Shown here: positions 1 through 64,000 of the stretch, one piece after another
How positions within the stretch are numbered: the first letter of the stretch is position 1
Layout of the letters: every line of letters starts with the position of its first letter
NCBI GenBank assembly: GCA_963785725.1
Contig: CAWAWS010000005.1
Location: forward strand, 192,001-256,000
Length of the DNA stretch: 64,000 nt
Direction of reading: 5' to 3'
From: an uncultured delta proteobacterium
GTDB lineage: Bacteria > Myxococcota_A > Polyangia > Palsa-1104
Program-made: the position numbers and the translations under genes
Notes under the pieces: generated by a model
Database searches by the model: none
What the model was told of the DNA's origin: nothing
The model's input: only the letters and a program-made list of their open reading frames with translations

Positions 1-2
1 TC

Positions 3-1445
3 GTCATCATTGCCTGTCTGCTCTCGTCGTGCGCGCGGCCGGCGCAGGTCGTCATCGGGTCCAAGAAGTTCACCGAGTCGGTGCTGCTCGGCGAGCTCTT
101 GCGCCTCGAGCTCGAGCGCGACGGCGTGGCCGCCGAGCATCGCCGCGAGCTCGGCGGCTCGCGCGTCCTCTTCGAGGCCCTCCTGCGCGGCGACATCGAC
201 GTCTATCCCGAATACACGGGCACGGTGCGCGCCGAGCTGGTGCCCAAGGCGCATTCGGACGCCGAGGCCGAGGCGCTGCTCGCCGAGCGCGGCCTGGTCG
301 TGGGCGCGCGGCTCGGCTTCTCCGACACCTACGCGCTGGCCATGTCGCGCGCCCGCGCCGCCGCCCTCGGCATCACGACGATCTCCGACCTGGCCGCGCA
401 TCCCGAGCTGCGCTACGGCTTCTCCGACGAGTTCCTGCGCCGCAAGGACGGCTGGCCGGCGCTGCAGGAGCGCTACGGCCTGCACACGCGCGAGGCGCGC
501 GGCATGGATCACGACCTGGCCTACCGCGGCCTCGCCGCCGGCGCGCTCGACGTCGTCGACCTCTACTCCACCGACGCCGAGGCGCGCTCCGACAAGCTGC
601 GCGTGCTGGTCGACGATCGCCACCAGTTTCCCGACTATCGCGCGCTCTATCTCTGCCGCGCCGACCTCTTTACGCGCGTGCCCGCGGCACGCCAGGCGCT
701 GACGGCGCTCGCCGGCCGCGTCGACGAAGCCGAGATGGCGACGATGAACGCGCGCGCCAAGCTCGATCGCGTGCCCGAGACGCAGGTCGCCGCCGACTAT
801 CTGGCGATCGACAACAGCACGCCGCGCGCGTCCTTGGCGCGGCGCGTGCTCGATCGAACGCGCGAGCATCTGGCGCTGGCGATGCTGTCGCTCATCGCCG
901 CCATCGGCGTCGCGCTGCCGCTCGGCATCCTGGCGGCGCGCCGGCCGCGGCTCGGCGGCTACATCTTGGCGCTGGTCGGCGTCGTGCAGACCATCCCGTC
1001 GCTGGCGCTGTTGGTGGTGATGATCCCGCTGCTCGGCATCGGCGTCATGCCGGCGCTGGCGGCGCTGTTCTTGTACGGCCTTCTGCCGATCGTGCGGAAC
1101 ACCTACGTCGGCTTGCGCGATCTGCCGCCCGGCCTCATCGAATCGGCGGACGCGCTCGGGCTATCGTCGTGGCAGCGGCTACGGCTCGTCGAGCTGCCGA
1201 TGGCGTCGCGGGCGATCTTGGGCGGCATCAAGACGGCGGCGGTCATCAACGTCGGCGCCGCGACGCTGGGCGCGCTCGTCGGCGCCGGCGGTTACGGCCA
1301 GCCGATCCTGAGCGGCATTCGCCTGGCCTCGACGCCGCTCATCCTCGAAGGCGCCATTCCCGCGGCGCTGCTGGCGATCGCCGTCGAAGGCGCGTTCGAT
1401 CTCGCCGAATACCTGCTCGTGCCGCGCGGGCTGCGGGTCGACTGA
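3..1445 (+). CDS. Osmoprotectant (glycine betaine/choline) ABC transporter, substrate-binding domain fused to permease; 5' end lies outside the window
   Basis: Frame is open from base 3 (VIIACLLSSC...VVIGSKKFTES); IDVYPEYTGT binding-protein motif; C-terminal TM region with QTIPSLAL and ESADALG (EAA-type) motifs. Confidence 0.9.
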   Translation, partial: VIIACLLSSCARPAQVVIGSKKFTESVLLGELLRLELERDGVAAEHRRELGGSRVLFEALLRGDIDVYPEYTGTVRAELVPKAHSDAEAEALLAERGLVVGARLGFSDTYALAMSRARAAALGITTISDLAAHPELRYGFSDEFLRRKDGWPALQERYGLHTREARGMDHDLAYRGLAAGALDVVDLYSTDAEARSDKLRVLVDDRHQFPDYRALYLCRADLFTRVPAARQALTALAGRVDEAEMATMNARAKLDRVPETQVAADYLAIDNSTPRASLARRVLDRTREHLALAMLSLIAAIGVALPLGILAARRPRLGGYILALVGVVQTIPSLALLVVMIPLLGIGVMPALAALFLYGLLPIVRNTYVGLRDLPPGLIESADALGLSSWQRLRLVELPMASRAILGGIKTAAVINVGAATLGALVGAGGYGQPILSGIRLASTPLILEGAIPAALLAIAVEGAFDLAEYLLVPRGLRVD

Positions 1446-1521
1446 GCGGACGTGCCGGCGATCACGCGCCACCCGTCGCGCGACTTGATCTCCGTCGACC
1501 CGAACGACTAACGTCGCGACC

Positions 1522-2070
1522 ATGGATGACGCGCGCCCGGAGCCGCAACCGACGCTGACGACGGCGCGGCTGGCGTTGCGCCCGCTCGTCGCCGCCGACG
1601 CGCCGGCGATTCGCGCGCTGGCCGGCGCCTACGAAGTCGCCGGCACGACCATCAACATCCCGTATCCGTATCCCGAGGGCGCCGCCGAGACCTTCATCGT
1701 CGCGCAAGCGGCCATGTGGCGCGACGATGAGGGCGCGACCTGGGCCGTGACGCTCGCCGGCGAGCTCGTCGGGTGCGTCGGCACGATCGGCTTTTCCCGC
1801 AAGCACGCGCGCTGTCGGCTCGGCTACTTTATCGCGCACGCCCACTGGAACCGCGGCTACGGCACCGAAGCGGCCGGCCGCGCCGTCGACTTCGCCTTCG
1901 CCGACGGCATCTACCGCGTCGAAGCCGACCACCTCACGCGCAACCCGGCCTCGGGGCGCGTCATGCAGAAGATCGGCATGCGCCACGAAGGCACCCTGCG
2001 CGCCTTTTACCGCCGCTTCGATCGCTCCGAAGACGTCGAGCTCTACGCGCGGCTGCGCGACGATCGCTAG
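1522..2070 (+). CDS. GNAT acetyltransferase, RimJ/RimL family
   Basis: TARLALRP N-terminus; LGYFIAHAHWNRGYGTEA; NPASGRVMQKIGM. Confidence 0.9.
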   Translation: MDDARPEPQPTLTTARLALRPLVAADAPAIRALAGAYEVAGTTINIPYPYPEGAAETFIVAQAAMWRDDEGATWAVTLAGELVGCVGTIGFSRKHARCRLGYFIAHAHWNRGYGTEAAGRAVDFAFADGIYRVEADHLTRNPASGRVMQKIGMRHEGTLRAFYRRFDRSEDVELYARLRDDR

Positions 2071-2073
2071 CCC

Positions 2074-2910
2074 GTGCCGACGACACCGACGACGCCGCCG
2101 CCGCGCCACCCGAAGTCGACGCGCGCGCTCGCTTGGGCGAGCGGCGCCGTCCTCGCCGTCACCTGGCTGAGCGCGGCCATCTTCGGCGCCTACATCTTGG
2201 CGCATTACGTCGGCGCCGTCGCCCGCGCGCGCCTCGACGACTGGAACAGCGAGCTGCCACGGCTGTACGAGCCGGCGACGATCCTGGCCAACCTCGGCGT
2301 CGGCGTGCACTTCGTGGCCGGCGGCGTGCTCTTGCTGCTCGGGCCGCTGCAGCTGTTCGCGCGCATTCGCGAGCGCACGCCCGCCGTTCATCGCTTCATT
2401 GGGCGCGTCTACGTGGGCGCGGCCATCGCCGCCGGCAGCGGCGGGCTCACCTTCATCGCGCTCAAAGGCACCGTCGGTGGCGCGCCGATGTCGATCGGCT
2501 TCGGCGGCTACGGCGCGGCCATCGTCGCCGCGGGCGCCGCCTCCTTGTGGAACGCGCGCGCCCGCCGCTTCGAGCGCCACCGCGCCTGGTCGATTCGCCT
2601 GTTCGCGCTCGCCGTCGGCTCCTGGCTCTACCGCATGGATTACGGCTTCTGGCAGCTGTTCACGCACGGTCTCGGCCACACGGCGACGTTCGACGGCCCC
2701 TTCGACCGCTTCATGGACTTCTTCTTCTACCTGCCCAATCTGGCCGTCGCCGAGCTCTTCATCCGCGCGCGCACGCCGACGGCCAGCCCGGCCGCGCGCG
2801 TGACGGCGACGGCCGCGCTGACGGTGGCGGCGTCATTCCTGGTGCTCGCCACCTACTTCTTCACGCGCTATCAGTGGGGTCCGGCGATCGTCGGCTTGGC
2901 GAGCGGCTGA
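2074..2910 (+). CDS. DUF2306-like integral membrane protein
   Basis: Multiple TM helices; HRFIGRVY and HRAWSIRLFA motifs; GTG start. Confidence 0.75.
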   Translation: MPTTPTTPPPRHPKSTRALAWASGAVLAVTWLSAAIFGAYILAHYVGAVARARLDDWNSELPRLYEPATILANLGVGVHFVAGGVLLLLGPLQLFARIRERTPAVHRFIGRVYVGAAIAAGSGGLTFIALKGTVGGAPMSIGFGGYGAAIVAAGAASLWNARARRFERHRAWSIRLFALAVGSWLYRMDYGFWQLFTHGLGHTATFDGPFDRFMDFFFYLPNLAVAELFIRARTPTASPAARVTATAALTVAASFLVLATYFFTRYQWGPAIVGLASG

Positions 2911-2951
2911 GGCGAGGATTTACGGCTGCGCGGGAAGTCGCGCGCGGCAAA

Positions 2952-2984
2952 GAGCGAGCGCGGCCGCGGTCACCGCGCTCGCTC
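2952..2984. terminator. Hairpin between convergent genes, possible bidirectional terminator
   Basis: GAGCGAGCGCGG-N9-CCGCGCTCGCTC, perfect 12-bp stem; no clear U-tract. Confidence 0.5.
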
Positions 2985-2998
2985 GTGCCTATAGCGGG

Positions 2999-4333
2999 CT
3001 ACTTGCGCGGCGTCGCGCCCGGCGTGCCGTTGTACGGCCGCGCGACCTCTGCCGCCGGCGCGAACGTCGGCTCCGCCGTCCGCCGGCTCGCCGCGCCGCC
3101 GTCATTGCGCGTCACGACCTGCGCCGCCAACAGCGTCTGCACGACGCGCATGACGTCGTCCGATCCCGACGCCGCCGCGCTCTGCCCGCCCGAGCCCGTC
3201 GATCCGAAGTTGACGAACTGACCGTTCGCCAACGCCGCCGACACCTCCTTGGCCAGCTCCGGCGCCAGCTCCAAGCGACGCAAGTTCATGTACGAGTCGC
3301 CGGCCTCGAGCAGCGCCTGCGCCTTCATGCGGATCGCGCCCGCCTCGGCCTCGGCGACGGCACGAATACGCGCCGCCTGCGCGCGACCTTCGGCCTCCTG
3401 CTCGATGACGTTCTGGTCGGCGTCGGCCTGCGCTTGCGTGATCTGGCTGGCCGCCAGCTCGGCCTCGCGCTGCTTGCGCACCATCGCCTGCTTCTCGGCC
3501 TCGGCGTTGGCGATGGCCGCGCCGTTGGACGCGATCTGCATGTTGAGCGCGCGCTCCTGGTCATTGATCTTCTGCTGCGCCTCGAGCTGCGCGATGCGCG
3601 CGCGCTGCTCCTCTTGCGCCTGCACGACGTCGGCGCTGGCCTTGGCCCGCGCCGCCGACTCGCGCCGCCGCGCGTCGGCCACTTCGCTCAAGACAGCCTT
3701 GATGTTGAGGCTGTTGAACGACAAGCCCAAGTCCATGAGCTCGCGCGAGCAGGCGTCCTTGATGATGACCGCCAGCTCGTCGTCCTCGCCGCGCTTGGCC
3801 AGCGCCACCGACGGCGCGCCCGCGGCCGGCGCCACGACGTTGGCGGGATTGACCGGCGCCACCGAGCTGCCGCCGTTGAACAGCTGGTCGTGCCACAAGA
3901 GGTTGATGGCGCGCCGGCCCGCCGACGACAACACGTCCGTCAGCGTCGACATCTGCTCATTGCCCGACTTGGAGAAGAACTTGTTGGCGGCGGTGTTCAC
4001 CATCGCCTCGTCCTCGCCGACGCTGACGATGGCCGACGCGCGCACCGTCACCTTGACCGGCGCCGGCCGCGAGGCGCTGTCGCGATCGGCCGTTTGATCG
4101 GTGATCTCGATGTCGACGTTGATCGCCTGCGCGGGAATGCGGCGCACTTGCGTGATGACCGGAACGATCATCGCCTTGCACGGACCGCGATAGATGCGCA
4201 AATGGCGACCGCGACTGGCGAGCAAGATCTCGCCCGCGTCGACGCTCTTGAGAAACGTCGTAATGATGAAAGACGTCAGTAATAAGACGACGACTACCGA
4301 TCCACCGGCAATCAACAGCGGAAAGTCCGTCAT
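2999..4333 (-). CDS. SPFH/flotillin family protein
   Basis: N-terminal TM helix, SPFH-like domain, long Ala/Glu/Gln coiled coil (AEAEAGAIR), adjacent to an NfeD-like gene. Confidence 0.8.
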   Translation of the reverse strand: MTDFPLLIAGGSVVVVLLLTSFIITTFLKSVDAGEILLASRGRHLRIYRGPCKAMIVPVITQVRRIPAQAINVDIEITDQTADRDSASRPAPVKVTVRASAIVSVGEDEAMVNTAANKFFSKSGNEQMSTLTDVLSSAGRRAINLLWHDQLFNGGSSVAPVNPANVVAPAAGAPSVALAKRGEDDELAVIIKDACSRELMDLGLSFNSLNIKAVLSEVADARRRESAARAKASADVVQAQEEQRARIAQLEAQQKINDQERALNMQIASNGAAIANAEAEKQAMVRKQREAELAASQITQAQADADQNVIEQEAEGRAQAARIRAVAEAEAGAIRMKAQALLEAGDSYMNLRRLELAPELAKEVSAALANGQFVNFGSTGSGGQSAAASGSDDVMRVVQTLLAAQVVTRNDGGAASRRTAEPTFAPAAEVARPYNGTPGATPRK

Positions 4334-4464
4334 GGCATTCTCCTGGGCGATTTACGCCCGTCAGACTGAAAAGGACTACGCGCGAAACACGGTCTCGTTA
4401 ATGGCCGCGACTGATGCCAATCACGAGCGCTTCCCCCACTCGACCAGCTAATAAAGGCAGCATG

Positions 4465-5109
4465 TTAATCCACTAAAACAGAGACGGTCAGTCGTTCATT
4501 CCGCGCGTCCACGTCCTCGACGCGCAGGCGATCACCGACGCGAACCGTCAGTCCCGCTTGGGCTTCGACGAGGCTGGCGGAGAACTGCACGGCGCGGCCG
4601 TCGCGCACGAGCGACACGATGCCGCGGCCGTTGCGAAAGGGCGTGACCGCGCTGGCCTCGGCCAAGATCAGCACTTCGAGCGGCGTCGACGGCTGACCTT
4701 GAAAGCGGAACAAGAGGCGCCACAGCGGCGTCACGAGCAGCCGCTCGACCAGCGCCGCCGGCAAAACCGCGACCAGCGCCGCGACGAGCGGCGTCAAGTG
4801 CGCGGCGTGCAAGAGCGCGTTGGCGAAGGCGCCGTACAGCGCCAGCAGGCTGAAGACGAGCCGCGGCGACGGCAAAAAGCGGGTAATTCCCGTCGGCGCC
4901 AGCGTCAGCGCGTTCGTCCCGTGCGTCTGCGTCGTGAGCGCTTGGGTCGCCGGCGTCGACAGCTGGGGCGCGTGGCCGTGCGCCAGCTGGCCGACGTGCG
5001 CGCCCGGGCCATGGCCGCCCAACGGATGGGCCGCGCCGTGATGGCCGAGCGCCGGCAGCGCCATCACCACGAGGCCCACGAGCCCCACGACCATGATTGT
5101 CAGGAACAT
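4465..5109 (-). CDS. NfeD-like membrane protein (flotillin partner) with His-rich loop
   Basis: Start reassigned to ATG 5109 (MFLTIMVVG); about three TM segments, then an OB-fold-like C-terminus (GRGIVSLVRDG...VGDRLRVEDVD). Confidence 0.7.
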   Translation of the reverse strand: MFLTIMVVGLVGLVVMALPALGHHGAAHPLGGHGPGAHVGQLAHGHAPQLSTPATQALTTQTHGTNALTLAPTGITRFLPSPRLVFSLLALYGAFANALLHAAHLTPLVAALVAVLPAALVERLLVTPLWRLLFRFQGQPSTPLEVLILAEASAVTPFRNGRGIVSLVRDGRAVQFSASLVEAQAGLTVRVGDRLRVEDVDARNERLTVSVLVD

Positions 5110-5252
5110 GACTTCTGGCCCATAAGGTGGCCCTTGCCGGGCTCGACCGCAAGAGGCGCGGGTCACTACGGCCGCGTAAGCATGCGAGACGACGTGTCTA
5201 TCGACAGCTTGCCTACATTGCTGCATTCGTCCGCTCACGCTACGATCGCGCC

Positions 5253-5774
5253 ATGTCGAAAGCGCTCACTTGCGCGAGCTGCGCGGCCCCGCTGCAGCCG
5301 ACCGGCCGCAGCCAACGCGTGCGCTGCGAGTTCTGCGGCGCCGATACGCTGCTCGACGCCGCGACGTTCGCGCAGCTCGCCGCGGCTCCGCCCGTCGCAC
5401 CGTCGGTGCCGATCGAGCGAATCCTCGGCAAGCTGCACCTCGACGTCGCCAACGCGGCGTCGTTTCTCGAGCAGCTGGCGGCGCGACTGGGCGCTGCCTT
5501 GCCCGACAAAGTGCGCGTCGAGACCAAAGGCGGCCTGTTCGCCAAGTCGCATATCGTCAAGCTGGAAGTCGATTTGGGCGAATATGTCTATACGGCGATA
5601 CTCGAAGGTCATCGCTTGTCGGCACGGCGCGCGCACGTCGTCCGCGGCATTGCGCTCAAGAATCAGGAGCTGCAGCCGGCGGAGCTGATTGACGCGCTCG
5701 CCGGTGAGCTGCACGAGCTGGCGCACCATAGTGACGAGACGCGCGCCGCGCTGACGCGGTTCTTGGCCGACTGA
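5253..5774 (+). CDS. Hypothetical protein with N-terminal zinc ribbon (CxxC...CxxC)
   Basis: MSKALTCASCAAPL...VRCEFCG; TACGAT box 6 nt upstream of ATG 5253. Confidence 0.75.
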   Translation: MSKALTCASCAAPLQPTGRSQRVRCEFCGADTLLDAATFAQLAAAPPVAPSVPIERILGKLHLDVANAASFLEQLAARLGAALPDKVRVETKGGLFAKSHIVKLEVDLGEYVYTAILEGHRLSARRAHVVRGIALKNQELQPAELIDALAGELHELAHHSDETRAALTRFLAD

Positions 5775-5786
5775 CTAACGACTGAC

Positions 5787-6518
5787 TTAACGATTCGCCG
5801 TCAATATCGGCAGTATCGGCTCGTGCTGCTGCGGCTGTCCGGTCGGCGCAATCGAGGTTCCCAGCGCCGCGAATTCGATGATGTGCGAATGCCAGGCGTA
5901 GCTGCCTTCGGTCAGTCGCAAGCCGACGACGCCGGTCGCGCCCGTCGCTGCCGCTTCGGCTTGCAGCCGCGACATGGCCAGCTCGCGCGCGTCATATAAC
6001 GCGGTCGTATAAGCCTCGAGCTCGCAGTTATTGCCGACCGTCTTGAAGAACGCGCCAATTCCTTGGTGCGCGACATGATAGACGCACGCGCCCATCACCA
6101 ATCGATGCGGACGATAACCGGCGCGCACCAATGCCCAAAAGTCTTGTCCCGAGAGATCGCTGGTAAAGGGTTGACCGCCGACGCGCCAATCGCCGGCGCG
6201 CGCTTTGACGGCCGTTCCCGTGGCCAAGAACTCGGCGTGATGCCCGTGATGATCGACGACGAGCTTGACACCGACGACGCCGTCGGCGCCGACGCTGGCC
6301 GCGTGCGCGACGAGCTTGCCGAGCGCCAGCGCGCGCGCATGCACCATGGCCGCCGTCAAGGACGGCATCTCCTCGTTCTTGGTCCACGACGCGAGCGTAT
6401 AACCGATATGATAAAAGGCCGATCCGACGACGAATGAGCGCGGCTCGAAGCCGACCTCTTCGAGGAGCAGCGCTTCGTCGATCGATAAGTCGCTGGTGGC
6501 CGCGATCGGGGCCGTCAT
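5787..6518 (-). CDS. YbjQ/UPF0145-like (putative heavy-metal-binding) double-domain protein, paralogue 3
   Basis: Two internal repeats of AR(E/A)LA...A...GAxG(V/I)VG(V/L)...EFxAxGT(A/S). Confidence 0.8.
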   Translation of the reverse strand: MTAPIAATSDLSIDEALLLEEVGFEPRSFVVGSAFYHIGYTLASWTKNEEMPSLTAAMVHARALALGKLVAHAASVGADGVVGVKLVVDHHGHHAEFLATGTAVKARAGDWRVGGQPFTSDLSGQDFWALVRAGYRPHRLVMGACVYHVAHQGIGAFFKTVGNNCELEAYTTALYDARELAMSRLQAEAAATGATGVVGLRLTEGSYAWHSHIIEFAALGTSIAPTGQPQQHEPILPILTANR

Positions 6519-7363
6519 TGATTGACCGTCAACACCAACGTCGGCGCATGGATCTGATGGTCGGCGGAGATGGGAATGACCGACGTCCCGACTGCAAAGA
6601 ATTCGATGACGTGCGTATCCCAGTTGCCGTGCGTCTGTTCGTGAATCTCGGTGCCGACGACGCCGACGGCGCCCGCCGACATCGCCTCGGTCTGCATGCG
6701 CTCCATCGCCAATTCGCGCGCGTCATACAAGGCCTGCGTGAAGTTGGGCATCTCGCAGTTGCGGCCGACCGTCTTCATCCAGCCGCCCAAGCCCTGATGC
6801 GCGACGTGATAGACGCAATTGCCCATGACCAACTCGACGGGACGATAGCCCGAGCGCAACAGCGTCCAGAAGTCCTGTCCCGACAAGTCGCTCGTAAACG
6901 GCTTTCCGGTCGGCGTGCGATGGGAGACGCCGGCGCCGTGGACGACGGCCGTGCCGACGGCGATGAACTCGAGGACATTCTCGCCCCAGGCGTGTCTTTT
7001 GACCTCCAAGCGCACCCCGATGATTCCGTCGGCGGCGAGCGCGTCGGCCTCGGCCTCCATCCGCGCCATGGCCAGCTCGCGCGCGTGATAGAGCGCCTGC
7101 GTCAAAACGCCCATCTCCTCGTTCTTGGACCAATGGCCGCGCTGATAACCGACGTGATAAATCGACGAGCCCATCACTAATCCCACGGGCTCGAAGCCGC
7201 TCTCTTTCACCAACAGGAATTCATTGACCGACAGATCGCTGGTGAAGAGGCCGCGCGCGCCCGGCACGCCGCGCATCTTTGCCAGTCGCTCTCTGGCGTG
7301 CGCGGGAAGATCGGCCAATTGACCGGCGACTGCATTATCGAGAGGCGCATTGGGATCAGCCAT
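6515..7363 (-). CDS. YbjQ/UPF0145-like double-domain protein, paralogue 2
   Basis: Likely start MADPNAP (7363); FTSDLS repeats; ALYxARELAMxRM twice; overlaps both neighbours. Confidence 0.85.
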   Translation of the reverse strand: MADPNAPLDNAVAGQLADLPAHARERLAKMRGVPGARGLFTSDLSVNEFLLVKESGFEPVGLVMGSSIYHVGYQRGHWSKNEEMGVLTQALYHARELAMARMEAEADALAADGIIGVRLEVKRHAWGENVLEFIAVGTAVVHGAGVSHRTPTGKPFTSDLSGQDFWTLLRSGYRPVELVMGNCVYHVAHQGLGGWMKTVGRNCEMPNFTQALYDARELAMERMQTEAMSAGAVGVVGTEIHEQTHGNWDTHVIEFFAVGTSVIPISADHQIHAPTLVLTVNQ

Positions 7364-8234
7364 GATGGTCTCCGTGCGGCATAGACTGCGCTGCCAGATC
7401 GATCGTTTTACCGCCGCCCAAATCGAGCACCAAGCGCGGTCGTGGCAAGGTCGGCGTGCTCTTACGAATGACCGCAGTGCCAATCATCAACACCTCGGTC
7501 TTGAAGGCCGTGTGCTCGCGGTCGGGATTGGAGGTGCTCCATTCGTGCTGATGGAAATGGCGCTGCAGCTCGACGCCGACGGCCGCGTGCGCCTGTAAAG
7601 CGCCAATCTCGGCCTGAAAGCGCGCGATCGCCAGAGACTGCGCCTGATCGATACTCTGCGTGTGGCCGGTCATGAGCTGATTGAACCAATTGCCGTCCGA
7701 GGAACAGTCGCAATGACGGTCGTACCAAGTGCAATTGCCCATCGCGATTCCGAGCGGCCATTGTCCCGCCAGCTCCAGCTTGTAAAGCGCTTGCGCCGAC
7801 AGATGCGTCAATATCGGTCGCCCGCCGCCGGTCGCTTTAGGCAGGCGAACGGCGGTGCCAATGGCGGTGAACTCCATGAGCTCGCCCGACCATTCGTAGC
7901 CTTTGACGGTCAGCTCGACCCCAATGACGGCGTGCGCGCCGAGAATCGCCGCCTCTTCTTCGAGGCGACCGAGCGCCAAGGCGCGCGCCTGTCGCTGGGC
8001 GTGCGTGACGTTGGTGAGCTCGCCGCCGCTCCAGCTCGCCGCCGTCGCCCAGCCCATGTGATAGATCGACGAGCCCATCACCTGGCCGATCGCTTCGTAG
8101 CCGGCGAGCCGGGCGATGGCGGTCTCGGCGACGGAGAAGGTGCTCGTAAAAAATCGCTGCGACTTCCCCGCCGCTTCCGTCACGCGCGCCCGCGCGCGCT
8201 CCGGCAGCCCGCCCTCTTCGAAGCTCAGCGCCAT
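7356..8234 (-). CDS. YbjQ/UPF0145-like double-domain protein, paralogue 1 (divergent)
   Basis: GQVMGSSIYHMG, ARALALGRLEEEAAILGAHAVIGV, EFTAIGTAV; HCDC motif in the second domain. Confidence 0.8.
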   Translation of the reverse strand: MALSFEEGGLPERARARVTEAAGKSQRFFTSTFSVAETAIARLAGYEAIGQVMGSSIYHMGWATAASWSGGELTNVTHAQRQARALALGRLEEEAAILGAHAVIGVELTVKGYEWSGELMEFTAIGTAVRLPKATGGGRPILTHLSAQALYKLELAGQWPLGIAMGNCTWYDRHCDCSSDGNWFNQLMTGHTQSIDQAQSLAIARFQAEIGALQAHAAVGVELQRHFHQHEWSTSNPDREHTAFKTEVLMIGTAVIRKSTPTLPRPRLVLDLGGGKTIDLAAQSMPHGDHHG

Positions 8235-8384
8235 GTTGCGATGCTAAGCGAAGCCGCGCGAGCCAGCCAATTTTGCGGCGATTTGCGCTTGCAGCGCCCG
8301 CCACTGACCGGCGGTCAGCGGACGTTGACAATCTTTCACTCGGCCGATATTTTGTGTGCTAACTAATTCGACGGGAGGCGCAAC

Positions 8385-8873
8385 CTGCTTCGTGGCGAGC
8401 TCAAAGAAGATCTCGATCGCATCGTCGAGACCATCATCTACTTGGTCACCGAGAGTCGGCGGCTGTCCAAGGAAGAGGCGACGCGCATCGGCGTCACGCC
8501 GACGCAGCTGTCGGTGCTCAAGCTGCTGCAGGAGATTGGCGACCTCTCGCTCGGTACGCTGTCGAAGCAGATTCGCGCGCACAACTCGACCGTCACCGGA
8601 ATCGTCGATCGCATGGAGACGGCGGGGCTGGTCGAGCGCGCGCGGTCGGACCAAGATCGGCGCGTGTGGATCATTCGGCTGACGGCGGCCGGCCGCAAGA
8701 TCGCCGAGCGCGCCCGGGTTTCGCCGTGGGACTTGCTGCGCCACGCGCTCAGCGAGCTGACGGCGGGCGATCAAGAGAAGCTGACGTCGGTGTTGCGCAA
8801 AGTGGCGGCCAATGTGCAAAGCGCCGCCGATCCCCAACTATTGAAGGAGATCAAGAATGGCTCTCGGCGATAA
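8385..8873 (+). CDS. MarR family transcriptional regulator
   Basis: GVTPTQLSVL...NSTVTGIVDRMETAGLVERARSDQDRR..IRLTAAG; frame extends upstream of 8442 to a CTG at 8385 preceded by GGGAGG; start uncertain. Confidence 0.9.
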   Translation: MLRGELKEDLDRIVETIIYLVTESRRLSKEEATRIGVTPTQLSVLKLLQEIGDLSLGTLSKQIRAHNSTVTGIVDRMETAGLVERARSDQDRRVWIIRLTAAGRKIAERARVSPWDLLRHALSELTAGDQEKLTSVLRKVAANVQSAADPQLLKEIKNGSRR

Positions 8874-9714
8874 GGTCATCGTCACTTGTGCCGTCACCGG
8901 CGCGGTCACCACCAAGAAGCAGTGCGCCGCGATTCCTTATACCGCCGTGGAGATTGGCGAGGAGTGCCGGCGCGCCTACGAAGCGGGCGCCACCGTCGTG
9001 CACGTTCACGGTCGCAGCGACGAGGGTCAACCCTCTTACGAGAACGAAGTGTTCGAGGCCTACAAGCGCGAGATCGAAGCGCGCTGTCCCGTCATCATCA
9101 ACTTTTCGACGGGCGCCGTCGGGCTCACCAAAGAGCAGCGCATCGCGCATATCATCAAGACGAAACCGCATATCGGCGCGCTCAATATGGGCTCGATGAA
9201 TTACGCGAAGTATTCGAGCAAGCGTAAGGACTTCGTCTTCAGCCTCGTCTTCGCCAATCCCTTCGACGAGATCATTTATTACCTCAAGCAAATGAACGAA
9301 GCCGGCGTGCGCGCCGAGTGCGAATGCTTCGACACCGCGCACGTCGCCTCTTTGGATCCGCTATTGGACATGGGTCTCTTGCAGGGACCGATCGACATCA
9401 ACATCGTGCTCGGCGTCATGGGCGGCGCACCGTCGACGCCCGATCATTTGAACTTCATCGCCACGCATTTGCCCAAAGGCTCCGTGTGGAAGACGACGCC
9501 GATCTCGCAGGCGACGTGGCCGTTGACCGCGATGGCGCTGGGAATGGGCGGCAATGTGCGCGTCGGTCTGGAAGACAACTTCTATTTGCCGACCGGCGAG
9601 ATGGTGCAGTCGAACGGCGAATTGGTGGCGGCGGCCGTGCAGATGGCGCGTTCGGCCGGCCGCACGCCGGCGACGGTCGAAGAGACGAAACAGATTCTCG
9701 GCATTACGCGATAA
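8857..9714 (+). CDS. Beta-keto acid cleavage enzyme (BKACE, DUF849/Kce family)
   Basis: IVTCAVTGA, HVH zinc motif, NFSTG, LNMGSMN, RVGLEDN. Confidence 0.92.
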   Translation: MALGDKVIVTCAVTGAVTTKKQCAAIPYTAVEIGEECRRAYEAGATVVHVHGRSDEGQPSYENEVFEAYKREIEARCPVIINFSTGAVGLTKEQRIAHIIKTKPHIGALNMGSMNYAKYSSKRKDFVFSLVFANPFDEIIYYLKQMNEAGVRAECECFDTAHVASLDPLLDMGLLQGPIDINIVLGVMGGAPSTPDHLNFIATHLPKGSVWKTTPISQATWPLTAMALGMGGNVRVGLEDNFYLPTGEMVQSNGELVAAAVQMARSAGRTPATVEETKQILGITR

Positions 9715-9727
9715 GGAACCATTGACG

Positions 9728-11290
9728 ATGAAGATGCGTGACCGCGTAAAAGACCTCGAAGAGCGCCGTGCCCAGATCAAGCAGATGGGCGGCGAAGACA
9801 AAGTCCGTAAGCAGCACGAGCGCGGCAAGTGGACGGCGCGCGAGCGGATGGACCGCCTGTTCGACGACGGCAAATGGTTCGAGGTCGGCATTCACGGCAC
9901 GCAGATGGCTTATTACGGCGACGACAAGCCGCCGGCCGACGCCGTCGTCTGTGGTTATGGCCACGTCGACGGGCGCATGGTGTGCGCCGCCGCTTATGAC
10001 TTCACGGTCAAAGGCGGCAGCATCGGGCAGACCGGCGAAGTCAAGGTGTCGCGCTTACGCGAGATCGCGCTGCGCAGCCGCATTCCGATGATCTGGTTCA
10101 TCGACTCCGCCGGCGCGCGCATCGATCCGCAAGCGGGACAAAATGGCGACTTATTGTCGCTCTTCGCCGGCGCGGGCGCGCTGTTTCGCGAAGAGGTCAT
10201 CATGTCGGGCGTCGTTCCGCTGGTCGCGGCCATGGTCGGTCCGGGCGCCGCCGGAACGGCTTACATTCCGGGATTGGCCGACTTCGTGCCGATGATGAAG
10301 GACGTCGGCTCGATGGCGCTTGGGTGGCCCGCCGCTCGTCAAAGCCGTCACCGGACAGGACATTGGCGAGCAGGAATTGGGCGGCAGTAAGGTTCATACC
10401 GAGAAGTCGGGCGTCGGCGACGTCGAAGTGGCCGACGACTCGGAGTGCTTCGGGGACGATCAAGGAATATCTGTCGTTCTTTCCGTCATCGTGTGAGATC
10501 GAAGCCGCCGATCATGGTCTGCAATGATCCGATCGACCGGCGCGAAGAGGCGCTGCTCGATCTGTTGCCGGAGTCGACGCGGCAGTCTTATGACATGTTG
10601 GAGATCATTCGCCACGTCGTCGACTATGGCCGACTGCTGGAATTGAAGCCCAAGTTCGCGCGCGCCATCATTACGGGGTTGGCGCGGATCGGCGGTCGTC
10701 CCTGCGGCATCGTCGCCAACAATCCGCGTCATATGGGCGGCATTCTCACCAATGACAGTGCCGACAAAGCGGCGCGGTTCATTCAGATTTGCGACGCGTT
10801 CAATGTTCCTTTGGTGTTCTTGATGGACGTGCCCGGCTTCATGGTCGGCAGCAAAGTCGAGCACGAAGGGATCATTCGCCACGGCGCCAAGATGCTGCAC
10901 GCGATGGCGTCGGCGACGGTGCCGAAGCTGACCTGCGTCGTGCGTAAAGGCTACGGCGCCGGCTATTTCGTCATGGCCGGACGGGCTTACGAGCCCGATC
11001 TGATCGTCGCTTGGCCGGGCGCCGAGATCAGCGTCATGGGCGCCGACGGCATGGTCGGCATCGCCGGTAAGAAGCTGTTTCCGGGCGGCGATCCGCCGCC
11101 GGAAGTGCGACAGCAGTTGGCGGCGGCCATTCAACAGCACATCGACGTCTATAAAGTCGCCGGCTGGGGATTGGTCGACGACGTCATCGATCCGCGCGAT
11201 ACGCGGCAGGTGTTGGCGCGCGGGCTCGAGCTGGCCTGGAACAAGAAGGTCGAGCGGCCGTGGCGCAAGCACGGGATCATGCCGGTTTAA
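9728..11290 (+). CDS. Acyl-CoA carboxylase carboxyltransferase (PccB/MccB-like), interrupted by frameshifts at about 10324-10500
   Basis: [50 protein letters not shown] distributed over successive frames. Confidence 0.88.
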
Positions 11291-11353
11291 AGCACGTCCT
11301 AAAGAGACAGACATAGCTCGCGACGTCCGCGGAACGGAACAACGGAGGCGGCG

Positions 11354-12559
11354 ATGATCGACTTTACCGACGAGCAGAAGATGGCGCAGCAGATGCTGCG
11401 TCAATGGACCACCAAAGAGCTGGCGCCGCACGTCGCGCGCATGGAAAAAGGCGAGATCCTGCCTTATGACATCGCGCGTAAGCTCATTTCGTCTTTCGGT
11501 ATCGACGAGATGGTGCGCGCGCTGTTCAAGAAGATGGAGACGAGCGACAAAGGCGCGCCTAAAGAACGTGCGATAGGCGATCCGAGCTTGATGGCGATTG
11601 TCTCACTGGAGCTGTCGCGCGTCTGTCCCGGCTTTTGCCTGGCCTTCGGCGCGTCGCTCGGGCTCGCCGGCGGCGCCATCATGGCCAAAGGGACCTTGGC
11701 GCAGAAGCAGCGTTGGGCGCTGCCGATTCTGGTCGGCGACAAAGTCGGCGCGTGGTCGATGACCGAGCCGGGCGCCGGCTCCGACGCGTTCGGCTCGATG
11801 CGCACGACTGCGCGCCGCGACGGCGCCGACTTCGTCATCAATGGACAAAAGACGTTCATTACCAATGCGCCTTACGCCGATACCTTTGTCGTGTATGCGA
11901 AGTTGGAGGGCGCGGACGCGGCGCGACAGCGGCCATTTCACGCATTCATCGTCGACAAAGGCACGCCCGGACTGAGCGTCGGTAAGCCCATGGACAAGAT
12001 GGGCATGCATTCGTCGCCGACCGGCGAAGTGTTCTTGAGCGACGTGCGCGTGCCCGCGAGTCAGCTGCTCGGCGAGACGCTGGACGAGCCGTCGCGCGAG
12101 CAGGCGCGCGACGTGTTTCACGGCGAGCGCACGGCCATGGCGCCGATGTGTCTCGGAATCATCGAGCGCTGTCTCGAGGATTCCTTGGCCTATGCCAAAG
12201 AGCGCGAGACGTGGGGGCAGCGAATCGCCGACTACCAGCTGATCCAGGAGAAGCTGGCGCGCATGTATATGCACCGCGAGAATGTGCGTAATCTATTGTT
12301 TCGGCAGTTCGAGAAGATGCATAAGAAAGTGCCGATTACGATGGCGGAGGCGTCGGCCTGTAAGCTGTATTGCGGGCGCGCCGCGACGGAGACGGCGCTC
12401 GAGGCCATCCAGATCATGGGCGGCAACGGGTATATGCGCGAATATCATGTCGAGATGTTGATGCGCGACGCCAAGCTGCTGCAGATCGGCGGCGGCACCG
12501 ACGAGATTCAGATCGTCACCGTCGCGCGCGCGCTCGTCAAAGACGGGTTGCCGCAGTAG
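11354..12559 (+). CDS. Acyl-CoA dehydrogenase
   Basis: SMTEPGAGSDA, INGQKTFITN, KMGMHSSPT, QIMGGNGYMREY, RDAKLLQIGGGTDEIQ. Confidence 0.95.
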   Translation: MIDFTDEQKMAQQMLRQWTTKELAPHVARMEKGEILPYDIARKLISSFGIDEMVRALFKKMETSDKGAPKERAIGDPSLMAIVSLELSRVCPGFCLAFGASLGLAGGAIMAKGTLAQKQRWALPILVGDKVGAWSMTEPGAGSDAFGSMRTTARRDGADFVINGQKTFITNAPYADTFVVYAKLEGADAARQRPFHAFIVDKGTPGLSVGKPMDKMGMHSSPTGEVFLSDVRVPASQLLGETLDEPSREQARDVFHGERTAMAPMCLGIIERCLEDSLAYAKERETWGQRIADYQLIQEKLARMYMHRENVRNLLFRQFEKMHKKVPITMAEASACKLYCGRAATETALEAIQIMGGNGYMREYHVEMLMRDAKLLQIGGGTDEIQIVTVARALVKDGLPQ

Positions 12560-12629
12560 CGTCCGTAAGACCGGCATTCATTCATGGGCGGCTTTCGTAT
12601 TCTTTAGCGAGCGGCTACGATAACGACGC

Positions 12630-13352
12630 ATGTCCGACCACGGGCACGACGAGCAGCACGAAGGCGCCTCGCGGGGCGCGGCGCTGCGCAACTTCGTCTT
12701 CGGCACGTCCGACGGGCTGGTCACGGTGTTGGCGTTCGTCGCCGGCGTCTCGGCGTCGCTGGCGTCGCGGCGGCTCGTGCTCATGGCGGGCGTGGCCGAG
12801 ATGTTCGCCGGCGCCGTGTCGATGGGCCTGGGCGCGTTCTTGGGCACGCGCGCCGAGCGCGACTGGTACGAGCGCGAACGGCAGCGCGAGGAGCTGGAGG
12901 TGGCGAAGATCCCGCACCTCGAGAAAGAAGAGCTGCGCGACATCTATCGCAAAAAAGGGCTCGACGGCGAGACGCTGGAGCGCGTCGTCGACGCCTTTAC
13001 CGCGAACGAGAAGCGCTGGGTCGACATCATGATGACCGAGGAGCTCGGGCTGCAGCCGGTCGAGAGCTCGCCCTGGTCGGCGGGTGTCGTGGTCGGCGGC
13101 TCCTACGTCATCGCGGCGGCGGTGCCGCTGGCGCCCTACCTCGCGCTCGTCGGCACGCCGGCGCTGGCGGTGTCGATGGCGGTGACGGCGGTGGCGCTGG
13201 GCGCGGTCGGCGTCGCCAAGGCGCGGCTGACGCAGCGGCCGCAGCTGCGCGCCGGCGTCGAGACGATGGCGACGGGGCTCATCGGCACGACGATTTGCTG
13301 GGGCATCGGCCGCGGCGTCGCCCACTTTTTCGGCGGCGGCGCCGCGCCCTGA
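12630..13352 (+). CDS. VIT1/CCC1 family Fe/Mn transporter
   Basis: FGTSDGLVT, AGAVSMGLG, acidic loop and MMTEELG. Confidence 0.92.
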   Translation: MSDHGHDEQHEGASRGAALRNFVFGTSDGLVTVLAFVAGVSASLASRRLVLMAGVAEMFAGAVSMGLGAFLGTRAERDWYERERQREELEVAKIPHLEKEELRDIYRKKGLDGETLERVVDAFTANEKRWVDIMMTEELGLQPVESSPWSAGVVVGGSYVIAAAVPLAPYLALVGTPALAVSMAVTAVALGAVGVAKARLTQRPQLRAGVETMATGLIGTTICWGIGRGVAHFFGGGAAP

Positions 13353-13376
13353 CGCGACGCGAACAAGGAGCAGGCG

Positions 13377-14210
13377 ATGGCAATCAAGCTCGATCTCGTG
13401 GGCCAGAAGTCGAAGCCCATCCCGTTTACGTACGGCTGGAAAGATACGGCGCTCTATGCGCTCGGCGTCGGCGTCAAAGCGAGCCAGCTCGATTACGTGT
13501 ACGAGGCGCGCGGGCCCAAGGTGCTGCCGACGTTCGCGGTGGTGCCCTCGTTCACGTCGATGATCGCCGTCGCCGGTGACCTCGGCGCCAACCCGATGAT
13601 GATCCTGCACGGCGAGCAGCAGATCATCCTGCACCGGCCGATTCCGCCGGGCGGCACGCTCGCCACCGTCTCCGAGGTCAAAGGCATCTACGACAAAGGC
13701 AAGGGCGCGCTCGTCGTCGTCGAGGCGCGCACCAGCGACGAGAGCGGCGCGCCGGTCTTCGACAACGTGTTCTCGATCTTCGTGCGCGGCGAAGGCGGCT
13801 TCGGCGGCGAGCGCGGTCCCGAAGCCGTCAAAGCCGACCCGCCGGCGACGGCGCCCGACTTCGAGGTCGTCGAGACGACGACGGCCGAGCAGGCGCTGCT
13901 CTATCGACTGTCGGGCGACTACAACCCGCTGCACGTCGATCCCAACATGGCCAAGTTCGGCGGCTTCGATCGGCCGATCCTGCACGGCCTGTGCACGTAC
14001 GGCTTCGCCGGCCGCGCCATCCTCGCCGGCGCCTGCGGCGACGACCCGGCGCGCCTGCGCTCGTTCGGCGCGCGCTTCAGCGGCGTCGTCTTCCCCGGCG
14101 ACACGCTGACGACGCGCGGCTGGCGCGTGGCCGACGGCCGCTACGTCATCACCGTCGCGACGCAAGACGGCAAGCTCGTCCTGTCGAACGCCGTCGCCGA
14201 AGTCGCCTGA
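13377..14210 (+). CDS. MaoC-type (R)-specific enoyl-CoA hydratase, double hot-dog fold
   Basis: LYALGVG, ILHGEQ, YRLSGDYNPLHVDP, PILHGLCT. Confidence 0.93.
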   Translation: MAIKLDLVGQKSKPIPFTYGWKDTALYALGVGVKASQLDYVYEARGPKVLPTFAVVPSFTSMIAVAGDLGANPMMILHGEQQIILHRPIPPGGTLATVSEVKGIYDKGKGALVVVEARTSDESGAPVFDNVFSIFVRGEGGFGGERGPEAVKADPPATAPDFEVVETTTAEQALLYRLSGDYNPLHVDPNMAKFGGFDRPILHGLCTYGFAGRAILAGACGDDPARLRSFGARFSGVVFPGDTLTTRGWRVADGRYVITVATQDGKLVLSNAVAEVA

Positions 14211-14419
14211 CGCGCCGCGCGGCGCCGCGGCGTGTGCCGGCGCGCCTGCGCGAGCCATTGCGATGCAAGCGATCATGGCCATCGTCTTGGGGGCGCTCAG
14301 CACGTTCGACAGCCTGCTCGTCTACTTCGTGTGAGTCTCGGCATTCCCGTCTACCGCCTCATCGCGCGCAAGCAAACGGCCGATCGGTAGCCATCGCCGC
14401 GTTCGGGTATAATCGGGGG

Positions 14420-14716
14420 ATGGGCGATCCCTACGCCTCGAGCCGTCTTCAGCTGGAGCAGGTGGTCACCCGTGGCGCCGGGCACACCGAGCCGTCGCTC
14501 AGAGAGGCCATCGCGCGCGGCCAAGCGCCGCCCGAATTGGCCGCGCTCGTCGACAAGGTGCGGCGCCACGCCTACAAAGTGACCGACGAAGACCTCGCCG
14601 CGCTCAAGGCGACGTGGTCGGACGACCAGATCTTCGAGATCGTGGTCGCCGCGGCCTTGGGCGCTGCGGGCGATCGGCTGCGCGCAGGCCTGGCCGCGCT
14701 GGACGGAGTGGACTGA
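14420..14716 (+). CDS. Small AhpD-like helical protein lacking cysteines
   Basis: DKVRRHAYKVTDEDLAALKATWSDDQIFEIVVAAA resembles the C-terminal half of AhpD/CMD proteins; TATAAT at 14408-14413; TGATG coupling to the next gene. Confidence 0.75.
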   Translation: MGDPYASSRLQLEQVVTRGAGHTEPSLREAIARGQAPPELAALVDKVRRHAYKVTDEDLAALKATWSDDQIFEIVVAAALGAAGDRLRAGLAALDGVD

Positions 14717-15297
14717 TGCGACTCGCCAAGCTCGACCACGGGCACAGCTTCAAGCACAAGCTGCTGCTGCGGGCCATCAAGCTCTTCTCGGGATATCGCG
14801 CGCCCGACGTGGTCAAGACGCTCATCTATCGTGCGGCGTTCTTCGGCGACGCGCAGTCGCAGCTGACGCAGGAAGTGATGCGCGGCCCGTCGGAGTGGAC
14901 GGTCGGCGAGCGCGAGATCTTCGCCGCGTTCGTCTCGCGCTTGAACCAGTGTCTGTTTTGAACGAACGCTCATGCCGCGGTCGCGGCAATGTGCGTGGGT
15001 GACGAGCTGACCCAGCAGATCCTGGCGGACTACGAGACGGCGCCGATCGACGACAAGCTGCGCGCGATGCTCGGCGTCTTGAAGAAGCTGACGCTCGAAC
15101 CGGAGCAGGTTGGACCCGCGGACATGAAGCCGCTGCGCGCGCTCGGCCTCTCGAAGCAGAAGATCGCGGACGCGATGTACGTCATGTTCCTCTTCAACAT
15201 CTACGATCGGCTCGCCGACACGTTCGGGTGGGAAGTGCCGGTCCGCGCCGCGTTCGACGTCGGCGCAAAGCGGCTCCTTACGCGCGGCTATCGGTGA
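14716..15297 (+). CDS. AhpD/CMD-like peroxidase-related protein, probable selenoprotein (CxxU, TGA at 14959-14961)
   Basis: The two track ORFs are in the same frame, separated by a single TGA: EREIFAAFVSRLNQCLF-U-TNAH matches the AhpD NxCxxC..H motif; 193 aa with readthrough. Confidence 0.85.
14971..14991 (+). promoter_or_regulatory. Candidate bacterial SECIS hairpin
   Basis: CATGCCGC-GGTC-GCGGCAATG; the stem starts at the tenth base after the TGA; apical loop contains GU. Confidence 0.7.
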
Positions 15298-15482
15298 CGC
15301 GGATCGGGTTGCCGCAGCCGGCTGAGTCGCCGGACTTGTGGGCCGCGTCGTCGCGGAAGTCCGCTGCTTCCGCGCCCGCCACGCCAACGTCACCGCTGCC
15401 CCGCCCTTCACGCCCGCTCCGCTCTGCCTCGCCGCGCAACAAAAACTGTCGCGCCCGCCGATCGTCGACTACCCTTGCCTCG

Positions 15483-16313
15483 ATGGACCTGCGACGTGAG
15501 CTCGACCTCGCCATCGAGCTGGCACGGCGCGCCGGCGAGCGCATCCGCGTCCTGCGCAACGCCGGCCTCGCCGTCGAACAAAAAGCCGACGACTCGCCGG
15601 TCACGCAAGCCGATCGCGAAGCCAACGCCCTCATCGTCGACGGCCTGCGCGCCCACTTCCCCGCCGACGGCCTGCTCTCCGAAGAGCTGCCCGACGACGG
15701 CTCGCGCCTGACCGCGCCGCGCGTGTGGATGGTCGACCCGCTCGACGGCACCAAAGACTTCATCCGCGGCCGCGACGGCTTCAGCGTCATGATCGGCCTG
15801 CTCGTCGACGATCGCCCGGCGCTCGGCGTCGTCTACCAGCCGGTCGGCGACAAGCTCTATTTCGCGACGCTCGGCCACGGCGCCTTCGTCCGGCGCGCCG
15901 GCGCCACGCCCACGCCCATCCACGTCTCGCCCGTCGCCGAGATGGCGCAGCTGCGCATGGTGGCGTCGGCGTCGCATCGCACCGAGACGATTGACCGCGT
16001 CCGCGAGGCGCTCGGCGTCTCCGACGAGCTCAACATCGGCTCCGTCGGCTTGAAGCTCGGGCTCATCGCCGAGGGCGTGCGCGACCTCTACGTCAACCCG
16101 AGCGGCCACTCGAAGCTGTGGGACACGCTCGGCCCCGAGGCGATCCTCGTCGAGGCCGGCGGCCGCTTGAGCGACGCGCACGGCCAGCCGCTCGATTGGC
16201 GCGGCCCCGAGCTCGGCAACGTGCGCGGCCTCATCGCCTCCAACGGCGTCTTGCACGACCAAGTCGTCGCGCGATTGGCGGCGCTGTTCCCGAGCGGCCG
16301 CGCGCGCGAATAG
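15483..16313 (+). CDS. cysQ: 3'(2'),5'-bisphosphate nucleotidase CysQ / inositol monophosphatase family
   Basis: SPVTQAD, LSEE, WMVDPLDGTKDF, GSVGLKL, KLWD. Confidence 0.85.
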   Translation: MDLRRELDLAIELARRAGERIRVLRNAGLAVEQKADDSPVTQADREANALIVDGLRAHFPADGLLSEELPDDGSRLTAPRVWMVDPLDGTKDFIRGRDGFSVMIGLLVDDRPALGVVYQPVGDKLYFATLGHGAFVRRAGATPTPIHVSPVAEMAQLRMVASASHRTETIDRVREALGVSDELNIGSVGLKLGLIAEGVRDLYVNPSGHSKLWDTLGPEAILVEAGGRLSDAHGQPLDWRGPELGNVRGLIASNGVLHDQVVARLAALFPSGRARE

Positions 16314-16405
16314 CCGCCGCCGCTCGTTCACGCCATCGACCGCCGTCCGGCGCGTGCACCACATCACCGACGTGGCGGCGCGTCGGCGGTAGCATCGCGG
16401 CTACC

Positions 16406-17944
16406 ATGAAAGCCGCGCTCTTCGTCGCCGCGCTTGGCCTCTCGGCATTCGGCTGCGCGCACTACCAGATGGCCTGCCCCATCGCCGGCGGCCCCGAATG
16501 GCTGGAGCTCAAGTCGCCGCATTTCACGCTGCGGACCGACCTGCCCGCCGACCAAGCCGAGCGGCTCCTGCGCGACGACGAGACGCTGCTCGACACGCTG
16601 CAGGCGGCGGCGTCGGCGCTGTTGCCGCCCAGCGCCGACAAGGGGCGTCTCTCGCTCGTCATCTTCGCCGAGAGCTGGCAGTACGACAAGCTCGTCAAGC
16701 CCGAGCAGAGCGAGCTCGCCTCCGGCTTTCGTCGCATCCAAGTCTCCTCGCTGTTCGACGCCGACGAACGCGGGCGGCCGATGGTCGTGCTCACCCACGA
16801 TCCCGGCAACGACGCGACGCTGAGCTACGAGCTGGCGCGACAAATCGTCAACCAGCGGCTGCACGAGCCGCCGCCGTGGCTCTCGGGCGGCCTGGCCGAA
16901 TATCTCACCGCCACCTCGCGCCAAGCGGGCACGCTGGCGCTGGGCGGACCGACGGCGCGGCTCCTCGAATACAACCGCCAGCGCCAGCTCGGCGTGAACC
17001 CCGTCGTCTCCGCCTACCCGCTGCAGTCGGTGCAGAGCTTCCTGCAGGGCCTCTATCCGCAGCACGGCTTCATCGACTTCACCTTCGTGGCGGCGTGGGG
17101 TCTCGTGCACTATCTGGCCAACGGCGGCCCTGACCATCCGGCACGCTTTCGCACCTTCTTGTCGGCGATCGCCGACGGCGCGCCGGTCGCCGAGACGCTC
17201 ATCGGCCAATATGGCTCGCTCGACGCCATCGACGCCGCTTATCACCAGCAGCTGGCCGCGACGCAAGCGAACCAGCCGAAGCCGCAGCTCGTCGCCTATG
17301 CGCCGCCGCCGACGCCGCCGCGCATCACCGTGCGCACGCTCGACGACGCCGAGCTGCATCAGCTGAAGGTCATCTGGCAGCCGGCGACGCGCGACCGCGA
17401 GCTGGCGCTGGCCAAGGCGCACGCGCCGCAATCGCCCGCGCTGCACCGCTGGCTCGCGCTCTTGGCCGACGCAGAGGGCCACGACGCCGCGGCCGAGCAG
17501 GAGATCGCCGCGGCCGTGCGCTTGGCCGGCGCCGACCACTTTTACGCCTGCGAGCAGGCGCGGCTGCACCTCGAGCACGCGCTGAAGAAGCCGGAGAGCG
17601 AGCGGCACCTCGACCGGCTCGGCGACGAGCTGCGCGCGGTGGCGCACTGGGTCGACGAGCCGGCGCAGCTCGACTTCGTGGCGCGCTATTACCACCTCGT
17701 CGGTGACGATGCCTTCGCGGCCGCGTTCGCCGCGCGCGCCGTCGCGCTCGACCCGCAGTGCGCCCACTGCCTGGTCACGCAGGCGCAAATATTCCTGGCG
17801 CGCGGCGATCAGCCCAACGCGATCGCGGCGCTGCAGGCGGCGCTGCGGCGTTCCAAGGATCCGGCGGACGGCTACGGTGGCGCGGCTTTGCTGCTGGCGC
17901 GCTTGAAGCAGTGCGAGACGAGCGGCGGCGACTGCGCGAAGTAA
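16406..17944 (+). CDS. Lipoprotein with DUF1570/gluzincin-like domain and C-terminal TPR repeats
   Basis: Lipobox LSAFGC; WLELKSPHFTLRTD; PWLSGGLAEY; AWGLVHYL; TPR-like helices. Confidence 0.7.
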   Translation: MKAALFVAALGLSAFGCAHYQMACPIAGGPEWLELKSPHFTLRTDLPADQAERLLRDDETLLDTLQAAASALLPPSADKGRLSLVIFAESWQYDKLVKPEQSELASGFRRIQVSSLFDADERGRPMVVLTHDPGNDATLSYELARQIVNQRLHEPPPWLSGGLAEYLTATSRQAGTLALGGPTARLLEYNRQRQLGVNPVVSAYPLQSVQSFLQGLYPQHGFIDFTFVAAWGLVHYLANGGPDHPARFRTFLSAIADGAPVAETLIGQYGSLDAIDAAYHQQLAATQANQPKPQLVAYAPPPTPPRITVRTLDDAELHQLKVIWQPATRDRELALAKAHAPQSPALHRWLALLADAEGHDAAAEQEIAAAVRLAGADHFYACEQARLHLEHALKKPESERHLDRLGDELRAVAHWVDEPAQLDFVARYYHLVGDDAFAAAFAARAVALDPQCAHCLVTQAQIFLARGDQPNAIAALQAALRRSKDPADGYGGAALLLARLKQCETSGGDCAK

Positions 17945-17952
17945 ACGCGCGT

Positions 17953-19328
17953 TTACTTGCCGGCGAGCATCATCTTGGCGACGCGGAAGGTCGGGCACGC
18001 CGTCGAGCTGCGCAGGTCGAGGTCGTCACCGACGGCGTCGACGTCGTGCCACAGGTCGTTGAAGTTGGCGCTGACCGTGACTTCGCTGACCGGCTGGCCG
18101 AGCTTGCCGTTCTCGATAAGGAAGCCGCCGGCGCCGCGTGAGAAGTCGCCGGTGACGGCGTTGAAGCCGAAGCCCATCATCTCCGTCACGTACAAGCCGC
18201 GCGACACGCCGGCGATAATGTCGGCGGCCTTGCTCGTTCCCGCCTGCATGACGAAGTTGGACGTCGTCACGTGCGGCGAGCCGCCGACGCCGCGGCCGGC
18301 GCAGCCGTTCGACTGGCGGCCCAGTTTGCGCGCCGAGTAGACGTCGGTCAGATAGGTCTGCAGGACGCCGCCGTCGACGACGACGTTCTTGCGCGACGCC
18401 AAGCCGTCGCCGTCGTACGGCCGCGAGCCGGGACCGCGCACGATGAGCGGATCGTCGACGATGGTGCACAACTTCGACGCGATCGAGCTGCCCTCGCGAT
18501 CGAGCAAGTAGCTCGACTTGCGGTAGATGGCGCCGCCGGAAACGACGCCGAAGATGAGGCGCAGAAGCGCGCGGCCGGCCTCGGGATCGAACACGATCGG
18601 CATCTCGCCGGTGGCGATCTTCTCCGAGCCCAGCTTGGCGACGGTGCGGCGCGCGGCCTCTTGGCCGACCTCCTCGGGCGACTTCGAGCTTGGCGAGGAA
18701 GCGATCGGCCGTCCACCAGTGGCCGTTGCGCTTCTTGCCGTCGGCGTCGTCGCAAATCGGCTCGACGACGAGCGACTGATAGGTGCCGCGAAAGCTGCCG
18801 GCGAAGCCGTCGGAGCTGGCCAGCGCGCTGGCGCCGACGACGCGGCCGTAGGTCGCGCCTTCGGAGTTCGTGACCTTGGGCGAGAACCCGCGCGCCGCCG
18901 CTTCGCCGCGCTTGCACCACTCGATCGCGTCCTTGGCCGTCGACGCCGAGCGCCGCTTCATCCCACAATTCGAGCTCGGGGAAGGTCGTCGCCAGCTGAT
19001 CGCGCGGCGGCAGCTCGTTGAGCAGGTCGGGCTCGGCCAGCTTGGCCAGCTCCACCGAGTCGGCGACGAAGCGCTCGAGCGCCGCGTCCGACAAATCCGA
19101 CGTGTACGTCAAGGCGACGCGCTGATCGCGGAACACGCCGAGGCCGAGCGCGCGCGACGACGCCTCCTGCACCAGCTCGGGCTCGCCCATGCGCACCTTG
19201 ACGGACAGCTCGGCGCCGCCCTGCACCAGCGCCTCGGCCGCGTCGGCGCCGTGCTTGCGCGCCAGCTCGACAGGCCTGCTCGCGAGTCGCGATGCGCTCG
19301 CGAGCTCTTCGGTAGCGTGGCTCGCCAT
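17953..19328 (-). CDS. pmbA: PmbA/TldE family protein, frameshifted at about 18680 and 18955
   Basis: DGDG, LTDVYSARKLG, GFNAVTGDFSRGAGGFLIENG; N-terminal part lies in other frames. Confidence 0.88.
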
Positions 19329-19331
19329 GCA

Positions 19332-20777
<1,446 letters not shown>

Positions 20778-20915
20778 TCGCTGCCCCTCTCGTCGGTCGC
20801 TCGTCGACCAGTCGAGTGATTGTAAGCGCGGACGGGCGAGCGGGCTAGCAATCGTGCAGCCGCCCGAGGCGAAACTTTACGGCTGATTTCGGGTGGAAAT
20901 CGTGCGCGAGCGTGG

Positions 20916-21533
20916 TTAGGCGTTGACCCGTCCGTCGACGGCGGCCAGCGTCTCGCCGATGGCGCGCGCCGCCTCGGCGATCTCGGCCTCGTCGCCGCCG
21001 AGCCACAGCCGGCCGACGGCGCCGAACGTGATGACCTCGAGCAGGTGGATGTTGGCCGCCTTCTCCGCCTCGTTCGCCGCCAGCGCCGCATACGCCGCCG
21101 GGTGCACCTCGAGCGTGTACAGCGTCTGCCCTTCGTTGATCATGTCGCCGTGCCGCATGCGATCGATGAGCGCCGCATGATGCCCGTCGATGCCGGTGAT
21201 CGTCTGCTCCGACAAGATGCGCGGCTTCAGCCGATCCTGCATCGAGACGCCCAGCTTCTCCAGCATCGCGTCGCCCGCATGCCGCACTTCGCCCTGGTCG
21301 AAGCTGTGGACCTCGAGCATGCCGTACGCGCGCTCGACGATCTGCATGCCCGGGATGACGCGCGTCTGCTTGAGCGCCACGTCGGTGATGGTGTTGATGG
21401 CGATGCCGGGCGCGATCTCGATCAACAGCGCCGCCTGATTGGCCAGCGGCAAGAAACCCGACGCGACCGTCTGAAAGAACGAGGCCAGCTGCGGCTGCAG
21501 CACGTCGAGATAGGTGAAGGTTCGCAGCTCCAT
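20916..21533 (-). CDS. Bacterial microcompartment shell protein, tandem-domain BMC-T (CcmP/CsoS1D-like)
   Basis: LDVLQPQLASF, IEIAPGIAIN, VERAYGMLEVH, LEVHPAAYAALAANEAEKAA, FGAVGRLWL; resembles Haliangium ochraceum BMC-T proteins as I recall them. Confidence 0.9.
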   Translation of the reverse strand: MELRTFTYLDVLQPQLASFFQTVASGFLPLANQAALLIEIAPGIAINTITDVALKQTRVIPGMQIVERAYGMLEVHSFDQGEVRHAGDAMLEKLGVSMQDRLKPRILSEQTITGIDGHHAALIDRMRHGDMINEGQTLYTLEVHPAAYAALAANEAEKAANIHLLEVITFGAVGRLWLGGDEAEIAEAARAIGETLAAVDGRVNA

Positions 21534-21586
21534 CTTGCGCGCGAGCCTATCACAACGGCTGCGCGCCAGAGGCTACTTGGCGACGG

Positions 21587-22402
21587 TCAGCGCCGGCCGC
21601 CGCGCGTGTCGGTCTTCTTGCCGCGCCGTCCCTTTTGGATCTCGGGCGCGCGCTTGCGCACCTTGGTGAACGTCTTTTTCGCGCCGCCGACGGCCTTCTT
21701 CAGCCGCTCGACCTCCTCCGGCTGCAACACGCGCGTCGTGCCGACCTTCAATTCGTCGAGGCTGAGGCCGGCATAGCCCACGCGCGTCAGCTTCAAGACG
21801 TTGAACCCGAGCGCCTCTGCGGTGCGGTGAATCTGCCGATTCTTGCCCTCGTGAATGCTCACTTCCAGCCACGTGTTCTTGCCCGTGTTGCCCATGATGA
21901 CGACGTCGGCTTCGGCCGTCTTGTCGCCGTCGTCGAGCGTCACGCCGCGCTGCCACGCCATCGCCGTCTCGGTGCCCGCGATGCCCTGCAGCTTGACGTG
22001 ATAGGTCTTGCGCACCTCGTGCTTCGGGTGCATGAGCGCGTGCGCCAAGTCGCCGTCATTCGTACAGATGAGGAGCCCTTCGGTGTTGAAGTCGAGCCGC
22101 CCGACGGGATAGACGCGCGCGCCCGCCCGCTTCAAGAACGTCATGACCGTCGGCCGATTCTCCGGATCCGACATCGTCGTCACGTAGCCGCGCGGCTTAT
22201 TGAGCATCAGGTAAACGGGACGCTCGGCCAACAGCCGCTTGCCGCCGAAGATGACCTTGTCCTCGTCGGGATCGACCTTCGTGCCGAGCTCGGTCACGAT
22301 CTGGCCGTTCACCTTGACGCGCCCGGCCGTGATCATCTCTTCCGCTTTGCGCCGCGAGGCCACGCCCGCCTGCGCCAAAAACCGCTGCAATCGAATCAAC
22401 AT
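21587..22402 (-). CDS. rluB: rRNA pseudouridine synthase, RluB/RsuA family
   Basis: S4 domain (RLQRFLAQAGVASRRKAEE), VGRLD catalytic motif, EGKNRQI. Confidence 0.92.
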   Translation of the reverse strand: MLIRLQRFLAQAGVASRRKAEEMITAGRVKVNGQIVTELGTKVDPDEDKVIFGGKRLLAERPVYLMLNKPRGYVTTMSDPENRPTVMTFLKRAGARVYPVGRLDFNTEGLLICTNDGDLAHALMHPKHEVRKTYHVKLQGIAGTETAMAWQRGVTLDDGDKTAEADVVIMGNTGKNTWLEVSIHEGKNRQIHRTAEALGFNVLKLTRVGYAGLSLDELKVGTTRVLQPEEVERLKKAVGGAKKTFTKVRKRAPEIQKGRRGKKTDTRGGRR

Positions 22403-22420
22403 AATTCTACTTTCGGCTCG

Positions 22421-23899
22421 CTAAAGCTCTGGTTCGTCTTCGGGTGGCTCGTCGCCGTCGCCATCCGGCGATTCGGTGTCGTGGTCTTCTACATCGAGGA
22501 CGCCTTCGGGGCGCTTCTTTTTGCTCGTCGTCTCCGAATGATCGAACTCTTCGTCGACGTGCTCGAGCTCGGCCGGCACCTGCAGCGTGTTGGCGTGCAC
22601 GCGCGTCGGCTCATCGCCGGGCATGGCGTCGAACTCGCGCGTCGGCTCGCCCTCGAACTCGTCGGCCGGCGTCGCCTCCGGCTCGGCCGCCGGCTCGTCG
22701 GCGTCCGTCGCCACGCCCGCGGTGCGGATGAGCCGATCGATCTCCTCGAGCTCCTGCTCGTCCTCGACCGGAATCGTAATCTCGAGGCGCGTCAGCGGCG
22801 GTGGCCCCGGGTCGATGGGCGCGTCACCGTCTTTGCCCTCGATGACGCCCGGCGGCGCCACGCCTTCGAGCGCGGCCACTTGCGCCTGATGCTCCTCGGA
22901 CAGCTCGTGGAACTCGCGCAAGGTCGGCAGCTGCTTCAAGTCCCCCAAGTTGAAGAACTCGAGGAACTCCTTGGTCGTGCCGTACAAGAGCGGCCGACCG
23001 ACCTCCTCTTTCTTGCCCAAGATGCGCACGAGCGAGCGATCGAGCAGCGTCTTCAACGTGCCGCCCGAGTCGACGCCGCGGATCTCGTCGATCTCCGGCC
23101 GCGTCACCGGCTGGCGATAGGCCGCGATGGCCAGCGTCTCGATCTGCGCGCGCGAGAGCTTGACCGGCTTTTGCGCCAGCAGCTTCTGCACCCACTGCGC
23201 GTTGTCGGGGTTCGTCCGAAACTGATAGCCGCCGGCCACTTGGTGCAGCTGAAAGCCGCGCGACGCGAACGTCACCTCGATGGCCGCCACCGCCGACCGC
23301 ACGCGCGCGATCTCGGTCTCGCCCAATAAGTCCGCCAGCTGCTTGAGCGTCAGCGACTTGTCGGCCGCGAACAAGAGGCTCTCGACGATCGACTGCATGC
23401 GCGGCGAGGCCGCGTCGGCCGAGCCCGGATCGGGCGGTGACTCCTCGGGATGGTCCTCGGTCGCCTCCGCCGGCACGGGCTCGTCGCTCAAGCCGGCGCT
23501 GTCGACGTCGGAGGGCCCGGTGCTGACGCCGTTGCTGCCGGCGTGCTCGTGCGCCACCAGCTCGGGCGAATCGACCAGCTCGTCGGCGACGGTGTGCCCG
23601 CCGAGCAGCTCGTCGCCGCCCAGGTCCGCCTGCGCCGCGTCGTCGCCGATCGGCCCGTCGGCGTGGTCGTGCGCGGCCGGCTCGCCGGTCGTGACGCCGG
23701 CCGCGGCCTGCGCTTCGGACGCGCCCGGGTTCAACAGCTCGTCGCCCGCCGCCGCGTCGCGATCTTCGTCCCCCGCCGCCGCCTCCGCGTGCCGCTCGGA
23801 CGCGTCCGAATCCTTGGCGTCGCTGGCAGTTGGCTCCGTCGCCGCGCTGCCGTCCGCGGCGTCCTCCGCCTCTTTCGGCGGTGGCCCTGACTCGCTCAT
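22421..23899 (-). CDS. scpB: SMC-Scp complex subunit ScpB with long acidic extensions
   Basis: [44 protein letters not shown]. Confidence 0.95.
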
Positions 23900-24750
23900 T
23901 CTTTGTATTCCTCGGGCCGATCGCGCAGCGCTTCCGCTTGCAGCTTCAGATCGGCGCCTGCCTTCGTGATGTAGATGGCGCTCAACAGGTCGGCCTGCGT
24001 CAGCCGCACCATCTTCAAGCGCGTCATCTCCAAGATCGCCAAGAACGTCACGACGACCTGACCCTTGATCTGCGCCATCTCGCCGCCCTGCTCGACGAAC
24101 GCGAAGCAGCTCTCGAACGAAAATGACCCTTCGGCTTCGAGACGATCGGCGAGCTCGTTGATGCGATCGGTGATGCTGATGCGATCGGTGACGACGTCGT
24201 GCGTGAACGTGACTTTGGCGCGCGACAACACGCGCTCGAGCGACTCGATGAGCCGAAACACCGGCACCTCCGCCAGCGGCGCGCCGCCCGGCAAGACGTG
24301 CAGGCCGGCCGCGTCCTCGGCCGACGAGCCGCGCGGAAAGACGTTGCGCCCGGTCACCGGCCGATCGGCCAGCTTGCCGGCGGCGTCCTTGAACTTCTGG
24401 TACTCGAGCAGGCGGCGAATCAGCTCTTGCCGCGGATCGAGCTCCTCGTCGTCGTCGCCGGCCGTCGCCAGCGCGTCCTCGACCGGATCGGGCGGCACCA
24501 GCTCGCGCGACTTCAAGTGCGCCAGCGTCGCCGCCATCAGCAGATACTCGCCGGCGACGTCGAGGTCGAGCGAGCGCATGACGTCGAGCATGCGCAAATA
24601 CTGATCGGTGATGAACGCGATCGGGATGTTGAGGATGTCGAGCTCGTGCTTCTTCACGAGATGCAACAGGAGGTCGAGCGGCCCTTCGAACTCGGGCAGC
24701 TCCACCTTGTAGGCAATCGCGGGATCGCTCGTGTCGACCGGCTCGCTCAA
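23896..24750 (-). CDS. scpA: Segregation and condensation protein ScpA
   Basis: [32 protein letters not shown] start. Confidence 0.95.
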
Positions 24751-24877
24751 GCGGCGCGTCCGAACGCGGAAGTAGGCGCTTTATGTAACAACTTCGAATC
24801 CATGACCGGCCAGCAGTATGTCAGGGCTGGCGCGTGAAGTCACCCCGGACGACGTAGATCTCGGGCTCGGCCGGAAC

Positions 24878-25276
24878 CTAATGGACGGCGAACTGGACGA
24901 TGACGCCGCCGAGCGCGCAGGCGATGAACCCGGCGCCCAAGCCGGCGCCGATGTCGACGCGCTGCTCGTCGCTGGTCGGGCCGCTGGAAATGACGGCGAT
25001 CGACGCCGCCGCGAAGGCGATGGCGCCGCCGATGAGCACCCAGCCGACCGGCTTGACCCAGCGCGGCTTCGGCTGCGGCCCTTGCAGCGCCTGCGCCGGC
25101 TGCCGTTGCTGCGGCGCCGGCGCCAACAGCGGATTGAGCGGCGGCGCGCTCAGCTGCGGCGGCGGATTCGTCGTCGCGGTCGTCGCAGGCGTTTGCGGCA
25201 CCGGCTCGGCCTGCGCGTGCACGACGCCCGAGCCGAACAGCAACCCCAACCCGACGACGACCGCAAGCGCGCGCAT
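24878..25276 (-). CDS. Hypothetical membrane-anchored protein
   Basis: Signal peptide (VHA-Q), Pro/Gln linker, two C-terminal TM helices; GGGAGG RBS. Confidence 0.7.
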   Translation of the reverse strand: MRALAVVVGLGLLFGSGVVHAQAEPVPQTPATTATTNPPPQLSAPPLNPLLAPAPQQRQPAQALQGPQPKPRWVKPVGWVLIGGAIAFAAASIAVISSGPTSDEQRVDIGAGLGAGFIACALGGVIVQFAVH

Positions 25277-25310
25277 GACCCTCCCGATTGTACGCTGTCC
25301 GCGCCGTCGC

Positions 25311-26216
25311 TCAAGCGCGCGGATGATGCTGCTTGACCACTGCCTTCAGCCGCTCGTTCGACACGTGCGTGTAGATTTGGGTGGTCCCGATGTCGGCGTG
25401 CCCGAGCATCGCCTGCACCGCGCGCAAATCGGCCCCGCGCTCGACGAGATGGGTGGCGAACGAGTGGCGCAGCTTGTGCGGCGACAGCCGCTTGCGAATG
25501 CCGGCCACGCGCGCGTAACCGGTGATGAGCTTCCAAAAGCCTTGGCGGGTCATGGCGCGACCGAGATGCGTCACGAACAGCGCCGGCGATTCGCGACCGT
25601 TCAGGAGCGACGGCCGCGCCGTGGCCACGTAGTCGCGGATGCGGTCGCGCGCGCGCTCGCCGAGCGGCACCAGCCGCTGCTTCTTGCCTTTGCCGACCGT
25701 CGACAGGAACATCTCGTTCAAGTTGACGTCGAGCTGGCGCAGATGGACGAGCTCGGACACGCGCAGCCCGGTCGCGTAGAGCGTCTGCAGCATCGCCTGG
25801 TCGCGCAGGCCGCGCGGGTGGTCGGTCGGCGGCGTCGCCAACAGCGCCTCCACTTCGTCGAGCGTCAGCACCACCGGCAGCGGCCGGCCGATGCGCGGCA
25901 GCTCGAGGTCGGCCGTCGGATCGCGCGCGATATGCCGCTCGGCGCGCAAGAAGCGGAACAGCTGACGCAGCGCGACGAGGTTGCGCGCCTGCGAGCGCGC
26001 CGCCAGCTTCGCCGTCGACAGCTCGACGAGATAGGCGAGCAGATGGCGATGCTCGACGGCGCCCGCATCGTCCCCGAGCTCGCCCTGCGCCGCGCAAAAG
26101 CGACGGAATTTCGCGAGATCGCGGCCGTAGGCGTCGATGCTGTTGCGCGCCAGCCCGCGCTCGAGCTTGACGTGATCGAGGAAGAGGTCGATCGCCGCGT
26201 CGAGCGCCAGGCCCAT
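25311..26216 (-). CDS. xerD: Tyrosine recombinase XerD
   Basis: LYATGLRVSEL, GKGKKQR, SPHKLRHSFATHL, LGHADIGTTQIYTHV. Confidence 0.95.
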   Translation of the reverse strand: MGLALDAAIDLFLDHVKLERGLARNSIDAYGRDLAKFRRFCAAQGELGDDAGAVEHRHLLAYLVELSTAKLAARSQARNLVALRQLFRFLRAERHIARDPTADLELPRIGRPLPVVLTLDEVEALLATPPTDHPRGLRDQAMLQTLYATGLRVSELVHLRQLDVNLNEMFLSTVGKGKKQRLVPLGERARDRIRDYVATARPSLLNGRESPALFVTHLGRAMTRQGFWKLITGYARVAGIRKRLSPHKLRHSFATHLVERGADLRAVQAMLGHADIGTTQIYTHVSNERLKAVVKQHHPRA

Positions 26217-26329
26217 CGTAGGACGCTAACGCCGCGCTGCGATCGGCGCAAAAATCGTCTCCATTCATCATCCGCGCGCTCGGTGCTATTTTCCTGTCAC
26301 CTCGCCGGCGCTCGCGACATTGGATAGGC

Positions 26330-27730
26330 ATGAGCGACGATGAAGAAGTGCAACGGGCGCTCGAGCCTGGGCTTGGGCCCGACGAATTCGCGCGGTTCGT
26401 CGCGCGCTCGCAGTCGATCGCCTGCGCCGTCGCCTACAGCGCGCTCGGCGACCGCGCGCTGTCGGAAGATGTCGTACAGGAGGCGTTCTTGATCGCGTGG
26501 CGCGCGCTGCCGTCGCTGCGCGCGTCAACGGCGGAGCCGGCGTGGCTGTGCGGCATCGTCCGTCGCGTCGCCGCCAACGTTCGGCGCAAACGGCGCTGGG
26601 AGGTCACGACGATGGACAGCGCGCCGCAACGGCCCGCGCCCGGACCGAGCGCGCTCGACGAGCTGGTGACGCGCGAGGAAGAGCGGCTGGCCGCGCGTGC
26701 GCTCGCGGTGCTCGCGGACAAGTATCGCGAGCCGCTCGTCCTCTTTTACCGCGGCGATCAGTCGGTGCGAGAGGTCGCCGCGGCGCTCTCACTCTCGGAG
26801 GACGCGGTAAAGCAGCGCCTGAGCCGCGGGCGCAAGCTGCTCGAGCGGCAGCTGCCCGTGGTCGAGCGCGTGCTGCGGGCGACGCGACCGGGTCCGGCGT
26901 TCACGGCCGCGGCCGTCGCGGCGTTCGTGGCCTCGCGCTCGGCGGCTGCCGCCGCGTCGACGACGCCGGCGAGCGGCATCACGGCCGGCAATCTCGCGCT
27001 CGTCGCCGGCTTCGCGCTGCCGATCGTCGCCGGCGTCGCGATCGCGACCGCCTCGTTGGGCAAGCGCCACCTCGCCGCGCCGCACGCGCCGGCGACCGCC
27101 GCCGCAGCGTCGTCGCATGGCGCAGCGGAGGCGGCCGCGAAAACGGCCGGCAGCGCACGTGCACAGCCGAGCGGCGCGCGCGCCGCCGACGACAGGGGCG
27201 CCGCGGTCGCGCCACGCGCCGCATCGGCCGGGCACGGCTGGCGGGCCGCGTTCGAGCGCCGCATCGACCTCGATTTCGGTCAGGCCAACTCGTACGACAT
27301 GATCCGCCTCATCAGCGACGCGACCGACGTGCCGATCCTCGTCAAAGGCGACATCGCCGCGCGCGTGAACCTGCGCCTCACGGACGTCACCGCGCTCGCC
27401 GCGCTCGACGAAATATTGGCGCAGGCCGGCGCCAAGCGGGGTGAGAGCAGCGGCCTGCGCGTCGTTCGCGGCACGCCGGCGCCGGCGCCGCTCGACGGTG
27501 GCGAGCCGATCTCGGCCGAGTTCGCGGACGCCGAGCTGCCCGACGTCCTGCGCGCGATCGAGCCCAAGCTCGGCATGGCCATCGTCGTCGCCGGCGACGT
27601 TCCGCCGACGCGCGTGACCATCAAGCTCGACCACGTCGCGGCCGGCGCGGCGCTCGTCGCAATCCTCGACCAAGTGGGCTTGGCGGTCGAGCGCGTCCCC
27701 GCGCTCGAAGTCACGCCCGACGTCCCATGA
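26330..27730 (+). CDS. ECF sigma factor with TM segment and two C-terminal STN/secretin-N-like domains
   Basis: SEDVVQEAFL..W (region 2); LSEDAVKQRLSRGRK (region 4); hydrophobic segment; two repeats, IDLDF...IRLIS...VNLRL..V....ALDEIL and ISAEF...VTIKL..V....ALVAIL. Confidence 0.82.
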   Translation: MSDDEEVQRALEPGLGPDEFARFVARSQSIACAVAYSALGDRALSEDVVQEAFLIAWRALPSLRASTAEPAWLCGIVRRVAANVRRKRRWEVTTMDSAPQRPAPGPSALDELVTREEERLAARALAVLADKYREPLVLFYRGDQSVREVAAALSLSEDAVKQRLSRGRKLLERQLPVVERVLRATRPGPAFTAAAVAAFVASRSAAAAASTTPASGITAGNLALVAGFALPIVAGVAIATASLGKRHLAAPHAPATAAAASSHGAAEAAAKTAGSARAQPSGARAADDRGAAVAPRAASAGHGWRAAFERRIDLDFGQANSYDMIRLISDATDVPILVKGDIAARVNLRLTDVTALAALDEILAQAGAKRGESSGLRVVRGTPAPAPLDGGEPISAEFADAELPDVLRAIEPKLGMAIVVAGDVPPTRVTIKLDHVAAGAALVAILDQVGLAVERVPALEVTPDVP

Positions 27731-27979
27731 GCGCGAGAGCACTACGGCGCTCAGGCGGTGAGCGTCGAGTCGACCCAGATCTGCGCGCCGTGATCGCTCG
27801 CGCCCCGCAGCAAATCAGCGTCAAATCTTCACCAGTTAGGTCGCGCTGTGGCCGACGCGGCCACAACCGCGACGAACGCGCCGTCACCCGGGCGCGTCGG
27901 GGTCGCCGCTCGGTCGTGAAGCGCGCGGCGGTGCGCAACATCGCGCCCGCGGCACGTCGGTTGCTCTTGCGGCTTCGGC

Positions 27980-28513
27980 ATGCGCCACATCGCACTCTGG
28001 ACCATCCTGTGCTTCGTCTCGCCCATGTTCGCCAGCCGCGCCCGCGCCGACGAGCCCGTCGCCGCGCCCGCGCCCGACGTCCCGGCGCCGCAGCCCGTCC
28101 CCGTCGCGCCACAGCCCGCAGTCGCGGCCACGCAGCCCGACGTTCCGACGCCGCAGCCCGACGCCGCAGCCACGCAGCCCGTCCTCGTCGCGCCGCAGCT
28201 CGTCCTCGCCACGCCGCCGCCCGGCATCAGCGTGGATCCGCGCCTGCACACGACGCGACGACGCAAGGCGCTGCTCATCACCGGCGGCGTGCTGCTCTCG
28301 GTCGCCGGCGTCCTTACGGTCGTCGGCGCCGCGCTCTACGTCAGCGGCAAGCAGACGGTCGACGCCTGCAACGACGACCCCAACGCGCCCTTCTTGTGCG
28401 GCTTGGGCGGCGCCATCGACCAAGGCATCGGCGAGAGCCTCCTCATCAGCGCCGCGCCCCACTTCGCCGCCGGCATCATCACGATCGCCCTCGGCAACGC
28501 CGATCACCGTTGA
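27980..28513 (+). CDS. Hypothetical protein: signal peptide, Pro-rich repeats, two TM helices
   Basis: ARA-D cleavage site, heptad repeats, hydrophobic C-terminal helices flanking a Cys pair. Confidence 0.7.
   Translation: MRHIALWTILCFVSPMFASRARADEPVAAPAPDVPAPQPVPVAPQPAVAATQPDVPTPQPDAAATQPVLVAPQLVLATPPPGISVDPRLHTTRRRKALLITGGVLLSVAGVLTVVGAALYVSGKQTVDACNDDPNAPFLCGLGGAIDQGIGESLLISAAPHFAAGIITIALGNADHR
28091..28216 (+). repeat. Six degenerate 21-nt tandem repeats encoding QPxxxx(P/T)
   Basis: QPVPVAP QPAVAAT QPDVPTP QPDAAAT QPVLVAP QLVLATP. Confidence 0.75.
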
Positions 28514-28533
28514 GTCGCCGGGCGAACGCGACG

Positions 28534-28905
28534 TCAGGTGAGCTTGAGCAGCTCTTTGACCTTGGCGATGACCTGCGGCGCTTGGATCGGCTTCGTAATG
28601 TAAGCGTTCGCGCCCAGGGCCAGCGCGCGCTGCCGATCTTCCTCGGCGCCCTCGGTCGTGATGATGACGATCGGGATCGACTTCAACGCCTCGTCGCTGC
28701 GCACGCGCTTGACGAGCTTGAGGCCATCCATGATCGGCATGTTGATGTCGGTCAGGATGATGTCGAGCTTCGTCGCCGCCATCTTGCGCAGGGCGTCGAC
28801 GCCGTCGTCGGCCTCGAGCACTTCGAGCCCACGAATGCGGCGCAGCGCGAAGACGATGAGCTGCCGCATCGTCGGAGAATCTTCCACCACCAGCGCGGTC
28901 GCCAT
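28534..28905 (-). CDS. cheY: Single-domain response regulator (CheY-like)
   Basis: VVEDS, ILTDINMP, IITT, YITKP. Confidence 0.9.
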   Translation of the reverse strand: MATALVVEDSPTMRQLIVFALRRIRGLEVLEADDGVDALRKMAATKLDIILTDINMPIMDGLKLVKRVRSDEALKSIPIVIITTEGAEEDRQRALALGANAYITKPIQAPQVIAKVKELLKLT

Positions 28906-28909
28906 GGCT

Positions 28910-29764
28910 CTACACCAGATCCGCGGCGGCCCAGAGCTGCGGCTTTTTGCCCTTCAGCTCCGCGGCCAGCCACGCGCCCTGAAGGGACGAGGCAGCGTGC
29001 GCGGCCAAGAGGTTGAACAGCTCGTAATCGACATCGGCCAGCGCCGTCTTTTGCGACAACAGATCCCAAATGACGACCGCGCCGACCACTTTGTCGCGAA
29101 TCTTCAAGGGCACGATGATGAGCGGACGCTCGAGATCCGCGCGCGCCCGCAGCCGCTCGCCGTCGACGTAGGTCTGCCCGCTGGCCAGCACTTGGCCGAC
29201 GCGCCCGTCGGCGACGCCGCCTTCGGGCACTTTGGCGCGCTCGACGCCTTCGGCCGCCAGCGTGCGCAGCTTGTGCTGCTCCTCGTCGACGAGCTGGATG
29301 GCGAAGGTCTTGGCGCCGACGAAGTTCAACAAGATCTCGAGGATGATCTGCGTAACTTCGCGTAAATCGAGCGTCGAGTGCAGCTGGAACGAGGCCACGT
29401 ACAAGTTGGCCAGGTTGTTATTTTCGCGCTCGATGTCGTGGTAGCGATCGTTGAAGTCGCGGTTTTGCCGCTCGACGCCCGAGAAGCGCGACAGCAAGCT
29501 CTCGCGCTCGGCCTCCAGCGCCTCGATGCGCGCCACCAGCTCGCGCAGCGCCGCCGCGTTGGGCTTGTCGACGACGGGACCGCCCGCCGCCACCGAGCGC
29601 CGCTCCTCCTCCAGCTGCACGACGCGAAAACGCAGCTTCTCGTTCTCGCGCATCAGCTCTTCGGTGAACTCGGCGCCGCGCTTGAAAAAGGTCTCGATGA
29701 ACTCGCGCTTGGACTCGACGAGATCGAGCTCCTGCAGGTCCGGCTTGTCATCGGGCTTGGACAT
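28910..29764 (-). CDS. Coiled-coil plus GAF domain protein with no output domain
   Basis: N-terminal heptad coiled coil; LHSTLD...IIVPLKIRDKVVGAVVI...DYELFNLLAAHAA GAF signature. Confidence 0.85.
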   Translation of the reverse strand: MSKPDDKPDLQELDLVESKREFIETFFKRGAEFTEELMRENEKLRFRVVQLEEERRSVAAGGPVVDKPNAAALRELVARIEALEAERESLLSRFSGVERQNRDFNDRYHDIERENNNLANLYVASFQLHSTLDLREVTQIILEILLNFVGAKTFAIQLVDEEQHKLRTLAAEGVERAKVPEGGVADGRVGQVLASGQTYVDGERLRARADLERPLIIVPLKIRDKVVGAVVIWDLLSQKTALADVDYELFNLLAAHAASSLQGAWLAAELKGKKPQLWAAADLV

Positions 29765-29814
29765 TCGCGTTCGCCGAGAATATCACAATCGCCGCCCGTC
29801 GCTAAAAAGCGACA

Positions 29815-30079
29815 CCTCCACCAACCAAGCCGGCAATGCCGCCGCCTCCACCAAACCAAGCCGGCAAGCCGCTGCCTTCGCTCACCGCCTCCACCGACCG
29901 AGCCGGCACAGCCGTCGTCGGCGCAGACGAGCCGGCAAGCCGTCAGCGACGCAAACAAGCCGGCAAAGCCGGCGTCGGCGCGGAGTCGCGCCGTGATCAA
30001 GGGTGGGGCCCCGACGGCTTCGCTACGCGAAGCTGTCGGGGCGGGACGGAACGTCCCGTTAGATCGAAGCGCTTCGCCT
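29815..30079. repeat. Intergenic repeat array plus multi-hairpin REP/MITE-like element
   Basis: Five copies of the core (A/G)AGCCGGCA; hairpins GCCGGC-AAA-GCCGGC, GGCGCG-GAGT-CGCGCC, a 16-bp stem at 30008-30042, GGGACG-GAA-CGTCCC. Confidence 0.7.
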
Positions 30080-31174
30080 TTACTTCTTAGTAAAGGCGAA
30101 GCGCGTGATGAGGTCGGGGATGCTGCCGAGCGGCGCCACTTCATCGACGGCGCCGGTGGCGATCGCCTCTTGCGGCATGCCGAAGATGACGGCCGTCTCG
30201 GGCGCCTCGGCGATGGTGCGACCGCCGGCGCTCTTGACTGAGCGGACACCGCGGCCGCCGTCGCCGCCCATGCCGGTCAAGACGATGCCCAGCAGATCGG
30301 AGCCCATCGCCAGCGCCGCCATCGTCAGCATGCGATCGACCGACGGGATATAGCGATCGTCGGGCTGCTGCGCGACGATGTCGACTTTGAGCTGCCCGTT
30401 CTCGCGCCGCACCGCCAGCGAGCCCGAGCCCGGCGCCACGAGCACGAGGCCGGTCGTCACGACGTCGCCCGGCTCGGCTTCGCGCACGTTCCACGGCGTC
30501 GTGCGATCGAGCCGCTCGGCGAACGCCTTGGTGAACTTGGCCGGCATGTGCTGCGTGATGATGATGCCCGCCGGCAAGGTCGGCTCGAGCGCCACCAAGA
30601 TGCGGTTGATCGCCGGCGGTCCGCCCGTCGAGGCGCCGATGGCGATGAGCCGGTTGGGCGCCGGACCTTCCTTGCGCGAGACCGGCGGCGGCGCGTGCAC
30701 CGGCACCACCGGAAACGTGCCCGACAGCGTGCTCTGATTGCGGCTGCGCGCCGCCCGCTCGGTCAAGCTGACCATGCGCAGCTGCGTCACGAGCCGCACT
30801 TTGGTGAGCAGCTCTTCTTTGATCGACTTGAGCTCGGGCGTGATCGTCCGCGACGGCTTGGCCACGAAGTCGAGCGCGCCCAGCTCCAGCGCCTTGAAGA
30901 CGTTCTCGCGCGTCGCGTAACCCGAAATCACCAGCACCGGCGTCGGCTGCCGCGCCATCAAGAGGCGCAGGAAGGCAAAGCCGTCCATCTTCGGCATCTC
31001 GAGATCGAGCGTGATGACGTCGGGCGTGAGCGCGAACGCCTGCTTCAAGCCCTCTTCGCCATCGGCGGCGCGACCGACGACCTGAAAGTCGGCCTGGCCT
31101 TCGAGCATGGCGGTGATCGTCTGGCGATTGAACGCCGAGTCGTCGATCACCAAGATGCGAATCGGCTTAGCCAT
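30080..31174 (-). CDS. cheB: Chemotaxis methylesterase CheB (receiver plus methylesterase)
   Basis: ITLDLEMP; GASTGGP, QHMP, LTGMGGDG, FGMP. Confidence 0.97.
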   Translation of the reverse strand: MAKPIRILVIDDSAFNRQTITAMLEGQADFQVVGRAADGEEGLKQAFALTPDVITLDLEMPKMDGFAFLRLLMARQPTPVLVISGYATRENVFKALELGALDFVAKPSRTITPELKSIKEELLTKVRLVTQLRMVSLTERAARSRNQSTLSGTFPVVPVHAPPPVSRKEGPAPNRLIAIGASTGGPPAINRILVALEPTLPAGIIITQHMPAKFTKAFAERLDRTTPWNVREAEPGDVVTTGLVLVAPGSGSLAVRRENGQLKVDIVAQQPDDRYIPSVDRMLTMAALAMGSDLLGIVLTGMGGDGGRGVRSVKSAGGRTIAEAPETAVIFGMPQEAIATGAVDEVAPLGSIPDLITRFAFTKK

Positions 31175-32027
31175 GCGCGGGCTTTCTATAAACCATATCG
31201 TTCTTCAAATGCACGAGGTCGAACGCCGTCGTCACGTTTATCAATGATTCAGAATGGCCCAATAATAGATATCCGCCACGAACCAATTTTTTATGCAGTG
31301 TGGCAATGACCTTGCGCCGCGAGATGGCATCGAAATAGATGAGCACGTTGCGACAGAAGACAACGTCGACGTCACCGACGAGCCGCATCATGGAGTCGTC
31401 GATGAGGTTGATCTGGCCGAAGCTGCACAGGGCGCGCACCTCGTCACGCACCTGTTGCTTGCCGTCGACTTCGCGAAAGTAGCGCCGCCGTAGGCGATCG
31501 TCGGTGGCGCGGAACGACGCGCGGCCGTATTGCGCTTTGCGCGCCGTGTGCAAGCAGCGACGCGAGATGTCATTGCCGAAGACGCGCACGTCCCATTCGG
31601 AGAAGAGGCCGGTCTCCATGATGAGGATGGCGATGGTGTACGCCTCTTCGCCGGACGCGCAGCCGGCCGACCAGACGCTCAAGCGTCGTCCGCGCGGCTT
31701 GTGCTGATAGAGCTCGGGCAAAATCTCGTCACGAAAGGCGTCGAGCTGATAGCTCTCGCGAAAGAAGTAGGTCTCGTTGGTGGTGACGCGGTCGACGACC
31801 TCTTCGAGCTCGGCCTTGCGCGCGCTGCCGTCGACGGAGATGAGGTAGCGATAATATTCGGCGAAGTCGGCGAGCGACAGATCGTCGAGCCGCGGCTGCA
31901 AGCGACGATGAATGATGTAGGCGTTGTCGTCGGCGAAGAAGATGCCGCAGTGCTCGTAAATGAGGTCGCGCAGGAGGCGAAACGTCTCCGGCGACAACCG
32001 GCGCTGATCGGGCAGCGCCGTCGCCAT
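31167..32027 (-). CDS. cheR: Chemotaxis methyltransferase CheR
   Basis: TTNETYFFRE, WSAGCASGEEAY, FCRNVLIYFD, LLGHSES. Confidence 0.97.
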   Translation of the reverse strand: MATALPDQRRLSPETFRLLRDLIYEHCGIFFADDNAYIIHRRLQPRLDDLSLADFAEYYRYLISVDGSARKAELEEVVDRVTTNETYFFRESYQLDAFRDEILPELYQHKPRGRRLSVWSAGCASGEEAYTIAILIMETGLFSEWDVRVFGNDISRRCLHTARKAQYGRASFRATDDRLRRRYFREVDGKQQVRDEVRALCSFGQINLIDDSMMRLVGDVDVVFCRNVLIYFDAISRRKVIATLHKKLVRGGYLLLGHSESLINVTTAFDLVHLKNDMVYRKPAHG

Positions 32028-34093
32028 TAACGCTCGCCTCCGCCGCTGCGCCCCGAGGGTCCGGCTTGCTCCAGCGCCGCTTCGATCGCCTCCAGCACCA
32101 GCGGATCGTGCTCGTGGGCGCGGCGCAGCTGCAGAATCGGCAGCGCGCCGTGATCGGCGAGGGCGAGCGCCGCTTGGCGACGAACGTCCCAGCGCGGATC
32201 GAGCAGCGCGTGCTCGAGCGCCGTCGCGGCGGCGGCGCGCGCTTCGGGCGGCGCCGTCGGCACGCGAGCGGCGAGCGCGCGCGCGGCGGCCTTGACCGTC
32301 TCGCCTTCGGGCGACTGCAGCGCGGCCAGGAGGCGTGCATCGTCTTCACGATCGTCGAGGCGCGCCAGTGACTCCAACGCCGGCGGCGTCGCGGCCGGAT
32401 CGTGCGCGTCGGCCACGCGGCGGAGCGCCGTGCGCGCCGACGGATGCGCGGCGGCGACGAGACCGAGCGCGCGCGAGGCCGCGGCCCGCAAGAGCGGCTC
32501 GCCGGCCAAGGCCACGCGCGCCAACGGCTCGGTGGCCTCGACGGCGTGATGCGCGCCCAACGCCCGGGCGGCGGCCGCGCGCACGTCGATCGATTCGTCG
32601 GCGAGCGCGAACGTCAAGGCTTCGCCGACGTCGAGGCTGGGCGGCAGCTGCGCCAGCGCCTCGGCCGCCGAGCGGCGCACGGCCGCCGAGTCGGCGCCGA
32701 GCGCCTGACGCAACAGCGGCGCATCCTCGGCGCGCCCGCAGGCGCCGAGCACGCGGCACAAGTAAGGCGCGTCGGCGCCGCCGAGACCCCGGCTCTGCAC
32801 GAGGACCCGCACTTCATCGTAGTGACGCGCGCCCAAACGGCCGAGCGCGTCGGCGGCGGCGTGCGCAATCTCCTCTTCGCCGCCGAGCGCGCGCAACAGA
32901 GGCGCCAACGCCTCGCGATCGCCCACTTCGCCGAGCGCCGTCGCCGCGGCCGCAGCCGCCTCCGGCGAATCATCGTCGAGCGCCTCGGCCAACAGCGCCT
33001 GCACGCGCGGATCGGACGCCGCCGGGCCCAGCCGCGGCAACAGCGCGTAGGCGTCGGCGCGCAAGCTCGACTCGAGGTCGGGCGCGAGCGCCGCCAAGGT
33101 CTCGGCCGCGGGCGCGCCAATCATGGCCAGCGCCTGCATCGCCGACTCGCGCAGCTCGGGATCGCCGAGCGCCAACACCAACGGCCGCGCGGCCTCCGGT
33201 CGCTTCAGCATGCCGAGCAGCAGCGCCGCGTCCCGCTGCGTGCCCAACGACGCCTCGAGCAGCGCGCCGGTCAGCGACTGGAACGCGTCACGACGGGCGG
33301 CGATATCGAGGGCCACGAGCTCGCGCCCATGCGACGGCAAGCGCCGATAGAGCTCGGCCAGCGCGCGAATGGCCGCCTCGCGCGTCGAGCGCGCCGGATC
33401 GGCGAACGCCTCGGCCAGGATGCCGAGCACCGCGCGATCGCCGGTGCGACCGAGCGCCTCGAGCGCCGCGGCGCGCAACGTCGGCGTCTTCAAGAGCGGC
33501 TCGAGCTGCGCGCGATCGAGCGAGGCGCCCAGGCGATTGAGCCCTTCGAGCGCCGCTTGCGACAGGAGCAGCTCGGCGCGCGCCAGCGCCTTGGTCAACG
33601 CCGCGCGCGCCGCCGAGCCGCCGATGTGGCCCAGCGCTTCGGCGGCGGCGACGCGCACGTTGGCGTCTTCGTCGTCGGTCAGCGGCGCCAAGGGCGCGCC
33701 CGCGCGCAGGTCGCCGATGAGGCCGAGCGCGTCGGCGATGAGCTTGCGATGCTCGGGCCGCGACGAGAGCGCCTCGATGAGCGCCGGCACCGCGTGACTT
33801 CCCAGCGCCACCAGCGATTCCACGACCGCGTTGCGCCGCCCGACGTTCTCCGGCTCGGCCAGCGCCGCCGCCAACACCGACGACGCGCCTTCGGGATCGT
33901 GCCACGCCGCCGCGCGCGCCGCCGCTTCCTTGCGCACGCGCCAGCTCGTGTCGCCCATCGCCTCGACGAGGAACTCGAGCGCGGCCGCCGCTTCGCGCGC
34001 GTCGGCCGGCGGCCCGAGCCGCGCCACGGCCGCACGCCGCAGCTCCTCCTCGTCGCTGCGCAGGCTGTCGCGCGCTTCGGCCAAGGTAATCAT
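32027..34093 (-). CDS. HEAT/PBS-lyase repeat protein
   Basis: Repeated D....VR.AAAEALG units; true start MITLAEAR at 34093 overlaps the upstream stop (ATGA). Confidence 0.88.
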   Translation of the reverse strand: MITLAEARDSLRSDEEELRRAAVARLGPPADAREAAAALEFLVEAMGDTSWRVRKEAAARAAAWHDPEGASSVLAAALAEPENVGRRNAVVESLVALGSHAVPALIEALSSRPEHRKLIADALGLIGDLRAGAPLAPLTDDEDANVRVAAAEALGHIGGSAARAALTKALARAELLLSQAALEGLNRLGASLDRAQLEPLLKTPTLRAAALEALGRTGDRAVLGILAEAFADPARSTREAAIRALAELYRRLPSHGRELVALDIAARRDAFQSLTGALLEASLGTQRDAALLLGMLKRPEAARPLVLALGDPELRESAMQALAMIGAPAAETLAALAPDLESSLRADAYALLPRLGPAASDPRVQALLAEALDDDSPEAAAAAATALGEVGDREALAPLLRALGGEEEIAHAAADALGRLGARHYDEVRVLVQSRGLGGADAPYLCRVLGACGRAEDAPLLRQALGADSAAVRRSAAEALAQLPPSLDVGEALTFALADESIDVRAAAARALGAHHAVEATEPLARVALAGEPLLRAAASRALGLVAAAHPSARTALRRVADAHDPAATPPALESLARLDDREDDARLLAALQSPEGETVKAAARALAARVPTAPPEARAAAATALEHALLDPRWDVRRQAALALADHGALPILQLRRAHEHDPLVLEAIEAALEQAGPSGRSGGGER

Positions 34094-34882
34094 GTGCCGA
34101 CTCCGGCGCGGCGCTTTTGCCGTAAGGCGGCGAGCGCCTCGCTGATGAAATCGCGCGTGCGGCGAACTTCCTCGGGCACGCGCAGAATCGAACAAGAGGC
34201 GGCCCTCTTCCAGATCGATGCGCAAGCGCGCCTCCAACTCGTCGGTGTGGCCGTGATGATCGGCGGCGTCGAGCGCGTCGCCGTTGTAGAGCGCGATGTC
34301 CGAGACGATGAGCCAGGCCAGCCGCTGCGCCCGCTCGACGACGGCCGCGGCGTTGGCGAGCGTCGCGCCCGTCGACACGCCACCCGGCGGCGTCGGGCTG
34401 CGATCGGTCGGCTCGCGGCCCACGAGCGACAAGCGCCGCTCGCCGGCGTCGCGAATCTTGCGGCTGTCCTCGCTCTCGACGTGCGCCACCGGCGGCTCGA
34501 GGTGCTTCGGCGCCAGGCCCACGAGCCGCTCCAGCTTCGGCAGCAGCTGATCGGGAATATGATGCTGCTCGACGTAATCATCGGCGCCGTACAGCGACGT
34601 CGGCCGCCGCTTGTAGCCGGTGCGATTGTAGATCGAGGCCACGAGCACGACCGCCGGCGCCATCGGCAAACGCTTGGCCTCCTCGACGATTTCGTAGGCG
34701 TGCACTTCGGGCAAGGCGACGTCGAGCACCAGCGCCGCCGGCCCGAGCTGCAATTCGCCGCGCAGCGCGCGCCCGCCGCCGACCGAGCGCACGCGATAGC
34801 CGGCCTCGGCCACTTGATGGCTGATGGCCTCACGAATCGTCTCCGACTCGTGCGCGATGACGATGAGCGGCGCCTCAGCCAC
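34090..34882 (-). CDS. Atypical receiver-domain protein with C-terminal helical domain; frameshift at about 34190
   Basis: IVIAHES...LVLDVALP...GADDYVEQ; AQRLAWLIVSDIALYN; continues in another frame as LRVPEEVRRTRDFISEAL to a stop at 34090. Confidence 0.78.
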
Positions 34883-35387
34883 GCGCCATCCCCGACAAGA
34901 CCTGCTTCTCGTTCGTCGACAGCAGCGCGTCCACGTCGAGCACCATCAGCATGCGCCCTTGATGATGGACCACACCGTTGAAGTAGGCGCGCTCCGCCGT
35001 CGTCAGCTGCGGCGCGCCTTTGATCTCGCTCTTCGGCACGCGCAGCGGCTCCGACACGCGGTCGACCACTAGCCCGACGATCATGCGCGTCTCACCCACG
35101 TCGATGCCGACGATGAGGAACTTCATGGCCCGCACCGGCGGCGACGGCGGCAGATCGAACCGCTTGCGCACGTCGACGACCGGCAAGATGGCGCCGCGCA
35201 GCTCGATGACGCCTTCGATGAAATGCGGCGCCTTCGGAATCGGCGTCACCGCCACCGGATTGATGATCTCCTTGATGCGCATGATGTCGAGCGCGTACTC
35301 GCCCGGGCCGACGCCGAACGCCACCAGCTGCGCCAGCTCGATGCGCGGCGCGGCGCGGGCCCGCGGATCGCCGAGGCCGCCCTTCAT
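34875..35387 (-). CDS. cheW: CheW adaptor
   Basis: LVAFGVGPGEYALDIMRIKEII, IEGVIELRGAILPVVD, GLVVDRV. Confidence 0.93.
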   Translation of the reverse strand: MKGGLGDPRARAAPRIELAQLVAFGVGPGEYALDIMRIKEIINPVAVTPIPKAPHFIEGVIELRGAILPVVDVRKRFDLPPSPPVRAMKFLIVGIDVGETRMIVGLVVDRVSEPLRVPKSEIKGAPQLTTAERAYFNGVVHHQGRMLMVLDVDALLSTNEKQVLSGMARG

Positions 35388-35929
35388 CGCCGCACCTCGA
35401 AGCCGAGCACGGCGTCGAGTGATAAAAGTATCACCAACCGCTCGGGCGCGCCCGGCTCGCCCGCGTCGTGCCGCCCGATGCCCGACAAGAACGGCGCCTC
35501 CGACGGTGACAGCGACGGCGGCGGCGGCTCGATCTCGTTGTCGGCGAAGCGCACCACGTCGCGCACGGCATCGACGAGCAGCCCGAAGCGCTCGTTGTTG
35601 TGCATGACGACGAGGATGCGCGCCTCGCGCGTCAACGGCTGCGCCTCCAGCCGCAAGCGCAGCCGCAGGTCGACGATCGGCATCACCATGCCGCGCACCG
35701 TCAAGATGCCGAGCAGAAAGCGCGGCGCGCGCGGCACTTCGGTGATCTCGCGCGGCTTGATGATCTCGCGAATGGCCAAGATCTCGATGCCGTAAGTCTC
35801 GCCGCCGGCCAAGAACGTCAAGACGCCGCGACGTTGCTGCGCGCGCCGATCGTCGGCGCGACGGAGATAGGTCTCCTCGGTGGCGAACGGCCCGGCGAGC
35901 GCGCGCTGGCTGACGCCCGGCCCGGCCAT
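35384..35929 (-). CDS. cheW: CheW adaptor
   Basis: LTFLAGGETYGIEILAIREII, LGILTVRGMVMPIVDL, GLLVDAV. Confidence 0.93.
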   Translation of the reverse strand: MAGPGVSQRALAGPFATEETYLRRADDRRAQQRRGVLTFLAGGETYGIEILAIREIIKPREITEVPRAPRFLLGILTVRGMVMPIVDLRLRLRLEAQPLTREARILVVMHNNERFGLLVDAVRDVVRFADNEIEPPPPSLSPSEAPFLSGIGRHDAGEPGAPERLVILLSLDAVLGFEVRR

Positions 35930-38091
35930 TACGCGGCCTCCACGGCGCCGACGGCCTCTTCGACGATCTGCGCCACGTCGAGCACGAGCACTGTCTTTTT
36001 GCCGCCGAGCTCGGTGGCGCCGGCGACGCCGTTGACCTTCGACAGCGCGCGCCCGAGCGACTTGATGACGATGTCCTGCTGCCCGAGCAGCTCGTCGACC
36101 AAGAGGCCGATGCGATGCTGCGCCAGCCCGACGACGACGACGAACTGCTTCGACGGCACGCCCTCCAAGTTCTCGCGCTCCAGCCGAAACATGCGCTCGA
36201 GCCGCGCCAAGCGGCAGCGTCTGCCCGCGCAGGCTCATGACCTCGCGCCGCTCGATGAGCCGCACGTCCTTTTGCGTCACGCGCAGCGCACTCGAGCACG
36301 CTGTTGAGCGGCACCGCGAAGGTGCGCCCGGCGGCGCGAATGATGAGCGCCTGAATGATCGCCAGCGTAATCGGCAAGGTGATCGTCAGCCGCGTGCCGA
36401 TGCCCGACTCCGACTCGACGTCGATGATGCCCGACAGGCGCGCGATGTTCGTCTTGACCACGTCCATGCCGACGCCGCGACCGCTCAATTCGTCGGCGGT
36501 GTCCTTCGTGCTCAAGCCGGGCAGGAACATCAGGTTGAAGACTTCGCGGCGACCGAGCTCGCGCGCCAGGTTCTCGTCGATGAGCCCGCGCTCGATGGCG
36601 CGGCGCACCAACTTGCGCTCGTCGATGCCGGCGCCGTCGTCCTCGATCTGGATGACGACGTGATTGCCGCGCTGCTCGGCGCGAATGCTGATGGTGCCGA
36701 TCTCCGGCTTGCCCGCCTTGACGCGCTCGGCCGGCTTCTCGATGCCGTGATCGATGCAGTTGCGCATGACGTGCATCAGCGGATCGGACAGCTCCTCGAC
36801 GATCAGCTTGTCGAGCTCGGTGTCGGCGCCGGAGATGCCGAGGCGGATCTCCTTGCCGGCGTCGCGCGAGATCTTGCGCACGACGCGCGACAGCTTGTCG
36901 AAGATCTGCCCCAGCGGCACCATGCGCACTTCGAGGATTCCCGCTTGCAGCTCGTCGAGCTTGCGGCTCAGCGAACGCAGCTCGTGGTGCAGGTCGCGGG
37001 CGAGCTTCGTCTGCGAGCGGTCGGCTTTGACGCGGTCGAGGATCTGCGTCAGCCCGGCGCGCGCGATGCCCAGCTCGCCCACGATGTTCATCAGGTGGTC
37101 GAGCTTGCGAATGTCGACGCGCACCGTCTGCGACACCGACTTGAGCGTCAGCTCGTCGTCATCGCGATCGACGCGGCGCACTTTGTCGGCTTCGCCGGCG
37201 CCGGCCACCGCGCGCCCCGAATCCGACGTATCGGCCGCCGCGCGCGGCGCATCGTCGTGCCCGCGCTCGGCCCGCTCGCCGCGCTCGCCGCTGCGCGTTC
37301 GGCGCTACGCGGCGACGACGGCGGCGCCGTCGCCTTCTTCGGCATCAGCACGCGCGCTCGTGCTCGTGCCGGCCGAGCGCGCGCTCGACCTCGTCGAGCG
37401 GCGCCTGCGCGCCCAAGATGACGTCGAGCTCGATCTGCTGATCGTTCGCCGCCTCCGCCGACGGCAAATAGGTGATCACTTCGCCGATCGGCTTCAAGCG
37501 CGACTTGAGATCGTCGAGCCCTTTGTCGATCGTCATCAAGTCGAACGCCGCATGAATGCGATAGAGCGCGCGGCCCGACTTGATGTTCTCGCGCAGCCGG
37601 TGCTCTTCGTACTCCGTCAGCACCGACAGCAGCGACGCGTCCAGCTCCCAGCCGCCCCACGGCGACGCTTCCGCCGGCGCTTCCTTCTTGAGCGCCACGC
37701 GATCGAGCCGCGCGATCAGATCCTCGACGAGGTTCGCCTCTTCGCCGCCGCCGCCGCCCGCCGTCTCGCCGACGATCTTGTGGAAGAGGCCAACCGCTTC
37801 GAACAGCAGATCGAGCGTCGCCGGCTGCAATTCGACGCGCCCGAGCCGCAAGCTGTCGAGCAGGTTCTCGAGGTTGTGCGACAGGTTCGTCATGCGCGTC
37901 ACGCCGAACAGGCCCGACAGCCCCTTCAGCGAATGGACGGCGCGGAACGCGTCGTTGATGACCTCGGGATCGAACGAGCCTTGCGCGCGCTGCTCGTCGA
38001 GCATGAGCAGATCGCGATTGAACGCCTCGACGATCTCCTGCGCTTCGGAGAGGAACTCCTGCAGCGCTTTGTCGGTCGGCGACTCAGACAT
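35929..38091 (-). CDS. cheA: Chemotaxis histidine kinase CheA, several frameshifts
   Basis: HPt FRAVHSLKG; TVRVDIRKLD; HVMRNCIDHG; DDGAG; SGRGVGMDVV; C-terminal CheW domain; pieces lie in different frames (breaks at about 37350-37250, 36290, 36210). Confidence 0.93.
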
Positions 38092-38464
38092 TCAGGAGGT
38101 TGCGCACCGCCGCCAGGAGCTGCTCGGGCGCGAACGGCTTGGTCAGATAATCGTTGGCGCCGAGCTTCATGCCGCGGTCGCGGTCCGCGTCACGCCCGTC
38201 GGTGGAGATGATGATGAGCGGCGTCGTCTTGTGCTGCTCCGAGTCGCGTATGAAGCGCACCAGCTCGAGCCCGTTGATGTCGGGCATGTTGATATCGGTG
38301 ATGATGAGATCGAAGCGGGTTCGCGGCAGCACCTTGAGCGCGTGGAAGCCGCTCTCGGCTTGCGTGACGTTGTAGGGGCCGGCCGATTCGAGGGCGGCGG
38401 TGACGAAGCCGCGCATCGTGGCGGAATCCTCCACCACCAGCACGCGCTGACGCGAGTCTGACAT
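38084..38464 (-). CDS. cheY: Single-domain response regulator (CheY-like)
   Basis: VVEDS, IITDINMP, IIST, YLTKP. Confidence 0.9.
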   Translation of the reverse strand: MSDSRQRVLVVEDSATMRGFVTAALESAGPYNVTQAESGFHALKVLPRTRFDLIITDINMPDINGLELVRFIRDSEQHKTTPLIIISTDGRDADRDRGMKLGANDYLTKPFAPEQLLAAVRNLLNV

Positions 38465-38510
38465 CCCCGTTATCGTAGCTGATTTAAGCGACGCTTACGA
38501 GTTCTCGTGG

Positions 38511-38844
38511 AACGAGGGCTGCGCTGGGCTTACACCGTGGGTGTGGAGGGCACCTTGCTGCGCTGCTCGCGCGGAGGCTAAGTGATGAGGAACCGGGGCG
38601 GTTGTCCGGGTCCTGTCGCCGCATACCTTCTTGTCCGTGCTCGCTACGCGCCCAGTGCGCGAGCGGTGGTGCTGTCGCTTATAAGGGTGTGGTGTGAGAC
38701 GGGCGGTGCGCGATCGAGAGGCGCTCCGGCTGCGCGCGGACAAGAAGGTACGCGACGCCACCCGGACTTGGGTCTCGGAGCGGCTCCTCGTCGCTTAGCG
38801 GGGGAAATGGGTGGCAGACGCTGAGTGGACGAACGCCCCTCGTT
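38511..38844. repeat. Long imperfect inverted repeat (fold-back element)
   Basis: Arms at about 38577-38640 and 38733-38799 pair in three blocks, e.g. TACCTTCTTGTCCG / CGGACAAGAAGGTA; outer AACGAGGG / CCCTCGTT. Confidence 0.8.
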
Positions 38845-38848
38845 GGGA

Positions 38849-39337
38849 TTAGCGGCGGGCGAGGTCGGCGGCTTCTTTTTGGCCGGCTAGGGATTCGACG
38901 ACCAGGAAGTCGAAGTGGCCGGGGGTGGCTTCCAGGTAGATTTCGAGGGCGCGGCGGGCGGAGAGGCGGCCGGTCGAGCGGCCGGGGGGAACGAGCGCGT
39001 AACGCGAGGGGGTCAGGCGGTGCACCTTGTCGGCGATTTGGGCGCTGGCTTTGCGCGCGGTCGGCTCGTCGAAGAGGGATACGGGGCCGAGGCCGAAGAG
39101 AAAGAGGCGCGCGAATGGCAGGCGCTTGCCCGGCGGATAAAGCGTGGCCTCGCCGGCGGCACCGGAGACGCGACCGGCTTGCAGCATGCGCGAGAGGCGA
39201 CCGCACAAGCGCCAGTCGCACAGGCCGGCGGCGCCGCGCAGCGGGCGTTCGTCGCTGAAGAATGGCAGCACGAGGGTCTCTGGCGCGCCTTCGAGCTGGT
39301 CCCACTTGCCCAGATCGCTCGCCAGAAACGAGATCAT
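38849..39337 (-). CDS. Stand-alone leucyl aminopeptidase (M17) N-terminal-like domain protein
   Basis: [21 protein letters not shown]...GEATL...LFLFGLG; no catalytic domain. Confidence 0.75.
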
Positions 39338-39780
39338 TTCTTGCCGAGCTCCTCGCGGCAGCGGTCGAGGATGCCGTTGACGAACGCCGGCGACTCGTTG
39401 GTGCCGAAGCGCTTGGCGATCTCGATCGCCTCGTTGATGGCGACCTTGGGCGGCACGTCGGCGGCGTACTTCAGCTCGTAGACCGCGAGGCGCAAGAGGT
39501 TGCGGTCGACGCGCGCCATGCGCTCGAGTCGCCAGTTGCGCGACGCCGATTGCAGGTGCGCGTCGATCTCGGCCAGGTTGCTGCGCACGCCGTGGACGAG
39601 CGTCTCGGCGAACGGGCGCGCTTCGCCGACGTCGGCCGCGGCCACCGCTTCGTCGTCGGCCGCCGACTGGAAGTTGTGCCAGAACAGCGCCGCCGCCTGG
39701 TCGTCGCTCATCTGCGGCTGCACGTCGAGCTGATACAAGATCTGCAGTGCAAACTCGCGCGCGCGACGGCGCGTCCCCAT
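39334..39780 (-). CDS. nusB: Transcription antitermination factor NusB
   Basis: [48 protein letters not shown]. Confidence 0.96.
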
Positions 39781-39785
39781 CGCGG

Positions 39786-40266
39786 TCACCGTTTTTGACC
39801 GTCGAGCTGCTGATAGAGCGAGGCCATCTCCAGCGCCGCCAGGGCCGCGTCGATGCCTTTGTTGCCCGCCTTGGTGCCCGCGCGCTCGACCGCCTGCTCG
39901 ATGTTCTCGGTCGTCAGCACGCCGAAGATGACGGGAATCTTCGCGCTCATGGCCACTTCGGCGATGCCGTACGCGGCGTGGCCGGCCACGTAATCGTAGT
40001 GCGTCGTGGCGCCGCGAATGACGCAGCCGAGGCAGACGATGGCGTCGTACGCCGCCGTCTCGACCAGCCGCTTGGCCAGCTGCGGAATCTCGAACGCGCC
40101 CGGGCAGTGGCACGATCGTGATGTCACCATCGGCGACGCCGTGGCGCACGAGCGCGTCGACGGCGCCCTCGACCAAGCGGTCGACGATGAAGTGGTTGAA
40201 GCGAGCCGCCACGACGGCCACTTTGAGACCGCGCGCCGTGAGCGTGCCGTCGATCGAGCGCGGCAT
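39786..40266 (-). CDS. ribH: 6,7-dimethyl-8-ribityllumazine synthase, frameshift at about 40112
   Basis: ARFNHFIV, then [37 protein letters not shown]. Confidence 0.95.
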
Positions 40267-41504
40267 TACTTGGACTCCTTGGAAAGCGAGGCGGTATCCA
40301 TCGAGAAAATGTGGCCTTCGCGATCGCGCTTGTCGCGCAGGAGGGCCACGTTGTGCCGCGTCGGCGGCATCTCCAGCGGCTCGCGATCGACGACGGTGAT
40401 GCCGTAGCCTTCGAGGCCGGCGATCTTCTTCGGGTTGTTCGTGAGCAGCCGGAGCGACTTGACGCCGAGCTGCGACAACACCTGCGCGCCCAGGCCGAAG
40501 TCACGCAGCTTGTGCTCGCGACCAGCCACGCGCGCCTGCTCCTGGTGCAGCACGTGCGCGCGCACGTCGTTGACGAGCGACTGCCGCCCGCCCGGGAAAA
40601 CATAGAGCAGGACGCCGCGACCTTGCCGCTCGATCGCCTGCAGCGCCGCGCGCAGCTGCGCGCCGCAGTCGCACGCCGCCGACCCGAAGACGTCGCCGGG
40701 AAAGCAGGCCGTCTGCACGCGCACGAGCACCGGCTCCGGCGTCCGCAGATCGCCCAGCGTCAGCGCCAAATATTCGGTCTTCTCGACGGCGGTGGCGAAC
40801 ACGTGCGCCGCGAACTCGGCCGACACGCCGGGCAAGGAAGGCGTCAACGTCGCCTCGGCCACGCGCTCGACGAGCGACTCCTGCTGCAGCCGATACTCGA
40901 TCAGATCGGCGATCGACAGGATGCGCAGCTGATGTTGCGCGGCGAACTTCTCGAGATCGGGCATACGCGCCATCGACCCGTCGTCATTCATGATCTCGCA
41001 GATCACGCCCGACGGCGAGAGGCCCGCGAGCCGCGCCATGTCGACTGAGCCTTCGGTCTGACCGGTGCGCACGAGCACGCCGCCGCGCTTGGCGCGCAGC
41101 GGGAAAATGTGGCCCGGCGTGATCAGATCCTCGGGCCGCGCGTCGGGTTTGACGGCCGCCAAAATCGTCGTCGCGCGATCCTTGGCGCTGATGCCGGTCG
41201 TGACGCCGTGGCGCGCCTCGATGCTGACGGTGAAGGCGGTGCCGAACGGCGAGCCGCCGCCTTTGCGCGACGACTGCAGCGGCAGCTCGAGCGCGTCCGC
41301 CTTGTCCTCGGTCAAGGTCAAGCAGATGAGCCCGCGCCCCCACTTGGCCATGAAATTGATGGCTTCGGGCGTGACCTTCTCCGCCGCCATCGTCAAATCG
41401 CCCTCGTTCTCGCGATCCTCATCGTCGACGAGGATGACCATCTTGCCGGCGCGAATGTCCTCGAGCCCTTCGACGACGCGCGCGATCCGTTCTTTCGACG
41501 TCAT
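40266..41504 (-). CDS. ribB: DHBP synthase RibB fused to a degenerate GTP cyclohydrolase II-like domain
   Basis: [38 protein letters not shown]-terminal domain keeps C..GD.FGS..CDC and LLTNNP. Confidence 0.93.
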
Positions 41505-42106
41505 GACTTCTGATAGCCTCCGACCAGCTTCTCGACGTATTTCCCGATCAGGTCTACTTCCAGATTGACCGCGGCGCCCGCGCCTTTATCGGCCAAGGTC
41601 GTCGCCGTCTGCGTGTGCGGAATCAGCGACACCGAAAAGCCGCGCTCGTCGACACGATTGACCGTCAAGCTGATGCCGTCGATCGTGATCGATCCCTTCT
41701 CGATCACATAACGAAGCAGGCTCGGCTCGAGCTCCACCGTGACGTCGACCGATTCGGCGCGCGGTAGCACCGACGCGATCTTGCCGACGCCGTCGACGTG
41801 GCCGGCGACCATGTGGCCGCCCAGCCGATCGCCGAGCTTGAGCGGCCGCTCCAAATTGACGCGCGCGCCGTCGGCGAGCAGGCCCAGCGTCGTGCGCTCC
41901 AGCGTCTCGGGACCGGCGACGAGCTCGACCTCACCCGGCCGCCAGACGACGACCGTCAAGCAGCAGCCGTCGACGGCGAGCGACGCGCCCAGCGCCTGCT
42001 CCTCGGCGAGGAGAGGCGCGCGCACGGTCAAGCGGCGCGCCCGCTCCGACGGCAGCGGCTCCACGCGCGTGATGTGTCCTACGTCTTCGACGATGCCCGT
42101 GAACAT
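41501..42106 (-). CDS. ribE: Riboflavin synthase (alpha chain)
   Basis: [40 protein letters not shown]. Confidence 0.96.
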
Positions 42107-43213
42107 TCAGCGACTTCTTAGCACGTCCCCGGCGACGAGGATATCATCGCCCAGGGGCCGCGTCGAAACCGCGCCCAAGCGCCAGGCGTCGGCCATCTTG
42201 CGCGGACCGGGCGTGGCGATGAGCGGAACGCCGCCGGCGCCGATGAGCTTGGGCGCGACGAAGAGCACCATCCGATCGGCCAGCTCCGCCGACAGAAAGG
42301 CGCCGTGCACCTGCCCGCCGCCTTCGACGAGCAGCGTCAGGATGCCGCGACGGCCGAGCTCATCGAGCAGCGCGGGCAAGGCGACGCGGCCGTTGCGGCC
42401 GCGTAAACGTACGACTTCCGCGCCTTTGGCGACGAGCCGCCGCGCCCGCGACTCGGGCGCGTCCCGGGTCGTCACGATCCACGCGTCGGGCACCGCTTTG
42501 GCGCGCGGTGACGTCGTCAGCTGGCCGTCGAGGATGACGCGCCGCGGGTCGCGCCCGCCGTCCCGTTCGCCTTTCGGCAGCCGCGTCGTCAGCGACGGAT
42601 CATCGGCGCGCACGGTGCCGGCGCCGACGAGGATGGCGTCCATCGTGTCACGCATGCGGTGCGCCTCGAGTCGCGACTCCGCGCCCGACACCCAGCGCGC
42701 ATCGCCGCCGCGCGCGGCCAAGCGACCGTCGAGCGTCACCGCCGCTTTCAGCGTCACCAGCGGCCGTTTCGTCCGCCAAAAGTGCAGGTAGCCGCGCAGC
42801 TGAGCCGCGCATTCGTCGCCGAGGAGGCCGAGCGTCACGTCGATGCCGGCCGCGCGCAGCTGCGCGACGCCACCGCCGTTGACGCGCGGATTCGGATCGA
42901 TGACGCCGACGACGACGCGCGCGACGCCGGCCCCGATCAAACGATCGGTGCAAGGCGGCGTGCGGCCCTGAAAGTTGTGCGGCTCTAGCGTCACGTAGGC
43001 GGTCGCGCCTTTGGCTTTGCCGCCCGCCGCCGTCAGCGCCATGGCTTCGGCGTGCGCGCCGCCCGGCGGCTGCGTGAAGCCGCGCGCGATGACGTTCTTG
43101 CCGCGCACGATGACGCAGCCGACCCACGGATTCGGCGACGTGCGGCCGCGGGCGCGCTCGCCCTCGGCCATCGCCTCGCGCATGAACGCTTCGTCCAAGC
43201 CGCTCGAGCTCAT
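42107..43213 (-). CDS. ribD: Bifunctional deaminase/reductase RibD
   Basis: TSPNPWVG, HAE, YVTLEP, TPPC, KAAVTLDG, VEGGG; start MSSSGLDEAFM. Confidence 0.95.
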   Translation of the reverse strand: MSSSGLDEAFMREAMAEGERARGRTSPNPWVGCVIVRGKNVIARGFTQPPGGAHAEAMALTAAGGKAKGATAYVTLEPHNFQGRTPPCTDRLIGAGVARVVVGVIDPNPRVNGGGVAQLRAAGIDVTLGLLGDECAAQLRGYLHFWRTKRPLVTLKAAVTLDGRLAARGGDARWVSGAESRLEAHRMRDTMDAILVGAGTVRADDPSLTTRLPKGERDGGRDPRRVILDGQLTTSPRAKAVPDAWIVTTRDAPESRARRLVAKGAEVVRLRGRNGRVALPALLDELGRRGILTLLVEGGGQVHGAFLSAELADRMVLFVAPKLIGAGGVPLIATPGPRKMADAWRLGAVSTRPLGDDILVAGDVLRSR

Positions 43214-43235
43214 GATCTGACGAGGATAACGCGAA

Positions 43236-43688
43236 TTACTTGAGCGTGACGTCGAGCATCGCGACGCGGCGCGCGTGCCGGCCGCCTTCGAACGGCGTCT
43301 CCAGCCACACGCGCAACGACTCCTCGGCCACCGCGGCGCCGATGAGCCGCTCGCCGAAGCAGATGACGTTGGCGTCGTTGTGCTGCCGGGAGAGCCGCGC
43401 CGCCGTCGGCTCGGAGACGAGCGCCGCGCGCACGCCGGCGACTTTGTTGGCCGCGATCGAAATGCCGATGCCCGAGCCGCACACGCAGACGCCGCGCGCG
43501 TCGCCGCCGAGCTGCACGACGCGCTCACCGACGGCGCGGCCATATTCGGGATAGTCGACCGACGCCGTCGAGTGCGCGCCGACGTCTTCGACGTTGTGGC
43601 CCCACGCGGTCAGCTTGTCGGCGAGCAGCGACTTCAAATTGTAGCCCGCGTGATCGGAGCCGATCACGACCGTCAACGGCTTTTGCAA
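43236..43688 (-). CDS. rpiB: Ribose-5-phosphate isomerase B
   Basis: GSDHAG, VDYP, CGSGIG, ANKV, HNDAN, FEGGRH. Confidence 0.95.
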   Translation of the reverse strand: MQKPLTVVIGSDHAGYNLKSLLADKLTAWGHNVEDVGAHSTASVDYPEYGRAVGERVVQLGGDARGVCVCGSGIGISIAANKVAGVRAALVSEPTAARLSRQHNDANVICFGERLIGAAVAEESLRVWLETPFEGGRHARRVAMLDVTLK

Positions 43689-43691
43689 ACG

Positions 43692-44940
<1,249 letters not shown>

Positions 44941-44975
44941 GTTTGGCCTTCAGCGACTACCTGAAGCCGCTTTGC

Positions 44976-45211
44976 TTAGGGGTTGGCGTGCGCTTTGATG
45001 TACTCGATCGCGTCCTTGACCGTCTTGATCTGCTCGGTGTCCTCGTCGGGAATCTCGATCGAGAACGCCTCTTCGAGCGCCAGCACCAGCTCGACGACGG
45101 CGAGCGAGTCGGCCTTGAGATCGTCGGTGAACGACGCCTCGGGCTTGACCTGCTCGGGGCTCACTTCGAGCTGCGCGCAGATGATCTCTTTACCTTCTGC
45201 TCGACGTTCAT
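44976..45211 (-). CDS. acpP: Acyl carrier protein, one base missing at about 45190
   Basis: MNVEQKV-[shift]-EIICAQLEV...[20 protein letters not shown]. Confidence 0.95.
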
Positions 45212-45262
45212 CTCATTCTCCTGTGAGCTTCTGATCGCGACTTCGGCTGGCTGGAAAGCGTT

Positions 45263-46005
45263 TTACATCAAAAGTCCGCCGTTGACGCGCACAACTTGTC
45301 CGGTGACGTAGGAAGCCGCCTCGGAGACGAGGAAGCGCACGGCGTCGCGCGACGTCTTCGGCCGAGCCGATGCGTCCGAGCGGGATCTGCTTGACGAGCG
45401 CGTCGCGCGCGTCGCCTTGCACGTGCTCGGCCGTCATGTCGGTCTCGATGAAGCCGGGCGTGACGCAGTTGACGGTGATCGCGCGCGACGCGAGCTCGCG
45501 CGCCAGCGACTGGGTCATGCCGATGAGGCCGGCCTTGGCCGCCGCGTAGGAGACCTGGCCGCCGTTGCCCTGCTCGCCGACGACGGACGAGATGTTGACG
45601 ATGCGGCCGGCCGGCGACTTCAAGAGGTAGCGCGACGCGGCCTTGCAGCAGTGGAACGCGCCCGACAGGTTGACGTCGAGCGTGCGCTGCCAGTCTTCGC
45701 GTCTTGGTGCGCAGGAGCAGGCCGTCGATGGCGATGCCGGCGTTGTTGACGACGACGTCGAGCCGACCGCGCTCTTGCGCGAGCTGCTTTACCGCGGCGT
45801 CGACCGCGTCGGCGTCGGCGACGTCGAAGCGCGAGAGCGCGCCGTCGCCGCCGGCGTCTTCGATCGCCTGCAGCGTCTCGGCCGCGGCCGCTTCGTTGGC
45901 GGTGTAGTTGACGATGACGAAGAGCCCGTCCTGACCGAGCGCGATGGCGATGGCGCGGCCGATGCCCCGCGATGCGCCGGTGACGAGCGCGACGCGCTTA
46001 TCCAT
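45263..46005 (-). CDS. fabG: 3-oxoacyl-ACP reductase, frameshifts at about 45700 and 45350
   Basis: VTGASRGIG, VNNAG, YAAAK, PGFIETDMT, ending GQVVRVNGGLLM*. Confidence 0.95.
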
Positions 46006-46893
46006 TGTTCGCAACTCCTTGCAGCGGCTGCAGCTTCACGGCCGGCGCGATGCGCTTGACGAGACCGGCCAGCACCGCGCCCGGCCCCACTTCGTAGGCT
46101 TCGTCGACGCCGAGCGCGGCGAGCTTTTGCACCGACTCTTCCCAGCGCACGCTGCCCGTCACTTGGCGATGCAGCAGATCCTTGACCCGCGCCGCGTCGC
46201 TGTTCGGCTCCGCCGTCACGTTGGCGACGACGGGAATCTTCAGCGGCGCCACCTTGACGCGCTCGAGCTCGGCGCGCAGCCGCTCGGCCGCCGGCGCCAT
46301 CAGCGCCGAATGGAACGGCGCCGACACCGGCAGCGCCTTGACCAGCTTGGCGCCCTTTTGCTTCGCCAGCGCCATCGCGCGCTCGACCGCCGCTTTGTGG
46401 CCGGCGACGACGACCTGCCCGGCGCCGTTGAAGTTCGCCGGCTGACAGGCTCTCGCTCTCGTCCGGCGACGCTTCGCGGCAGGTGTCGCCGACCGTCGAC
46501 GCGTCGAGCCCGATGATCGCCGCCATCGCGCCCACGCCTTCGGGCACCGCCTCCTGCATGAACTTGCCGCGCAGGTGAACGAGCCGCACGGCGTCCGCGA
46601 ACGTCAGCGCGCCGGCATAGACCAGCGCCGAATATTCGCCGAGCGAATGGCCGGCCGCGATGTCGGCCTCGATGCCGCGCTCGCGCAGCTGATCGGCCCA
46701 CGCGATCGACACCGTCAGAATCGCCGGCTGCGTGTTCTGCGTGCGCATGAGCTCGCCGTCGGGCCCTTCGGCGATGATCTTCGACAGCGCAAAGCCGAGC
46801 GCCTCGTCGGCCTCGGCGAAGCGCGCGCGCGGCAAGGCCCGCGTCCATGCCGACCTTCTGCGAGCCCTGCCCGGGAAACAGGAACGCGCGCAT
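45998..46893 (-). CDS. fabD: Malonyl-CoA:ACP transacylase, frameshifts at about 46840 and 46450
   Basis: FPGQGSQ, TQPAI, GHSLGEY, VSAPFHS, VRWEES, EVGPG. Confidence 0.95.
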
Positions 46894-46982
46894 CACCGCG
46901 CTCCGCGCGTTGACGCGCAAACCAACGATCCGCCGGCCCTACGGGCCTGGCTCACTTCGCTTCGCTTCGCTCCGCTCATCGC

Positions 46983-47968
46983 CTAGAACCGCACCAGCGC
47001 CGAGCCCCACGACAGGCCGGCGCCGAGCGCGGCCATGAGGATGAGGTCGTTCGGCTTGACGCGCCCTTCGCGCGCCGCCTCGTCGAGCGCGATCGGAATC
47101 GAGGCCGACGACGTATTGCCGTACTTATGGATGTTCAAATAGAAGCGATCGAGGCCGATGCCGACGCGCTCGGACACGCCTTCGAGGATGCGAATGTTCG
47201 CCTGATGCGCGACGACGACGTCGACGTCCGCCGCCGTCTTGCCGTTGTGCTCGAGCGCCGTCTTGGCCGCGGCCGAGATGTTCTTGACCGCGTGCGTGAA
47301 CACCGACTTGCCCTGCATCTGCACGAGATGGCGCTTGGCCTCGACCGACTTGAGCGACGTCGGCTCCAGCGATCCGCCGCCGGGGATGTTGAGGAACGGC
47401 ACGCCCGCGCCGTCGGCGAAGAGGTGCGTCGACTGGATGCCGCGCTCGTCCGTCGACGGGACCGAGCAGCGCCGCGCCGGCGCCGTCGCCGAAGAGCACG
47501 CAGGTGTTGCGATCGGTCCAGTCGACGCAGGCGCGACAGGATCTCGACGCCGATGACGAGCACGTTCTTGAACTGCCCCGAGCGAATGAAGGCGTCGCCG
47601 ATGGACAGGCCGTAGATGAAGCCGGCGCAGGCGGCCGAGATGTCGAACGCGGCCGAGCCCGGACGCGCGCCCAGCTTCTGCTGCACGGTGACGGCGACGG
47701 CCGGCATCGGCATGTCGGGGCTGATGGTGCCGACGATGATGCAGTCGATCTGGCTCGGATCGATCTCGGCCGTCTCGCAGGCGCGCCGGCCGGCGTCCGC
47801 CGCCAGATCCGACGTCGAGCGGCCCTCTTCGAGGATGCGCCGCGCGCCGATGCCGGTGCGCTCGCGAATCCACGAGTCGGAGGTCTCGACCAGCTTCGAG
47901 AGGTCGTCGTTGGTCAACACCTTGTCCGGCACAGCCTTGCCCGTGCCTGCGATGCGCGCTCTCAACAT
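46983..47968 (-). CDS. fabH: 3-oxoacyl-ACP synthase III, frameshifts at about 47530 and 47460
   Basis: WIRERTGI, FDISAACAGF, LFGDGAGA, HQANIRI, YGNTSSASIP. Confidence 0.95.
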
Positions 47969-48013
47969 GCGTTCAATCCTCGGTTCGAATGATTCCGCGA
48001 AAACATGGTCGCT

Positions 48014-49063
48014 CTAGCCGCTCGCCTGCTCCGCCTCGGCCGCCCACAACGGCGCGTGCTTGACGATGGCCTGCGAAACCGCCTCGGTCAGCCCCGACTC
48101 GACGAAGCCGGCGGCGACGCGAATGGCGTTCTTGAATGCCTTGGCGTTGGCCGCGCCGTGCGTCAGAACGGCCACGCCGTTGACGCCGACGAGCGGCGCG
48201 CCGCCGTGCTCGTCGACGTCGAGCGTCTGCTTGAGCCGCTTGAAGGCGCCGCGCAAGAGGAGCGCGCCCAGCTTGCCGATCGTCGACGACATGATCTCGC
48301 GCTTGATGATGGCCGAGATCGCCGCCGCCGCGCCCTCCGACGTCTTCAACACGATGTTGCCGGTGAAGCCGTCGGTGACCACGACGTCGACGTCGCCGCC
48401 GAAGATGTCGCGCCCTTCGACGTAGCCGACGAAGTCGAAGTCCTTGTCGTCGAGCGCGGCCGAGAGGAGCTTGTGCGCGCCGCGCGTCAGCTCGGTCCCC
48501 TTCGTCGCCTCTTCGCCGTTCGACAACAGCCCCACTTTGGGCCGCTTCTTGTGATGCAACAGGCGCGCATAGACCGCACCCAAGACCGCGAATTGCGTCA
48601 GGATCTCAGGCCGGCAGTCGACGTTGGCGCCCATGTCGATGAGCGCGCACACGCCGTTGACCGTTGGAAACGTCGTGACGATGCCCGGCCGCTCGACGCC
48701 ATGCAGACGCCGCAGCACGAACAGGCCGCACGCCAACATCGCGCCCGAGTTCCCGGCCGAGACGACGGCATCGGCCGCGCCCTCCTTGGCCAGGTCGAAC
48801 GCGACGCGCATCGACGAGTCTTTCTTGCCTTTGGCCGCCACCGCCGGGTGATCCTCCATGCGGATCACCTCGGAGGCGTGGCGAATCGTCAGACCGTCGA
48901 GCGGCGAGGTCACGCCGAGGCGCGCGAGCTCTTGCCGAAGGCGCGTCTCGTCACCGACGAGAAGCACCTTCGCAAAACGCTCGCGCACCGCCGCGACCGC
49001 GCCCTCGACCTCGGGACTCGGCGCGTGATCGCCCCCCATCGCGTCGACGGCGACGGTCTTCAT
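48014..49063 (-). CDS. plsX: Phosphate acyltransferase PlsX
   Basis: AVDAMGGDHAP, SAGNSGA, DMGAN, DGFTGNIVLK. Confidence 0.97.
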   Translation of the reverse strand: MKTVAVDAMGGDHAPSPEVEGAVAAVRERFAKVLLVGDETRLRQELARLGVTSPLDGLTIRHASEVIRMEDHPAVAAKGKKDSSMRVAFDLAKEGAADAVVSAGNSGAMLACGLFVLRRLHGVERPGIVTTFPTVNGVCALIDMGANVDCRPEILTQFAVLGAVYARLLHHKKRPKVGLLSNGEEATKGTELTRGAHKLLSAALDDKDFDFVGYVEGRDIFGGDVDVVVTDGFTGNIVLKTSEGAAAAISAIIKREIMSSTIGKLGALLLRGAFKRLKQTLDVDEHGGAPLVGVNGVAVLTHGAANAKAFKNAIRVAAGFVESGLTEAVSQAIVKHAPLWAAEAEQASG

Positions 49064-49069
49064 CCGAAG

Positions 49070-49267
49070 CTAGGCCTCGGTTTCCTCGGTCTTGGCGATG
49101 ACTTCGCGGTCGCGGTAGAAGCCGCACGCCTCGCAGATGCGGTGCGGGAGCTTGGGCTCCTGGCACTTCGGGCACGGGGTGACCGACGGCTTGGGAACGC
49201 TACGCATCCACTGCGCGCGACGATGATCGCGCATCGCCTTCGATTTACGTCGCTTGGGAACAGCCAT
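49070..49267 (-). CDS. rpmF: 50S ribosomal protein L32
   Basis: MAVPKRRKSK, CPKC...HRICEACGFY. Confidence 0.97.
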   Translation of the reverse strand: MAVPKRRKSKAMRDHRRAQWMRSVPKPSVTPCPKCQEPKLPHRICEACGFYRDREVIAKTEETEA

Positions 49268-49313
49268 AGTCCTGCCTCTCTCTTTCCAACTGCATCCGTG
49301 CTACTGGGTCTGA

Positions 49314-49844
49314 CTAACTGAGCTTGAGCTTTTCGAGCGCGGCGAACCGCGGGTCACCGAGCCCAGCGACGGAATGGCCGCAGTTGAGCTCGTTCTTGTT
49401 CTGTCCGCAAACGGTGCATAAGCCGACGCAATTCTCGCGGCAGCGCGGCGCGATCGGCAGCGCCAGAATCAGCTGCTCGCGCACGATCGGCGCCAGATCG
49501 ACGTTGACGCGGTCGTGCGTGGCCACGTCGACGTCGTCGAGCGGGTCGTCGCTCACCGCGATCTTGCCTTCGTTGGCGACGAACGTCATGTGCAGCGGCA
49601 CGTCGACCTTGATCTGCGCCGGGCCCAGACATTTGCCGCACGGCACCGTGATCAGCGCCTTCAAGCCACCGACGACAAAGACATTTTCGTCATCGCGATC
49701 GTAACGCAGGGCGACTTGCAAGTGGCCCGTCGTGGCGTCGAGATCGACGTCGAGCCCGGCAAATGCGTCGGCGAGGAGCGCTTTGGAGAGCTCCTGCTGA
49801 TCGAGCAATCCGTCGCTCGGTATGTCCTTGATTTTATAGCGCAT
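49314..49844 (-). CDS. YceD/DUF177 family protein
   Basis: CGKCL, REQLILALP, CRENCVGLCTVCG, DPRFAAL; immediately upstream of rpmF. Confidence 0.92.
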   Translation of the reverse strand: MRYKIKDIPSDGLLDQQELSKALLADAFAGLDVDLDATTGHLQVALRYDRDDENVFVVGGLKALITVPCGKCLGPAQIKVDVPLHMTFVANEGKIAVSDDPLDDVDVATHDRVNVDLAPIVREQLILALPIAPRCRENCVGLCTVCGQNKNELNCGHSVAGLGDPRFAALEKLKLS

Positions 49845-49979
49845 AACTGGAAAAAAGACGGCTCAATATAGTCGGAACGGCCTGGAAGTCAAGCCGAAAC
49901 CCCAAATTCACAGGTCGTCTACCACACTTCGGCGGGCTCTGCCCGGGAATCGGCGCTGGGGAGCTGCGCCGCGAGGATT

Positions 49980-51287
49980 CTAAGGCGTCAGCCGCGTGAG
50001 GTCGCGCGGAAAGAGCACGGCCTCACGAATATTGCCGAGGCCGGTCAGCTGCATCAGGAAGCGCTCGAGGCCGATGGCGAAACCGCCGTGCGGCGGCATG
50101 CCGTGCTTGAAGACCTCGAGATAGGCCGCCAAGGGCTCGCTCGCCATCCCGCGCGCCGCCAGCGCCGCCAAGTAGTCGGCGTGGCGATGCAGCCGCTGCC
50201 CGCCGGTGACCAGCTCGGTGCCGCGAAAGAGCAAGTCGAACGAGCGCGAATACGCGGGCCGCGCCGGGTCGGGATGGGTATAGAACGGCCGCTTGTGCAG
50301 CGGATAGCCGACGACGAAGAGCCACTCGCTGCCGTGCTCCTCGGCGGCCCAGCGGCCGAGCCAGCGCTCGCCCTCGGGCGACAGGTCGGGCTGGCCGCGC
50401 TCGTGCTCACCGAGCGCGCCGGCGATCCGCTCCTGCGCTTCGGCGAAATGGATCTCGGGCACGCGCTCGGGCAGCTCGGGCAGACGCGTCGCGAGCAGCG
50501 CCAGCTCGACGGCGCAGCTCGCCGCAAGCTCGGCCAGCATCGCGCGCAAGGTCCGAGTGAGCTCGCGCATGACGTCGGCGTGGCTCTCGATGAAGCCGAG
50601 CTCGACGTCGAGGCTGGTGTACTGGTTGATGTGGCGCACGGTGTCGTGCGGCTCGGCGCGGAAGACCGGGCCGACTTCGTAGACCCGCTCGAAGACGCCG
50701 ACCATGATCTGCTTGTAGAGCTGCGGGCTCTGCGCCAAGTACGCTTCCTGCTTGAAGTAGCGCACGGCGAAGACGTTGGCGCCGCCTTCGGTGGCGCCGG
50801 CGACGAGCTTGGGCGACTGGATCTCGGTGAAGCCGCGCGCGTCCAGCGAGCCGCGAAAGGCGCGCATCGCCGCCGCGCCGAGCCGGAAGATGGCGCGCCG
50901 GGTCGGATGACGATTGGCGACGACGGCGTGGTCGAGCAGCGCCGGCAGCTGCGCGCGCAGCGCCTTCTTGCCGAGCACGATCGGCGTCGGCTCCGTCACC
51001 GGCGCCAGCAGACGCAGCGTGATGCCGTGCAGCTCGACGCCACCCGGCGCCTGCGCCTCGGCGACGACGTCACCTTCGAGCTCGACGACCGACTCGGCGA
51101 GCGCGCCGGCCGCGCGCAGCGGCTCGAGCCGCGCCTCGTCGGTGACGACGGCCTGCACGAGGCCCCAGCCGTCGCGAATGACGAGGAAGGTTAGACCGCT
51201 GAGCCGACGCTGCGCATGCAGCCAGCCGGCGATGCGAACCCGCGCGCCAATATGCGCGGCTACTTCAACCGAACGAACACGTTCCAT
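49980..51287 (-). CDS. aspS: Archaeal-type, probably non-discriminating aspartyl-tRNA synthetase (Asp/Asn)
   Basis: 435 aa, too short to carry the bacterial insertion domain; YLAQSPQLYKQ, FRAE, PPHGGFAIGLER; GWLH and APGG carry the His/Pro typical of non-discriminating enzymes. Confidence 0.92.
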   Translation of the reverse strand: MERVRSVEVAAHIGARVRIAGWLHAQRRLSGLTFLVIRDGWGLVQAVVTDEARLEPLRAAGALAESVVELEGDVVAEAQAPGGVELHGITLRLLAPVTEPTPIVLGKKALRAQLPALLDHAVVANRHPTRRAIFRLGAAAMRAFRGSLDARGFTEIQSPKLVAGATEGGANVFAVRYFKQEAYLAQSPQLYKQIMVGVFERVYEVGPVFRAEPHDTVRHINQYTSLDVELGFIESHADVMRELTRTLRAMLAELAASCAVELALLATRLPELPERVPEIHFAEAQERIAGALGEHERGQPDLSPEGERWLGRWAAEEHGSEWLFVVGYPLHKRPFYTHPDPARPAYSRSFDLLFRGTELVTGGQRLHRHADYLAALAARGMASEPLAAYLEVFKHGMPPHGGFAIGLERFLMQLTGLGNIREAVLFPRDLTRLTP

Positions 51288-51374
51288 CGGACGCCCCTTT
51301 GGTGCTGGCCCTGCCGTGTGGACGCGGAAGCGCGCCTGCGGCAGGCCCAGCGGCCCGTCAGGCGTCTTCCCGCG
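51288..51374 (-). promoter_or_regulatory. Structured aspS leader with alternative helices overlapping the RBS
   Basis: 51359-51374 can pair with 51323-51338; alternatively 51339-51351 pairs with 51304-51316; GACGCC is complementary to GGCGTC at the AAAGGGGCGTC RBS. Confidence 0.65.
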
Positions 51375-51399
51375 GATCGTCTCCGTCGATGGTGTTCAT
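51358..51399 (-). CDS. Putative aspS leader peptide MNTIDGDDPREDA
   Basis: 13-codon ORF with 4 Asp and 1 Asn, ending 70 nt before aspS; TTGACT-N17-TCCACT promoter-like element upstream. Confidence 0.65.
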   Translation of the reverse strand: MNTIDGDDPREDA

Positions 51400-51468
51400 G
51401 ACGCCCTTAGTGGAGCGTGTCGCGCGCGCGAAGTCAAGGCGCGCCGAGCCAACGCGTGAGCGAGATCG

Positions 51469-53040
51469 CTATTTGCCGGCCGAGCCGAGCAGCGCGGCGC
51501 CGCCGATGGTCAAGAGCGCGCGAATGTCGTCGTCGTTGAACGTGAGCTGCGCGCCGAAGAAGTAGTCGCGCCCGGTCGAGACGCCGGCGCCGGGGCCGCG
51601 GCCGTTCAAGACGTCGTCGATGCCGCCGACGAGCCAGATGTGCCGATAGAACTCGAGCGCCGCCATGATCTTCAAGCGCGGGTAGATGTTCGTCGTGAAG
51701 TCGAAGAGGTCGAGGTTGAGCGACACCGAGCGAAACGACGCCCGCGTGACCGACAGCGGCAGATCGACGTCGGCGCCGATGCCGCCGGTCGACTCCTTGA
51801 TGCCGAAGCGGCCGGTCAAGATGACGCGACCGTCGAGCAGGAAGAAGCGCTTGGCGAGCTGAAAGCTGAAGCGGAAGCGATCGGTGGTCGTGATCGTGTT
51901 GGTGACCGTCGTCTGCGGCTTCGAGGGATCGTCGGTGGTGACGTAGCTCGTGCTGTTGCTCGAGTAGCCGCGCGGATCGTCGACGAGCTCGATGAGGAAG
52001 TACTTGTCGGGCCGCGACATCAGCTTGACCGAGACGTACGTCTTCAACGAGTTGGCGAGGACGTTGTACTCCGAGCGCAGGCCGATGAGCGTCTGCAAGC
52101 GCGTGATCGAACGGATGAATCCGCCCGCGTCCTCGGTGATCTGCTCGACGTTGTTGGCGATGGTGTCGTCGTTCAAGAGGCGGCCGACGGTGCCCTCGCC
52201 CGCTTTGACCTTGTCGGTCATCGTCGACATGTTCTCGAGCGTGTGGTTCAAGTTGTCGACGGCGGAGCCGATCTTGTCGAGATCCTGGCGCAGCTTGTCG
52301 CCGGTCGAGTTCATCTGCGTGTCGCCGTTGCCGACGAGCGCTTTGACGCTCTCGGTGATGTCGCGGATGTTCGACAGCGACTTCTTGATGTCCGCCGACG
52401 CCTGACCGGCGGTCATGCCTTTGACGTCGAGCGCGATCGAGTCGACGTGCTTCAACAGCTGCTCCGCCGCCGCCGAGTTCTTGTCGACGGCGCCTTGCAC
52501 GCTCTTGGCGATGTCCTGCAGCGGCCCTTGCGTCAGCTTGTGCACGTCCTGAAGGATCGAGCGCAAGACCGGCAAGGTCTCGTTCACCTGCACCAAGATA
52601 TCGCTCGTCGACACCGCTTCGACGACGTTGGGAATCTGATCCCCGTCGCGCAGGAGGTTGTTCTTCTTCATCAGCCCGGTGACCGGATCGGGCGACTCCG
52701 ACGTGCCGGGATCGATCTCGAGGTAGAACTCGCCCAGCAGCGACGCCGTCTTCTTGAAGACCGTGGCGTTGGACCAGATCTGCGTGTTGGGGATGACGCG
52801 GATCGTGATCTTGGCGAACGAGCCTTCCAAGCGGCGGTCGACGATCTCGCCGACGTTGAGGCCGGCGATCTGCACGCGCGACTTGTCGACGAGGCCGGTG
52901 GCGTCATGGAAGATGCACCAGACGCGATAGCCCTTGTTGCCGGAGATGCCTTTGGCGACGAAGCGAAAGCCGACGAAGCCCAAGATCGCGATCAACATCA
53001 CGGTGAGGCCGACCTTGATGGCCGCGGCGGTCGGCTTCAT
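51469..53040 (-). CDS. mlaD: MCE/MlaD family protein with coiled coil and beta-rich C-terminal domain
   Basis: DATGL..KSRVQIAGLNVGEI, SLLGEFYLEIDPG, GEGTVGRLLND. Confidence 0.9.
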   Translation of the reverse strand: MKPTAAAIKVGLTVMLIAILGFVGFRFVAKGISGNKGYRVWCIFHDATGLVDKSRVQIAGLNVGEIVDRRLEGSFAKITIRVIPNTQIWSNATVFKKTASLLGEFYLEIDPGTSESPDPVTGLMKKNNLLRDGDQIPNVVEAVSTSDILVQVNETLPVLRSILQDVHKLTQGPLQDIAKSVQGAVDKNSAAAEQLLKHVDSIALDVKGMTAGQASADIKKSLSNIRDITESVKALVGNGDTQMNSTGDKLRQDLDKIGSAVDNLNHTLENMSTMTDKVKAGEGTVGRLLNDDTIANNVEQITEDAGGFIRSITRLQTLIGLRSEYNVLANSLKTYVSVKLMSRPDKYFLIELVDDPRGYSSNSTSYVTTDDPSKPQTTVTNTITTTDRFRFSFQLAKRFFLLDGRVILTGRFGIKESTGGIGADVDLPLSVTRASFRSVSLNLDLFDFTTNIYPRLKIMAALEFYRHIWLVGGIDDVLNGRGPGAGVSTGRDYFFGAQLTFNDDDIRALLTIGGAALLGSAGK

Positions 53041-53885
53041 GAACGTCTCTTCTCCGCCGTCGTGTCTTCGTCGCTGTTGGAGTCGCTGACGGCGTCGTGG
53101 TCGTCGGAGTGGAACGTGACCGTGCCCGACATCTCGACGAACTCGCGCACGAAGGGCAATTTCGAGCGCTTGATCTCGTCGGGCGTGCCGGAGATGGCGA
53201 TCTTGCCGTCGTAGAGCATCGAGATGCGGTGGGCGATGCGAAACGTCGACGCCATGTCATGGCTGATGACGACGCTGGTGACGCCGGTTTCTTGGGAGAT
53301 GTCGCGGATCATGTCGTCGACATTCTTCGTCGCCACCGGGTCGAGACCCGTGGTCGGCTCATCGTATAACAGAATCTCCGGCTCCAAGACCAATGCCCGG
53401 GCGAGACCGACGCGTTTTCGCATGCCGCCGGACAGCTCGGCCGGATATTTGCTCTCGATGTTGCGCAGACCGAGCGACGTGAGCCGCTTCATGACGGCTT
53501 CATGAATCTCGCTCTTCGACAACTTCGAGTGCTCGACGAGCGGGAAGGCCACGTTCTCCTCCACCGTCAGCGAGTCGAAGAGCGCGGCGTACTGGAACAG
53601 CATGCCGAACTTGCGCCGCACGCGGTTGAGCTCGGCGTCATCGTCGATGGGCACGATGTCCTCGCCGTCGACGTAGATGCTGCCTTTGTCGGGTTTGAGC
53701 AGGCCCATCAAGTGCTTCATCATCACCGACTTGCCCTGGCCCGAGCCGCCGATGACGATGTTGATCTTGCCGCGCTCGATGTCGAGATCGACGCCGCGCA
53801 GGACCTTGTGCGCGCCGAACGCCTTCTCGAGCCCACGAATGCGTATCTGATATTCGTCCGACTTCTGCGCGGCGTCGTCGGCCAT
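53037..53885 (-). CDS. mlaF: MlaF/Mkl ABC ATPase
   Basis: GGSGQGKS, FQYAALFDS, ELSGGMRKRVGLARA, YDEPTTGLDP; start MADDAAQ. Confidence 0.93.
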   Translation of the reverse strand: MADDAAQKSDEYQIRIRGLEKAFGAHKVLRGVDLDIERGKINIVIGGSGQGKSVMMKHLMGLLKPDKGSIYVDGEDIVPIDDDAELNRVRRKFGMLFQYAALFDSLTVEENVAFPLVEHSKLSKSEIHEAVMKRLTSLGLRNIESKYPAELSGGMRKRVGLARALVLEPEILLYDEPTTGLDPVATKNVDDMIRDISQETGVTSVVISHDMASTFRIAHRISMLYDGKIAISGTPDEIKRSKLPFVREFVEMSGTVTFHSDDHDAVSDSNSDEDTTAEKRRS

Positions 53886-54739
53886 TACTTCTTCTGCAGA
53901 ACCAAGATGATGTCGGTGAGAAAGTAGTCGAGCACCAAGATGGTGACGAAGCTGCCGACGACGGCGCGGGTCGTGCCCATGCCGACGCCTTTGGCGCCGC
54001 CGGTGGCGTTGAACCCTTGCGCGCAGCTGATGAGCGTCAGCGCCGTGCCGAACACCGTCGCCTTCATCAGCCCTTGCACGATGTCTTTGCTGTCGACGAG
54101 CCACTTGGTGTTCTCGACGAAGACGCCGGGATCGACGTTCTCGAGGTAGACGGCGACGCCGTAGCCGCCGCACATGGCGACGACGACGAACAGCATCGAC
54201 AGGAGCGGCACCATCAGCGTTCCGGCGAGCACGCGCGGCGACACGAGATACTGCACGGGATTGACCGCCAGCGTCGACAGGGCGTCGATCTGCTCGGTGA
54301 TGCGCATGGAGCCGAGCTCGGTGGCCATGCCGGCGCCGGCGCGCGCGGCGACGACGATGGCGGTGAACACCGGCGACAGCTCGCGCGTGACGGCGATGCC
54401 GAGCGTGGCGCCGACGAAGCCTTCGGTGCCGAGGCTGCGCAGGGCCGACGTCAGCTGCAGCGCGAAGACCATGCCGACGAAGAGGCCGATCATGCAGACG
54501 ATGAGCAGCGACTGCACGCCGATGTAGTCCATCGCCTCGAGGATGATGCCGACGCGAAACGGCGGACGAAACAGCCAGCGGACAGCCTGACCGAACAGGA
54601 TCATGTGCGTGCCGACCTGCTCCACGATCATCGTCGGCGCCGCCCACAGCTTCTCGTTCAGCTCGACGACGCGCGCCCAGGCGCCGGTCGCTTTGACCGG
54701 TCCTTGCGACTCCTCGGGGCCTGCCATCATCGCTGCCAT
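53885..54739 (-). CDS. mlaE: MlaE ABC permease
   Basis: RELSPV, ELGSMRITEQIDAL, GGAKGVG..TTRAVV. Confidence 0.95.
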   Translation of the reverse strand: MAAMMAGPEESQGPVKATGAWARVVELNEKLWAAPTMIVEQVGTHMILFGQAVRWLFRPPFRVGIILEAMDYIGVQSLLIVCMIGLFVGMVFALQLTSALRSLGTEGFVGATLGIAVTRELSPVFTAIVVAARAGAGMATELGSMRITEQIDALSTLAVNPVQYLVSPRVLAGTLMVPLLSMLFVVVAMCGGYGVAVYLENVDPGVFVENTKWLVDSKDIVQGLMKATVFGTALTLISCAQGFNATGGAKGVGMGTTRAVVGSFVTILVLDYFLTDIILVLQKK

Positions 54740-54746
54740 GGTGTCT

Positions 54747-55952
54747 TTAGTACCGCTCTCCGACGTAGATTCTAGGCACGCGCTTGGAGATACCGGTGAA
54801 TATCTCCCACGGAATCGTCCCGCCCCAGCGCGCCAGCTCGTCGGCGCCGATGTGCTCGTCCCCTTGGCTGCCGAGCAAGACGACGTCGTCGCCGAGCTTG
54901 GCCGGCACGTCGGTGACGTCGACCATGATCATGTCCATCGTGATGGCGCCGGCGACGGGGCAGCGCTTGCCGGCGACGAGGACGTGCGCTTGGCCGGTCA
55001 AGCGCCGGCTGTAGCCGTCGGCGTAACCGATGGGCACGGTGGCGATGCGCGCCGGCGTCGTCGCCGTCCACAGCCCGCCGTAGCTGACGTGCTCGCCCGG
55101 CAAGACGTCGCGGATGGCGACGATGCGCGACTTGAGCGACAAGGCCGGACGCAAGCCGGGCAGCGCCACGACCGGCGCTGGGCTGTAGCCATAAAGTCCG
55201 AGGCCGGGACGCACGAGATCGTGACGCGCCGACGGGAAACGCGCGGTGCCGGCGGAGTTGGCGACGTGAGTCAACGCCGGCGCGAAGCCGGCCGCCAAGA
55301 CGCGCGCCCGCGCCGCTTCGAACGTGCGCAGCTGATCGTCGGTCGCGGTCACGTCATCGGCATCGGCGGACGCGAGGTGCGAGCACAGGCCGGTCAGCTC
55401 GACGGCGGGCGTAGCGGCAAGGTGCGCCAGCATGGCGTCGAGCCGCTCGGGCCGCACGCCCAAGCGCGACATGCCCGAGTCGATCTTCACGTGCACGCCG
55501 ACGCGGCCGGCGGCCATCTCGTCGGCGGCGCGGGCCAGCTTGTCGACGTCGTGCTCGTCGGAGATGACCGGCGTCAAGCGATAGGCGACCAAGTCGCGAT
55601 GGGCGTAGCCGTAGAAGCTGCCGAGAACGACGATGGGCGCCTCGATGCCGCCGCGCCGCAGTTCGACGCCCTCCTCGACGAGCGAGACGCCGAAGCCCCA
55701 CACTTTGCGCTCGAGCGCGCGGGCACAGGCGAGCGCGCCGTGGCCGTAGGCGTCCGCCTTGACGACGGCGAGAATGCCCACGCCCGGACCGACGACGGAT
55801 TGGAGCACGTCGACGTTCTTGCGCAGCGCCGCGAGGTCGACCTCGGCCACCGTCGGCCGGATGTCGGTGCGGATGTCGAATACCTGATAGATGCGGTGGA
55901 TAGTAGCCGTTTGTCGACGGGAAAGCCAAGAACGCGCATGCATTCGACGCAT
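54747..55952 (-). CDS. alr: Alanine racemase (start uncertain, probably near 55890)
   Basis: AVVKADAYGHGA, KIDSGMSRLG, HVANSA, VRPGLGLYG, VSYG, GYADG. Confidence 0.95.
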   Translation of the reverse strand: MRRMHARSWLSRRQTATIHRIYQVFDIRTDIRPTVAEVDLAALRKNVDVLQSVVGPGVGILAVVKADAYGHGALACARALERKVWGFGVSLVEEGVELRRGGIEAPIVVLGSFYGYAHRDLVAYRLTPVISDEHDVDKLARAADEMAAGRVGVHVKIDSGMSRLGVRPERLDAMLAHLAATPAVELTGLCSHLASADADDVTATDDQLRTFEAARARVLAAGFAPALTHVANSAGTARFPSARHDLVRPGLGLYGYSPAPVVALPGLRPALSLKSRIVAIRDVLPGEHVSYGGLWTATTPARIATVPIGYADGYSRRLTGQAHVLVAGKRCPVAGAITMDMIMVDVTDVPAKLGDDVVLLGSQGDEHIGADELARWGGTIPWEIFTGISKRVPRIYVGERY

Positions 55953-56070
55953 GGCGTCTGCGCTCGGCTGTCGAGCACCATGGCGTGGGCGCGCCGCCCC
56001 TACGCGCCAACGCGACGGCTGGGCTCGCGACGTCGGTGCGACGACGTCTTCCAGCGCGAGCGCAGAACGC

Positions 56071-56814
56071 CTACGCCTGCGCGGTCGTCGTCTGCGGGCG
56101 CTTGTCGAGCAGCGCGCGCGTCAGGATGAGCGCGCGACCACGCGGCACGATCAGCCCGCGCTTGATCATCGACGTGAACGTGCGCGAGATGGTCTCGCGG
56201 CACGAGCCGACCATGTTCGCCAGATCCTGCTGCGTCGGACGACGGCGCAACAGCAGGCCCGTGTCGGTCTGCTCGCCCTCTTCCTTGGCCAGCCGCTCGA
56301 GCGTGCGCGTCAAGCGCGACTCGACGTCATGCAGCGCCAGGTTGGCGATGGTCTCGTCGGCGCGACGCAGCCGGCGCGTCATCTCGGCGAGCAGGTTCAA
56401 CGCCGTCTGCGGGTTCGACTTCAAGTGCGCCACGAACGCTTCGCGGCTGAGCACGAGCAAGGTCGTGTCCTCGAGCGCCACGACGTTGGCCGCGCGCGGG
56501 CGATTGTCGAGCAGCGACATCTCGCCGAAGAAGTCGCCGGGCTTGAGCTCCGACAGCGTCAGCTCACGACCGTTCTCGCCGAACAGCGCCACCTTCACCT
56601 TGCCACCCGCCAGAACGAACAGCGAATCGCCCGGCTCGCCCTCGGCCACCACGATGGTCTCGGCCGGACGCGTGCGAACCTGAATCCGCCGCACGAGATC
56701 GTCGATCGCCTGCGGCGTGCAGCCGCGAAAAATCGCGGTCGCCGCGAGCAGATTGCGATACCGTTCCAGCTTCACCTCGTCGAGCACCATGGAGCGCTGA
56801 GCGTTGGGCATCAT
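56071..56814 (-). CDS. Crp/Fnr family regulator
   Basis: FFGEMSLL...RAANV cyclic-nucleotide pocket; TQQDLANMVGSCRETISR HTH; GGGAGG RBS before MMPNAQ. Confidence 0.93.
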   Translation of the reverse strand: MMPNAQRSMVLDEVKLERYRNLLAATAIFRGCTPQAIDDLVRRIQVRTRPAETIVVAEGEPGDSLFVLAGGKVKVALFGENGRELTLSELKPGDFFGEMSLLDNRPRAANVVALEDTTLLVLSREAFVAHLKSNPQTALNLLAEMTRRLRRADETIANLALHDVESRLTRTLERLAKEEGEQTDTGLLLRRRPTQQDLANMVGSCRETISRTFTSMIKRGLIVPRGRALILTRALLDKRPQTTTAQA

Positions 56815-56989
56815 GAGCGTTCCCTCCCTTGGCGAGACTGCTAAGCAATCGAAGTGCCAGCTTGCACAGCAGCCGATTCCGCGGTTTATGGCGAGCGGTC
56901 GGGCCAGTCGGAAATCGAGATTCGCGCCCATCTGTGATGGAGATCCTCGACAGCTTGCAATCGCCGGGCGGTCGAGTACGCTGCCGCCA

Positions 56990-57191
56990 ATGAAGCTGGT
57001 CGTGAACGGGAAACCCGTGGAATTGCCCGATGGAAGCACGGTTTCCGCGCTGCTCGGCCGGCTCGAAATCGACGGCGCGCGCGTCGCCATCGAGCGCAAC
57101 CAGGATGTCGTCCCGCGTCTCACTTGGGACGAGCGTTTCCTTGCGCGATGGCGACCAAATCGAGATCGTAACGTTCGTGGGCGGTGGCTGA
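56990..57191 (+). CDS. thiS: Sulfur carrier protein ThiS, frameshift at about 57145
   Basis: MKLVVNGK...VAIERNQDVVPR, then in a shifted frame DGDQIEIVTFVGGG*. Confidence 0.92.
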
Positions 57192-57223
57192 CGAAGCCAC
57201 GCGCCGGCGGCTAGAGGAGCCAC

Positions 57224-57997
57224 ATGGCTGAAGCACACGACCCGTTTTTGTTGTCCGGCAGGCAATGGCGCTCGCGGCTGATCGTCGGCACCGGCAAATA
57301 CAAGGATGACGACGAGACGCGCGCGGCCATCGCGGCGTCGGGCGCGGAGATCGTCACGGTCGCGCTGCGGCGCATCGAGCTCAAGCCGGGCCAGCCGTCG
57401 TTGCTCGACGCGCTCAAAGGCTACGCGCTCTTGCCGAACACGGCCGGCTGCTATACGGCCGAAGAAGCCGTGCGCACGGCTCGACTTGCGCGCGAGCTCG
57501 GCATGACCGAGTTCGTCAAGCTCGAGGTCATCGGCGACAAGCGGACGCTCTTTCCCGACGCCGAAGCGACGCTGGAGGCGGCGCGCATCCTGGTCAAGGA
57601 GGGCTTCATCGTGCTCCCGTATACCAACGATGATCCGGTCATGGCCAAGAAGCTCGAGGACGCGGGCTGCGCGGCGGTCATGCCGCTGGCGGCGCCGATC
57701 GGCTCGGGCCTCGGCATTCGCAACCCGTACAATTTGCGCATCATTCTCGAGACCGTGAAGGTGCCGGTCATCGTCGACGCCGGCGTGGGCACGGCCTCGG
57801 ACGCGGCGGTGGCGATGGAGCTCGGCTGCCACGGCGTCCTCATGAACACCGGCATCGCGGGCGCCAAGCAGCCGATTCTGATGGCGGAGGCGATGCGGCT
57901 CGGCGTGGAAGCCGGTCGCAAGGCGTTCCTGGCCGGGCGGATCGGGAAGAAGTTGCACGCCGCGGCCTCGTCGCCCGAGCACGGCTTGATTGAGTAG
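57224..57997 (+). CDS. thiG: Thiazole synthase
   Basis: [40 protein letters not shown]. Confidence 0.97.
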
Positions 57998-58607
57998 CCG
58001 CGCCGTCCACTTTCGCATCCTCCTCATCAGCGACGGCTTCGACGAGCAGACCCCGGCGCGCGTCGAGGCCGCGTTGAGCGCGCTGCCGGCCGGCGTGGCG
58101 GCGGTGCAGCTGCGCGCCAAAGCGTTGAGCGGACGCGCGCTCTATGACGCGGCTGTCGCGCTCGGACCCATGGTGCATGCGCGTGGCGGCCTGTTCCTCG
58201 TCAACGATCGCGTGGACGTCGCGCTGGCGGCGGGCGCCGATGGCGTGCACTTGCCGGCGCGCGGGCTGCCGCCGGAAGCGGCGCGCCGGCTGGTCGGCGA
58301 CGGGCTCTTCGTCGGCGTCTCGACGCACACGCCGTCCGAGGCGGCCGCCGCTTGTTATGCCGGCGCCGATTACGTGACGTTCGGGCCGGTGTTTCCGACG
58401 ACCGGCAAAGGCGCTCCGGTCGGGTTGGCGACGCTGGCCAACGTCACGAACGCCGTGCCGGTGCCGCTGTTCGCGCTCGGCGGCATCGACGCCACGCGGG
58501 CGGCGGCGGTCGTGGCGACGGGGGCCCGCGTCGCCTGCATCGGCGCCGTGCTCGGCCGGGACGACGCCGCAGCGGCCGCCCACGCGCTGTGGGCGGCGAT
58601 CGGTTGA
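57990..58607 (+). CDS. thiE: Thiamine-phosphate synthase
   Basis: [37 protein letters not shown]. Confidence 0.9.
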
Positions 58608-58663
58608 GCGGCGGCTCGTGCCGATCACTTTTGTCGCGAAGCGGTTAGCATGATGAACGAGCC

Positions 58664-59272
58664 ATGGGCGCGCGCAGCGTAGTCCTCGTCAGCATCCTCG
58701 TCACGATCGTGATGGCGATGGGGCTCATGCTGTTCGTCGTCGACTTTCCGCGCACGGCCTCGGACGACATGCTGCCCAACCTGCGCAAGGGCGACCTCGT
58801 GCTCGCCTGCCGCGTGTGCGGGCGGCCGCAGCGCGGCGACGTCGTGCTCTTCACGGCGCCCGACGGCGGGCCGCTGACCATCCGCCGCGTCGTCGGCGTC
58901 CCCGGCGATCGCGTCGAGGTGCGCGCCGGGCAGACGCTGGTGAACGGCAAGCCGCTGCCTTCGGAGGCGCTCGGCAATCTGCGGCTCGCCGGCATCGATC
59001 CGGTGTCGACCGAGCCGCGCTCGTTCGCGGCGCGCATCGAGCACGGCGGCACGCACGACTACAAGGTCGTGCGCGATCATGGCGTGGCGCAGTCGGGCGA
59101 CCGCGCGGCCGTGACGCTCGAGGACGCCTACTTCGTGCTCGCCGATCGCCGGACGCTCGTGCGCGACAGCCGCGACTACGGCCCGGTGCGCCACGCCGCG
59201 ATGCGATCGATCGTCTTGCGCATCTTGCAGGCCGGCGACCACGACGGCGCGCGCACGACCCGCGTGCCCTAG
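58664..59272 (+). CDS. Signal peptidase I (S26) homologue with altered catalytic dyad
   Basis: TM anchor; SDDMLPNL..GD; RGDVVLF; IRRVVGVPGD; YFVLAD......DSRDYG. Confidence 0.82.
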   Translation: MGARSVVLVSILVTIVMAMGLMLFVVDFPRTASDDMLPNLRKGDLVLACRVCGRPQRGDVVLFTAPDGGPLTIRRVVGVPGDRVEVRAGQTLVNGKPLPSEALGNLRLAGIDPVSTEPRSFAARIEHGGTHDYKVVRDHGVAQSGDRAAVTLEDAYFVLADRRTLVRDSRDYGPVRHAAMRSIVLRILQAGDHDGARTTRVP

Positions 59273-60534
59273 CTCTCGCGGCGCGAGCGGGCGGCGCTCA
59301 TCGCCGTCAACGACGCGAGGGCCAGCGTGCCGAGCGGCGCCAGCGGCAGCTCCTCGGAGCCGGGCACGCGCAAGGCGTAGAACAGCGTCAACATCGCCAG
59401 GATCGTCGTCGGCACCTCGATGCGACCGCGGCGGCCGAGCCGCAGGCGCGTCACGAGCGTCTCTTGCGCCAGCGCCACGACCAGCGCCGCCGGCAGCAGG
59501 TTCACGAGCGCGTAGGAGTAGGTCACCGACGGCGCGCTCAACGGCGCCGCCAGCGCGCTGCCGGCGAACAGCGCCAGCCACAGCGTGCGCTCGCCCGCAT
59601 CGCGCGCGCGCCGCGCCGCCAGCCACGACACGACCGCGGCGACGAGCACGAGCCCGACGGCCGCTGCCGCCAGCGGCCGCGCCAGCGATGGCGTCGTCTG
59701 CTCGGTCAGGCTGCGGAAGCTGACGTTGTACCAAGCGGCGTGGAAGGCGCCGAGGCGCGCCCGCACCGTCGCCAGCCAACCGGGCACGAGCCGCGCGACC
59801 GGCGCCAACAACAGCGCCAGCGCCAGCGCGACGCCGCCGAGCGCGCGGCCGAGCTGCCGGCGATCGCGCGCCAAAGCCACGATGCCGAGCGGCAAGAGCA
59901 GCGGATAGGCTTTGACGAGCGTCGCCGCCGTCGCCAGGAAGGCCGCGCGGCCCAGCTTGTCGTCGAGGCACAGCGCGATGGCGCCCCAGCCGAGCAGCGC
60001 GACGACGGCGTCGGCCTGGCCGCGCTCGAGGCCGAGCAGCACGCCGCCGTGTAACAGCAGCGCCACGCCGCAAAAGAGCACGAGCACGGGACGCGTGGCG
60101 GACGGCAGCGCCGCGGCGCGACGTGCCAGACGCGCGGTGACGAACGCCAAGCCGATGATGGCCGCGAGGTGCACGAGCAGCCAGGCGCGGCCGGCGGCGC
60201 GGAAGTCGTCGCCGTAGATCAGCGCGAACGGCGCCAGCATGACGAGGTGCGTCGGCGGATAGAACTGGCTCGTGCGATGACCGTCGACGACGAGCTCGCG
60301 GTGCCACGGATCGCGCAGCGCCTCCGTCTCGTCGCGATAGGGATCGAGGCCGGCGAGGAGCATGCGCGCGCCTTGATAGGGCGCGATGAAGTCGGCCGCG
60401 CCCGGTCGCATGTAGAAGACGAGCTTGTCACCGACGGGATCGGCGAAGCGCGACAGATCGCCCCACAGCGCCAGCGCGACGACGACGGCCGCCGCGGCGA
60501 CGACGGCGCGCGACGGCCACGACGAAGGCTCCAC
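59269..60534 (-). CDS. GT87/DUF2029-like membrane glycosyltransferase (GT-C)
   Basis: ADF..PY.GA, FYPPT...L.PF, ERGQAD, VKAYP, multiple TM helices. Confidence 0.8.
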   Translation of the reverse strand: MEPSSWPSRAVVAAAAVVVALALWGDLSRFADPVGDKLVFYMRPGAADFIAPYQGARMLLAGLDPYRDETEALRDPWHRELVVDGHRTSQFYPPTHLVMLAPFALIYGDDFRAAGRAWLLVHLAAIIGLAFVTARLARRAAALPSATRPVLVLFCGVALLLHGGVLLGLERGQADAVVALLGWGAIALCLDDKLGRAAFLATAATLVKAYPLLLPLGIVALARDRRQLGRALGGVALALALLLAPVARLVPGWLATVRARLGAFHAAWYNVSFRSLTEQTTPSLARPLAAAAVGLVLVAAVVSWLAARRARDAGERTLWLALFAGSALAAPLSAPSVTYSYALVNLLPAALVVALAQETLVTRLRLGRRGRIEVPTTILAMLTLFYALRVPGSEELPLAPLGTLALASLTAMSAARSRRES

Positions 60535-60611
60535 GGCGCGAGGATATCACCCGCGGGCGGCAACGCGCGGCAACCGGCGGGCGAAAACGTCGCCGGCGGC
60601 GGCGTTCGCGG

Positions 60612-61160
60612 TCAGAGCAGGCGGACTTGGCCGTCTTCGTCGACGGGCAGGTCGTAGCGCAGCCGCGGCCCCTCGACGCGCAAGAACGGCGGCGGATGGT
60701 GCAGCTCGGACTTGTGCGGGCGAATGAGGTGCACGACTTCGTGGCGCAGCGTCCACAGCTTGTCGGACACGAGGCGGCGATGACACTGCGACCAATGGGT
60801 CTCGGCGCACATGAACGCCGTCGGCGCTGCGCTCGCCGTGGCCAAGAGCTCGGCCAGGCCGGCGGCGAACTCGGGCGAGTCCATATAGTCGGCGTAGTTG
60901 CGAAAGGCGTCGACTTTCCAGGCGGGATTGGGCGACGGATCGCGCGTCTTCTTGCGCCGGCCGCCGAGGCGCGGCTCCCAGTGATACGCGATGTTGGCGG
61001 CGGCGAGCGCGCGCGGCAGCTCGTCGCGGCCGAACTGCGGATGGCGGCGCGAGCCGGGAAAGCTGCGGATGTCGACGATGGTCTCGACCGCAGCGCCGGC
61101 GAGCGTGTCGCGGAGCTCGGCGAAGCTGCGGGCGCCGTGGCCGACGCTGAAGATGCGCAT
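60612..61160 (-). CDS. DUF488 family protein
   Basis: IFSVGHG, VDIRSFPGSRRHPQF, LGGRR, FRNYADYM, MCAE..WSQCHR. Confidence 0.9.
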   Translation of the reverse strand: MRIFSVGHGARSFAELRDTLAGAAVETIVDIRSFPGSRRHPQFGRDELPRALAAANIAYHWEPRLGGRRKKTRDPSPNPAWKVDAFRNYADYMDSPEFAAGLAELLATASAAPTAFMCAETHWSQCHRRLVSDKLWTLRHEVVHLIRPHKSELHHPPPFLRVEGPRLRYDLPVDEDGQVRLL

Positions 61161-61168
61161 GACGCCGA

Positions 61169-62866
61169 TTAAGGTAAGGCGGCGTGGCTCAGCGTCACCG
61201 TGTAGGGCTCGCGTGCGTTGGCCGCCTTTTCGCTCGTGGCTTTGACGACGAGGAAGTAGCGCTTGCCCGTCGTGAGCGCGACGTTGGGGCCGACCGGCAG
61301 CCGCCCTTCGTCGACGATGCGCGCGCCGGCGGCGATCGGTCCGTCGACGCGCGCCGTGGTCGGGCTGCCGTCGCCGGTGACCGCGTACCAATCTTCGTCG
61401 CCGCGCGGCGCGAGCCGGCCGTGCATCGCCGTCGCGCCCGGCAGCCACGGCGTCGCGGTGGCGGCGTTGTCGTTGGGCTCGCGCTCCTCGTCCGGCGCCG
61501 GCGTCACGACGGTGGCGATGATGCGATAAGGCGCGTCGAAGGCGGTGTCGTGGGCGCGCGCCGAGACGCGCACGAGGCCGTCGCCGAGCTTGGCCGGCGG
61601 CAACAGCTCGCCCTGCCCTGCCGGCGCGTCGTCGGCCTTCGCCTGCGTCTTACCGTCGGCGCCGATTCGTTCGAGCTTGAGATCGACCTTGTCGACGCCC
61701 TCGACCTCGACGGTGACGAAGCTGTCGGGTGTGGCGCCCGTGATGCGATAGACGTCGTTGTCGCCGGGCCACAAGAAGCCGGCCAGCTGACCGGTGCCGC
61801 CGTTCAAGACGAGCGGCGTGGCGTGGGCGACGTCGCCGTTGGGCTCGCGCTCGGCGCCGTCGAGCGGCGGCTCGAGGCCGAGCCGAACCTGCCAGCGCGT
61901 CTCCGTCGAGCGCCCTTCGGTCGCGCGCAGCGCGATCAGCGCCGTGCCGCCGGCGACGTCGACGCCGACATTGCGCAGGCGCAGCTCCTCGTTCTTGCCG
62001 GCGCGCGCCTCGGCGAATACGGCCGCTTTGTCGGCGGCGGACGGCTTCGTCGCCGGCGCCGCGGCATTGTCCGCTTGCACCTTGAGCGCGACGGCGACGC
62101 CATCGACCGGCACCAGCTCGATGCGCAAGGTCGCGTGACCATCCGTCGCCGGGACGCCGGCGAGCGACAAGCGCAGCCAATCCTCGTCGCGCTTCTTGCC
62201 GAAGAAGCCGGTGGCGTCGCCGCTCGTGCCGTTCGACAGCTTGACCGACGTCGCGTGCGCCGGGTCGTCGTTGGGCTCGCGCTCCTCGCCCGCCGCCGCC
62301 GGAAACGCCTGCACCGTCAGCTCGTACGGATGCGCCGGATCGCCTTTGGCTACGCCCGCTTCGTGCACGCGCAGGTAATACGTGTGCGCCGGATCGACGC
62401 CGACGTTGGGGATGATCTCGGGCTCGCCCGGTCCGCCGTCGTTGACGCTCATGAGCCGCTTGCCGTCGCCGTCGAGCACGTCGAGCGCCAAGTCGAGCCC
62501 GGCGACGCCGGTCAATTCGACGCGCGCGTACGAGAAGCCCATGTCGGGCGCGACCGCGGCGCCGGGCGCCATCCACGAGAAGTAGTCGTCGTCGCCGACC
62601 GTCTTGGCGCCGGCCGCTTTGGGCGCGCCCATGAAGCCGCGAATGCCCGAGCCCGGCGTCATCGGCTGCGCGCTCCCGACCGTGTCGTCGGGCTCCTGCT
62701 CGTCGACGAGCGGCAGCTTGACGCGATCGGGCGCGCGCTTCTCGGCCTCGACGACTTCGACGGAGGGTCCGCCGTCACCGTGAACGGCGATGGGCTTACG
62801 CGAGCTGCAATGGGCGAGGCAGAGAAACGAGCAGGCCGCGAGGACGCGACCGGCGAAGGGAGTCAT
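61169..62866 (-). CDS. Lipoprotein with four repeated PPC-like beta-sandwich domains
   Basis: Signal peptide with Cys; EQEPDD, EREPND, EREPNG and EREPND, each followed by G..(D/N)xD(W/Y/V). Confidence 0.75.
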
Positions 62867-63312
62867 CTTTTGAATGTTGCCAGAAACTCGGCTTCGCTGA
62901 CGACTGCACCTTCGACCAGCGCTTTGCCGGCCATTTTCCAGATGGCGCCGCCGCGACGCAGCGGCACGACCTCGATGCGCAGCTGATCGCCGGGCACGAC
63001 CGGCTTACGAAACTTCACCTTGTCGATGCCCATGAAGAACACGAGCGGGCTTTGCCCGGGCTCGGCCATCTGATTGAGCGCCATCACCGCGCCCGCCTGC
63101 GCCATCGCCTCGACCTGCAAGACGCCGGGCATGATCGGATGGCCCGGGAAATGGCCGGCGAAATAGGGCTCGTTGGCGCTGACGTTCTTGATCGCGACCA
63201 CGCGCTCGTCGCCGAGCTCGAGGATGCGATCGATCATCAGAAACGGGAAGCGATGGGGAATGACGCGCTCGATCGCCGGAACGTCGAGCGGCGCGAGGAG
63301 GCCGAGCGGCAT
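62863..63312 (-). CDS. fabZ: 3-hydroxyacyl-ACP dehydratase
   Basis: [46 protein letters not shown]. Confidence 0.97.
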
Positions 63313-63857
63313 TACTTCTTGGAGCTGCCGCCGTTGTTGCTCGACGACGAGTTGTACAGGCGGATGACTTCGCTCGTGATGTCGAGCGACGCCTGCGCCC
63401 ACACGACGGCGGCGCTGTGCTCGAGCACCATCGTGAAGTGATCGCGCTCGGCGATCTTCTGCACGACGCCGGTCAGCTTGGCGAGGATGCCGCGCGTCGC
63501 GTCCTGCTCTTTGGCGGCCAGATCCTTCTGCAGCCGCTGAAACGTGTCCTGGAGCTGCATGAAGCGCTGCTGCAGATCGGCCTGCTCCTTCTGCAACGCT
63601 TCCGGCTTCATCAGCGACGCCTTCTTGTCGAACGCGTCCTTGAGCTTCTTCAGCTCTTCCTGCTTCGCGTCGAGCTCTTGCTGCTTCTTGTCGAAGTCCG
63701 ACTTGAGGCGCGCCTTGGCCGCCTTGCCGTCGTTCGTCTCCTCGAGCGCGCGCTGCAAGTCGACATAAGCGATGTGGTCATCCGCCTGAGCCGCTCGCGC
63801 GGCAAAACCACTGACGAGCGTCAAAGCGAGCGTAAAGGCGAAGATGGAACGGGTCAT
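63312..63857 (-). CDS. skp: Skp/OmpH periplasmic chaperone
   Basis: Signal peptide, [10 protein letters not shown], coiled coil, LDITSEVI. Confidence 0.92.
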
Positions 63858-63911
63858 GTCAGCTCCTAGATTTCGGCCGTTTCTTATGTGACGCACTAGC
63901 AATAGTCAAGC

Positions 63912-64000
63912 TTAGAAGAAGTTACCGATCGTGAACTCGAAGACGATCGGATCTTCACCCTGCTGGCGATTGAGCGGAATGCCCCACTCGAAGCGCAGCG
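63912..64000 (-). CDS. bamA: BamA C-terminus (partial)
   Basis: LRFEWGIPL...IVFEFTIGNFF* with terminal Phe, directly upstream of skp. Confidence 0.9.
   Translation of the reverse strand, partial: LRFEWGIPLNRQQGEDPIVFEFTIGNFF

Follow-up and report, generated by a model that had tools for sequence, protein, structure and literature searches.

According to the available text of the published accounts, AhpD-like selenoproteins (COG2128) were reported in 2005 with 27 sequences from the Sargasso Sea (PMC1088965), were listed in genomes in 2006 (PMC1794560) and were represented by 299 sequences in the GOS data of 2008 (PMC2398784). In Table 1 of a 2026 catalogue the 'AhpD-like protein, TIGR01926, CxxU' is given as predicted with high confidence, not experimentally verified (PMC13188914), and the family is included in BSepDB (PMC13326102). 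The family is abundant in metagenomes and is still listed as predicted only; a literature search for a biochemical study of a recombinant AhpD-like selenoprotein (peroxidase activity) found none, and TIGR01926 is named in three papers of the literature searched. The relay of M. tuberculosis AhpD is described as Glu118, Cys130, Cys133, His137 and His132 (PMC3141380). For Deinococcus radiodurans DR1765 the mutant is described as H2O2-sensitive and the CxxC motif as needed for complementation (PMC8945050). For bacterial SECIS elements the legend to Fig. 2 of PMC13188914 gives a loop of 3-9 nt, an upper stem of 4-16 bp, a spacing of 16-37 nt, a G in the first two loop positions and an MFE of -7.5 or lower.

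The locus described here lies in a window of 64,000 nucleotides (the whole stretch of DNA that was analysed) from a source genome of 8.9 Mb that is 88% complete. It shares with the catalogued family a TIGR01926 score over the cut-off, the CxxU motif, the in-frame TGA, a SECIS in the coding region and the existence of Cys homologues. The catalogue representative is MCB9421940.1, and membership of the present protein in the family was assigned by TIGR01926 score and CxxU. The preliminary description of this DNA had named AhpD-like selenoproteins as known, which the catalogue entries since 2005 bear out, and the gene is therefore a missed annotation. The selenoprotein itself belongs to a known family; new here is its linkage to a likely partner subunit. 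The available text of the published family accounts (PMC1088965, PMC2398784, PMC13188914) does not mention a partner gene, and BSepDB or the paper supplements may already list the subfamily or the partner.

Reading frame, protein family and fold

The ORF list shows the gene as two ORFs, one ending at 14961 and one starting at 14989. In the translation, codon 82 is the sole internal stop of a 193-codon frame, in the context RLNQCLF*TNAH; ORF ends and translation thus agree with the preliminary description, which had taken both ORFs as one frame broken by a single TGA. The GC3 values on the two sides of the TGA are 0.90 and 0.89. Verification of the TGA at 14959 had also been proposed there, and for this purpose independent soil-metagenome contigs of related strains were used in place of raw reads from the source: the TGA is kept and spanned in three of four runs, and at 14959-61 no other letter occurs among the differences listed. 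A search of 14150-15520 revealed neither a sigma-70-type promoter nor a terminator on the + strand. The features of the locus are collected in Table 1.

Table 1. Positions of the features of the AhpD-like locus in the window.
Feature	Position	Strand	Description or basis
98-aa Cys-free paralogue lacking the catalytic segment, predicted partner subunit	14420..14716	+	hhalign, linkage, fusions, model
AhpD-like (TIGR01926) gene	14716..15297	+	193 aa, read through one internal TGA
Glu67, predicted proton-relay residue (Glu118 equivalent)	14914..14916	+	invariant, 51/51
Cys79, first position of CxxU (M. tuberculosis AhpD Cys130 equivalent)	14950..14952	+	at least 90% conserved, 51 sequences
Predicted Sec codon 82 (TGA), second position of CxxU	14959..14961	+	TGA or Cys only at the column in 30 + 80 + 29 loci
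His86, predicted proton-relay residue (His137 equivalent)	14971..14973	+	invariant, 51/51
SECIS core: 6-bp stem, GGUC loop at 14979-14982	14973..14988	+	lower stem reaches about 14966-14996; pairing and covariation
Window neighbours of the gene pair			MaoC-like dehydratase and inositol-monophosphatase-family gene

With U read as C, the protein scored 88.8 bits against TIGR01926 (cut-off 81.8) and just reached the cut-off of Pfam CMD, in line with the AhpD/CMD-like family that had been guessed from the letters; several close relatives fall under the TIGR01926 cut-off. The scores against TIGR00778 (AhpD proper; 23.6 vs 27.8), NF041238 AhpD_rel_CFYUT (34.2/175), TIGR04030 (47.1/233), NF053654 (17.5/310) and TIGR04029 (19 vs 101) stayed below the respective cut-offs. 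TIGR04030/TIGR04029 (Avi_7169/Avi_7170) and NF041238 belong to the same superfamily as the AhpD-like protein and match it weakly. In the Avi families a protein bearing CxxC is paired with a CMD protein that lacks Cys.

E67, C/U82 and H86 are the only columns that are invariant in the 51 aligned relatives. The spacing of E67, C79, U82 and H86 is that of Glu118, Cys130, Cys133 and His137 in M. tuberculosis AhpD, and the TGA falls at the second Cys of the AhpD motif (C79-x-x-U82), where the preliminary description had placed it. If Cys133 is the attacking residue (nucleophile), as we take it to be, Sec82 stands at the nucleophile position. The M. tuberculosis protein differs in that His132 of the five-residue relay corresponds to Phe81 here, its catalytic motif is C-terminal, the TM-score is only about 0.4 and a linked ahpC was not found at the present locus. 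The AlphaFold model of the joined 193-aa protein (pLDDT 93.5) has an all-helical AhpD/CMD fold, with 2pfx, 3c1l, 2oyo, 6k40 and 2prr as best matches (TM 0.74-0.77) and DR1765 (6k40) as the nearest solved relative (E 2e-17). These five proteins, of which 2oyo, 2pfx, 3c1l and 2prr come from structural genomics, have the E-x11-C-x2-C-x3-H motif and the fold in common with the protein described here, whereas they carry Cys and not Sec, are about 25% identical and were solved without a truncated partner.

Codon 82 among relatives and the predicted SECIS hairpin

Matches were found in 26 of 61 related genomes. After one of 31 loci had been dropped because it had no match at the column, column 82 was read in 30 genome loci including the window's own, with 25 TGA and 5 TGC, and in the metagenome all 80 loci (the best 80 of 333, forming one tight clade) had TGA. 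Of 301 genomes sampled evenly across the phylum, 32 matched, and the 29 loci read, one of which duplicates a member of the 30-locus set, comprised 19 with TGA and 10 with Cys. Codons other than TGA and TGC/TGT were found at this column in none of the three locus sets, which answers the comparison of homologues that had been suggested as a check. Searching genome contigs with P0001 gave one locus only (Gaiellaceae, TGA form).

A tree was calculated by quick search for 72 rows, a set that excludes one duplicate and 75 of the 80 metagenome loci. It contains 9 Sec/Cys label changes, compared with about 21 for shuffled labels, and suggests that the change from Sec to Cys took place repeatedly; since only 2 of the changes are forced by well-supported branches, the Sec-to-Cys direction is to be read as suggestive. 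Turnover between Sec and Cys is known, and a repeated Sec-to-Cys change fits it. A Cys-type paralogue in the source genome (L012, G000:C47:172915-173409 (+)) is 33% identical, carries CEFC and has neither the hairpin nor a partner gene.

The hairpin CATGCCGC-GGTC-GCGGCAATG lies at 14971-14991. The preliminary description had reported a loop 18 nt past the UGA and its likeness to the GGUC of E. coli fdhF; both were found, with the first base of the GGUC loop as the 18th after the UGA and the GGUC of fdhF at the 19th. Like the fdhF SECIS and the consensus bacterial SECIS, the element lies within the coding region directly after the UGA and has GGUC as its apical loop; different from fdhF, apart from the loop position, is the upper stem, which forms an unbroken, GC-rich helix of 6 bp. 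The 4-nt GGUC loop, the 6 bp, a spacer of 17 nt and an MFE of -10.8 kcal/mol for the core lie within all four published SECIS limits. Including the lower stem, the MFE is -18.6 kcal/mol; the z-score is about -2.6 (core -2.66), and only -1.54 for a longer stretch of 62 nt around the hairpin. Loose G-loop hairpins are common in this genome of 68% GC (7,318 of 185,324 TGA triplets, 4%), and the hairpin by itself is therefore weak evidence. The strict form with a GGTC loop, at least 6 pairs and exact position +18 follows three of the 185,324 TGA triplets.

In the genome set 19 of 25 TGA loci carry the GGTC loop at +18, as do 16 of 19 in the phylum sample, and a GGTC hairpin at this position was seen in none of the 15 Cys loci (0/5 and 0/10, respectively). 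The TGA loci without the GGTC form (6/25 and 3/19) belong to distant clades, most of which bear another stem-loop there. Distant AhpD-like clades with the TGA in the same column and a longer, different stem-loop at the same position are represented by L030, L032-L036 and L168. In 19 aligned TGA loci, 114 of 114 cells (100%) are paired, compared with 17-68% in slid controls, three of the six pairs vary on both sides and the covariation is 0.345 (0.131 when shuffled). The paired changes swap the encoded residues (H-G-A-V-A-S, H-T-A-V-A-V, H-D-A-V-A-S, H-A-A-V-A-A), and because these compensating changes alter amino acids, selection on the RNA is indicated. The three invariant pairs are uninformative on covariation and sit in Ala-Val-Ala codons, so that protein conservation adds to the pairing score.

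Selenocysteine machinery and the 98-aa gene of a probable partner

In the source genome selA (557 bits, C14), selB (303, C7) and selD (333, C19) were found, all above curated cut-offs, and contig C25 bears a tRNA-Sec gene (73.4 bits) whose anticodon is UCA; all four components for which a search had been proposed in the preliminary description are thus present. SelD is of the Cys type. A Sec formate dehydrogenase was not found in the genome, in which none of 6 Fdh-like matches was over the cut-off and none contained a stop. Of 44 related genomes tested, 43 have selA and 32 have tRNA-Sec. In the phylum sample, 190 of the 301 genomes have a selA match and 111 have none. Among the 32 matching genomes, two of which were classed as TGA or Cys from the stop count alone, 21 have a TGA form; selA was found in 20 of these, and selB and tRNA-Sec in the other one. 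Of the 11 Cys-only genomes, 7 lack selA; the genomes in this count are related and the Fisher p = 0.0007 is therefore overstated. In one genome without selA, selB or tRNA-Sec matches (G249, 98% complete) the gene exists in a closely related Cys form whose hairpin has decayed.

Judged from these sequence comparisons, 14716-15297 appears to be one gene whose codon-82 UGA is very likely read as Sec. Three findings had been named at the outset as speaking against this reading, namely another codon in reads at 14959, a genome without Sec machinery, and homologues with neither Cys nor TGA at this position; none of them was encountered.

The preliminary description missed a 98-aa gene, which is added here and whose stop overlaps the ATG of the AhpD-like gene (TGATG). 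By hhalign its product aligns with residues 48-169 of the selenoprotein at a probability of 91.9%, with a gap of 36 columns over the CxxU segment. Its model (pLDDT 95.4) matches the same PDB entries as the selenoprotein, weakly (E > 0.001); no family was matched at cut-off, and look-alikes in the Atlas are without names. The gene accompanies all 38 subfamily loci, upstream in 36 and fused in 2, including all 16 of the 16 that lie outside the training alignment of its profile. It is also present in 63 of 63 metagenome loci (among the best 80 of 333) whose upstream sequence is long enough to hold it; in distant AhpD-like loci the profile gave 2 matches in 20, both weak. The partner is fused C-terminally to the Sec form in L029 and L158, and N-terminally to a Cys form in P0020, one database protein known from its protein sequence alone. 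The constant linkage and the fusions in both orders make the 98-aa product likely a non-catalytic partner subunit. In L034 and L035 a weak second partner-like domain lies downstream in frame. Expression of the Sec chain will probably require co-expression of the 98-aa partner, and the natural Cys versions, such as the Cys pair of L024, and the fusions would be easier constructs.

Beside the gene pair, no peroxiredoxin, reductase or regulator gene recurs in 39 loci with flanks of about 1.5 kb, and other neighbours recur between close kin only. With no redox or regulator gene recurring, the surroundings give no indication of the substrate.

Rival readings, proposed mechanism and further loci

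A nonsense mutation or an assembly error that broke the gene would not be out of place in a window with other split genes, e.g. the carboxyltransferase at 9728-11290, but is refuted by conservation of the TGA across proteins 30-66% identical: it recurs in 24 of the 29 genome loci other than the window's own, in every one of the best 80 of 333 metagenome loci and in 19 of 29 phylum loci. Since the matches of the genome and metagenome sets contain no further stop, contigs from three runs span the TGA and the GC3 is even on both sides, the probability of a broken gene is negligible. It is also very improbable that the locus holds two genuine genes, the first for an N-terminal piece of 81 aa and the second for a piece of 102 aa with a new start at ATG 14989. 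The ATG is in frame and the corresponding half-proteins are found in databases (P0027, P0028, P0035-38), as had been anticipated for the output of standard pipelines; however, C79 would be parted from the invariant H86, which lies between the two pieces, relatives do not conserve the Met at 14989, each Cys homologue is one protein and the model of the joined chain has high confidence. A reading of UGA as Trp or Cys instead of Sec, through an alternative code or a recoding tRNA, would account for the W at the Sec position of three JGI proteins (P0002-4). However, all 80 metagenome loci fetched with P0003 (best 80 of 333) have TGA and none has TGG, so that the W in P0002-P0004 is likely a gene-caller reading. 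TGA moreover terminates both the AhpD-like gene and the partner, the sole UCA-anticodon tRNA found is tRNA-Sec and TGA forms track the sel genes, which leaves Trp or Cys decoding with hardly any probability. The reading as one Sec-containing chain thus corrects an annotation in which gene callers split the gene or place Trp at the Sec site.

With regard to function, the protein is likely a selenol/thiol oxidoreductase. Reductive dehalogenation or reduction of reactive chlorine, in place of peroxide or disulfide reduction, is suggested by the debrominase Bmp8 (6ohj/6ohi), which shares the fold (TM about 0.70), by the AhpD-family protein RclX, which protects against HOCl (PMC7950407), and by the lack of a linked AhpC together with a separate AhpC-TSA plus CMD gene pair on C24. 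This role is nevertheless unlikely, as Bmp8 is only remotely related (12% identity; profile E 0.01 vs 6e-28 for DR1765) and the surroundings of the gene in 39 loci show neither a recurring halogenase nor a recurring RclR-like regulator. A related proposal, in which the Sec chain and an obligatory paralogue would form a two-subunit selenoenzyme for Bmp8-/deiodinase-like dehalogenation or chloramine reduction in soil bacteria and not for peroxide removal, is considered slightly less probable still. The relay residues shared with M. tuberculosis AhpD and 22 AhpC-TSA matches in the genome would suit a dedicated AhpC reductase of that kind. This assignment has a small probability, since AhpC stands beside the gene in none of the loci compared and another CMD gene lies about 450 nt past the AhpC-TSA gene on C24; the structural likeness to M. 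tuberculosis AhpD is low as well (TM 0.4).

The best explanation of the whole, which we regard as quite probable on the basis of the sequences, would be Sec incorporation via SelA/SelB/SelD/tRNA-Sec and the hairpin into an AhpD-fold oxidoreductase that acts with the 98-aa partner. SelB would almost certainly bind the GGUC hairpin and insert Sec82. The E67-H86 relay would activate Sec82, which would reduce its substrate, either a hydroperoxide or a thiol protein in oxidised form, and C79 would resolve Sec82 to a selenenylsulfide, which a cellular dithiol, e.g. a lipoyl protein, would re-reduce; these steps are taken jointly as fairly probable. The small paralogue may well supply the helices contributed by the second identical subunit in homo-oligomeric relatives, giving a hetero-oligomer of catalytic and non-catalytic chains.

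Several further loci were noted. The third match to the strict SECIS form lies outside the window at G000:C7:817940-818281 (-), identical to L127:1938-2282 (-), in a candidate selenoprotein gene of about 115 aa with the motif QDEYTHD...(Y/F)DTT-TGA-LG or LDCT-TGA-LG and a GGTC hairpin at +18. This family has matches in 21 of 41 genomes, each with an in-frame TGA match, and the column is TGA in 15 of 15 loci read. Among 11 proteins of the family that were read, five have Cys (P0052-55, P0057), one R and one L, and four stop at the TGA, including Nannocystis proteins. No NCBIfam or Pfam match was obtained, the best Atlas score was 0.77 and the available part of the 2026 catalogue table has no obvious entry, and the candidate may represent an uncatalogued selenoprotein family. 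A looser genome scan for a hairpin plus Cys gave 315 matches, those listed being mostly off-frame, and was dropped as non-specific. A weak AhpC-TSA/thioredoxin-like match with one in-frame TGA at G000:C14:116416-116745 (-) is possibly another selenoprotein, and an AhpC-TSA gene followed by a CMD-family gene at G000:C24:20929-21980 (+) is likely an ordinary ahpC-ahpD pair. Arrays of tRNA genes were found at G000:C3:124966-129345 (20 genes within 4.4 kb) and at C39:626782-627456 (5 genes). Within the window, the carboxyltransferase mentioned above is in two frames, likely through an assembly indel, and a gene pair at about 17950-20570, presumably TldD/PmbA-like, is spread over several frames, likely also through assembly indels. 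At 20916-21533 (-), adjoining an RNA pseudouridine synthase gene, a BMC-domain (microcompartment shell-like) protein is encoded whose score is just under the cut-off.

Follow-up and report, generated by a model that had tools for sequence, protein, structure and literature searches.

Background

Leader-peptide transcription attenuators are known in their classical form from trpL, hisL, and pheM-pheST. Candidate leader attenuators of trpS and leuS are given in the cited part of PMC1262725, and the T-boxes treated in the cited part of PMC2494555 control synthetase genes via tRNA charging. Two described systems come close to the leader reported here, which stands before an aspS gene. Ms5788A is a polycysteine leaderless sORF attenuator of mycobacteria and, as far as the cited part of bioRxiv 10.1101/834739 describes it, our leader resembles it in having a short and probably leaderless uORF in which one amino acid is abundant, in the predicted stable rod through which the uORF 3' end pairs with the SD downstream, in the absence of an intrinsic terminator, and in that stalling would be expected to switch the gene on. 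Measured against the same part of that source, our leader differs in that it would sense Asp (perhaps Asn) for a tRNA synthetase, that its sensing codons precede the anti-RBS rather than form it, and that a decoy segment and a second covarying helix give it an alternative fold. The LEU element of actinobacterial leuA, in the cited part of PMC1262725, has a uORF that pairs with the SD in a base stem, together with helices able to form a pseudoknot, a layout much like that of our leader, but there the run of Leu codons itself pairs with the SD, whereas here the Asp codons lie outside the SD stem. That part of PMC1262725 also reports that mutations of the Leu codons were without influence on regulation, and because of this the leuA analogy put forward in the initial annotation holds for the layout but Ms5788A is the better tested analogue. 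The leader of the window showed no sequence or Rfam match to the LEU element.

Like the initial annotation, which knew of no Asp leader for aspS, we found no Asp/Asn leader peptide for this gene in the published literature searched, although one supplement, a T-box survey, and an attenuation review outside its coverage could describe one. The supplement of one RNA-motif paper is said to describe an actinobacterial 'aspS' RNA motif. The aspS gene of Shewanella is listed only as 'tRNA synthetase leader' in the cited part of PMC2659441, and no aspS passage was found in PMC4833913 or in the main text of PMC5737381. According to the cited part of PMC4206432, Deinococcus and Thermus have a second AspRS of archaeal type, which is termed rare in bacteria.

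Results and Discussion

The aspS2 gene and its genomic setting

The window is a 64,000-nt stretch of a contig from an uncultured delta proteobacterium. On its minus strand, positions 49980..51287 encode a 435-AA archaeal-type aspartate-tRNA(Asn) ligase (ND-AspRS, aspS2) matching PRK05159 (522 bits) and TIGR00458 (382 bits), both above cut-off, and the nearest solved structure was AspRS2 of T. thermophilus (1n9w, E 2.7e-116). The QAPGG of the product aligned with the KAPGG of 1n9w, where 3nel carries a Lys in place of the anticodon-domain Pro; we take this Pro, as in T. thermophilus AspRS2, to be a mark of non-discrimination. Judged by the family model and the Pro residue, the product is an archaeal-type, predicted non-discriminating AspRS. 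It is also an extra one, because the same genome encodes a bacterial-type aspS. That gene, asnS, and gatB (C7:718653-720417, C15:427624-428905, and C43:8385-9706) each lie in pieces resembling assembly indels, and four asnB-like genes are present. Within the window, fabF, fabG, fabD, and fabH are frameshift-split (43525-47968); such splits in housekeeping genes are most likely assembly indel errors, and the extra aspS is unbroken. A promoter-like TTGACT-N16-TATATT site lies on the minus strand between aspS and yceD (window 49844-49980); the yceD-plsX-fab cluster is therefore probably served by a separate promoter. Among 61 related genomes, aspS2 was carried by only 3, and no further close homologue of its N terminus was found in a 401-genome sample of the phylum.

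The leader uORF and its predicted promoter

The uORF that the initial annotation had placed upstream of aspS, MNTIDGDDPREDA, was found there (51358..51399, minus strand, reading from 51399 to 51358), and the claimed Asp/Asn richness was reproduced, with four Asp and one Asn among 13 residues (5/13). In this genome, an ATG-initiated sORF with at least 5 D/N and at least 38% D/N stood upstream of 1 of 10,229 long ORFs, which was aspS2. The uORF and the helices described below were kept in two genomes of the same genus despite different upstream DNA, and the search for conservation in relatives that had been proposed returned an Asp/Asn-rich uORF across 60 distinct leaders.

A TTGACT-N17-TCCACT promoter had also been suggested. 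Both hexamers are present on the minus strand, the -35 box TTGACT at 51432..51437 and the -10-like TCCACT at 51409..51414, with the 17-nt spacer between them, but a scan of the leader region found no promoter passing a strict sigma-70 consensus. The spacing recurs: six of ten stand-alone leaders have a TTGA beginning exactly 38 nt ahead of the uORF ATG, TTGAC stands at this distance in all nine Haliangiales-order matches with a uORF (9/9), and relatives have TA-starting hexamers at the spacing of TCCACT. The position of TCCACT implies a putative start site with a 5' UTR of about 2-3 nt and hence a near-leaderless uORF. In an RNA run, a low-depth contig spanned 51168-51381, at a depth insufficient as a sign of transcription.

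Two covarying helices

The four pairing segments proposed for the mRNA and the GGCGTC over the aspS RBS were all located in the window as claimed. On the minus strand, segment 1 (51359..51374) comprises the uORF 3' end and stop codon and is the candidate anti-RBS, segments 2 (51339..51351) and 4 (51304..51316) are the 5' and 3' strands of helix 2:4, segment 3 (51323..51338) is the decoy partner of segment 1, that is, an anti-anti-RBS, and segment 5 (51288..51297), the aspS RBS and spacer, is predicted to pair with segment 1 in free RNA. Segments 1 to 4 were supported by covariation, segment 1 also by folding, and segment 5 by folding. In an alignment of 26 rows, a few of them misaligned in segment 4, 92.6% of the cells of the two helices were paired, with double changes at 15 of 19 pairs; helix 1:3 was paired in 95.7% of cells (double changes at 5/9 pairs) and helix 2:4 in 89.6% (changes on both sides at 10/10 pairs). 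None of 500 shuffles scored as high, a test inflated by sequence relatedness, and slid controls were paired in 31-48% of cells. Leader counts throughout overstate independence, because the sequences are related. Both helices thus covary on aligned leaders, the check that had been suggested for them. Native segments also paired better than swapped ones, in 604/702 swaps for 1:3 and 661/702 for 2:4. For the pairing of segment 1 with the RBS (1:RBS), native beat swapped in 438/702 and z was below -1.5 in 15/27 leaders; it is not as well conserved as the two helices. As read from these sequences, segment 1 could pair either with segment 3 or with the RBS region, and 2:4 is a further conserved helix. 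Segment 3 as an anti-SD was rejected as a candidate (3:RBS in 1/27, z -0.72, native better than swapped in 341/702).

The gap between segments 2 and 3 measured -1 to 2 nt in 28 of 29 leaders, while other loops were variable. Such abutting segments have the geometry of a stacked H-type pseudoknot, in which 1:3 and 2:4 may coexist. The two had been presented as alternatives; both are indeed conserved, but with a pseudoknot possible their mutual exclusion is doubtful. Adding a rough pseudoknot energy term to the folding changed little.

Sequence variation at the locus itself was compared among contigs, leaving out sequencing runs with a small share. Contigs from four studies carried A for G at 51296 (minus strand), which turns a U-G pair of 1:RBS into U-A, and in one independent contig all 12 substitutions fell outside 51297-51391. 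High GC makes stable folds common and this assembly has many indel errors, yet conservation and covariation contradict the notion of a chance ORF with chance hairpins in GC-rich DNA, as do the 12 of 12 substitutions outside 51297-51391, and we consider that notion negligible.

Codon content and candidate sensing positions

Codon positions were numbered from the Glu codon that opens the core of segment 1. In 29 leaders, which had initially been chosen by D/N content and from which six near-duplicates had been removed, position -3 (D8 of the window) was Asp in 23 and Asn in 6, accounting for all 29, and a stop codon stood at +3 in 26. Because the training leaders had been chosen by D/N content, we also scanned with an RNA pattern that ignores the upstream codons. 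It matched 27 of 145 upstream regions, with D/N three codons before GAA in 26/27 and a stop three codons after in 23/27; in the control, 64 of 12,000 windows matched and none combined D/N at -3 with a stop at +3. Asp and Asn together made up 146 of 237 leader codons (62%, vs 8% in genes), Asn alone accounting for 35 and Glu for 9, none of the latter at positions -5 to -3. To judge from these counts, Asp and Asn exchange freely in the leaders and Glu is no substitute.

The initial annotation had proposed sensing of both Asp and Asn, with the Asp codons of the uORF as the signal. Asp is favoured, but Asn is doubtful for the window's subgroup, whose stand-alone leaders hold 28 D vs 4 N among 71 codons; leaders in tandem with a T-box hold 83 D and 31 N among 166. 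The likely sensing codons are D5, D7, and D8 (51376..51387, minus strand), of which D8 is at position -3, held by Asp or Asn in every one of the 29 leaders. The last Asp of the uORF (in E-D-A) drops out as a sensing codon, because it lies inside segment 1 and the equivalent residue is usually Gly or Arg (Asp in 1/29). A queuosine/NAU reading, raised by a GAT or AAT last codon in 27 of 29 leaders, was set aside: His codons are few and all CAC, Tyr is absent, and pairing with the start region can explain the U.

In mgtL, an acidic N-terminal leader acts as a ribosome destabiliser. Our leaders are acidic too and have a recurrent E-[GR]-[TAV] ending, which would fit a peptide that acts itself, either as an MgtL-like destabiliser or as an arrest peptide, and senses Mg2+ or general translation stress. 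However, Asn often stands for Asp (35/237) and Glu seldom does (9/237), and the regulated gene is an AspRS. The last uORF codons, moreover, vary in step with segment 3, and therefore the peptide end follows the RNA; changes of C-terminal codons are compensated in segment 3, and leader L270 has lost the Glu with its helix compensated. Exchange of D and N without E, and C-terminal residues that follow RNA pairing, set the leader apart from arrest and acidic peptides (MgtL, SecM), and we hold a peptide effect to be very improbable.

Folding, RBS access, and the proposed mechanism

The window leader folded at -66.4 kcal/mol (z = -3.38) into 2:4 plus 1:RBS, and the pairing of segment 1 with the GGCGUC over the aspS RBS, as initially proposed, is part of this predicted MFE fold. 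Free RNA contained 2:4 in 26/27 leaders, 1:RBS in 21/27, and 1:3 in 0/27; in a second leader set, 1:RBS was found in 16/30. The RBS was closed by more than 2 kcal/mol in 48 of 60 leaders. By prediction, then, a feature of the Ms5788A type is present, with the uORF 3' region pairing the downstream SD in ribosome-free RNA. As had been claimed, there is no U-tract terminator: no U tract was seen, and no terminator-like site was found in 51000-52000.

In nascent RNA cut before segment 4, helix 1:3 depended on ribosome position. An A site at codon -6 or -4 allowed it in 27/27 leaders, and an A site at the Glu or stop codon in 0/27; when the last Asp was in the A site, it survived in 25/27 (ribosome edge +13) or 11/27 (edge +16). 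The nested barrier between folds was 13-21 kcal/mol in five leaders. Across the 60 leaders, the median cost of opening the RBS was 10.5 kcal/mol in free RNA; it fell to 5.5 when 1:3 was held, a saving of more than 2 kcal/mol in 44 leaders, and to 4.4 when the leader was taken away. At equilibrium, with a ribosome stalled at codon -4, the median was 10.6 vs 10.5 kcal/mol free (11.7 in the window). A purely thermodynamic stall model is therefore insufficient, as the stalled ribosome leaves the RBS closed, and for the same reason the switch would have to be kinetic. The suggested folding with and without a ribosome footprint accordingly bears out a closed RBS in free RNA and the dependence of nascent 1:3 on the ribosome, and the idea that stalling selects the fold agrees with nascent-RNA folding but not with equilibrium folding.

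Based on these data, we think it rather probable that the Asp-rich leader ORF and the RNA switch form a translational attenuator raising AspRS output when charged tRNA-Asp is scarce. This core of the initial annotation, a leader-peptide switch for aspS translation, is backed by conservation, covariation, the fixed Asp/Asn codons, and the RBS-sequestering ground state. In the modelled order of folding, 1:3 would form first in the growing RNA and leave the RBS open (ON), and the finished free RNA would adopt 2:4 plus 1:RBS (OFF). With plentiful Asp-tRNA, the ribosome would run through segment 1 and melt 1:3, 2:4 would then enclose segment 3, and after release of the ribosome segment 1 would pair with the RBS and turn aspS off. 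With scarce Asp-tRNA, the ribosome would wait at D5, D7, or D8, just upstream of segment 1, and 1:3 would persist, possibly stacked on 2:4 as a pseudoknot, so that aspS is translated. Here we infer translation of the uORF, stalling, and aspS output, and the order of folds is that of the model.

The mechanism reported, with tests, for Ms5788A in the cited part of bioRxiv 10.1101/834739 suggests another course, in which occupancy alone matters: a stalled or queued ribosome would sit on some of segment 1 and the sequence just 5' of it and block the OFF rod, with 1:3 only helping. The OFF fold does include the last Asp codon and the start codon in its span, and an A site at the last Asp lowered the cost of RBS opening by more than 1 kcal/mol in 18/27 (edge +13) or 20/27 (edge +16) leaders, but this partial opening, seen in 18-20 of 27 leaders, did not occur in the window, where 1:RBS is built from the 3' half of segment 1 and the RBS stays closed at codons -4 and -3. 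The sensing codons, furthermore, lie upstream of the anti-RBS and not within it, and the strong covariation of 1:3 would be left unexplained; we regard control by occupancy as unlikely.

We give still less credence to positive coupling or a protein site (LEU-element-like, or AspRS autoregulation), in which finished leader translation or a bound protein would open the RBS and the Asp codons would be no signal. At equilibrium, RBS opening was indeed cheapest with a ribosome at the stop codon (median 4.4 vs 11.2 kcal/mol), and the pseudoknot-compatible helices with a base stem over the SD recall the LEU element, for which the cited part of PMC1262725 proposes a protein. Such readings are opposed by the 62% D+N codons, the free D/N exchange, and the synonymous variation at fixed positions, as well as by the Asp-specifier T-boxes on the same genes and the unrelated D/N leaders with GC hairpins (uORF in 30/33) before Deinococcota homologues, as described below.

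An RNA family before aspS2 and its relation to T-boxes

For the window leader, Rfam gave no match at E<=10 except chance ones and a pattern search found no T-box motif. At gathering score, leaders among 20 related loci had no Rfam match either, a threshold at which the T-boxes of relatives were missed too. We surveyed the regions upstream of aspS2 in the best 80 of 384 genome loci and the best 80 of 324 metagenome loci, and among these the gene was preceded by the leader alone (Myxococcota-type), by the leader behind a transcriptional T-box (Ktedonobacteria-type), or by a T-box alone. In Deinococcota, a fourth kind was seen, an unrelated D/N uORF (30/33) with a GC hairpin, after which there are often U residues, and the amino-acid-blind pattern of the window's leader family matched no Deinococcota leader. 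Those leaders resemble ours in serving the same gene family and in placing a D/N-rich uORF a few codons ahead of a segment that pairs, but their RNA is different, a GC hairpin often with a U tract. Among these Deinococcota loci (L067-L109), Trueperaceae leaders end L-G-A, with codons matching the hairpin arm, and Thermus loci are without a clear U tract.

A covariance model built from 26 leaders gave strong matches in the window's own genome and 61 relatives only at aspS2, in three carrier genomes, and no second element was found among the 150 of 2,759 candidates scored in the own genome. It matched 46 of 121 genomes in a Ktedonobacteria sample and 10 of 140 in a Haliangiales-order sample that left out one unpublished genome. 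We examined 39 matches, leaving out 17 class matches without a locus and three training loci. Directly downstream of 37 of them, each with a uORF, lay an aspS2-type AspRS, the other two being the weakest order matches, and a T-box motif stood upstream in 28/28 examined Ktedonobacteria matches. Removal of four of the 37 that duplicate training leaders gave the total of 60 distinct leaders. On this comparative evidence, the element defines an RNA family absent from Rfam and located always before the aspS2 gene clade.

T-boxes with an Asp or Asn specifier precede the aspS2 family in Chloroflexota and Actinomycetota. With a pattern that allowed only GAC and AAC, the specifier was GAC in 57 of 79, AAC in 4, and unread in 18. 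The GAC-reading T-boxes on the same genes support induction by uncharged tRNA-Asp. The four AAC T-boxes (L040, L144, L150, and L166) come without a leader and the tandem T-boxes with a read specifier are all GAC; the tandem leaders hold more Asn codons. Numbers are small.

Several loci depart from these arrangements. A tandem subgroup (L162, L191, L244, and L251) keeps the uORF and both helices with little predicted RBS pairing, and therefore its output step may differ. At the Ktedonobacteria-type loci L186, L169, L171, L180, L190, and L197, repeats inserted between T-box and aspS disrupt the leader or seem to have taken its place; two successive T-box motifs (with an N gap) lie upstream at L141; a duplicated terminator follows the T-box at L037; and one genome (G706; L278 and L281) has two near-identical leader copies, each before an aspS start. 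Two more distant AspRS-like genes of the window's phylum (L118 and L119) have Asp-rich uORFs, MGSDDDDDDDDEGSPRVT and MDDNDDDLGSQRS, about 130 nt before the AspRS match, in a different RNA layout.

In a quick tree of 141 proteins, with short rows dropped and L204 mislabelled, eight stand-alone loci formed one branch (SH-aLRT 99) adjoining the Ktedonobacteria-type group (81) inside the T-box-bearing Chloroflexota genes; one stand-alone locus was placed elsewhere, on a long branch. The gene may have been transferred from Chloroflexota, with loss of the T-box. As a tentative extension, which we judge somewhat less than evenly probable, the family may be one in which a ribosome waiting for Asp-tRNA keeps in place a kinetically trapped pseudoknot with the anti-RBS strand bound in it; Ktedonobacteria would wire it behind an Asp T-box, so that tRNA-Asp charging is read twice, and in Myxococcota-type hosts it would work alone after the gene moved.

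Placement among described systems

The leader has the general features of leader-peptide attenuators, namely enrichment of cognate codons before an AspRS gene and alternative helices of conserved spacing that overlap the uORF. As in the classical attenuators, some of which control aminoacyl-tRNA synthetase genes, the position of the ribosome on cognate codons would choose the helix; unlike the trpL/pheM type, the window has neither terminator nor U tract, and its output would be the predicted RBS access. It is like the T-boxes of the cited part of PMC2494555 in placing a synthetase gene under predicted control via tRNA charging, but the window has no T-box and sensing is proposed to occur through the ribosome. 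On the features compared, the leader is outside classical terminator attenuators, T-boxes, LEU elements, and arrest peptides.

Conclusions

The element before aspS2 is real and well supported, and its mechanism is predicted to be translational attenuation. The switch, of about 110 nt and with known compensatory variants, makes folding-order control of translation initiation directly testable, and cultured carriers of the leader element exist, such as Dictyobacter kobayashii. If the prediction is true, aspartate is a further amino acid that leader peptides can sense, and the leader explains how a second, non-discriminating AspRS stays low until needed. Under the tentative extension to Ktedonobacteria, the reading would be double, of uncharged tRNA at transcription and through the ribosome at translation. 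With T-box, T-box plus leader, leader, and leader plus terminator-type hairpin, one gene family holds four control designs, a natural experiment in how one form of tRNA-sensing control gives way to another when a gene enters a new host.
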